From positions 20,088,001 to 20,152,000 of the forward strand of contig OZ004611.1 of the NCBI GenBank assembly GCA_963924565.1: a DNA stretch of 64,000 nucleotides, given 5' to 3'. Below the pieces are notes generated by a model that was not told the origin of the DNA, did not search any database, and was given only the letters and a program-made list of their open reading frames with translations. Shown here in pieces: positions 1 through 64,000 of the stretch. This stretch comes from Ascidiella aspersa (taxonomy: Eukaryota). The position numbers and the translations under genes are program-made. Positions within the stretch are counted from its first letter, which is position 1, and the number at the start of each line of letters is the position of its first letter.

Positions 1-439
1 GCTTTTTGGGGCTTTAAGTTACCGATGTGTTACTTGCGGTACAACGACCACATTGCAAAGACGGTATAGATCGGGTTCATTAACTAAATTGGGTTGACAA
101 CATGTAAATCGGTAGGTTTCAGAGTTTAGAAAACTGCTGGTATTTAGTTCATAATTTAAAGGCGGAATATATTCGACCGAAGCGCAAAAAATATATAAAT
201 ATCAGGATAAGTTTGTTAAACTTTCGTTGGGAAGAGCACCACAAGCAGATGACGCATTTTGTCTGTAAAAATGACAAAACATCGCGTGGCACTTACGAGG
301 AAGACAAAAGGGATTCGCGCGAAGCGTATTTAAAACAGGCTAAAAATAGAGTTTTGCGGAAAAAGTGTTTGAGATACCGTAAAATCAAACGTGTAGAAAC
401 TTGCCCCTGTTTTTGCTTACAAGCATTTTTTTTGCAAAA

Positions 440-505
440 TTAGGCCGCGGGCCGGATTAAATCGCTTGGCGATCCGGCTCGCGGGCCGTATGTTGCTCAG
501 GTCTG
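440..505. mobile_element. Right end of a hAT-type MITE in a GT31 gene intron (left end not identified)
   Basis: GCGGGCCG subterminal motifs ending ...GTTGCTCAGGTCTG. Followed by CTCTAGTG, nearly the same 8-mer as the TSD of the hAT at 5983. Confidence 0.5.
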
Positions 506-517
506 CTCTAGTGTTAC

Positions 518-1396
518 CTTGGAGTGATTTGCGCCTGTCGGTAGATGTCGCTCAACATCGGAAACATCATTACGATGAAACCGCCGTGACAAAACGGAGC
601 CAGATGCCCGAATGAGTAGGTTTCCTTCGAGAGAGCGTACTTTCCAAATCTGCAAAGAAACGATTACAAAAAATGACTTCGACCGAAATTACTAAATACA
701 TTCAGTATGTTTTATCAAAATGGTACAAGTTAAAAACATTATTCTAACCTTTCCGTTCCGATAAGTTCGCTATACATAAAAGGGCAATGCATTGCCCCGT
801 CTTTAATAAACTTTTGCTGATTGGTTATGAAGTAATCGTATGTCAGCGGTAAATTTATGACGCAGTCGTCGTCGGTAAACGCGTAGTAATCACTGACATC
901 ACCAGTGACGTAGATGACCCATTGGTAAGCTGCCAACACTTTGTCAGGCAAGGAGGCGTAGTCATCTTTAATGTCACATTGAAGAATGTCGCCGTACTTT
1001 TTGTTTTCTTCTTCTATTAATGCTTGTAATGTTTTATTTTCCACCCTTCCGACAAGGAAAACTGCAACAAACCTAAAAAAATTGTTCAATTAGAGGCCTG
1101 TCTTTAATCCAAATAGATATCGCTAAATTGTGATTAATTGTAAAGTACAAGTGAATTAAAGAGGGTTTAAATTGCACAGATAATTAGGTTTTCCTAAGGT
1201 TCTGTTTTCATCGGATGCTTAATAAATGTTTTTACGACCCACCTTTTGTCGTTAATTTTCTTTACAGAACCCCACGACTGCCTTACGTTGTTTCTTCGTT
1301 CTTTTGAATGCACAGCAGTTTTCACAATTATCAGCATGAATATTTTGCTTTTACTTATGTCGAAAGCAGTTGGCCTGCGCATAAAAGCAGAACAAT
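518..1396 (-). CDS. Beta-1,3-galactosyltransferase-like (GT31) gene, internal exons 1396-1243, 1072-749, 649-518; 3' exons lie outside the window
   Basis: GT-AG exons join in frame: IIVKTAVHSKERRNNVRQSWG...FLVG...EENKKYGDILQCDIKDDYASLPDKV...FTDDDCVIN...RFGKYALSKETY..APFCHGG. These are GT31 motifs, including the DXD motif. Confidence 0.88.
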
Positions 1397-1862
1397 CTGT
1401 AAGACACAAAACTGTGATTGTTCTTTAAAGTAAATTGATGTTAATCATGCGCAAAATTTGTAGAACGGCAAACTAGTCATTACTGGCAGTGGCGGATTAA
1501 AGGGTTGGTACAATACCATGTTACACAGCCATGCCCCCCTATCCATGCCCCCCCTCTTATTTCGTCATTTTATCTACACAAACGCAAACATTTGGGCGCT
1601 TTGTTCGACTAGTATTTGGATTTGGAATGTTTAATGTGTTTAGAAGTTATGTTTTTGTGCACTGAAAGATGCACACAACCGTGCAAAGTGTTCACAACTG
1701 TGATCTAGCTTTTCTGAAACTGTTTTTTGACCAACGATTACGGTTTACGTATCATTCCTACACCTAACAGCCGTCGCAGACTAACCGAATTTGTTAATCA
1801 GTGATGCAAGCTGGGCAGGCTAAAAAAAATAACTAGCCTGCAGTGAGGCGTATAATTGCATT

Positions 1863-1926
1863 TTTTCTCCCTTCGATGGCTATTTCTCCCTTCGATGGCT
1901 AGGGGATATTTCTCCCTTCGATGGCT
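1863..1926. repeat. Minisatellite, about 3 copies of TTTCTCCCTTCGATGGCTA
   Basis: Direct repeats visible in the sequence. Confidence 0.85.
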
Positions 1927-2410
1927 TTTCGATGTGTTTTTTGTATAACTGCGTTTTTGTTGCGTTTAGCGTGAATCATTGCCGTTTTCAATCTAAACAC
2001 AAAATCGCCAGTATAACAGCCTTGTTCAAACATTTGGAAATTTAAATATTATAAACGATAAAATTTTGTGCTATTACTAAGCTTTTTTGTTTTGCATTTT
2101 CCATTTGACAATAGGTTAGATAGAGCCGTGACTCGCTTCGCGGGAATGCCTTCTTGAAAGTATATTGTTCATGCTTCCGTTATTTGCGCAGCAGGAAACA
2201 GGAAGTCTCCAAAGTTTCATTGTACCCTTAACGTCTACTCTAGATTCTCTCCTGGTTACTGAATACACATACATTGTGAATACATTCTTTGACAATAAAG
2301 TTAACAGGCATCCGCGGACCTTTTCCCGTTGTTAAACTTCACCATCTTTAGATTAAAAACTACTAAAAAGCGAATAAATGACAACTATTGATATAAGTAA
2401 ATTTGCTCAC

Positions 2411-2848
2411 TGCATCAGCCACTGGCTGGTGATATTCCTTGGCTTGTGTTCCATTTTAAAGTTTTCCGGCACGTCATTAAAGCTCGTTCTTTCGTCTGGA
2501 CCATCCAGTAACCATTGCTCTAATTTCCTGAAAGTCGATTTCAAACAATTAATACATCGTTCATGGAGGAAAATTACGCCCTTTCGAAGGTATATACAAC
2601 TCAAAGTTTCCTAAAATTATAAGTTAGCAACACCGTGACTTGGCTAGGCCATACTAAAGCTTTAATATAAGTGTGTAAACATTTCTGAAGTTTTTAAGTG
2701 ATTAACACATGCTTTAACAAAAATCCCTCTGCCCAAAATGTAAAAAAAATGTTTTAAAATAAATCCGGAAACGCTTTACCTAAGACCACCTGCTCTTGGT
2801 GCTGCAATGATTTGTTTCGGTAGCTGAAAGGGTGAATATATCTTGTTG
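2411..2848 (-). CDS. Possible upstream (stem-region) exons of the GT31 gene: 2848-2780 and 2527-2411
   Basis: Both have AG/GT boundaries and join in frame (NKIYSPFQLPKQIIAAPRAGGLRKLEQWLLDG...). Their phase does not join directly to exon 1396. Confidence 0.35.
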
Positions 2849-3526
2849 CTAAAATATAAAACAACAAACATGAGAAATTCGTTTATTCGTGTGATTGAAG
2901 GATACACGATGTTGTCAGAATAATGTAACTGGGATAAAGTTTTTCAGTGGATTTCGCCCTCTTTTCTTAGCTCGATTTCGTCTGTACGATAATAATGCAC
3001 TTAATTTAGTGTATCATTAAAACTTTCAAGTCTTAAAAATTTTGATTTCCAGGTTAATTTTCGACATGGTAACTGTTTTAACTTGATCGACAAGATTATA
3101 TCTAAAAGGGTATTTATTTAAATATTTGACCAACTTTGAAAAAAAATGTTTTAAAACTATTGCATTACACATTGCTGTTAAGAATTTGGTACATGTACCG
3201 TCATGAACTACCGGTATTGAATAGTTTTCGTGAAATGTGTTAAATATACGGTATATGAATTTATATCCAATCAAGCAAAAGTACGGGCATTTAACATTCT
3301 ATGTTATGTCAATGACATTTCGCTACTAACAGCTTTAATCAGTGAATTTGTTGTTGTTGTCACGTTGTCTATATTGGTCCATAAAAATCATTTAAAGTAA
3401 GTTAATTATTAAATCATACAAAACTGGACACAAAAAGTCAATGAAAATGAGGGTAGGCCTACTTGTAAACAGGTATTCCGCGTTTGTTGTTCAAAAGGCA
3501 ATACAGTTTTTTCCCCAAGAAAGAGT

Positions 3527-5080
3527 TGAAGCGCTGCATAAAAATGAAAGTGGATTTGAGTTAAGACATGTGTCTGCTCTTTTGAGTTAAAGTTTAAGAA
3601 AATTCCTCGGTTCGGAAAGTTGTTTTATTTTGCATTACTTTCTCGCCAATGTACGCTTCGCCAAATCACAATAAGCCGTATATGGCAGTAAAACGAGTGT
3701 TCTGCGAAAACCCATTTCGTTGAAAATACCTGAAGCGCTGCATAAAAATGAAAGTGGATTTGAGTTAAGACTTGTGTCTGCTCTTTTGAGTTAAAGTTTA
3801 AGAAAATTCCTCGGTTCGGAAAGTTGTTTTATTTGGCGTTTCTTTCTCACCAATATACGCTTCGCCAAATCACAATAAGCCGTATATGGCAGTAAAACGA
3901 GTGTTCTACGAAAACCCATTTCGTTGAAAATACCTGAAGCGCTGCATAAAAATGAAAGTGGATTTGAGTTAAGACTTGTGTCTGCTCTTTTGAGTTAAAG
4001 TTTAAGAAAATTCCTCGGTTCGGAAAGTTGTTTTATTTGGCGTTTCTTTCTCACCAATATACGCTTCGCCAAATCACAATAAGCCGTATATGGCAGTAAA
4101 ACGAGTGTTCTACGAAAACCCATTTCGTTGAAAATACCTGAAGCGCTGCATAAAAATGAAAGTGGATTTGAGTTAAGACATGTATCTGCTCTGTTGTGTC
4201 AAAATTTAAGACAATTCCTCGGTTCGGAAAGTTGTTTTATTTTGCGTTACTTTCTCGCCAATGTACGCTTCGCCAAATCACAATACGCCGTATATGGCAG
4301 TTAGACGAGTGTTCTACGAAAACCCATTTCGTTGAAAATACCTGAAGCGCTGCATAAAAATGAAAGTGGATTTGAGTTAAGACATGTGTCTGCTCTTTTG
4401 AGTTAAAGTTTAAGAAAATTCCTCGGTTCGGAAAGTTGTTTTATTTTGCGTTACTTTCTCGCCAATGTACGCTTCACCAAATCACAATAGGCCGTATATG
4501 GCAGTTAGACGAGTGTTCTACGAAAACCCATTTCGTTGAAAATACCTGAAGCGCTGCATAAAAATGAAAGTGGATTTGAGTTAAGACATGTGTCTGCTCT
4601 TTTGAGTTAAAGTTTAAGAAAATTCCTCGGTTCGAAAAGTTGTTTTATTTTGCATTACTTTCTCGCCAATGTACGCTTCGCCAAATCACAATAAGCCGTA
4701 TATGGCAGTAAAACGAGTGTTCTGCGAAAACCCATTTCGTTGAAAATACCTGAAGCGCTGCATAAAAATGAAAGTGGATTTGAGTTAAGACATATGTCTG
4801 CTCTTTTGAGTTAAAGTTTAAGAAAATTCCTCGGTTCGGAAAGTTGTTTTATTTTGCATTACTTTCTCGCCAATGTACGCTTCACCAAATCACAATAGGC
4901 CGTATATGGCAGTTAGACGAGTGTTCTACGAAAACCCATTTCGTTGAAAATACCTGAAGCGCTGCATACAAATGAAAGTGGATTTGAGTTAAGACATGTG
5001 TCTGCTTTGTTGTGTTGAAATTGAAGAAAATTCCTCGGTTCGGAAAGTTGTTTATTTTGTCTTTCTTTGGCGCTAATGTG
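3527..5080. repeat. Tandem satellite, 204-bp unit, about 7.6 copies
   Basis: GAAGCGCTGCATA recurs at 3528, 3732, 3936, 4140, 4344, 4548, 4752 and 4956, an exact 204-bp period. Confidence 0.97.
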
Positions 5081-5982
5081 CGATATGCGAAAGAAAATTG
5101 TGGTAAACGTGTTTTTAAAAATAAAAAAAAAATAAAAAAAATTATTTCGCCGAAATGACAATGGTCAGTTAACGTACCTTTTAATAACTTATTTTTTGTT
5201 TTATATAAGTATTGCTACCAGACATATTAATATTAATCAAAAAACAACTCCTCTGGTAATTGCAATTCTTTACCAGCTTTTCGGCAACCTATGCAAGTCG
5301 TCTTCGTCAGGGTGAATGACACTGAATGCTGAGCGCTAGTCTCCTTATGGATTTCGGAAAACAATTCTATTCTAATCAAAGGCGATTTGTAAGCAATTAA
5401 GGGGCAACCTTTTCCTAGCCAAAACCAACATCAGAAAGGTCTATGTAGGCCGAAATAAAGCCTAACTGACATGCATTTATATACAATGAGTACTTCCATT
5501 GTTGATAGTGAAGCATGCGTGTTTAATTGCAAGTCTCATTAAACTAATTTGCCTCGGCAATCAACCTCGCTATTGCTTCAATAAGTATTGCTGTTGTCTG
5601 ATTACAATTCCACACAGTTTGTGTTGGCTATTATGGGCAAACCGGCTAATCCCGGCAAGCTGATCCTGAGAACTGGACATTTTATTTTTGTAAGCAATCC
5701 TTTTTATACACAAAACTTAGAAGAGAAATTTTCTGTGCGAGAAAAAGATTATGACGCAGCAATGACACGGCAATTGTTACATTATCTAATAGTAATTTCG
5801 TCACACGGGTGTTGGCTTATCGCCTTTCTTTCTCAACTTATCTCCTACAAGGAAGTTAGAATCTGTCCATATTAGTACACGAAAAGCGGCTTCTAACTGT
5901 AAACACAATTTCAATCATTGTTTTGAGATGCGGCTTATGTGCCAATTCTCAAAGCGGCGATTTAAGGTCGAACACTCTAGTA

Positions 5983-7196
5983 CAGGGTTGTCCAAAGCCT
6001 GGCCCGCGGGCCGCATGCGGCCCGCGACCTCCTTCAATGCGGCCCGCCGCCTCTTCTAGAAAACTTTTAAAAATTACCGTATATCCTCGCATATAAGCCG
6101 ACCCTAGAAAAACAACCTTAAAATGGTAAATTTATAAAAATCCGCATATAAGTGACATAACAACCAAGTATGAATACAATGGTAAAGAGGCATTGTTATT
6201 GTTTATTACGTAACTTAAATTTCTGCCTCGTACGTCTTATGCTAGTTTTCAACAGTTTAGCCTAACCCTAACCGGTACAATGTAGCCTTTGAAAATGAGA
6301 AAAGTTTATCTCGAAACGTCAGGCATTTGTAAATAAAATGTTTTCTGCAATATTGGCTGTGTGCTTTATGCTGAGAATATTCTTTATAATTTCAGTTTTA
6401 CTTAATCCTCCATTACATTCTGTTTTATTCTTTCTTTTCAGACTTAGTGCCACATTTTTTACGATGGCTCAGAAAAGAAAAATCTCTGATGAAAAACGTA
6501 AATTCAAGGATAGTTGGGAATTGAGATTCCTGGTGAAAGAACAAAGTAGTCGAGTTTTATGTTTAATTTGTAATGAAATGATATCTGTTATGAAAGAGTA
6601 CAATGTACAACGACACTACAGCACTCTTCATGTCACTGGCTATGATAAATACACTGGTGAGGCGCGGCGAGCCCTACTCAATGATCTCAAATCAAACCTG
6701 CGTAAGCGTCAAGAAAACATGTTTCAATTAGTGAAGCCTTCGTCTTCTACAACCATTGCTTCTTATGATGTATCACTTTTGATGGCTAAATCCAAAAAGG
6801 CATTCTCTGACGGTGATCTCATTAAGCGATGTGCAATAGCTATGGGAAAGGCCATGGGCTTTAACGATGCAGCTCGTGGGTTTGAAAAAATTCCACTCTC
6901 GCATTTATGGTTTATTCTTATTCATACTTGTCAGTTATTTTTAAGGTTTCCTGGTCTACTGACGTTGCTCAAAATTTCCAAAACTCTCTTATTCGTAGTA
7001 TTCACATCTTAGCTTCTTTAATCTATTCCCCAATATGTTTTTATGATAAATATAAAGATTCATTTACACATGTACGTGTTTTACTTTACATCTGGTACGG
7101 TGAGACAGTGTATAAGAGGAAAAATGTCAACTGCGGCCCGCGATCTAATTTCCTTGCCGAATGCGTCCCGCGTCCCATAAAGTTTGGTCAACCCTG
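5983..7196 (+). mobile_element. Internally deleted hAT (Buster/SPIN-type) DNA transposon
   Basis: TIRs CAGGGTTGTCCAAA / TTTGGTCAACCCTG (1 mismatch). Perfect 8-bp TSD CTCTAGTA at 5975-5982 and 7197-7204. GGCCCGCG subterminal repeats. Confidence 0.93.
6464..6903 (+). pseudogene. N-terminal fragment of a SPIN/GTF2IRD2-like hAT transposase (zinc-finger region, no catalytic domain)
   Basis: MAQKRKISDEKRKFKDSWE..FLV....VLCLICNE....KEYNVQRHY..LH ... ASY.VS..MAKSKKAFSDGDLIKRC ... FEKIPLS. Homology stops at IPLSH. Confidence 0.88.
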
Positions 7197-8791
7197 CTCT
7201 AGTACAATATGAGGAAGGATATGCGTCAATTTTTGCTATTTGTCATCTGTGAACAAGTGGCCGAACTGTTTCGCAAGGCACTGGCAATTTACCAGAAGTT
7301 TTCACTAAAAAACGCACACAGTAGCAATTGTCAACATTACATTTTCGAGTTTAGACACATAAAGCTCTTTGATAAATAGATATATTATTACAATTTTGAT
7401 AAATATACAACAGAATGTTTTTGGTAAGGATGCGTTATGACAATTTTGATAATTAGACAAGAAATAATAAAGGGGCGCATGTTTTTGTTGTTCGTTAATT
7501 ACTTAAAACGATTAATTAAACACGTAAAAACGGCCACTGCCACCACAATAGTTCCAATTCAGGGCAGACATAACGCCTTTTGGTTGAAAAACTAATTGAT
7601 TAACGTAGTTGAAATAGCCAAACAATGTTAAGAAATGGCCTTTTACACGTTTCTTAAAGGTGGTGACTGCCGGATTTAGCCCTAATTCGTAGGTTGCCCA
7701 CCCCAGATTTATACCTTATTGCTAAAAACTATTTTAAAAACACCAAACAAAAACTTGATCTTCGTTTTTTCTACTTATACTCTTTTAAACTCATTTTATC
7801 ATCCTTGCCCTTAGAACAAATCGTTGTCGTCAAACTCTCTTACTCAAGTTTCGTATAGATCTATGTAGGCTTAAAGACTGTGTCCTGTTTGAGTCAACAC
7901 TATTTCCCGCTTTGGCATTTAGTCAACCCGCATTGCTCTTCACTACACGGATATAACTTGCTGCGATAATCCTTTTTTTGCAGTGTTAGTTTAGCCAAGA
8001 TAACCTAGTCTTTAACAGTTTGCGAAACATTTTCTACTGAACAACAAGTCTCGTCAAAAGGAATGTCTCCCAAATCTAACCAACTTGGGGAAATTCTTCC
8101 GCTTAGCGCGGACATTTGACATCTTTATTCGGAACAAACTTTAACATATATATGCCTTAACATATTTAGTCCTATTGTGCACAATTCAAGCGAGAATAAT
8201 CAAAAGGTTTGTCCCCCGGTCTTATATAACTGTAGTTGGATTACATCCGGCATGAAGCCCATGAGCCACGAGTCAAGCGAAGTTGTAGAGGGCAAAATTC
8301 AAGAGGGCAAAAACAAAACTGTTTGAAGCTGTAGCCTACTGAAAGATAAGTTTGAACGTTGGTTTGACACGTTTCTTTCGCATTCACCCTTACAACAAAG
8401 ATCACTGTCAATTAAACCTCACGCAAAAATACATAAATGATTGTAATACTATATTAGTAATCTTATTCTTTTTATTACTTACTTTTGGACATTTACACGA
8501 GCGTTCTAATCGCCCAATCTTTGTTTTCACCTAAGAAGGTATCACTGTACTTTTGAGTTACAATGTTATCAGCTACATGTCCATTCTAAATGCGATTACC
8601 TATACTATAGGTTCCGTCAAAATCGCATACACAGAGGACAGAGGTTTAACATTAAATAAACCTTTGTGCAGCCAGTTTGTCGACAAGCGATTCCACCCCC
8701 GGTTTTATAACGTTTATGCTGTATTAGGATATTTTAAATGTACAACTTTGACAGCCAAATGGCATTTTTTATGTAGTCCTACTGTATACAA

Positions 8792-9189
8792 GAGTGGTCG
8801 GCAAACTGTGGACCGCGGCCCAAATGTGGGCCGCAGAGCCATTTTTCGTGGGCCGCTAGTTACTTTTGAATGGCTTAGTGTTGTCATATAGTTGTGGGCC
8901 GCGTAATAGCGGTACATTTATTGCACTTTATTTTAAAATCTCGTGTGGCTTAGAAGTTTCATACTCTCAGCGTGGTTCAGACCCACCTGCCAAACGTGGT
9001 CCTGAGTACCTGTCGAACTACATTTTTGGCCAACTTTAACTATACGTAAACGCAAAATTTTTTGCGCTTCGTGCATATATTCTTCGTTTTATACTATGTT
9101 TTACATTATGACATGGCAGTTTTTTAGGCAGCAAGGCTTCAATAGCTCTCAAAAGAGTGGCCGCGACAAAAAAAATTTGCCGACCACTG
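8792..9189. mobile_element. hAT-like MITE
   Basis: Ends (G)AGTGGTCGGCAAA / TTTGCCGACCACTG with GGCCGC subterminal motifs. No TSD recognised. Confidence 0.65.
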
Positions 9190-9910
9190 CATCAAGACCA
9201 AGGCCAGTCATCAGGATTAACGTGTGGGGGGCATGACAATTTTGTAGCATGACGTCATAACGTTACGCCATAGAACAATTAATCGCTGCAAAAAACAAAA
9301 GTATTTAGTCATAAAAAAGAGAAAAATATATAGTTTTGGTGGGGACAAGTTGAATCCACTACCTGCACCCAATTTAACAACCCTTATTTGATTTAGTATT
9401 TATTTTAAGTGTCCGATTGTTTCATTTGTTTGTTTTTTTAATATTTTTTAAACAAATAATATCGTTACAATGTTTGGCTTCGCTTAGTGTCACATTTTCA
9501 AACTTATACATTTGATCCGTTTGTTGTTAATGGTTGTTAATGTTATTAACAGAAACTCATCATTCAGTTCGTTTCAACAAAGAAATCGAACAACCCGGTC
9601 AAATTGAAAATGATGGGTAAGTTCTCAAAACTAAAATACCTCAAGTAAAAGCTCTAATTACTATAGACGGCTTTATAAATAGTGATATATTTGTTTGAGT
9701 TATGTTTCTTTAGTGTATAAAACATCTTCCATAATTTTGAAACATATCGCCCTATCGTTTGCTGACCAATGAAATGTCATGATTTAATAGAACAGTAGCT
9801 ATGCCAACGACAAGGAAAACAAATCATTTCTGTGTGACGTAATACAAAGAGTTGTATAATCGATGACGTCACACAAACATCTCTAATAAGTTTCGGTATG
9901 CTATGATATG

Positions 9911-10223
9911 AAATCGTTGGTCAAAAAGCAGCTTTAGAAGGGCTATATCACAGTTATTGAACAAATATGTGTGTATATTTCATCACTACTAGGGATTGCT
10001 AATTAAGACAAACATTCTCCGATTTGTAATGTTTAAAATGGAGAAAACAATGAATAATTTTAGGAGAAGTCTCTTAATAACACATGTTACGACAAGTGCT
10101 TATGCCGTGTTTTTATACTGAGGGTGGTATTTATAACAATTTCCCGAAATTAAAGATACACACACATGTGTCTGCAACAATTGTGATCTAGCCCTTCTGA
10201 AGCTGCTTTTTAATCGACGATTT
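9911..10223. mobile_element. MITE-like element with ~60-bp imperfect TIRs
   Basis: AAATCGTTGGTCAAAAAGCAGCTTTAGAAGGGCTATATCACAG is inverted at 10180-10223. A related end occurs near 1690-1740. Confidence 0.55.
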
Positions 10224-10635
10224 CGATCGACAGATTCGGTGAATCTGGAATGGCTTTCTGGGTACCATTCCCCAAATTTTAAACTAATAAATTTATGCTG
10301 CTTTTTTCATCTATATTCTGCCCTCATTTTTTATGTTTAAAATAACGGATAAGTATCGCTTTTTAACCGCAGAATCTACGAAGTACCATCACTGGGCAGT
10401 CGATACCTACCTAAACCAAGCCATAGCTCTAGATTGCAAAGAGGAGATTACGAAAACACGACGCCAGGAGAAAACATGACGTCAGGACCTCCACAACAAA
10501 AAGAAAATGCCTACGATTCCAACTGACTCAGCACAACTGACGTATACGACCGTGACTCAACATTTATCATATTGAGCGAGTATAACAGCAGCCATAAGAC
10601 CGAAATAAGAACAACATTTTCGTCAGATTGAAATA

Positions 10636-10952
10636 CAGTTCGGAATAAGAGTAAAATAGGACTAATACCTAATAATCGTAAAAACGTTTAAATCGAAATA
10701 AATAAATCCGTCTGGATAAGACCTGAATGGTAAGAATCAGTCCTAAACAACACTTTACCTAACCCCAAACCCCACCCCTAAGTATTTTTTTAACTCCCGT
10801 AATAATATTAACCCTAACCCATTTTCCAACCCACTAATTAACCAATAACCCTAAACAGGACCAAAAATCCGGTGCCAAAACAGCGGCGCCCCAGGCGTTA
10901 TTTTAGCCATTTGGGGCTTATTCGGGTACGATTTCGATCTTATTCTGTACTG
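10636..10952. mobile_element. Short TIR element containing CCTAACC motifs (present in all three unit copies)
   Basis: CAGTTCGGAATAAGA ... TCTTATTCTGTACTG imperfect inverted ends. Confidence 0.4.
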
Positions 10953-11073
10953 GACATTACTGCGTATTTAGCTTTATTATGTTGTTGCTTTTATCACTAT
11001 GGTTTTATAATTTTTTCTGCCTTAGGTATTGTTGCTTTTTAAGTCTTATTGTGTTTTCCCCAAAAAAAACGTT

Positions 11074-11955
11074 CCTTATCTTTCGCCCGTTCCTTGCGAA
11101 TGGGAGATCCAAGAAATCATCCAATTCATGCACCCTCTGAAATTTGGTACTTTAAAACAAGGAGTCCGATGCTCACATCCAAAATACCCGAAGATAAGGA
11201 ACGGTTTTGTTAAACTTTTCTACTCCAATATAGATTACAACAGCTTACCAAAAGACATCAATATTCTAGGCCACCAAATTACAGTTATCAAACCCGGAGA
11301 ACCACAAAACAACAAAAAATGCTGGAAATGCGACAAACCTGGCCACTGGACAACTCAATGTACAACTCAGAAAAACAAAACACAAGAACCACCAAAAGAT
11401 AACACCAACTACCCGCCACTCCCAACCCAACCTAATCCCAAACATCACGAAAAACAAGAAGACCCTATCTCCATACCAGACGACTCATCAAGCGAAGAAG
11501 ACTCTGTCTATGAAGAATCAACAAACACAAAAGAAAATGAAGATACACCAAAAGACCAGTCACCAACAAATTCCACAAATCAAGAAATTCCCCCATCCCG
11601 CGGCCATCGTAACCAATCACCTCCATCCACATCCTCATCTACACAATCAACAGCCAAGAAGAGACACCACGCAACATACACATCCAACACAAGCTCAACA
11701 TCACCCGGACTTCAAGAAAATATACAACTAGAGAAACGAAAGATCCACAAACACAAGAAAAAGTCAAAAGAAAAGTAATTTAAATACCTTTTTTTCACTT
11801 GTGAATTTTGCGTACGTTGACTCGTCCTCGTGTCGCTCGCAGTTACTTTACACTTTTCGTTGTAACTTTAACTCTCCTTTTTTAATCGATGTAACTTCCT
11901 TTCCATAAAATAAACATTTAAAAAAATTAAAAAAAAAAAAAAATTAAAAAAAAAA
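11074..11955 (+). mobile_element. 5'-truncated non-LTR retroelement: Tx1/L1-type ORF1 (CCHC zinc knuckle; stop at 11778), 3'UTR, AATAAA and poly(A), with no ORF2
   Basis: LSPVP..W....I...NG......LP..I.ILGHQITV..PGEP....CWKCDKPGHWTTQC (CX2CX4HX4C), then a disordered tail. AATAAA at 11909, A-tract 11920-11955. Absent from copies 2 and 3. Confidence 0.8.
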
Positions 11956-25360: not shown

Positions 25361-25789
25361 CTTATTTTTTAAAAACACAAAAGCAAAAGCTACAATTCTA
25401 CGATAAATTAGTGTTATTGCCTTGGTTATAGTTTCTTTCTGGGTTTGTGGTGCTTTGGTTTACTTGGACTTCCGACTTGTAATTCAGTTGGCCTATTTAC
25501 TATTGGCTTCTCTTTTTTTAGGTTGGATGTCGCTTCGTTAACCCGTATATTTTGGTGGTTTTTCGCTTGTATGTTGTTGTCCTGGTGAAGTCTTTTGTTG
25601 GGTTCAGTCAGTGCTTGAGGGTCCTTTTTGTCGTTACATTATCTTCTAAGCTTCTAAGTAAAGGCCTACTCTTTTTCCAAAGTTACCAAAATAAATTATT
25701 TATTGAAGACAAATTACCTCTGCAGAAATATTGTAATGTCGTCACGTTGAATCTAAAAAAACAGTAAATACAGATAATCAAACATACAA

Positions 25790-26240
25790 AAGAGAGATAA
25801 AATGAAAGTCGTATCTTCAGAGACTTGGCAGCCCGGTGTTTCGTCATCTATTTGCCTTTATATTTTTTATGATAATTCAAGAAGGATTTCTTTTACATCT
25901 ATCCTTGTGGTAGCTTCCGTATTTTTTTGACAAAATTGTCAGATATAAATTGTTTATGTTTTTTTTGGTATCATTATATCAACTATGCCTCTTTCAACGC
26001 TAAAACGTTTGATATCAACACCAAATTAAGATAGCAATAAGGATTGAAATGAAAAATGTAATGATGAAGTAATAAGGTGTAGTTATTGCGCAATAAGCTT
26101 TGGTCATACTTAGAAGATTATCCTAAAGTTTACTGCAAAATACCTGTAACTTATTAGGCTACTTAATCAATAGAAAATTAGGAAATATTTAGTAAACGGA
26201 CCCATAAGTAGTAAAGGGAGGTTTCAACAAGAGAAGGATC

Positions 26241-26280
<40 letters not shown>

Positions 26281-27080
26281 TCAACATATTATTTTTTAAC
26301 ATAAATGTAAACTTATCTTCCACTGGGATGTTACTTGTACATTTGTCAGCCTCGAGTTCTGGTAGGTTGTGTTGCCAACAATTCGTTTCCTCTTCCCGGC
26401 ACGATAGTAGAAATTCGGTGCTCGAGAACGTGTTGTAATACCAACCATTATTATTGGAGTTCAAAAGTATATGATAAATGTTTGAAGATATCTTATCTTC
26501 TGCTTATTACAATCTGCCATGCTTTTTTTGAATACAGAGTTACATATGGTAATGGAGTTTGGATATATCGGTACAAAGGGCGTTTCGTCCAACTCTGCTG
26601 GCAAGGCTGCAGTAAGTTTATTATAAGTAATAAAATCCATATTTTTTGTCGCAGATACCGTCGTTGTCAATAAGGTCTCCCGATTCGGTTAATACAGCTG
26701 ATACAAAAGTTTCCAATACAAAGGACGATGTCTGGTTTTTAAATTTTTGGATAACCTTGATTATGTTTTCATTATCCTCTTTAAAATTTGTGATCTATTT
26801 TGTAAATCAAAATCGGTATAACTAAACTTTTAAAATTTGTAAGTTTTCCTCAGAGGGTCAAGATATTGAAGATGGAATCGATTTTTGATAACGTATCAGG
26901 AAAATGTTAATCTTTGAGCGTATTTGCATCGTAATCAAATTTATTGGGATATAAACTTCAAGATATCTAAAGGAGAGGTCGGGCCACAACAGATCATTAT
27001 TGTCTAATGGCTTTGTTACGGAGTTCTTATCATAGCATGCAATCAATTTATGTATGTTAAATCCTGTTTGTTGTATCGTG
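25790..27080 (-). pseudogene. Possible decayed coding sequence (Cys-containing segments, then a hydrophobic segment and basic tail); family not recognised
   Basis: Successive overlapping short minus-strand ORFs, then YYFIITFFISILIAILIWC near 26010-26070 with downstream stops. Confidence 0.3.
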
Positions 27081-28169
27081 GCGTCCCCTAGCCGGGGCGT
27101 GAATGGTTAGCAATGTGGGCGGACTCAATGAGAAATATATATTTACAGTCAAAATTTGGAAACACGAATATATTTTTCAAACTAATATTTGCCGCGTTTG
27201 AAGCATAATAAGTTTTTTAGACCAACTTAATTGTTGTTCACTGAAAAACATCTTGTTTTGCTAATTCTTATATATAGTTACAGTGGCACGAATACTGAAG
27301 GATACTTCCTATGCTATTTTGTTTGTGGGTACAAAATGACTTGACTGGGACTCAAAATGACTTGTTTACAACACTACCAGTTTGACAAGGCAATATTTGC
27401 AATTTTTCGCACCTTTACAAAACGCGACAGATATGTTTTTATTGCTAAAAAGGCATTATTACCTGTTCGCTACCTACACAAAACACAACTGGCAAGTTTG
27501 GTCGTTACAAAGCGGCTATAATCTCTTCCCTGCACCAAATGCTGCAACTTCAAAGGGAGCGTCCAAGACGGCAACAAAAATACAAGTTGTTTCAAAATAC
27601 GCTAATGTTTCAAGAAACGTAAAGTTAATAAACAAGAAAAATGTGAGGTGGTTGTTGTGCGACAGAAGCCTATACAAAAATACGACAAACATAAAATTGT
27701 TTGGTACTTCTCGGTTCTTATTACTTTAAGAGTCGTTCTTACGAATGCATGGGTGTGTAGCTTGTGTTCCGTACAAACAGCATTAGGCCTAGTAAGCTCC
27801 AGTCTAGAGTTTTCAACTATCGATATAATCTTTATCAGTGGAATCATTTTAGGTGTATTCACTTGATGTTTCCATATAAAAGATAGTGCTATCACGTTTG
27901 CTCATTAACTAAACAAAAACGATAAACTGCGAATTATACGACACTTTTTTATCTAATAACAATTCATACTTTAACAGTAATTTTTTTTACTAAATTTCGA
28001 ATGCAGTAGGCAGCTTAAAAAGCAATGACAGAGATGCTTAAATTTCGGTTATGTTCTTAACATTATTTAGAATTTATGTTGGTAAAAATAAATAGGGTAA
28101 AAATCTGAATGTGGCAAAGGGCAAAATTATAGCAAAAGTTGCAAATGATAAAACTTATATAATCTGATA

Positions 28170-31100
28170 TCAGCTAGAATCTTTCTTCTGTTGGGATTTA
28201 AGCGACCGTCCGTAGATGGAATCTAAGCCCAACCCTGTTAAAAAAACGAAAATAATTTTGTGACGAAATTAAAACACAATTTATTATAGGGTTAAATAAA
28301 TACTATCTATTCTAACATCTAGATATTCTAAATTATTTTTAAGGTGCGCATCTACAAGGTAATAAAAACATTATTATAGGGTTAAATAAATACTAACTAT
28401 TTATTTTTATAAATAAACAAAGATCTAAAACCTAAATGTTTCAAACTAATTTCAAGGTGTCCGTCTACAAAGTGACAGAGATTAATAAAATAAGGTTTCA
28501 AGAAAAATAATAACACACAAATAGTGTCTTACCTGCGAAAACGAGGAAAGTGCTCAACCATTGGCGAGTGCTTAGCGGATTTTGAAAAATAATGACAGAG
28601 CACAAGACAGTGAAAAACTTGCGAGTCGTAGTAATCACGGAACAGGTTAAAGGTCCGAACGTAACAACCTGAAAAAAAAAGTTGACATTTCGTGCTACTG
28701 CTGACAAAATTATGGAACGCAACATGGCAAACCAGGTAAGTGGTTATGAACCCAAACTTATTTTACATTTCAAAAAAAAAAATCACAAAATTTCTCCACT
28801 TACCTGGTTTGCCATGTTGCGTTCCATAATTTTGTGATTTTTTTTTTTTGAAATGTAAAATAAGTTTGGGTTCATAACAACAACACATGATCCGAACAAA
28901 ACCACAAAGGTTGTATAAAAGATCTAAAACAACTTTATTTAACAAAAGCAGAATACTATATAGTTACGCAAAAAAGCATCATCAGTTCTGCTAATTTCTT
29001 ATTCAAATAGACTCTTTTTTGCGTAACTATATAGTATTCTGCTTTTGTTAAATAAAGTTGTTTTAGATCTTATTTACAACCTTTGTGGTTTTGTTCGATC
29101 ATATGATATGGAAAAAAGATCAACAACTAGAAATGTCGGAGCAGGCTTAGATCCCGATATTAACAAAAATAAGAATAATAATAATATTATTATTGTTTCA
29201 TCAACAAGAACAACACAGGATTTGTTTGATTGAAATTGACAGTAGAGTGTGGGTTTAATTTGTATTTTCTTCTTTTACTTGAACTTACAACAAAAATTGA
29301 ACCGTAATACAGAAATGACAAACTACCATTTTTAAAAAAAATTAATTCTCTTTGTTTAAAATAATATCTATTTTTTTTTCAACAAAGGCATTTAAAGGAG
29401 CAACCCAACAGAAGAGTGAGATTCCCAAAAATTCAACACTTACAGTTAAAAATATGTAATGCTGTCCAAAGGCGGAGCAGACGCTGAACATTGCCAAATA
29501 TGTAAGCACTTCGGGGTGCAAAATAACAAACTTCAGAAACAGGATGCCCTGACCGGTTGCTACAAGGCCTTAAAAGAAAATATAGGATTAAAACAGAACT
29601 TTACATAGATGCAAGTTTTTTCCTTTAAATGTGTTGTGATTGCCTAGCACAGAAGTTATTAAACTGGGGTCCATGGACCCCTTTGGTGTCCATGAACTAG
29701 ATTTGGGGGTCCATAAAGGCCTAAGGAAAATAGTAGTGTATATTTTAAAAGTAACCCATTTTTAAAATAAGTTTAATTAAAAATAAAACGTTTTGCAGTG
29801 AATGAAGACTACATTCAATTTTCATATTTTTTGGACAGAAATCAGTAAATTTTAAAGTCTATTGGTATTGTGACGTCATTTTTGATAATTTCTTACAAAT
29901 CGTAGCCCACGCGAAGCCAAAAAAAATATTAAGGGTCTGCTGTAAACAAAGTTTAAGAACCCATGGACTAGCATGTTCACCAAACAAAAACATGCTTGTG
30001 ACAATGCGCCACTACAATAAAGTAAACCCGCATAAGTACCTAAACGGAAGATATGTTTGTTTTAGGTTTTAAAGAACAGTTGGTACTTAAACTGCTTTTC
30101 ATAGTTTAAGGTGTTAATGTTGTGCTGAGAGATATTGTTTACAGTAACTGCCAGGTAAAAATAGTAAATATATTCTTTTGAAAACTCTTTAATCAACATA
30201 CCAATGCCTAGAAGAAGACATGACCACAAGTTGATGTTGTACATCATGTGGTGGTGATTGGTTTGATAAGACGCTCGCATTCGCTCTTGCGTCACCCCGG
30301 TGAAACCATCCAGCGATAATGACACAAGCTGAATTAGAGATAAAACATTTACTTTAAGAATTGAGCCTATGGTCAACATGGTATTTTACTTGAAACTAAA
30401 ATAAGAAATCAAAATAGGAAGGTATGACATTCTTTTGAAGCCTTAGAAATATGCATACAATTTACTGAGGTGAATCATTTTTGTTCACCACAAGAGGTAT
30501 AACTTCTTGGCTCAAATAAAATTCATTAAAACACCTGCAAAACTGGCCTGTACTTTTTACATAAAAATAAAACATCATTGTTTAATTTACAATTAAAAAA
30601 ATAATATATATATATATCTATACATATAAATGTTGAATTACCAATAAAATTTCGCCGAAACCAATCGAAAGCAGGTGATCAGAAACATCAACAGCACTGT
30701 CGGCATGCTTGTCTTTGTAAATAAACCCAGCTACTCCAGTCACGATCATCACAATGAACAAATACTTGGCAAGTGGATAGCGCTTGTGGGCAAATAAAAC
30801 CCCAAGAATCATGACCGGTATGGGCTTGCATGCCTTGCCGATTACCTGGAAGTGAAGTTGGTTTAAAAATAAGCGATCTGGTGAATTATGTTACAACAAC
30901 TAGCAAGGTGCTTAGGATTTGCTTTATAACTTCAGAATTAAACAATACGTGTCTTTTTCTTAAACTATTATCATGCTCTATGTGGAATGTTTTATGTTGG
31001 TAATGTTTTTAAACTGTTTAACTAACCAATATTGTTTTTGAAAAATGTTTTAAAATTAATACCATTTGGTTTGAAAGTTTAGTGAAAAAATATGGTTAAG

Positions 31101-33708
31101 TGCCCATTGCCAAATACTAAAGGTTTAGGCCTACGATTTACCCAATAACTTTATAATAAATTTGTTATGTTAAACTAACCATTTCCATTCTTGAAAAATT
31201 TTTTCAAAAAAATATTACTACCTGGTTCTATTTGTTACATTCCTAAAGTTAAATTAAACCAACCATTTGCATTGTGGTAGAGACTAGGTTTACATGTTAT
31301 TTATTTTGTTTTTACAAAACCATAGATCAAATTCAGAATATAACTAAAACACTGCTTTGAGCTGATTGGCAAGTAACTAAATAATTATTAAATAACACTT
31401 AGACAGCAAGACATAATTACGTAAACTACTGCTTAAAAAAAATAATAGTTCATTTACTTGAGTAGGATAACTGATGTACAGCAGCGCCTGGTTACTTGCC
31501 ACCATTGCACCCATGTAGCAAAATGCACATAATGCATATAAAAGTTTGGGTGTCCTGTCTGGCTCAGGTTTCGTATAAGACATTACTGCAGAAATAATTT
31601 TAGCAGTTAGAAAAACAAATAACACAGCAAATGTTTTGTCAAACAGCCTACTGAAAGCTATTAAAAAATGAAAACAGAACTATAAAAACATATGGTTTAC
31701 TAACTCGACAACATAAAAAAGAAACATGCCAACATTGTTTTAAAACATGAACTTGATTATAAATATAAAATATTTGCAAGAAAATATTTTTTTTAAAGTT
31801 ACTTTTTAGAGAAAGGATTTATTGTTAGAATCCATATATCACTTGACAAAATACTTGCGTGATTTTGTATAAATAAATAATTAATTAATTAGATATACAG
31901 AACTTACTTCCTTTGGAAAACACGGCATTCAATACACACTGAACAAAAACAAGTGCCTGTGCAAATACAAAGCGATCTCTGCCATAATCTCCCTTCGTTC
32001 TGCAAAACAAAGTTTGTATTATAAAAATGTAAAAGAACACAGGTTTCATATAAGCGTGGTTTAACTTACAAACGCTCTTGGGAAATGCCAAGCAGAAGGT
32101 AGCAAACAATTATGCCACATGTACAAGTGATCAACTGCTTGGTTTGATTGTACTTGGGAGGAAAGTCAGACATTGAGCTGACAATTTTTTTAACTGAAAG
32201 GAATTGTTTTTGTCAGGGGAAACCTTCGATTTTTTTAAATTTAATGCAAGGCTTTATTATTAGCTATCAGCACCATCACCTGAATAAGTATATTAACAAA
32301 ACACATCATATTTATATCAATTGGTGTGTGTGTGTGTGTGTGTGTGTCTGTGTTTAAATTAAAATGATTTACTGCAGATGGCATTACTAGCAGAATTCTG
32401 TTGCAACTTTAGTTTTGGCACTATTACAGTACTAATTAAATACTTATAATACCTTTTAAACTTATATATATGTTCAGGGTTTATTCTACTTACGAAAAAA
32501 GAATCTAGATTTTTCGCAACATCTATTTAACAACTCGGAGCTTGTCTAGAATCCTACCACATTTCTGTCTGAGGGTATATATTGCTAATATTACTTGGGT
32601 TAGGGTGGGTCAAACTATTTTTATATTTATTTTCCATATTTTTGTCATTTTAAATTTGACAACTCGTTCCACTACTGTAAAATTACAAAGAGGGTATTCA
32701 CCCAGATAAGTAGTTTAAATCTACATATAATCTTGCTGTTGTGTAACATTTTTAAAGAAATCTGATTGGGTAGACATACAGTATCTGTGCATGGACCAGC
32801 AAGAAATATTATAGTCACTTTAACCCATATGTAAGGTGTACAGCATTGCGACTAACACACCAAAAATACCAGAGGCTTTTTACCAGGCTAGCAAAGTATT
32901 TTAAATCGACTTCCGAAAAAAAAATCATTAAAATTACGCAAACTTGGAAAATGTGATCTAATACTACCACCACACAACCGCTAACCCAAATCAATATATA
33001 AACACGTATTGGTGCAAGCGTAAAAAAGCAGCGACCCGGTCAAACCAAATAGACACTTAAACTTTCAAACAGAAGTGTTAGAATTATAGACCGGCGCCAT
33101 AAGATTACCTAAAGCGATGCGAAAAAACTGCCAATTAATTTAATTTACCGTAATACCTAAAGCCGACCGGAAAAGCAACTAGTGCCTGTATAAGAAACGA
33201 CAACCTTAGTTCGTTCAGTAAACAACTGCTGCTGTCATAAATACTCTTAAGCATGTGGATTTGTGTACATGTACAAAACCACTCAAGCGCGTCAAGCCTA
33301 CGTTGCGCATGTTGTTCGGCCATGCGTGACCGTTGACCTCACAATACGTGGCTAAATTTGACAGCTGATTCCGATTAGCTTGTTACCTCACAACCTAGTC
33401 TTAAGGCGTACTTACATTTCTTCTTGGAGTATTCCATACAACAGATAGAAAACAAATATCCCGCAGGCGTAGGTCACCACCTTTCTGCCTTCTTCAGTTT
33501 GGGCCGACTTGGCGTTACAGCCTAAAAATTGGCAGATTCCGCTAAGTCGAAATTCGTACGACGGGGATGCCTCCTGGGGCACAAGACGGAGGCCCTTCTC
33601 AACTTCATTCATACTAGCCTTATATGGGAAGGCCACATTGTCAGAATCTGTGTCGCCCGACGTGTCTAGCTCTGAAGCAATTTCTATTTGTTCTACTTTC
33701 GCAGGCAT
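28170..33708 (-). CDS. SLC35B1: Solute carrier family 35 member B1 (UGTrel1/AXER), 8 exons: 33708-33416, 31999-31908, 31585-31458, 30845-30642, 30328-30202, 29568-29444, 28668-28533, 28234-28170
   Basis: All GT-AG and in frame: [92 protein letters not shown]. Ends GLGLDSIYG...KKDSS*. Confidence 0.95.
28704..29102. repeat. Cluster of inverted repeats in SLC35B1 intron 6: interleaved A-B-A'-B' plus a ~90-bp hairpin C-C'
   Basis: A 28704-28743 / A' 28796-28835 (40 bp perfect). B 28743-28792 / B' 28828-28878. C 28887-28976 / C' 29014-29102. Confidence 0.92.
28998..29013 (-). other. Ascidian spliced-leader-like 16-mer (exon part only, no SL intron)
   Basis: AGTCTATTTGAATAAG versus Ciona SL ATTCTATTTGAATAAG (15/16). 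Followed by AAATT, not GT. Confidence 0.7.
29650..29965. mobile_element. hAT MITE in SLC35B1 intron 5
   Basis: Degenerate TIRs. TSD GCCTAGCA/GACTAGCA. GGGGTCCATGGACCCC motif shared with 61706-62029. Confidence 0.72.
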
Positions 33709-36700
33709 TCCAAGGGGTAATAATCTACCAAAAGAACAAATATAGGCGTTAACTTAGCGAATGTTGACCAAGGAAAAGTCGATTCGAATGAAAAGCTGCC
33801 GCACCATACAAAACTGGTTGTGCCCTGCGGCTTTGCTTACAACAGTTATACGTCGGTGGGGAGTACGTACAGTTGTACACTCGTACAGCTTTATACACAG
33901 CGACGGTGCAATATTAGAGCAACGCGAACACAATGGCATAATCACAACGAAATTGCCATGGCAGGTCACACAAGTACTGCGGGTGGCCAATGTAGTGTTT
34001 GTATGAGTCTGTTGTTCGTGCCAAAAAATCGTGACAACCGGCAATTGTGCGTAATTATCTTAAGGCGAGGACAGCTGACTGAATTTAGGTCATCTCTTAC
34101 TATGCGTTGCGTAGTACTAATAAAGCTCAGCGTTGTACTCAAGCTTCCTAAGGTTATTTTGTAATAGCGCGAATGGTGGAGTAGGGTATATTCAATTTTC
34201 TAGGTAGGCTAAAACAGTTGTATCATGCGCGTAAGTCTAGCTAGGTAGGTTATTTATGCTTAGCACCTGTCAATGTTGCTACATTGTCCATTGATCGACA
34301 AGACAACTCCCAATATGAGTAAAATCTCTCTGCGGCATTAAATTATAAGCAAAAACCTGTAACACATTGCATAGAATAAGCTTCACAGGTTTTCAATATG
34401 TTAACAACGAAAATTTAAACAGTATAAACGCCGCGGGCGAACGCACAAAAACAATATAAAGTCTACATAGAGCGAAACACGTTTACAACCTGCTTTGTGT
34501 TTGAACACAATACGTCGGCTTACTTTTTCGAGTGCAACTCGTTCGGAGCGAAAGCGAACGACACATTTCGAGCGGAAGGCTAAATGTATACAAGAACTCG
34601 TTGAGTCATGTATCGCATACAGACCAACACCGAACAGAAAATACGATGATAAAACTCGCGATATGGTTCCACACTTTAGTTAAAAAGGCTGCACTTTACA
34701 AGAACTCTAACTGTCGCTTCGCGCCAAAATTTACTTCCTATTTTAGTATGTCAGGTCATTATTATGCTGCCTCGCATCACTATTCTGCCAAAAATATTTG
34801 TCCTAATGTCTCCTATTTTGTACCAACATTTCTAAATTACCTATAGTAACCCCTATTAAAACTACATTCCCTCGTAAGTGTTGTTTATTATTCAGTAGCC
34901 CTACTTAATTTTTTTCATTATTCCTAGCTAAAAATCTGGTTCCCGGTTCCTAAAAGGATTTTTGTATTTTTAAATTGTTTGAGTGCTTTATATTAGTTTG
35001 AATCTATAATTGCGGTTTTATCGAAAATGTTACCCTGTCCAACGAAATTTTAAGTCATCCAATGGGAACAAACAACTCGAATTCAGCCTATTTGGTCGTA
35101 AACGACTATAGAATTCCGTAAATAAATTTCTAATTTATAATGCGTAAAAATAAAATGCTGTAAATCTAGTTCTAATCTAATAAAAAAAAATTAGTTGTCA
35201 AATTCTGACTTTACGGAATAAAATTTGCGCACCAAATAAATATATTTGGATTAATTGCTCTCCAAAAAAATTGTCGGGCGTTAGCCGCCTGGAACGTTTG
35301 TTTTAGCAGTTTGTTTGTACCGTGCTGACGACATTTGATTCACAGAGACTTAAATCAAACTTCGTGTGTTTCTCTTACAATCGATGTTATTAATAGTTGT
35401 AACACTCATGTAAACGTGCGTTACGCTTAAACTATAAAGCACAAGTACAAATAAATTAAACTTTGTTATAGTCGTTGGTTAACAAACTTATAGCATGGTC
35501 ATTAACAAATTTTAAAGTTTCTGTTCATTTCAAAATCTGTTTTCGTAAACATAAGTGTTAATCTCAATATCGCAAAACAACAACAACAATAACAACAATA
35601 ACAAAGTTATGAAAATAAACATATGTAATTTTGAACTTTGGCGTATGTTGGTTAATATTTATGAATTGATTTTCCCCAATTTTTGCGAAGGAATATGACT
35701 TGACTTACGTTAGGTGGCGGTAGCAAACCGTAAAAACATGTAATGAGTGAAGTTTTGTTCGGCGTATTAAAAAGCATAAATAATACAAAGTACAAATGAT
35801 ATCCCCAAGGGGCAATTTTTTCGTGAGACTAGTTGAATATTATTTAAAGATTTAAAATACCTTTTTAACACCATTTAACAAACAGCAAAGTTATTTTAAC
35901 TCCACGTAGGCTACTCGTTGTTTCACTGTCTTTTCGTTATAGGCTTCAACCGCTTTGTGCAACAGAAGCTATAACAAAATACTTCAAACGTGAAACCTTC
36001 AAGAAGCCGCTGTTTGTGATTTACAGTGTTGTTTTTTATCTGAATGCAAGCAAAAAACACAAAAATTGATTTCGCAACAACAAAATAAAATCTTTACAAA
36101 TTGTTTTAAAACTTTTCTATTCAGCGCTGCTGACCAATTTAACATTATACTTATTACCTAGTCGCCCCAGAGGTTTTAGCGTTTCAATAGCTACATCATC
36201 CTGCAATTATGTCAGATAACAACACAAGGCCTATTTTTGGCCAATACTAGACAAAATATTTGCTTCAATCCAGACCAATTCACGTATTATTCAGAAATAT
36301 TCAACAGTTTTAATAAATAAGGAATTCACTAAAAATCGACCCGATTATATTTGTAATGTAGAATTGTGGCAGTATGTCGGAAAGAAAGTCATTTTCTATT
36401 TTTAATTTTACTTTATTTGGAAATACCGTGTTGGTGATAAATTAGGGTTGCCAAATTTGATAACGCACATTCCCCAAATCTTGTGTTTCTCGTGAATACA
36501 AATCTTAATACAGTAGCCCTACAAAATTTTGAATAATATTCTAATTTTAAACAATTTCGGAGACGATGTTTGTAACGGTAGTACCAAAATATTTCAATTG
36601 CCGGACATTTGAGCATGTTTTAGCGATTTAATTTGACGCACAATTCAAAATTCAATACCCTGTCAGATTATGAGCGTCAGTTTCTCGCCAACTGCGCAGA

Positions 36701-39547
36701 CATTATGAACGCATTTTAGCTTCTTGTAGTTGATATTCGCGTGACGTCACGAGTCTGCATGGGGCCTTTTCTCAAAAAAATGGATGTAAAATCGTTTTAA
36801 AGCGTCATTATGAATAGGACTGATAGGCGAAAGATGCGTCATAATAAAAAAATGTACGAAATTTCGGGATGGGATGGATTAAAAGGTTTAGTTAGTATTT
36901 CTCCTATATAGTTTAAGCCTTTGTTTGTAAAATGGCTTTGTTTGTAAATGCAGATCTTTAACGAACCTTGAGTATTTGAAAGCCTTAGCACTGCTTTCAT
37001 GAAAATAACATATAGTTAAAGATATCGTTATTAGCGGTGATTGAAACCATACGATATTTGATCAAGTTACACAAACAAATTGGCTATGCACGACACTGCA
37101 TGTGTATTCTTTTTACAGCTCTTGTTGTATCTGTTAACACAGTTTTGACACCCTTGAAAGGCAATCCAAAACTGTTTCAAGTAGAACCAATTAAGGTAGT
37201 CTGCGCAGTCATCGCAAAAGATAACAATGTTAAACATCCGTGGTTTTGTATATAAATACGATTTTTGCGATTGTGTTTTCGTTTTTCTTGAAAACGCAGA
37301 GTTCCTGTTCCTCGAACATGAAAGATATTACGACAAAATTATGTTGGGATTCCAAGCGGCTCATTACATGTGCGGCAAAATTTTTTCTGCCTTTTATGGC
37401 AAGGTTTGTTTCAAGCTCGCGTCCTAAATTGTGGCCGAACTATAAGTACGACAATTAAACTTAAGTTTTTTCTGGAGTCAAATAATTGTTATTACTTCGG
37501 ATCGCCGTCAAGAATGTATAGACATAAATAAACCGATAATGTGTTTACGTCATAAATTTCCTTTTAAGAACCAACCAGCCAAACATTTTTCAAGTTACAA
37601 ATGCCTTAGCTTCAAAACAGTAATGCGCTGAGCCACGAAAAAATCTTAACCCCCGTATTTCTGTTTATTACTTTTACGGGCAAACCAACGATATGATCAA
37701 TATATTGGTCACGTTTTGGTCAATGTGTTGTGCACCATCGGGTAAGTTATGAGGAGAAAGTCGACCAAAGCCTAACAGATTTATTGTAACATTTTGTTGG
37801 AAACTTATACCTGAGCGCATTATATTGCCCACACCATCACCCTACAAAGGGTTCCGGCAAATTACTGAGCTTTATTCTGACCGCCTATTCCACTTCCCTT
37901 TGGGCACGCGTAAATCCGATAACCAAACACGTCTTGTGAAATGCACACAAATAACGTAAATTCGCGTGCGAAAAGTAAAAAGCTACATACGGAAAATAAT
38001 TTAAACTTGCGATTTATTTTCGACCCACGCGAAGTTTCTGCTGTTCGAAACGCTGAGAGTCGATGGCATATTGTTATGTTGCCGTCTGACGCACCTTTGT
38101 GCAAATGTGGTGAAATGAAAATTACTTCAAAGACAATTGTAGCACATGAAATTTACACTACAGGTATCCTTATATTCGACCTAATTCTAATTTTCCCAAA
38201 CATCAAGGGGAAACCTCTTTTGAATATTACTTTTTAGGAAAACCTTTAATTTTTTCTAAAAATACTTATTTCCTGGCACAAAAACCAGAACAATCTTAAT
38301 AGCTATGACAGAGCGTGTTATTATTTAAATTCGTTATTATGTCAATTAAAATCAAAAGTTAATTATAACTTGCAATTTCGAAGTTACAGACATATGTTCT
38401 GTACCGTCAGTAGCAATTATCCAATTGAAGGTAATTGTCGGGTTAATTTTACGATTTCTATTTAAAAGTGAACTTTAAATGGTCAAGCATTTTAATTTCA
38501 CTTTACAATACATTTAGTCAAACCTTTTCATCTTTATGGAAGCTGGTCAGCCAGTTTTAAAATGAAAAGTTACAGGAAGACTGTATATAATGTGCATTTC
38601 TCTTTAAAGCGAAACTGCCTTGGAGCCGTGGCCTTGACTTAAACCCGGATATACGGCGGCCTTATGAGCCCTGTGCATACAGGTAACCAGCGATTGTTAG
38701 GTGTTTATTTAGGATAAACAGCAACTTTCACCATATAATTCAACTGAGAGCCCTGGCGTTTTGCTGTACTCTGTGTGATATTCTTATCTAGTTGGACTGG
38801 CACAAAGACCTTTATATCGATATGTGAAATGTGCTCAAATTTCTCTGCGTAAATAGAAGCCCATACGTGCATAAAAATCGACTATATAGTTGGTTTGCTT
38901 TATTTTTTCACCAATTTATAGGCTACAGTAACAAAGCAAGATAAAGCAGCAATAAACAAAAATGAATCATAAAATCAAAAAGTAATTCATATATATTAAT
39001 GAAAAATAAAATAAAGAATTTGTTCACACTAAAACACTGGAACGAGTACACAGATTGGCGGTTGAAGACTTAAAACAGGTATAGTTCGAAACAAGTACGT
39101 GGCACCTTCTCAAAGGAACATAAATAAATAAATAAAGTATAGAGACATTTGATTGTGCGTCGTCTAGCTTTTTGATTGTAACGTTTAGAACGCAAGTGTT
39201 CCGAACAACAAGACGAAACGCGAAAACGAAATAACGGAACTGGGAGATCGTTTTCACAAAAAACGATGACAGCAACGTATGGTTTGCAAACACAATTGTC
39301 ACGTGTGCTGTTACAGACACTCGCCTTTTCGGCGGAAAAGTTTCAGCATTTTATCCTTTTATTCACTTTCTACTTCCATGCGCGCGCACGAAGCTTGCCG
39401 CCTCCACCTTTCTCCAAGCGCAAGTAACCCCAGTAGCAGCAGTAGTAGCCTCTACTTGAACCAGCAGCCTATCCAAGCCTCTCTAAAGTTGCGTAAGCTC
39501 AAATTCGAATCGCGCCAACAGGGCGACCATCATCAGCCTTCGACCAC

Positions 39548-41981
39548 TCAGCGACTTCCAAGCGTCTTCCTCACGGTTGCACGCAGAGTCCTCCCAAGGC
39601 TGCTTCGTCTCCTCTTGCCCGTCTCGATCGATGTGGTGGACTCCATGTCGGACGAGGAGGAACAACTTCCCGAGTTGCTGCTTCGTGAACAGGTTGGCGT
39701 ACGCTCGGCGTCGGCGGTGGCTGTGGTACAGTCCGAGTTTTCCTTTATCGGCTTGCCTTTGATCCAGTCGATGATGCTCTTGCGTCGCTTGCCGAAGGAG
39801 CGTTTTCGCTTTCGCGCCGGACAGGAGGACTCCAGTTCCAGCTCGCTACAACAGGTGATCGACTTGAAGGTGTCTTCTGCACAGTCGCAATCAACATTAT
39901 CGGGTGCGTCGCCAGCACAATCCTGCGACACTGCGGCAGTTGTTTCGGCGGCCGCCGGTTCGGTGTGCGTCATGACGTGGATAAACTCGCTGAGGCTTAC
40001 GAGTCCGTCGCCGTCCTTGTCAGCCTCCAGCATCATCGCTTCCAGATCGTCATCAGTGACTTCATCGCCCAGTCGGCCCAGCAGCTCGCGCAGCTCTCGA
40101 GGCGAGATGAAGCCGTCGCCGTCCTTGTCGAACTCGCGGAAGATACGTCCGATCTCGTCTTCCGAGACGCAAAACTGAGGGAAGAGAAAATAGGGAGTAA
40201 AAATCGGCGAAATTTTTTTCAAGTAAACACATTAATTTGATGGTTGTCGCGATAGTTTAAATATATGCTAATCTGAATTCAATATCAGCCTAAATCGGTG
40301 AATTTTTATCAAGGACGCTTGTCTATTTATTCGCGAATCTCACGGCATACAGCAAGTACAAAAAATTCGCCTTTTTAGGATTGTTTGTTTTCAAAACCGA
40401 CAAATCTAAATACCGAAGCCCTGCGTATGTGTAATGGCGAGATTTTGTCAAGGGCTATCGATTTGTCGCGCTCCCAAGTTGAATGGATGGTCCCGGTAAC
40501 AGCCTGTTTTTGTTTTGGTTTTCAGCTCGGGCTGGCGCATCATTCATTTGCCAAGTGCTGTCGAGGAGGCTTTTGCTATATGGAGTCGCCACTCTAATGC
40601 GTGTTGCGATGTCATGCGACCCGAGTATTATCGATTTTTTGACGAAAACCCTGGAGTTAACGAGGGGTGCCGTATTTTAGTTTTTAGCATACGATGCACA
40701 ATATATGTATTACCGTTTCTCCTCAAAAACGGCTTGGGCAGTTTTATTGTAATAAGAATATCAAAGACAATACAGAAGTAGGTATAAATTTGAACGTTTC
40801 GAAAAGATACCTACTTCTGTATGAGCTTTAATATTCCTATTACATCTTACTACAACCTCCAGCCATTATGCTCCAATGTTTCATTGCGAAAACACCTTAT
40901 TGGCCGACACTGAACGTTGCTTCGAATTTGCCAATGTTCAAAATCACCAATAGTGTCTAATAAAAAAATCAAATTACCGTGACGATGTTGGCCATGATTG
41001 AAAGGAAGTCGGGAAAGTCGATGCAACGCATCACGGCGGTGACGTTGTCTTCCAGACCCACCACCTTGGATACGAGACTGCACAGCTCCCGTTCCGACAT
41101 TTGCATTCCGATGGAGCACGCCACTGTGGCCACATCCTATTAAACCAAGCAGAAAAACGTTATTATTTTACTTTACGTTGGCTGTATACCTTCAATGCTG
41201 ATTTTAATTTACCCGCGTTTACTTTAAACTGACTTTATTGCGACGCGCTGTGTAACTCCAAATGCCCGAGGCAGTTAGTTATTATGTTTCAAGTTATCGG
41301 ATGATTAAGATTGCAGGCTTGTTACGCCACATGTCGGCAATTGTAATCCTTCAGTATAGGAAACCTCATAAAAGACTACCGTTCCGCCAAATAACGGTAT
41401 AAGTTAGTGTATTAGGGAACAAGAAATATTTATTTACCCGGATGGTGATCTTGCCGATTCTCTTTCTGTCCAGCATTTGAAAGGCTTGCTTGTACTCCAA
41501 AAGCAGGTCTTCTGGCATACAGTCCTCCATCTGCACGTGAAAACACAGTGTTCAGGCTAAGCAGCAAAAAAGCCAGCAGCGGATCCGCGCTTTGCAATAA
41601 TCCTCGCGCTCGCGTCGACTTTACGCAACTGCGAGCGGGCGACTTGACTCGTTGTTGCGTCAAGCACTTAAAATACGATAAAATTAACTTTAGGGCCGTC
41701 AAACAACCGAGCATCGACTTCTTAATCGACCCGACGGCAGCCGCTAATCGAAGCAAGCGCTGCACCCGCTTACCTCTGGCCGTGCACTTGCGAGTCGGCG
41801 CTTACGTAACGGGCGGCAATCGAAATTGACAAAGCAATTAAACGAAACAAGCTGGCCCCTAAGGAGCCCCGATGGCGAACGAATGTCGGTTTAACTTTAA
41901 AGCGACCGTGGCGCTTACCTTTGAGTCTTGGCTGCTGTCTTGTCCGTAACCGATGAAGTTGTTGTTTGTCACGTCAATCAT
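39548..41981 (-). CDS. Calmodulin-like EF-hand protein with long C-terminal extension; exons 41981(or 42095)-41919 (tentative), 41530-41438, 41136-40978, 40174-39548
   Basis: Phase-0 GT-AG joins give [31 protein letters not shown]|[10 protein letters not shown]...[15 protein letters not shown]|[62 protein letters not shown]. Confidence 0.88.
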
Positions 41982-44900
41982 GCTGCGCCGCTTTGCAAAA
42001 TGAAGAGTTGATATAATCCGTAGCGTGTGCGTATATTTTTGTTTGACGGCAGGGCCGCGCTGTGCTTTTTCGCTCTTCGCCTGTTGTCTGCTCATTTAGA
42101 CCCCAACCCTCGCCTTTTAAACCGAGCCGGATCGAAATCGAACGAGCCTTTTTCCTCTGCTGATTGGGCCGTGCCATCGCGCGCCTTCCTTTTTTCGCGT
42201 GCGGTCGCGATCGGTACACACTGTGACGCGAGCAACAGACACGTCGTTTCCAAGCGGCGGCTATTCCGAGAATCGCCCAGCGTAGTGGACGCAGTTAGAT
42301 ATCCGCACTCCCTTTGGCTATAATTATGCACGTTTGCGTGAACGGAGCGGGGGCGCTTTTTAATAGACACCATCGCTTAAAATTCTAAGGACAAAATAAC
42401 GTGTTAACAAAAGCGCAGAGGGTGGCTACCAACCGACTGTATATGCATGTATGATCTGGTATTTCTCGGATTTTTGAGGTTCCACTTTGTTAACGTGAAC
42501 CAATGCAGAGCGGAGATTAATAGGCAGCAACACATTGCCATGGTAATGAATTTAATAAAAGATGCACTTTCACACTGCTATAAAGGTGTTCATTCAAACG
42601 TATTGCACGTTTTTTATACCTTTTTAATTGAGTGGAGAAATTAGATTTAGAAAACCGATAGCGGTTTTATCGAAATATGTCCTTTGTCAAAGTTTTCAAT
42701 AATTTTGCGCCGGCCCGAACGATAAGAAATAACAAGTGAAAGTAGTATTTGACATAAAAGCAAAACTAAGCATTGGCGCGCCGCAATGGAGTGATAAGTT
42801 TTTCAGAAACTATTACCGATTTAGGATGTGGAATCCATTTTAGGTTACTATAACCCTCATTAATTATCAGAGCATAAATTTTAGCCACTTTCTCTTAAGA
42901 GGCAAAAGGTTCGATATTGAAAACATTTGCCTTTGATCAAAATAAGCAGACAAAATCAAGTCTGATGCAGCACAACGGTACGTGACAAATTAGCTTGTTT
43001 CGACAAGTAAGTGCACTGCTGCGTCAGCCACAATAGGCATATCTGCCGAATATTCTATTCCATAATTACACGTGGAGAACGTGAGTCAACACGGTTATGG
43101 TGCATTTCACCAACATGTTTCAGCTACACTATATGCTGGGGTTTCGAAAACGCACGGTTCGACTTCAAGCGAAAAAAGGTTTCGAATTAATAATTAATAA
43201 GTTGGCTTTAATTTAAACTTATTTCTGGTCTCAAACAGCCACTTTTACGCTTTGCAGGTACACGTGCTCTATGACTCAGTGTTTCTGGCGTGCACAGATC
43301 TGCAAACGGATAAAATCGAAAAGCCATAAATCATCGGTTTATTTGCAATACTCCCCCCTAACATTGTTCTCAGGACTTACTGAGCTTTACAGGGATTGTA
43401 AACTCAAGAAAGATAGGAAAGCTTTTTAACTGTACATTTAAAATATTTTTTTCTAGTATGGCCGCTGTCATTTTCAAATCGAACAACCTACTAAAAAGTA
43501 GTTTTTTTTTAATGGCTGTGCTGCTAACACAAGAATTAAAAATACTTGTATTAACATTTAAAATATCAGTGTTAAATGCGACAGAAGTATCAACACTACT
43601 CTAAATTTTTTATGAAAATACTGTTAACATCAAAGATAAATCTCTATAGTAGTTCAAAATGTTTTCATATTAATGATATTCTCATAAAGACACGACTTAT
43701 TCTAAATTGTTAAGCAAATCTTATGCCATACGAATGCCACTCAATAAATGTTCGGTTGGTTTTGTCGTTTCAGCTTACAATTGTAATTTAAGTTGTTTTT
43801 ACCTTTCTGAAAACCAACTTTTCTTCGAAGTTGCAAAGTTGATTTTCTTCGAAGTTGCGAAGTTGATTTACTAAAATAAAAACTATGATTTTCAAATTGC
43901 AGTCTGCAGTTGATTTACCAAACCAATCATAAGGGACTTTTCAAATTAAACATTAGTTACAAATTTACTGATAAATTACTTTAAACCGTAAATTGCTAAA
44001 ACACATTATTATATTATATTTATTTCGACAACATTCGTACAGTTAAGCAGCGTCAAAAATTGACAATCGAAATGTTTTTTTCAACAACAGCGTTGCACTG
44101 TGTTAATTTTATCCAAGACACCGTATTGTTGTTTTCGCTATGACCTTCAATTGAAATCAAGTCAAACGTACCTATAAAAATTCCATAATAGTGGCTTGTG
44201 GACGGCTAAAGCTTTATTTACCTTGCGTAAATGTGCCGGACACGACTAACGTAAAGGTTACGCGCTCCCGTTTCCATTCTATTCCGTAATTAGCATTCGA
44301 TTTCGCTTGCGTCGAAAATTTGCGTGATCAACGACTCCACGTTTGGGCGATATTTTTGCAATTCCAGCTAATTACCTGGCGATGTAGGGCCTTGCGATTC
44401 GGCTATTTAGAACGCCAATCGCTATAAAAAAACACCAAAACAAATTATATAGCTTGTTGCTTTTGTGCTTATTTATTTTTAAACCATTGGGTATTTTGTA
44501 GAGCTAAGGGTCGTTTTACGGAATGTTAGTTATTTAAAGAGTGTGGCGGTTGTTTTACAAAACTGCGTTGTGAAAATCTATTCAGTTTGTCTTGAATATT
44601 GTGCTTAAATTTAATTGAAGTTGCAATTTTAACATTATATAGTCTCTTTCAAATAAACGCAAACTTGACAGGAGAAAATAGGTTGTGCTTAAGTCCAGCT
44701 CGAGCTCTTAATAAAAATATAAGTTTAGTTTACCCCCAGAAACTTCAGTTGGTTTTGAAGTACTGATGGCACTGAAAATGCTTCTTATTGCAGGTAATCA
44801 ACTTACGATACAATTGTTACAAAAGGAAACTTAGAAACGTCAAAGGGGGTGTCTCTCTTAAGAATGAAAACTCTTTTACCGAGGAACCCTAAAAATAAAT

Positions 44901-45112
44901 TTCGGTTGGCGTGGACTATGGTCTGTATGAATTTTGTGATGGCGTGATACAAAACAAGTATAGACTTGAGAAACCTGCTGTTTTCAGTCCAACAAATGTG
45001 AAATTTAATAGAATCTAAATACATTCAAGGAAAAAGCGTCAAAGCGTTTTATTAACTCAAGTCTGTTTACTTAAAAAAAAATTAATTCCGTTTTTTTAAT
45101 TAAACAACAGTA

Positions 45113-45926
45113 TTTTACTTCCTCTAAATAATCAAGTTAAATCGTTTTCTCGAGCGCCGGCTCGACCGTTGCCGGCCGCGCCAGGTCCAATCGGAGGACA
45201 TCACTAAGTCATTCAATCGGTAGTAGGGACGTGCGGTGTGTACAAAGGGCAGGAAAGTAATCAACGCGAGCTAATGACTCGCGCTTACTGCGAATCACTC
45301 GTCCAAGGGAAATAATTGCAATTCACTAACCCTAGCACAATCGGGTTCAGCGGGTTACCCAGACCTTTCGGCATAGGCAAGCACATGCTGATCCGGTCAG
45401 TGTAGCGCGCGTGCGGCCTCGAACATCTAAGAGCATCACAGGCCTGTTATTGCTCAATCTCGTGTGGCTAAACGCCACTAGTCCCTCTAAGACGTTAGAC
45501 GCCGGCCGATTGGGTCGCGTAACTAGTTAGCAAGGCAGAGTCTCGTTCGTTATCGGAATTAACAAGACAAATCGCTCCACCAACTAAGAACGGCTATGCA
45601 CCGCCACCCACAGAATGAAGAAAGAGCTCTCAATCTGTCAATCCTCACTGTGTCNNNNNNNNNNNNNNNNNNNNNNNNNNNNNNNNNNNNNNNNNNNNNN
45701 NNNNNNNNNNNNNNNNNNNNNNNNNNNNNNNNNNNNNNNNNNNNNNNNNNNNNNNNNNNNNNNNNNNNNNNNNNNNNNNNNNNNNNNNNNNNNNNNNNNN
45801 NNNNGGTCGAAAACTAACGCCCCTCGATGGCTATAGTTGGCATCGTTTATAGTCAGAATTAGGACGGTATCTGATCGTCTTCGAACCTCTGACGTTCGCT
45901 CTTGATTAAAGAAAACATTCTTGGCA
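45113..45926 (-). pseudogene. Isolated, decayed 18S rRNA fragment (3' part), interrupted by 150 Ns
   Basis: Reverse-complement 18S motifs (TTTTACTTCCTCTA, GCGGTGTGTACAAAGGGCAGG, ACAAATCGCTCCACCAACTAAGAACGGC, GACGGTATCTGATCGTCTTCGAACC) with substitutions at invariant sites. No ITS or other rDNA nearby. Confidence 0.93.
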
Positions 45927-48900
45927 TTTCGCGTTTCAAACACTCTTACGTTTCAATTGCAGTGCATACTGTAAAATAAACGGTTTATTTGTTTTTTACG
46001 ACAGATTAGGCACTTCAAATTGAACAAAAAGAAAGTTAAACGCACGCCTTACAGGCCTACTCGGGGCCCAACCAACTGTACGGTTTTCAAGGTCGCTTGA
46101 TCAATATGAACCTAATATAGAGTCTCTTTGCTCGAGATGCGTATAAGAAGTGGGTGGATTGAAGATTAAACGAATTTAACACTTGGATGCTTTGTGATAA
46201 GCACGAACCTTTTCGCGAATGTATTGCTACAAAAACGATTGTTGCAACAGCCCTTTAAACATTTCTGTCCCTGGAAGATATTGTCTATATAGTTACAGGG
46301 ATCCTAAACTCTACTCGGGTAAGTTAAGAGGTTCGCGCAATTACGGTCTGGCGAATAGAAGGATTCTCCAGATACGAAATTTTGAGATCTCAACATTTTG
46401 TGATCAACCATGCCCAAGCTTAGGGAAATTGCATTGTGAAATGCAAAGCCTTCCAAGAGATTTAAGTTTAACTGATGACGAATAATTAAAAAATAGGTGC
46501 ATCTTGCCTCTCAGGGCTGCATGGGCTACGGTTGTTAAACTCTGAATTAGGGTTTTCACCCTAAAAACTGTCTCATGATTACAAATTATTCATAGCTCGC
46601 AAGAGGGTTTCTGACAGATGTCGGACTTCGGATATCAGTTTGGTTACGCTTTTCAGGTGTAACGTTTACAATCAGGAAGTCTTGACATAATATTCTCAAT
46701 TAAAAAAAAAACGAAATTTAATGACGCTCATTCGAGTAACCAAACCCAACGGAAATGAAAAACGTTTAAAACGTCTTCGGTTTGACTCTAGGGGTTATAA
46801 AAAATTGCCTTGTTTAAAAAAAAACAATCAGGTATTGATTAAATACATCTCGTTGGTAAAGTTTGTTGACCTATTCTTTAAAAAACAGAAAACCAAACGG
46901 CAGTTGAGTCACAGTATAGCACTCTAAAGCTATAATTTACACGTTAAAGCATGGTTTATTTGTCTCCTTTTGATCGGGAATAAACAAAAGGTTTTTGACC
47001 AAAGTTCCAACGGTGTTCCATCCCGATAAAAAGAAAGTCGCCATTTGGAACAAAGGTGAGGGGGATTTTACCTACGTCACCCGTCCGATTGCGAAAACCA
47101 CCGTTTATTTGATTTTCCGCCGAATTTGCGCCCTAAAGTACAAGCACAAACAGACGCAAGAGTAACGCAAATAGGGACAGATGACATGATGCGTCTTGCA
47201 TTCTAAAAGCGTATACTATTCAAGGCAAAACATATTCTCATGCTTCGGTGGTCAAAAGCCTCTCGCAATTTGACAAATGCCAATCTCTGTTTGTGTAAGT
47301 AGGGGGTAATCTGCGTTGCCTCTCCCGCACCTGCTTCTTGACACAGTGTGTTTTCACAGTGTGTTTTCCCTTTGTGCGTCAATTGCAGATCACATATAGC
47401 TAATAAGGTAACCACGCGGTGTTTGTAAAAACTGAATCGGGCAAGTCGCGAGTCTCTTTCTTTTCGAACAAAAAATCAGATTAGAAGCTAAACATTTTGC
47501 AGCGTTGCTCTTAATATTGATTAACTTTGTTTAAAGACGAAAATAAAGCACATGTTATTTTTGCAAAGTTTGTCTAGTCCTAAAAAGTAAAAAAAAACTC
47601 GGGGTAGATGCTTTTAAAACCATTCACATGCAAGAACGCTTAACAAATTTACCTTAACAAAATATTTAAGTGGTGAGTTGTTGCCCAATAATAGATTCCG
47701 TGTTTGGCAAATTGTTTAACTCTTGAGCAAAGAGGCTAATATTTGACACACAGAAAACAGTATTATTTGTTGAAAAGACGGAAATTAAAATTGGACTTTT
47801 CTATGTAGGTTGTAGGCTTTAAATTTGTATTTTATTTATAGAAGGTAGGATTATAGAAAATAGAGTCCCATAATATCAATTTTGCTTGACCAAAACTTAA
47901 TCAAATTTATCAAAATTAAGCAAAAAATAATTATTTTAATTTAGTGTTCTTGTCAAGACTAGAGTTCTTTGTAGCAACAGGTAACACGATAAAACATATA
48001 AAAACAACTTTAAATGATTGAGAACCACTTGAGTGAGATCAAACTCAATCGGGAGCAATACGCCCTTTACGTCAAACAAATCCGAATTAAAAATAACTGG
48101 TCAGGGCAACATGAGTGTTGCCAAAACGCAAAGTTTTTAAAATGAAATTAACAACAACATGAAACATGCTCTATATCTTGCACACCCCCGTTTGACTTGA
48201 ATTTAGTATGACAGCTATAGCTTGACAAGAACTGGTTGGTGGCACAATGGAGATCGATAAGATGATTTTTTACTGTGACTCGGCCCGTTCGCACATACTG
48301 GCAATTCAATTTTACGCGCGATCGTAATTACCGGGTGCTATTTACCCTGGCCAAAATGTTTACAGGTATTTTGTTTTCGGCTGTTTGCTCTAGGCTTAAA
48401 ACTGGACCGAAAACGACTCGCGCACACATTACCGTTTTGATTGGGGCGATCTTTATGGCTGCGGGCGCCCCTTAAGGATTTAAGCAGGCGACGGCCGTTC
48501 CAATTGTTGTTTTTTGGTTGCCGTTTCCTGTTTGCCGAGGTGACAGTTTTATTCTCTGACGTTGTTAAGGCGACCGCCGCCTGTTTTGGTTCAAAAATCT
48601 AGCCGGGGTTTGGGTGAAAGCCAAGGAGTGCCTCGAGGCTTTTTCGACCCTAATACATTTCCAATGACAATTTTTTTTATAAAAAAACGTTTAGTATTTA
48701 GGCATTTTAAAGTAGTCACTTTTCACCAGGGGCTTACCTAAATTTCTCATGCAATTGAAATCGAGTCAAATTGTACTCAACTATAGCTTTCAAGCGCAAA
48801 GCTCCAAAAAAATGATTATGTTTGGTTTAAGTAGGCAAATCTTTTGATTAACAAAAAGACGTGACACATGAAGAACACAAAAAATAAAATATGCTGATAT

Positions 48901-49150
48901 TCGTTTTACTTTTGTTGATGTTTATCATAAAAGACGGAACTCATCAGCGAACATAATCATAGATTATTTTGAAGGACCGTTCATTTTACAGAGCTCCGTA
49001 CTGTGAAAATCCCCCTTTCGCACTCCGCCTTTGGTCTAAAAGCCTCTCTAAAAAATGAAAGGCAGTTACGATTCGCCTGAAGCGCGAAACATTTTTGCAT
49101 TTTAGGATGGTAAACATAGTTCTCCTTGTGTGTATAGCTTGTAAAACAAG

Positions 49151-49275
49151 TGGGCGGGCGGGGTGACTTTCACTGGCGGACGTAGGTAGCCGACACCATG
49201 CAGTTGTTTTAGGCTATATAAATTAACTTGAATTCTACTAAACCCTCTAGTAAACATCCGTCTTTCTAGGTAAGT
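49151..49275 (+). promoter_or_regulatory. Possible Pol II core promoter (GC box, TATA) and short first exon
   Basis: GGGCGGGCGGGG at 49151, CTATATAAA at ~49214, AG|GTAAGT donor at ~49269. No downstream protein recognised. Confidence 0.3.
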
Positions 49276-52200
49276 GCACTCCAGGGTTCTGTTTTTCTGA
49301 TCACTTCGAAAAAGACCCTGAGGGTGGTACGAGCAGTGAGCTTGTCCGGAATTGAACATTGTTCATTATTCTCTCTGGCTTGCATTTCTGGCTGATGGCA
49401 CAACATGGTTTATCGACTTTCAAAAAAGTACAAGTCCAACACTTAACTTGTTAATTTTTTGTTTTCAGACTGCATACTGGTAAGCTTTTTATTTTTCGTT
49501 TATTGGGTAGTTAGTTGAAATCACATTTTGTTGACCTCTGATCAAATTCACTTTTCAAACAAAGGTTATACTTTGTGTTTTTATAAAAAAATTAATGCAA
49601 TTTTAAAGCTACGTTTTTACATTTTGCTCGCTTAAATCCCAGTGAATCAGCAATTTTTAAATGCCATGTGCATGCATTTCCGGGATATTCACCTCCGATC
49701 GCTTTGAGAAACGCATCTTTGGATTTGAGGCGTACACTTTTCGCCTCGAGTCAGTTTGTTACTTAACGAACACCGTTTGTTTCCCCTACATTTAAGATCG
49801 AAGGTGTGAACGTGCTATTCGTCGCGTCCAGGTCCGTTTCATGCCCGTTTTCGGATACGCGACCACGCGCGTTTGTGTACGTCAGCGGTCTGGGGGAGGG
49901 GGGCTGTCACTCTGCATTAACCTGACGAGAGGCAAAGGCGGAAGCAGGCCGCGCAGCTTCGGGTGCCGTTTTTAACCGATGAAAATCGATTGTATCGATA
50001 TGACGGATGCAATAAAAAAAGCGACGCCTGACTGACAGACAGCGTCGCTTTGCCAACCTGTATCATCCCTTCTCGTTTTAAACCAGCGGATTTCCCAACA
50101 GGCAAAGACCACAGTCCCTTGCAGCTGGAGAATGTATACGTGTTGGAGGAGATCTATTAACGGCAATATGTAGCGATCCACATCCGGGCCACATCCGTTG
50201 TAGTGCGTATAGTTATGAGTAACAGGTTGCCCTTGAGCATCATGTTTCTTACGCCGGAAAACTTCGCCGCCTTTTAGCATGTGTCTGATAAATTCAGAAC
50301 AATTCATTTAATAATTTATCAGGCTGCTTACACTTTGCTTTGGTTGGTTGCATTGCTTTTGGATGCAATTGAAAGAATTCGTATAGTATAATACTATAAT
50401 ATAATACGATATGCAACCAACGACATATTGGAGTCTTTTAACATTTTAATTGTAACCATATGGTGCTTAACAGCCTTCGCGAATGTTATTCAACCGTTTA
50501 AATAAAATGACAAAAACGTTTTAGCCATAGTGGAATCTCTATCGTTTTTTTATGAAAACAAAAATTTGTCGCAATGGGCCAGGCAGTCCTCATTAAAGCT
50601 AATTCAAAAAGTTTTCGGTTAACAACGGTGACGAACTTTCAAGTTTAAGCAAACCATTTGCCAAACACAAAAAAAATGTGCAACACAGTACATATGTAAA
50701 ACTTTCGTTGCGAGTATTTTTGCCAAATAAGGAATCCAACTTCCGAAAAGTATAGTGGATGGTTAAAATCGTTCGTAACAATACAGAGTGCCTCTGGGAC
50801 TTTTACGAAAAGGTTGCGGTTGAGCCTAAAAGTTGCCTGCAATCCATCTTCAGGGTCTGCTTGACGTTCCCTTACAGCGTTATCCATTTAGTCTAGGCCC
50901 TATAACTATGAAAACTGTCGATATAACGGCGTTGGATAGGCAAATTGAATGCCAGTCAGAAACAATTTGACAGCCAGATTTTTCAACGTTCAAATGCAAT
51001 TATGGTATCTTCCCTACTTTTCCCGAGACTCGGCGGACGTTGTTTATGAGGAGGAGTACGAAATCCAGGATTTTTCCAGTGCTTCAAGTTTTCCTCAAAA
51101 CCGCACCCCACTAATCCCTGTTAGGCCGACAGTCCAGCATAAAATAATCCATCCCAGTCGAACGCTACACAGCATGTGGTACATATAGCTATGGGCTTAG
51201 TCTTATGACCACTTTGAAACGCGACTCCTCAAGCAGCCCAAACATGCTTTTTAAACGTTTGTTTTATCGGCGGTGAGTTTGTATGGGCGCTTTAAACGCA
51301 AACGGTTTTTTGGCGACATGTGCTAAGACGTACATTTAAGTAAACTGGGTACCTTTAAAAGCTTCGGTATAGTTTTATGGAAGTGCACCGATGACTGCTG
51401 TGTGTGGCAACCCCTGGTCAGTACGATTTCCAAAGATCTCAAACAGAAAGTATAAATTGTTCTGTAGTCAAATTATCAATAGTATTTAGTAAACTATCTC
51501 ATACCAGTGTTGTAATGACTTAAGTCAATGGCCTGACTAAATTGCACTTTAGTCACGGATTTTAAACGACTCGACTTTACTTAAATATTTTAAACAAATG
51601 ACTTGAATTTGAACAGAGTAATTGTGTCAATAGCCTGGGTTGAAATTATGACCGATCTGCCAACAGAGCAATGCAGGCTCATTGGGTTGCAAGCCTTCGA
51701 GCCTATCACCATTGACTGCTGCAACCTTTTCGTACGTAAACTTTATTTTGAAGGAGATTATACAGCACCATATCAAGTCACAGAAATGTCGGGGCTAAAT
51801 CACAGTTGTACACTTATATGTATGAGTATTTTAATGACCATCCGTAACAATGAATCTAATTTCAAAGGGTTGCTTTCTAATTGGAATCAAAATCCTTTGT
51901 TCGCGGGATTTGGCTGATTGGCCATATTGTGTATTCAGCACAGTGCATTCTTTCTAGGAAGAATTGCAGTGCATTAATTAGCTGAAAAAATGGCTTTACT
52001 GTCTTTACAAATACAAGGCAATGATTAGTTAGCCGCAGCAGGTGAAAACATCTGTCATATAGGCTTAATCACAGAACCAGCATACAAATGGAGATTGATA
52101 TGCTTTAAAAATGAAAGAAAGTTTGGAAATGTTTTTCGGTTGACAGTATGTACCGGTGTCACAGTTTTAGGTACAGCAGATTTTTTTGCGAAATTAAATC

Positions 52201-54984
52201 GCTTTGTCAAAAATTGTGTAACGCCAAGATCAAAAACTGATATTTCATTTATAGCCGAACATGTGTATAACTTTTGATTTAAGCTCCGAGTTTTGATCAA
52301 ACTGGAAGTTTGGTATAGTTTTGTCTTAAATTACAGTCAAGTTCATGTGTGAAGCGTTTTACTTCGTACGATAGGTCTATCTTTCCACATACACAGGAAC
52401 GCTTACTTTATGCTTGAGCCTCCATCAGAAATCGAAATGTCACATTAGCGTTGAATTCAGATCGAGGCTATTTCCCTATCAGAAAACTTGTTTCGTTGGT
52501 GTACAACAAAAAAATATTTTTTTTATTTTGGAAAACTTTGGTATTGTCGACCGAGTAGAATCCACACGTAATTTCATAATTTTGCGTCGCCGATATTACA
52601 TATAGATTGCATAATATTACTAAACACTTTCAGTGCGGGGCATTTCGATTTAAAAATGCAGGAATAAGCAAGTACAAAATCAAATTTATTTGAAGGAAAA
52701 CCTTTTTAAGTGGATTTGCCGAGTTTACTTTAATCGCATATACGTGTTCTGACGATGCCGTTTTGGTGCATAATTTTTAGGATCACAGTATAGAATACAC
52801 CGAGTTCTGGAGATCTGGACTTTAAACAATAACCCACGAATGCTTTCTCGAACCAAGGAAGAAGTGAAGCGGAACCTTTCGTTAAAAAGAGAGAGCGGGA
52901 AGTAAGAGAGAAAATACAAGCAGGAATCTGAACTATAGATTGAACAAGATTGCCGAGGATGTGTTATTGGTGCAGTTCATCAACGTCGATATTCCCTTGG
53001 TGTTCTGGAAAACACCGGCCGATGGCATTTCGCTTGACAAAGCCCGGCGCCAGTGCAAAGAAAACCTCCAGATTCCATTTGAAGTTAAATAGACTATTAT
53101 TTAAGTACGGCATTAGACGACTTAAAGTTAGTAAAAACCTTTTTTATTGAAAAAATGACTCACTTCTCGTTGACCGCACAACAAGATATTCAAAAGGCCT
53201 AAAAATAACCAAAGGGAAGCATGCAGCGCAACATTTCATCGTATAATATCTCAAGGAGTAAACAAGACATCGATCAGAAATTTTTCCACATTACTCAAAG
53301 CAATCTAAATTACCCTGTTATTAGGCTTTTAATAAATGAAACATATTAAAATATTAATATTCATGGCTAAGTTAGGTTGCCTTAAGTACTGTTTAAAACT
53401 TTCTGACCAATATCTTGTTTACTTCTGGAGATATTACGCGACGAAATTTCGAGATGAATACTTTCCTTTGGTTAAAAAATGGCAGACCCGAATTCACAGA
53501 CTAATGCGTTCCGCCTAACTTTTCCCTGTGAAGATGGACGGGTGCAAACCTGTTTGTGCTGTTTTCACAGTCGACTTGCAATGTCAGAAAAACCCATACG
53601 CCCTTCTCCTTCTCGCTCAAATTCCCTCGAGTCGACCTAATGTGATTTTTGGTAATTAACAGTCGACCTAAGGTGATAAAGTAGATTGTATACTGGTCAA
53701 CACACAAGTTACGCAATTTGATTGAAATGCAAAATAAGTGGATTGTCGCCCTACTAGTTGCAGAAAAAGGGCATAAAGAATCATAATATAATTTAACGGC
53801 CGTCTGGAAGTTGTGCCGCATTTCGCCTCGATACATAAAATGCGGCCTTGCGGAACTGTACGGGCAAATTTCCGAGTAAGCCCACGTCAACAACTGAACC
53901 TGAGTTAAACTTATCGGTTACGGTTCAAATTATAACGAAAGGATATTTAAAAATCAGAATGAAATATTTTGAATACCATTTGGTTATTTTAGTTTAAAAC
54001 ATCCTTTTTTACCGGAAAAAAACATTCACGCCCAAATTGATAACCATAATTGCAATATGCCTGTTCAAATGTGCACATTTCGCAATGAAATCTGTTATTT
54101 AAATTTTTTTTCGGACAAATTCGAATTGCATGTAACAAAGGAAAAGAAATGGAGGTTTTTACAGTCATTGTTTCCAAGTGAAAATGGTCGTGACTACAAA
54201 GTGAATAGACTGCAAAGGTGAAAAATTTGTTTAATATTTAATCGGACGCGAAGACAATGTCGACAAAACGCGCAATTCGCGCTCCAGGTACAAAGTTCTG
54301 CGGCCGAAGCCGGGAGGCAAAGAAGGAGTTCGCTCGATTCTTGGCTTGCGCGAATATCCCACGAGACTTTTGCCGAACTTAGAGGTCGTACGGCTCGCGC
54401 TTTTCAGAGCGTTTGTCACGTGACAATATACGCTTTCTTTCACGATGGGAGAACTGCTTTAAAAACGTTTTAAGCTTCACCATGCTAATGCCAAGCAACT
54501 CAAAGTTACTCGATGCAGACACGAATGACAAAGAAAAACGTGAGCTTTTGTAGGTAAATAAGGTAAATGCGCCCTATTTGCCGAAAACATGCGTTTATGT
54601 TTATAAGTTTGAAATATATTAAGGTGTAAACATATATATGGTTGCACAATCCAGCAAACCAAAAAGAAGCACATTGCAAACTCAACTCGGCCTAATCTTT
54701 CTATTTGCATTTGTGTGCAAAAAATTGTCATGTACTATAAGTTATGTTTATTTTAAAGATGGTAAATATACAAAAATGACAGCTCAAATTGTTGCTTGTC
54801 AAACATATCGTTTGGTTGTTTTGGGGCATTTCAAAGTGCCATGCGCAATTTAGGACACTTGTCTCCGCTGATTAGTTTCTTTAAACGTTTTCACAAAACT
54901 GCTTTTTTTCAGTTTGACATCGCTTAAGAAAGCTAGCAACAAATGTTAAATACAAAGCATGTGCTTAAACTCATCCATTTATGC

Positions 54985-55228
54985 AAGTAGTTCTCAACCT
55001 GGGTGCCATTTGTAATGCACAAGGGTGTCGAGAGATTATTGAGAATCTGATTTTTTCTCAACTCTTACAACTTTCGTGTAAGATTAGAGCGGAATAAATC
55101 CAAATAAAACTTCCTACGTTGTGCAGAGTTGATGTGTGTTGTTCCAGTCCGTTTATTGTGACATTCTCGATTTTACCTACGCAAAAATGTTGTAGCAGCC
55201 GCAAGCCATCAAAGGTTGAGAACCACTG
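54985..55228. mobile_element. hAT MITE
   Basis: Ends AAGTAGTTCTCAACCT / AGGTTGAGAACCACTG. Perfect TSD ATTTATGC. Confidence 0.85.
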
Positions 55229-57520
55229 ATTTATGCTATTGACGGGATGAAACGGTAACAATTAAAGGGACTTCCGCGAAGTCATGATGTCGTGCTCCAA
55301 ACTGCCATACATGGCTTTTATTAAATTCCGCGCGTGGCCTTCTACTTAAAAACAGCTTTCACCTTCAGGCCAAATCCTGCATGAAGTTCGAGGCGACCGG
55401 CGCCACCAACTTACCATCAAATCTGTTTTCGCGTGTCTGAACGGAAAAAGTGACGAGACGGTATGTTGGCGAAAGCGCAATGGTCACGCCGCAGTGAGTT
55501 TACGACGGTAAACAACGTTTTCCTCGAAAAGTCCCTTTATTCTTAGACCCATGCGGGCCATGCCCCCAATTAGGTGGAGTTCCGGTTGAACGCTATGCTT
55601 TGCGCAACAAACTTAACCTAACCTTTTTTCAAATGAAAAAAGGCATGTTGCACAGCCAACGCAAAAACATGGCTTTTCGATTCTGGTCTGTTGGATTGTT
55701 CGTTGCGCTTCGAATAAACACTCGAAATAAATGCGATTTTAGGAACGCGATTTATAGTTTTAGATTGCAATGAAGTGAGTACAAATTGTGTTTCGCCTTT
55801 CATTAAAGTGTGCGTTCATTAACTCCATCTTAAGTTTAAATTAACTACACATTGATTTGATGGTCGCATAAGATCTACACGTGTTGTGAAGTTACACGCA
55901 ATCTAACGACAATATTTGTTCCGTAGTCGCATAATACGGTTGCGGTACGAAATCCGAAAACCTAAATGAACTGCAGTTAGCTATTGCACTTCCGCAGTGA
56001 CAAATTTGGGCAAATTTGGCAAGCTAAACGGAACGCACCTTGCTTGTTTTTCATTCTTTGTTTTTTTGGCGCTCTGTGGAATTCGCCGTAGGCCAACAAA
56101 CAGCGCGTTGTCGTAACTTTTTCATGGCGCAAAACACCACTGTCTTTGGGTCATTCAATGTCTGCATCTGATGTCTGTGAGATGTGATATAGTGAAGCGG
56201 GAACCCAAATAGACGCTTTCGTAACATAAACGGTAATGTTAGAAATGACTAATGCCCAAGGGTGCCGGGAGATTGTTAAGAATATGATTTTCGCTCAACT
56301 CCTACAACTTTTGTGTAAGATTAGAGCGGAATAAATCCAATTGAAACTTCTTACGTTGTGCAGAGTTGATGTGTGTTGTTCCAGTTCCGTTTATTGTGAC
56401 CTTCTCGATTTTACCTACGAAAAAAAGTTGTAGCAGCCGCAATCTATTTATTATTTCTAAGGGGTGTCGCAAGCCATCAAAGGTTGAGAACCACTGATTT
56501 ATGCTATTGACGGGATGAAACGGTAACAATTAAAGGGACTTCCCCGAAGTCATGATGTCGTGCTCCAAACTGCCATACATGGCTTTTTCAAATTCCGCGC
56601 GTGGCCTTCTACTTAAAAACAGCTTTCACCTTCAGGCCAAATCCTGCATGAAGTTCGAGGCGACCGGCGCCACCAACTTACCATCAAATCTGTTTTCGCG
56701 TGTCTGAACGGAAAAAGTGACGAGGCGGTATGTTGGCGAAAGCGCAATGGTCACGCCGCAGTGAGTTTGCGACGGTAAACAACGTTTTCCTCAAAAAGTC
56801 CCTTTATTCTTAGACCCATGCGGGCCATGCCCCCATTTAGGTGGAGTTCCGGTTGAACGCTATGCTTTGCGCAACAAACTTAACCTAACCTTCTTTCTCA
56901 TGAAAAAAGGCATGTTGCACAGCCAACGCAAAATCATGGCTTTTCGATTCTGGTCTGTTGGATTGTTCTTTGCGCTTCGGATAAACACTCCAAATAAATG
57001 CGATTTTAAAAACGCGATTCATAGTTTTAGATCGCAATGAAGTGAGTACAAATTGTGTTTCGCCTTTTATTAAAGTGTGCGTTCATTAACTCCATCTTAA
57101 GTTTAAATTAACTACACATTGATTTGATGGTCGCATAAGATCTACACGTTTTGTGAAGTTACACGCAATCTAACGACAATATTTGTTCCGTAATCGCATA
57201 ATACGGTTGCGGTACGAAATCCGAAAACCTAAATGAACTGCAGTTATCTATTGCACTTCCGCAGTGACAAACTTGGCCCAATTTGGCAAGCTAAACGGAA
57301 CGCACCTTGCTTGTTTTCCATTCTTTTTTTCTTTTTTTTGGCGCTCTTTGGAATTCCGTCGTGCAACAAACAGCGAGTTGTCGTAACTTTTTGATGGCGC
57401 AAAACACCACTATTTCTGGGTCAATCAATGTCTGCATCTGATGTCTGTGAGATGTGATATAGTTAAGCGTGAAACCAAATAGATGCTTTCGTAACTCAAA
57501 CGGTAATGTTAGAAATGACT
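55013..57520. repeat. Tandem direct duplication, ~1.25-kb unit (55013-56250, 56251-57520)
   Basis: Colinear high identity. Both copies end ...CGGTAATGTTAGAAATGACT. The second copy has ~30 bp extra near 56442-56470. Confidence 0.96.
55266..55536. mobile_element. Small TIR element (TTAA-like flanks), duplicated with the tandem unit
   Basis: TTAA|AGGGACTT ... AAGTCCCT|TTAT. Confidence 0.5.
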
Positions 57521-57663
57521 ATAGGGATATGCTTTTGGTATGCTTAGAATCTATGGTGACGCAGTCATTTGGTGAATAAAAGCAAAAAGGAATTTAAATT
57601 TGAAAAAGCAATAAACAACAGTATTCGAAATATTTACATGCAATGTCATCCAGTATTATACCT

Positions 57664-57859
57664 ATACACTTTTATAGACTTATGTAAATCAAATTAAAAT
57701 CAGAAAAATTATACACACTGTGTTGGGGAACAGTAAACGCTGTAATCTTACAGCGATAAATATACACTTTTATAAACTTACAAAAATCAAATTAAAATCA
57801 GAAAATTATACACACTGTGTTCGGTAACGGTGAACGCTGTAATCTTACAGCGATAAATA
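57664..57859. repeat. Two-copy ~98-bp tandem duplication
   Basis: TACACTTTTATA..AAATCAAATTAAAATCAGAAAA..AACGCTGTAATCTTACAGCGATAAATA is repeated. Confidence 0.85.
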
Positions 57860-58070
57860 GAGGAAATCTTGCAGCGATTAAAAAGCCCTGTCACCACCCC
57901 GCTGTTGTATTTGTTCAACAAAGCAAGCGATAAAAAGTCGATATCGAATGAACCGGTCTCCCGTCCTGCTGTTGCGGGAACCGGTGTTAAACAAGAGAGA
58001 GGCGAGTGTTGCGAAATACCCCAGGGACAATGCGACGGTTGCGAAATATCCAGTAGACATGGCGCGATTT

Positions 58071-58205
58071 TCACTTCTGGGGTGTATTTACGAGGTCACG
58101 ACGAGATTCGCCTAATGAAGGCGACCGCACAAAGGCCAACTGATAACTAGGTTTGTACGGAAACGTGAAAGGTGGGACAGCGAAGCAACCTGGTGTCTGT
58201 AGGTT
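58071..58205 (-). CDS. Possible terminal coding exon of an unidentified gene
   Basis: CTTTTACAG acceptor, then open frame NLQTPGCFAVPPFTFPYKPSYQLAFVRSPSLGESRRDLVNTPQK*, with raised GC. No homology recognised. Confidence 0.28.
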   Translation of the reverse strand, partial: NLQTPGCFAVPPFTFPYKPSYQLAFVRSPSLGESRRDLVNTPQK

Positions 58206-61200
58206 CTGTAAAAGATGGAAAGCTGCCAAGTGCGGATAAATTAGGGATAAATAATAAGGAGAATATAAATATTGTATTGCGAAACTATACTTGACACCTT
58301 TGCAAAGATTTTACCGAAATTAGTTGACCTAATCAAGACTAAGTTTTTTGCTAGCTTGGTCTTGCTTGCACTAGAATCTTTATTGGGCAAACTGATTTAT
58401 TCGACAAACTGATTTTTAGTGTATTATATTGTTAAATCTTTAATTCGACGGTGGGAAATTGCAGAAATGTTATTTCCAGCAAAATAACACCAATGGAGTT
58501 TCTATGTACACAGGGTGTCTGTAATAATCGACTTTCGGTGTTACCAGCGTGTAAAGTAGCAATAAATCAAGGCGGTGGCTTGACGAGTAATTGACAGTAG
58601 GTCATAAAGTATAAAAATTCCACCCAAAATGTCAATGTCATAAATGTGAATTCGTTTAAACACGGGCGTTTTATATTATACAATCGAACCCAATTCACCC
58701 GTATTGAATACACACTTTTAACAACAAAACGTTTTGCTAATGCCTGAATTTTTTTTTTTCTGATGTCGCGAACTCACCAAACTAAATTGTAAGCTGGTGC
58801 AATTAATTAATTTAGTTGTTTAATGTGTTAGTGAACACGTAACAGCTGGATTGTTTTTAGTAAGGTATATTTTGAGTTTTGGCCAACCTTGTTAACATTT
58901 CCTCAATATTAGCGGCACAAGATTAACAGCAGATCTAAATGTAAAAAGCCCTCCTAAGGTGAATTATCTTGTTAATAATCAAATTTGGTCAAATTTTAAA
59001 GACGACTGTAATTCATCTTAATGTTTAATCATCGATTTGGAACAGTCAATTTTTACAAAATTCTATAAAATGAATATATCATATCGATGAAACAGTAAAG
59101 GATCAGTGAAGTAAATGCTTTCCACCTTTAATGCCGGATCTTGCGAAATCTGGTCAAACCTTTCCGATTCGCAAAGACACAACACCGGATATTGGACATT
59201 CCTCGAATATCAGGGTCTATTTGCGACGCTAGACAAACAAGACACGCACCGGTCGTGACGTCACACTGACGCAAGAGGCCTCGAAAGGTCACGCAAACGA
59301 CGCATACGTGTTTGGTTAGGCCATTTTAAGGGGGGAGGGGGGTCAAACGAGAATCTTTAGGATATTATAGCAACAGTGGCCTCTACGTGCTGGTTTTGTG
59401 TTAGTCTTGTCGGCATACTGAATGGTTAAAAAGGCGGGAAGTCATTATCGACCGGTTTGTACCACATTAAGGACTAAATGTGCCTGACTTAACGCTATAG
59501 GCCAGACAATCCAATCTGCCGCTGTGGTGAACACTAGCACGGCAGTCTTTTGTCAGTTTCGTAAAAAAATGCCGTTTCACTGTTGCCATTCCGGCCCGCC
59601 TGTTTGCTATTCCGAGAACATGCTACAGTTTCTTTGAGGGGGTATACGTGACATTATTTACCTCAGACCAAAAAACGATAAAATACGTGTCATTCAACCG
59701 GTTTGAACCGTTTTCCTTTAAAATTAAAGAGAATACGCTTGAATCAAAACATCTTTTGGATTAAAACTAGTGCGGATTGATAAAAGAAGTTGTCCAATTA
59801 GCAAGAAATGGTATGTCATCACGCATATTTGTGGTTTCACAAATGTTTCCACGTCTTGCCCATAAACAAACAAACACAGGAGATCAGACGCACAAACAGA
59901 GAAACCCTTACGGGATACATCATCATTTGACCATTGCAATGTGTAATTAGTTTAAAGGTCACCCATTCCTGACCGACAGCAAGATAATTCTGCATTTTAC
60001 GATAATTAAGGCATTAGTTACGCTCGATGGTAGAATTGTACACCGGTATGGCGCGACATGTGTGATGGCCGTATTTCGACCTTTTGTGACCTGTTGGAAA
60101 TATATTAATCTTACTAATATGCTATCGTTAACAACAGTTGGCCTGTTTAGATGTAAAACAAATGCCGTACACTAATTAACCGATGCGTATGTTAACAAGG
60201 ATACCACTTAAGATAATGCAAAACATAAAAATGTGTTCCCTATATAACAAATGCAGTTTTACTCGGGTGTTTAAGCCTTGTGCAATTAATCTTTAACGGA
60301 TCGCAGACATCAAGTATAATCTTCCTGCTTTTCCACACAAAATGTGTTTACCTAACTCATTCCCTTAAGAATTTACCTTTAATAATTTTGTTATCTTATG
60401 GTGAGAAGTACGATAAAAGAGCTATAATAGCAGTGGTTCTCAACTTGTGCAGCACACCACTATAGTGGTTTACCCGTTTCTCAGGTCATGCGACAAAGGT
60501 ATGCATATATATATAGTAAATAGTACTGTGACGGCGTTAATTTATTTTCTTTCGTTGTCATTCCTGATTAAACTATATTCTGACGTCGGTAGCTGGCGGT
60601 AAAGGAGATTTTTTTAATCATTTTCTAAATTTAAAATTCAAATAAATTTTTGCAAAATGTTTGTTTGTTTTTAAGGAGCCATTAACAGCTAATGTAAAGT
60701 ACTCGGCTAAAAAAGCCGAAGAAACACTGCTGGAAAGCGTTGACATGTTGTTTCCATAACAAACAGCTTTATCACCAACGCAAATGTTACCCTGACTTAC
60801 CTGATGTTAGGCTAAGGCGTGATAGGCCTGAATTGCAAGCAGCAGACCCATCGGAATTTTACGGTCGTAAACTATATAGATGTTAATTTGAACAAGTCAA
60901 AATTCCGAACGCCGTAAAAGGGCGAAACGATTCAAGGAAAACTCGTTAAACGGACAGAAATGATTTGTGCTCTTTGGGTGTTAATCTCGACCGAATGCCG
61001 TCACACAAAAACGTTTCGTCCTTCAATGGCGATAACCATAATATACACACCTAGTCTTTAATTAGTAGCAGAAAAGTTTGGTTCAAATTAACCATGTCTA
61101 ATTTATTGGTTACCCTCGTCAAGTCCCAGTCCAAATTCTTGTCAAATAAAGTTAAGTTTTAATTAATTCATTGCACTCAAAATAAATAATAAACTAATTA

Positions 61201-61705
61201 AATAAGGCGCTTAGTTTTACACAGCAACACCAACAACAAATAACAATTTATAAGTTCTATTTTAAATAATATTTGACATAAAAAGCCGTTTTTACTGATT
61301 TAAATGTCAAGCATTTTTCCCGAAAGGTTTATTTCAAGTATAGTGTCTTAAGACTTAAATCATTGCAACACTAGTGGTAGATCTTTTGCGCTACTGTGAG
61401 ATTGATCAGAAACATCAGACTTGTAAGCCCAGGAACACAAGCTTGACATCAAGCCTTAATGACCTTAACCTCCAGGACGAGAAGATACGAGAACTCGAAA
61501 GTTTATCTACTATAATTTTTATATAGCACTTTTAGAGTGCTGCGGGTCAACACATTTATTTTAGTCAACGATTTTATTTCTGTTCATAATATGCACGGAC
61601 TATAGCAATAATGAATACCATTTACTTCATAAACACTGTATTTTATGGGCTGACACCTGTTTAAAGTGTCAATACAGGTGTATGATCATCAAAGTCTCTC
61701 CAGGC

Positions 61706-62029
61706 CAGGGGTTCTAAACTTTTTTACCGCGGACCCATAAGAAATGTTTTGTCTTCTCGTAGACCACTGTAGGCAAGAATTTTAGAGATGCATCATAAAT
61801 TGATGTCACAATACAAATAACGTTAAAAAATCTGCTGCTTCCGGTCCAAAAAATGAGTCTAAATATACATTCAGTGCAAAAACGTTTTACTTTTAATTCA
61901 ACACTTTTCTTGGAAAAAAATGATTGCTCTTTAAATATATACTAATAGTTTATTTATACCTTCATGGACCCCCTGAAACTAGTTCACGTACCCCTAAGGG
62001 GTCCATGGAACCCAGTTTAAGAAACCCCG
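61706..62029. mobile_element. hAT MITE
   Basis: CAGGGGTTCTAAACT / AGTTTAAGAAACCCCG. TSD CTCCAGGC/CTCTAGGC. Confidence 0.8.
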
Positions 62030-62663
62030 CTCTAGGCCCACAAAGGGTATAATTTATACTTACGTTCTCTGTATCGGTAGCGGGATGAAACAATTCAGGG
62101 GGTCTAAACCATTTTTATCTTTATATTTAACTGATGAAACCTTCAGTTTCATTCTAATTTGGTGTCGAATATTTATACATTTTAATACCCCGGCCGTTGG
62201 CTGAAGAAGAATTTCGATATGATGATCGCCCAACCCCCCAAAAATAGAACAAAAAACAATAAAACTTGAACAACAATATGGCGGAAACCCCAAAACTCGA
62301 AGTTGCCTCTATGAAAGTTTGCATAAATAAACTGGCTTTATATTTAATTAAACTCGTGGTCTTTATATTATTTAATTAAACCTCGTGGTTGTAGCTCAGG
62401 CACATTTTATCAGTGGTATAACATGAACAAATTTACCACGGTTTGGCCTGTTTGGTATGAAATTATGTCAACCACAAGGTGCAAAATTACGTAGATTTTA
62501 GACCGAATTTAAGACACATCGAAATGAAAGAGGAATATTCCCGAATAGCGGCTTAAGTCACAGCGTTTTCCTTTCTCAGGTCGCTTGTTTGGAAATTTTT
62601 ATGCGATCATCGCGCTCCATGGGGAAGAGGGATGATTCGAAAAAAAGCGAAAGCGGTAATATG

Positions 62664-63163
62664 CAGTGGAGTAAACAAGTCATTTTAAAATGACTTAAGT
62701 CCTAGACAATTCATTTGCAAAATAACTTAAGTCCAAGTCAAGTATTTTTGAATAAATAACAAGTCAAGTCCTAGTACAAGTCACCAGTTTCGCAAGCCGA
62801 GTCCCAGTCAAGTCATAATTAGAGCAAGTCAAATTCAAGACATATCCCCCCCCCCCAGCTGAGAAAAATAAAACCTTAAATTATTGGAATTTTTAAACTA
62901 GTACGATTATGAACAATAACTGAACTAAAAATAAAAAAAACGCTTAACATAGATAGCTTTGTTTTATGTGCAAATATTTGGATAAATAGCTCAATTTTAT
63001 AAAAAAATGCTTTTCATTTTAACCCAAATCATTTGTGCAAAAGACTTAAGTCAAGTCAAGTGAAGTCATTTTATCCAAATGACTCAAGTCAAGTCAAGTC
63101 ATTTGAAAGCAGCGACTTAAGTGCATTCAAGTTAAGTCATTGACTTACGATATTACAACACTG
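62664..63163. mobile_element. hAT-like MITE with AAGTC subterminal arrays (related fragment at 51505-51606)
   Basis: CAGTGGAGTAA / TTACAACACTG ends. TSD GTAATATG/CTAATATG. Confidence 0.8.
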
Positions 63164-63884
63164 CTAATATGTGACACGAACCGTAGGTGTTGGACAGAGC
63201 TTTTTGAGAAACTCCCCCCGATCGGCGATCCCTAGTATTCCAAATTTATTGCCTATGTTCGACGAATGAAAAAACTGCTTCCGTTTCTTTTCTAAAACGG
63301 TCAAGTGACAGGACGATCGCGGTTTGTTGTCTGAATAGACCTTTTAAAACAGCATTCGCATTATCCATTTTGTTTGCCGTGATGATGTTAGGTCGAATAC
63401 TTATCAATTAATCGCGACGTCACGCTTTTTAACAGGCGGGGACGCCCGAATTTTGGGTCGATTTAAATATTTCCTGGAACAACCAAATATCGGATCGATC
63501 GAATACTAATTAAACCCCGTATCAATTGTAAGCCTATGCAAAACGTTTTTCATTAAATAAATCTATTTAAAAAAATAGTTAACGAGGCGATTTAATAAGA
63601 TGGTCGATTTAACTAGAAACTCCTGTCGTTTTCTTTTATTTATCTGCCATTTGCGCATCGCCTGAAGTCAAGTTCTCTATTGCTTGAGTGCCGAAACTTA
63701 TTTAATTTTGTGGAAAAAAATTGAAAACGTGGACATAATTTAGTTTAAATGTCCGGTCAGCAGTCGAGGAGCCACCCGATAGACTCATCGCCCAGGACTG
63801 TCATCCGTTTATCCGATTTGGTGGCCGATATATAATAAACCGTGAGATTATATGCTGGTGTGCAGTGTGTTCCTTCAAGCTACA

Positions 63885-64000
63885 ATGGCAGACCACAGAA
63901 AGAGCCAGGCCGCATTTGCTCATGGAAGACCTAAAACGTCCAATGTTCTCAGCCTGTTAGACGAGCCCAGGCACGCCGATGCAAGCCAAACCCCGAAGGT
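63885..64000 (+). CDS. Possible start of a coding exon running off the window
   Basis: ACAATGG context. Open frame MADHRKSQAAFAHGRPKTSNVLSLLDEPRHADASQTPK to the edge, with raised GC. Confidence 0.3.
   Translation, partial: MADHRKSQAAFAHGRPKTSNVLSLLDEPRHADASQTPK

Follow-up and report, generated by a model that had tools for sequence, protein, structure and literature searches.

Penelope-like elements (PLEs) typically leave an inverted, 5'-truncated copy beside their 5' end, and just one of their ends carries a tail (Craig et al. 2021, PMC8557442). Purified PLE protein cleaves and extends both target strands; it has two internal start sites, and the tail is the stretch that separates these (Frangieh et al. 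2024, PMC11167929). Both papers cite Cervera & de la Pena 2014 on this group of elements. Among ascidians, Ciona has been described with a single spliced leader (SL), the 16-nt sequence ATTCTATTTGAATAAG (PMC7986045). Our literature search returned no paper tying PLEs to spliced leaders. Here we describe a locus within a 64-kb stretch of genomic DNA (the window) at which the two meet, and which we consider very probably to be a Penelope-type composite insertion templated by trans-spliced RNA.

A leader-bearing hairpin in the last intron of an SLC35B1-like gene

We identified, by repeat search, an inverted repeat at 28893-28976 / 29014-29097, with 84 nt of 98% complementarity and 37 nt between the arms, which mismatched pairing carries on to approximately 28887/29102. 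The 3' part of the hairpin loop (28977-29013) is the complement of AGTCTATTTGAATAAG, which lies on the minus strand at 28998-29013 and is identical to the Ciona SL at 15 of 16 positions. Both searches, for repeats and for motifs, bear out the initial annotation of the locus, which had reported a hairpin at 28887-28976 / 29014-29102 with an SL-like 16-mer ending its 37-nt loop. This 16-mer is the sole match to the Ciona SL at two or fewer mismatches in the 64-kb window; as 16 of 100 shuffled windows contained at least one such match, it is weak evidence by itself, and the SL question is decided instead by the genome-wide count of the 14-mer TCTATTTGAATAAG, with 720 occurrences where its reversed control has 6. 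In the sense of the element the window leader is followed by AAATTAGCAG and by no GT donor, as first reported, and we rejected the possibility that it is itself an SL RNA gene, since true genes have GTAAG at this position. The first base past the SL complement, C29014, pairs with G28976 and is thus templated by the arm, so that the cap-templated origin suggested for it is not needed.

The hairpin lies in the last intron of a UAA/SLC35B1-like transporter gene, confirming its original placement in an SLC35B1 intron. The minus-strand exons, searched singly, match Pfam UAA (PF08449) in colinear order, and the final exon matches human SLC35B1 at E 1e-17. The exon at 29444-29521, which gave no match when searched singly, was placed by reading frame, and its placement also leans on what we take to be the human SLC35B1 sequence. 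The SL-bearing arm runs in the sense of the host gene. The features of the locus are as follows, with element positions numbered from the window arms (+1 to +16 leader, body from +17, 3' end near +229):

28669 to 29443, minus strand: host intron, the last of the SLC35B1-like UAA transporter gene; donor GT at 29443-29442, acceptor AG at 28670-28669
28876 to 28890: left target-site duplication, AACAACAACACATGA, identical at 13 of 15 positions to 29206-29220
28890 to 29013, minus strand: arm with SL and without tail; it covers element +1, the leader's first base, through about +125
28947 to 28992, minus strand: Penelope terminal region, hammerhead-like motif, with AGCAGAA/TTCTGCT as helix I, then CTGATGA and a short helix II
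28998 to 29013, minus strand: spliced leader SL-A, 16 nt, with G instead of T at position 2
29014 to 29205, plus strand: direct arm, 5'-truncated at +38, reaching the family 3' end ...TTCATCAAC
29103 to 29205, plus strand: tail, a 3' extension of about 100 nt on the direct arm only
29206 to 29220: right target-site duplication, AAGAACAACACAGGA, pairing with 28876-28890

Alignment of the window locus (L081) placed the inverted arm at q1-129 and the direct arm at q38-239, with no spacer between the direct arm and the SL arm, and the 3' end of the element, ...TTCATCAAC, carries no poly(A). Identity between the arms is 97-98%; the leader carries one change and the target duplication carries two. 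The window copy is a typical, dead member of its family.

The hammerhead-like motif has GTAA in place of the core GAAA in every copy read, and its predicted fold retains helices I and II (z -2.0). Rfam searches of the window region and 12 related loci, run both at the gathering score and at E up to 10, yielded no hammerhead, the only matches being generic hairpin ones to microRNA models. A retrozyme, in which head-to-tail repeats with active hammerheads give rise to circular RNA, was rejected as an identity for the insertion, as there are no tandem element copies in the window and the hammerhead core deviates.

A local inverted duplication at 28704-28881 directly adjoins the left target duplication. 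Each of its arms is a circular permutation of a single 82-nt unit, the axes of the inverted repeats lying 82 nt apart, and the unit includes the motif CAG/GTAAGT. This structure is unique in the genome, ruling out that it belongs to the same family.

Two spliced leaders and a Penelope-like parent

At 326 of its 720 genomic sites the 14-mer precedes GTAAG, and these 326 form a tandem array on contig 3 with a period of 584 bp; the 16-mer is, as had been proposed, the species' own spliced leader (SL-A). The SL-A array (G000:C3:5218801-5449866) contains gaps of approximately 8 kb every few units, and its orientation flips near 5.40 Mb. We additionally identified a second leader, SL-B, as the 16-mer ATTCATTCGAATTAAG that starts some copies of the family. 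The 14-mer core of SL-B occurs 2860 times; for 2275 of these the next bases are GTAAG, in a 429-bp tandem array on contig 7 (at G000:C7:14762947-14828009 and beyond), and approximately 585 more are dispersed copies without a donor. The SL-B gene unit, like the full parent element considered below, was read from matched strings. SL-B is, on this arrangement, a predicted second spliced-leader gene family, and ATTCATTCGAATTAAG was not found in the literature searched. The presence of SL genes of the Ciona type, with Phallusia among the protein homologues, supports an ascidian-like tunicate as the probable source organism, in agreement with the early placement among ascidians.

The sequence behind the leader, AAATTAGCAGAACTGATGATGC..., was found behind a leader at other loci too. 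A 27-mer from the 3' part of the family has at least 162 genome occurrences, against 0 for its control, and a pattern from the 5' body at least 326, against 19 for its control; the SL-tagged 3' piece as a whole is approximately 230 nt long, with at least 160-330 occurrences. Six of 30 sampled copies lack the leader (L066, L069, L071, L072, L078 and L089) and share instead an upstream sequence that ends in ...TTTCGTTGTGTTTACAG, a polypyrimidine tract and AG positioned exactly at the leader junction of the other copies. This upstream sequence is part of a long element with graded 5' truncation, in which the acceptor, ...TTTACAG directly before AAATTAGCAG, sits approximately 260 nt past a stop codon. 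The region L071:490-1098 scores 23.2 bits against Pfam GIY-YIG, where the cut-off is 22.6, a 376-aa open reading frame (ORF) in L055 has 108 homologues with RVT_1 and GIY-YIG domains, and the N-terminal part of the parent ORF was found in L070; the window copy and the long parents have their 3' region in common. These domain matches show the autonomous parent to be an endonuclease-positive (EN+) PLE, with a predicted reverse transcriptase and C-terminal GIY-YIG endonuclease. The template of the window copy, initially read as a host mRNA with its UTR, is instead the 3'-terminal RNA of a Penelope-like retrotransposon with hundreds of copies.

At one locus (L070/L071, G000:C3:16905714-16913160) two like-oriented parent 3' ends are separated by 4.4 kb, and the ORF starts approximately 860 nt past the first. 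These are possibly a tandem pair forming a pseudo-LTR.

We assigned leader classes by eye in the first 100 of 326 listed 5' regions, obtaining approximately 17 with SL-A, 35 with SL-B, 25 with unspliced upstream sequence and 23 others; SL-B is on this count about twice as frequent on Penelope copies as the Ciona-type leader. One subfamily of 53 exact copies comprises 32 unspliced, 13 SL-B, 6 SL-A and 2 other copies. We rejected the idea that the "TATA" subfamily is self-propagating in leader-bearing form only, as 32 of 53 exact copies have the acceptor-bearing upstream sequence. Overall, roughly a third to a half of the copies that keep the acceptor position start with a leader.

SL-A and SL-B are joined at one and the same acceptor, and the SL junction is in each subfamily its own acceptor (ACAG/AAA, ACAG/TTA, GCAG/AATC, GTAG/AATA and GTAG/TATA, with the slash at the junction). 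Such exact donor and acceptor junctions, in several subfamilies and with two leaders, are as trans-splicing predicts. The leader exactly replaces the sequence upstream of the AG, which argues that the copies were made from trans-spliced, capped RNA of approximately 230 nt. We infer from these junctions that the leader was probably joined to the element RNA by trans-splicing. This upholds the initial annotation, which had the 16-mer joined to its downstream sequence in this way and looked to a parent with an AG acceptor at the SL position: the SL-less sister copies have that acceptor exactly at the junction, and they do not contain the 16-mer genomically.

In a sister family at L016:1450-1630 the leader is exact, and behind it comes what looks like a canonical hammerhead core (CTGATGA, GCC...GGC, GAAA); pairing of its helix I would involve the final bases of the leader. 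Inverted repeats of 37 nt flank this unit. It was not scored as a hammerhead by Rfam.

Head-to-head insertions and their proposed origin

We identified an inverted arm adjoining the direct arm in 16 of 29 independent sampled insertions. The loops and inner junctions differ in every one of these composites (junctions at +38, +43, +52, +85, +86 and elsewhere; 0-22 nt of filler), and a target duplication of 10-15 bp surrounds the whole composite in at least 13 other insertions, each with its own. These varied junctions and separate duplications argue that the composites are independent single events, and amplification of one composite as a unit was rejected on the same grounds. The window hairpin is therefore not the unique genomic fossil it was initially held to be, as more than half of the sampled family insertions are head-to-head and each was formed independently. 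Two composites, L085 and L086 (G000:C6:27175687 and C6:27386289), lie 210 kb apart with the same junction and nearly identical flanks, and look like a segmental duplication that carried the insertion along.

In all sampled composites the inverted arm has its outer end at one fixed place, approximately +117 to +133. The 3' ends of family copies fall into two groups, +110-139 and +190-239, with an empty interval between; no sampled inverted arm extends past +138 or carries the tail. Identity between the arms of one event ranges from 84 to 99%. In several composites a leader-complete arm meets the other arm with 0-1 nt between, and in many both arms are truncated, so that joining does not require reaching the cap. 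Near-complete leaders stand head to head on both arms at L040 and C6:15043202/15043236. At C4:12607697/12607720 (G000:C4:12607697-12607754) a perfect loop-less palindrome, read from matched strings, unites two arms that each bear a leader, through SL-B's own AATTCGAATT.

We propose that two cDNAs were joined by a template jump, which we hold to be somewhat more probable than not. The PLE enzyme would nick both target strands and prime a cDNA on each, as purified PLE protein does in vitro. One cDNA would begin at the downstream start site and yield the tailed arm, from 29205 back to 29014; the other would begin at the upstream start site and yield the tail-less arm, from 28890 on to 29013. The tail-less cDNA would run to the capped end of the leader, where the polymerase would jump onto the 3' end of the other cDNA, at +38, sealing the arms without a spacer and creating the apparent hairpin. 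The template may have been one RNA or two, either being compatible with both arms. The original reading had a reverse transcriptase copy a trans-spliced RNA to its 5' end and then continue on cDNA, which we retain, and prime on its own cDNA, which we do not: the SL-less arm reaches approximately 100 nt further 3' than the SL arm, and a cDNA begun at about +125 cannot yield +127 to +229 by copying itself.

That reading in full, in which reverse transcription of a trans-spliced host mRNA ran to the cap and the cDNA then folded back, self-primed and integrated once, would account for the non-intron sequence after the SL and for a second arm that begins at the very next base. It appears extremely improbable, however, given that the post-SL sequence is repeated at least 160-330 times and has a retrotransposon, not a gene, as its parent, that the SL-less arm cannot be a copy of an SL arm which lacks approximately 100 nt of it, and that the same architecture recurs with different junctions in 16 of 29 events. 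A processed retrocopy of a host trans-spliced mRNA was rejected likewise, on the copy number (at least 162-326), the retrotransposon parent and the absence of poly(A). A true snap-back of Penelope itself, with a single target-primed cDNA that reaches the leader, folds and extends and is trimmed later at its outer end, has more in its favour, as it would explain both the 0-1 nt between a leader-complete arm and its partner in several composites and the 84-99% likeness of the arms of one event. It nevertheless seems unlikely: trimming would scatter the outer end of the inverted arm, which instead falls, in every event, where the tail-less simple copies have their 3' end; the window tail is on the arm that would need to be the copy; and neither the loop-less palindrome at C4:12607697/12607720 nor SL-to-SL junctions can be formed by one strand on itself.

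Two family members inserted independently in opposite orientation, or an inverted duplication that arose locally at a later time, might be entertained because the family is abundant and an unrelated inverted duplication adjoins the site at 28704-28881, but a single target duplication surrounds the whole composite, the spacer is absent, and the same layout, with the tail on one arm only, is found in more than half of the events; we give this as little credence as the single host-mRNA event. Only slightly less improbable, and still very unlikely, is a route without trans-splicing, in which a master copy inside an SL RNA gene was transcribed from the SL gene promoter. The junctions are exact both at the SL donor and at the AG acceptor that the element itself provides; this is so for two leaders and for five or more subfamilies, whose junction tetranucleotides differ, and no copy has SL-intron sequence between leader and body.

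Under the preferred reading, a Penelope-type composite templated by trans-spliced RNA, the leader is a natural marker of cDNA that reached the capped 5' end. The junctions at the first base of the leader, the leader-to-leader junctions and the one-arm tail provide in-genome support for two-strand, two-start-site Penelope priming and cDNA joining, a model so far seen only in vitro for one lizard element. The family would also represent a large-scale feed of host SL trans-spliced RNA into retrotransposition in a chordate relative. For annotation of this genome, dispersed leader matches and 80-90-bp hairpins are to be read as Penelope debris and not as genes, microRNA precursors or unique events. 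A more speculative and, in our estimate, doubtful extension is that the internal trans-splice acceptor is part of the life cycle of the element: the borrowed leader would yield a short, capped, promoter-independent sub-genomic RNA that serves as preferred template, and sense-strand intronic copies, the window copy among them, could be released again by trans-splicing at the AG of the relict leader. If this were so, intronic leader-bearing copies in sense orientation would form a SINE-like parasite that needs no promoter.

Comparison with known systems

Slamovits & Keeling (2008) reportedly found relict spliced leaders in dinoflagellate genes, attributed to recycled processed cDNAs. As there, we find genomic copies with an SL at the 5' end, a sign of retro-copied trans-spliced RNA; the dinoflagellate cases concern host genes with stacked, truncated leaders, whereas the present copies derive from retrotransposon RNA with a single complete leader and Penelope-type integration.

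In the twin priming of L1 that Ostertag & Kazazian (2001) are said to have described, both target strands prime cDNA. The window insertion resembles its products in having an inverted 5' part and a direct 3' part within one target duplication. L1 twin priming, however, gives consecutive, essentially non-overlapping segments and poly(A), whereas here the arms overlap by approximately 90 nt, with two fixed internal starts and no poly(A), and we rejected an L1-type twin-priming inversion for this overlap and absence. The R2 reverse transcriptase reportedly performs end-to-end template jumping in vitro (Bibillo & Eickbush). The proposed joining is similar, in that a polymerase having reached its template's 5' end would carry on from the 3' end of a second nucleic acid, with hardly any homology or none and without leaving a spacer; the R2 jump was seen in vitro, whereas the one suggested here is deduced from junctions exactly at the first base of the leader.

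Compared with the ascidian SL RNA gene (PMC7986045, PMC1488885), the window 16-mer agrees at 15 of 16 positions, and the genome's own SL genes have the exact Ciona sequence. The SL RNA gene has a GT donor and an Sm site, whereas the window leader continues into element sequence.

The closest resemblance in structure is to EN+ PLEs, with which the family shares an ORF for reverse transcriptase and C-terminal GIY-YIG, heavy 5' truncation, target duplications, an inverted copy abutting the 5' end, a one-ended tail, and two discrete reverse-transcription start sites. A candidate hammerhead-type motif lies approximately 100 nt upstream of the first start site. The family differs from published PLEs in its tail, of approximately 100 nt against 30-40 nt, and in the non-canonical core of that motif, with GUAA for GAAA. 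It differs from them further in the host SL that begins so large a share of its acceptor-keeping copies, which points to a trans-spliced sub-genomic RNA as the template.
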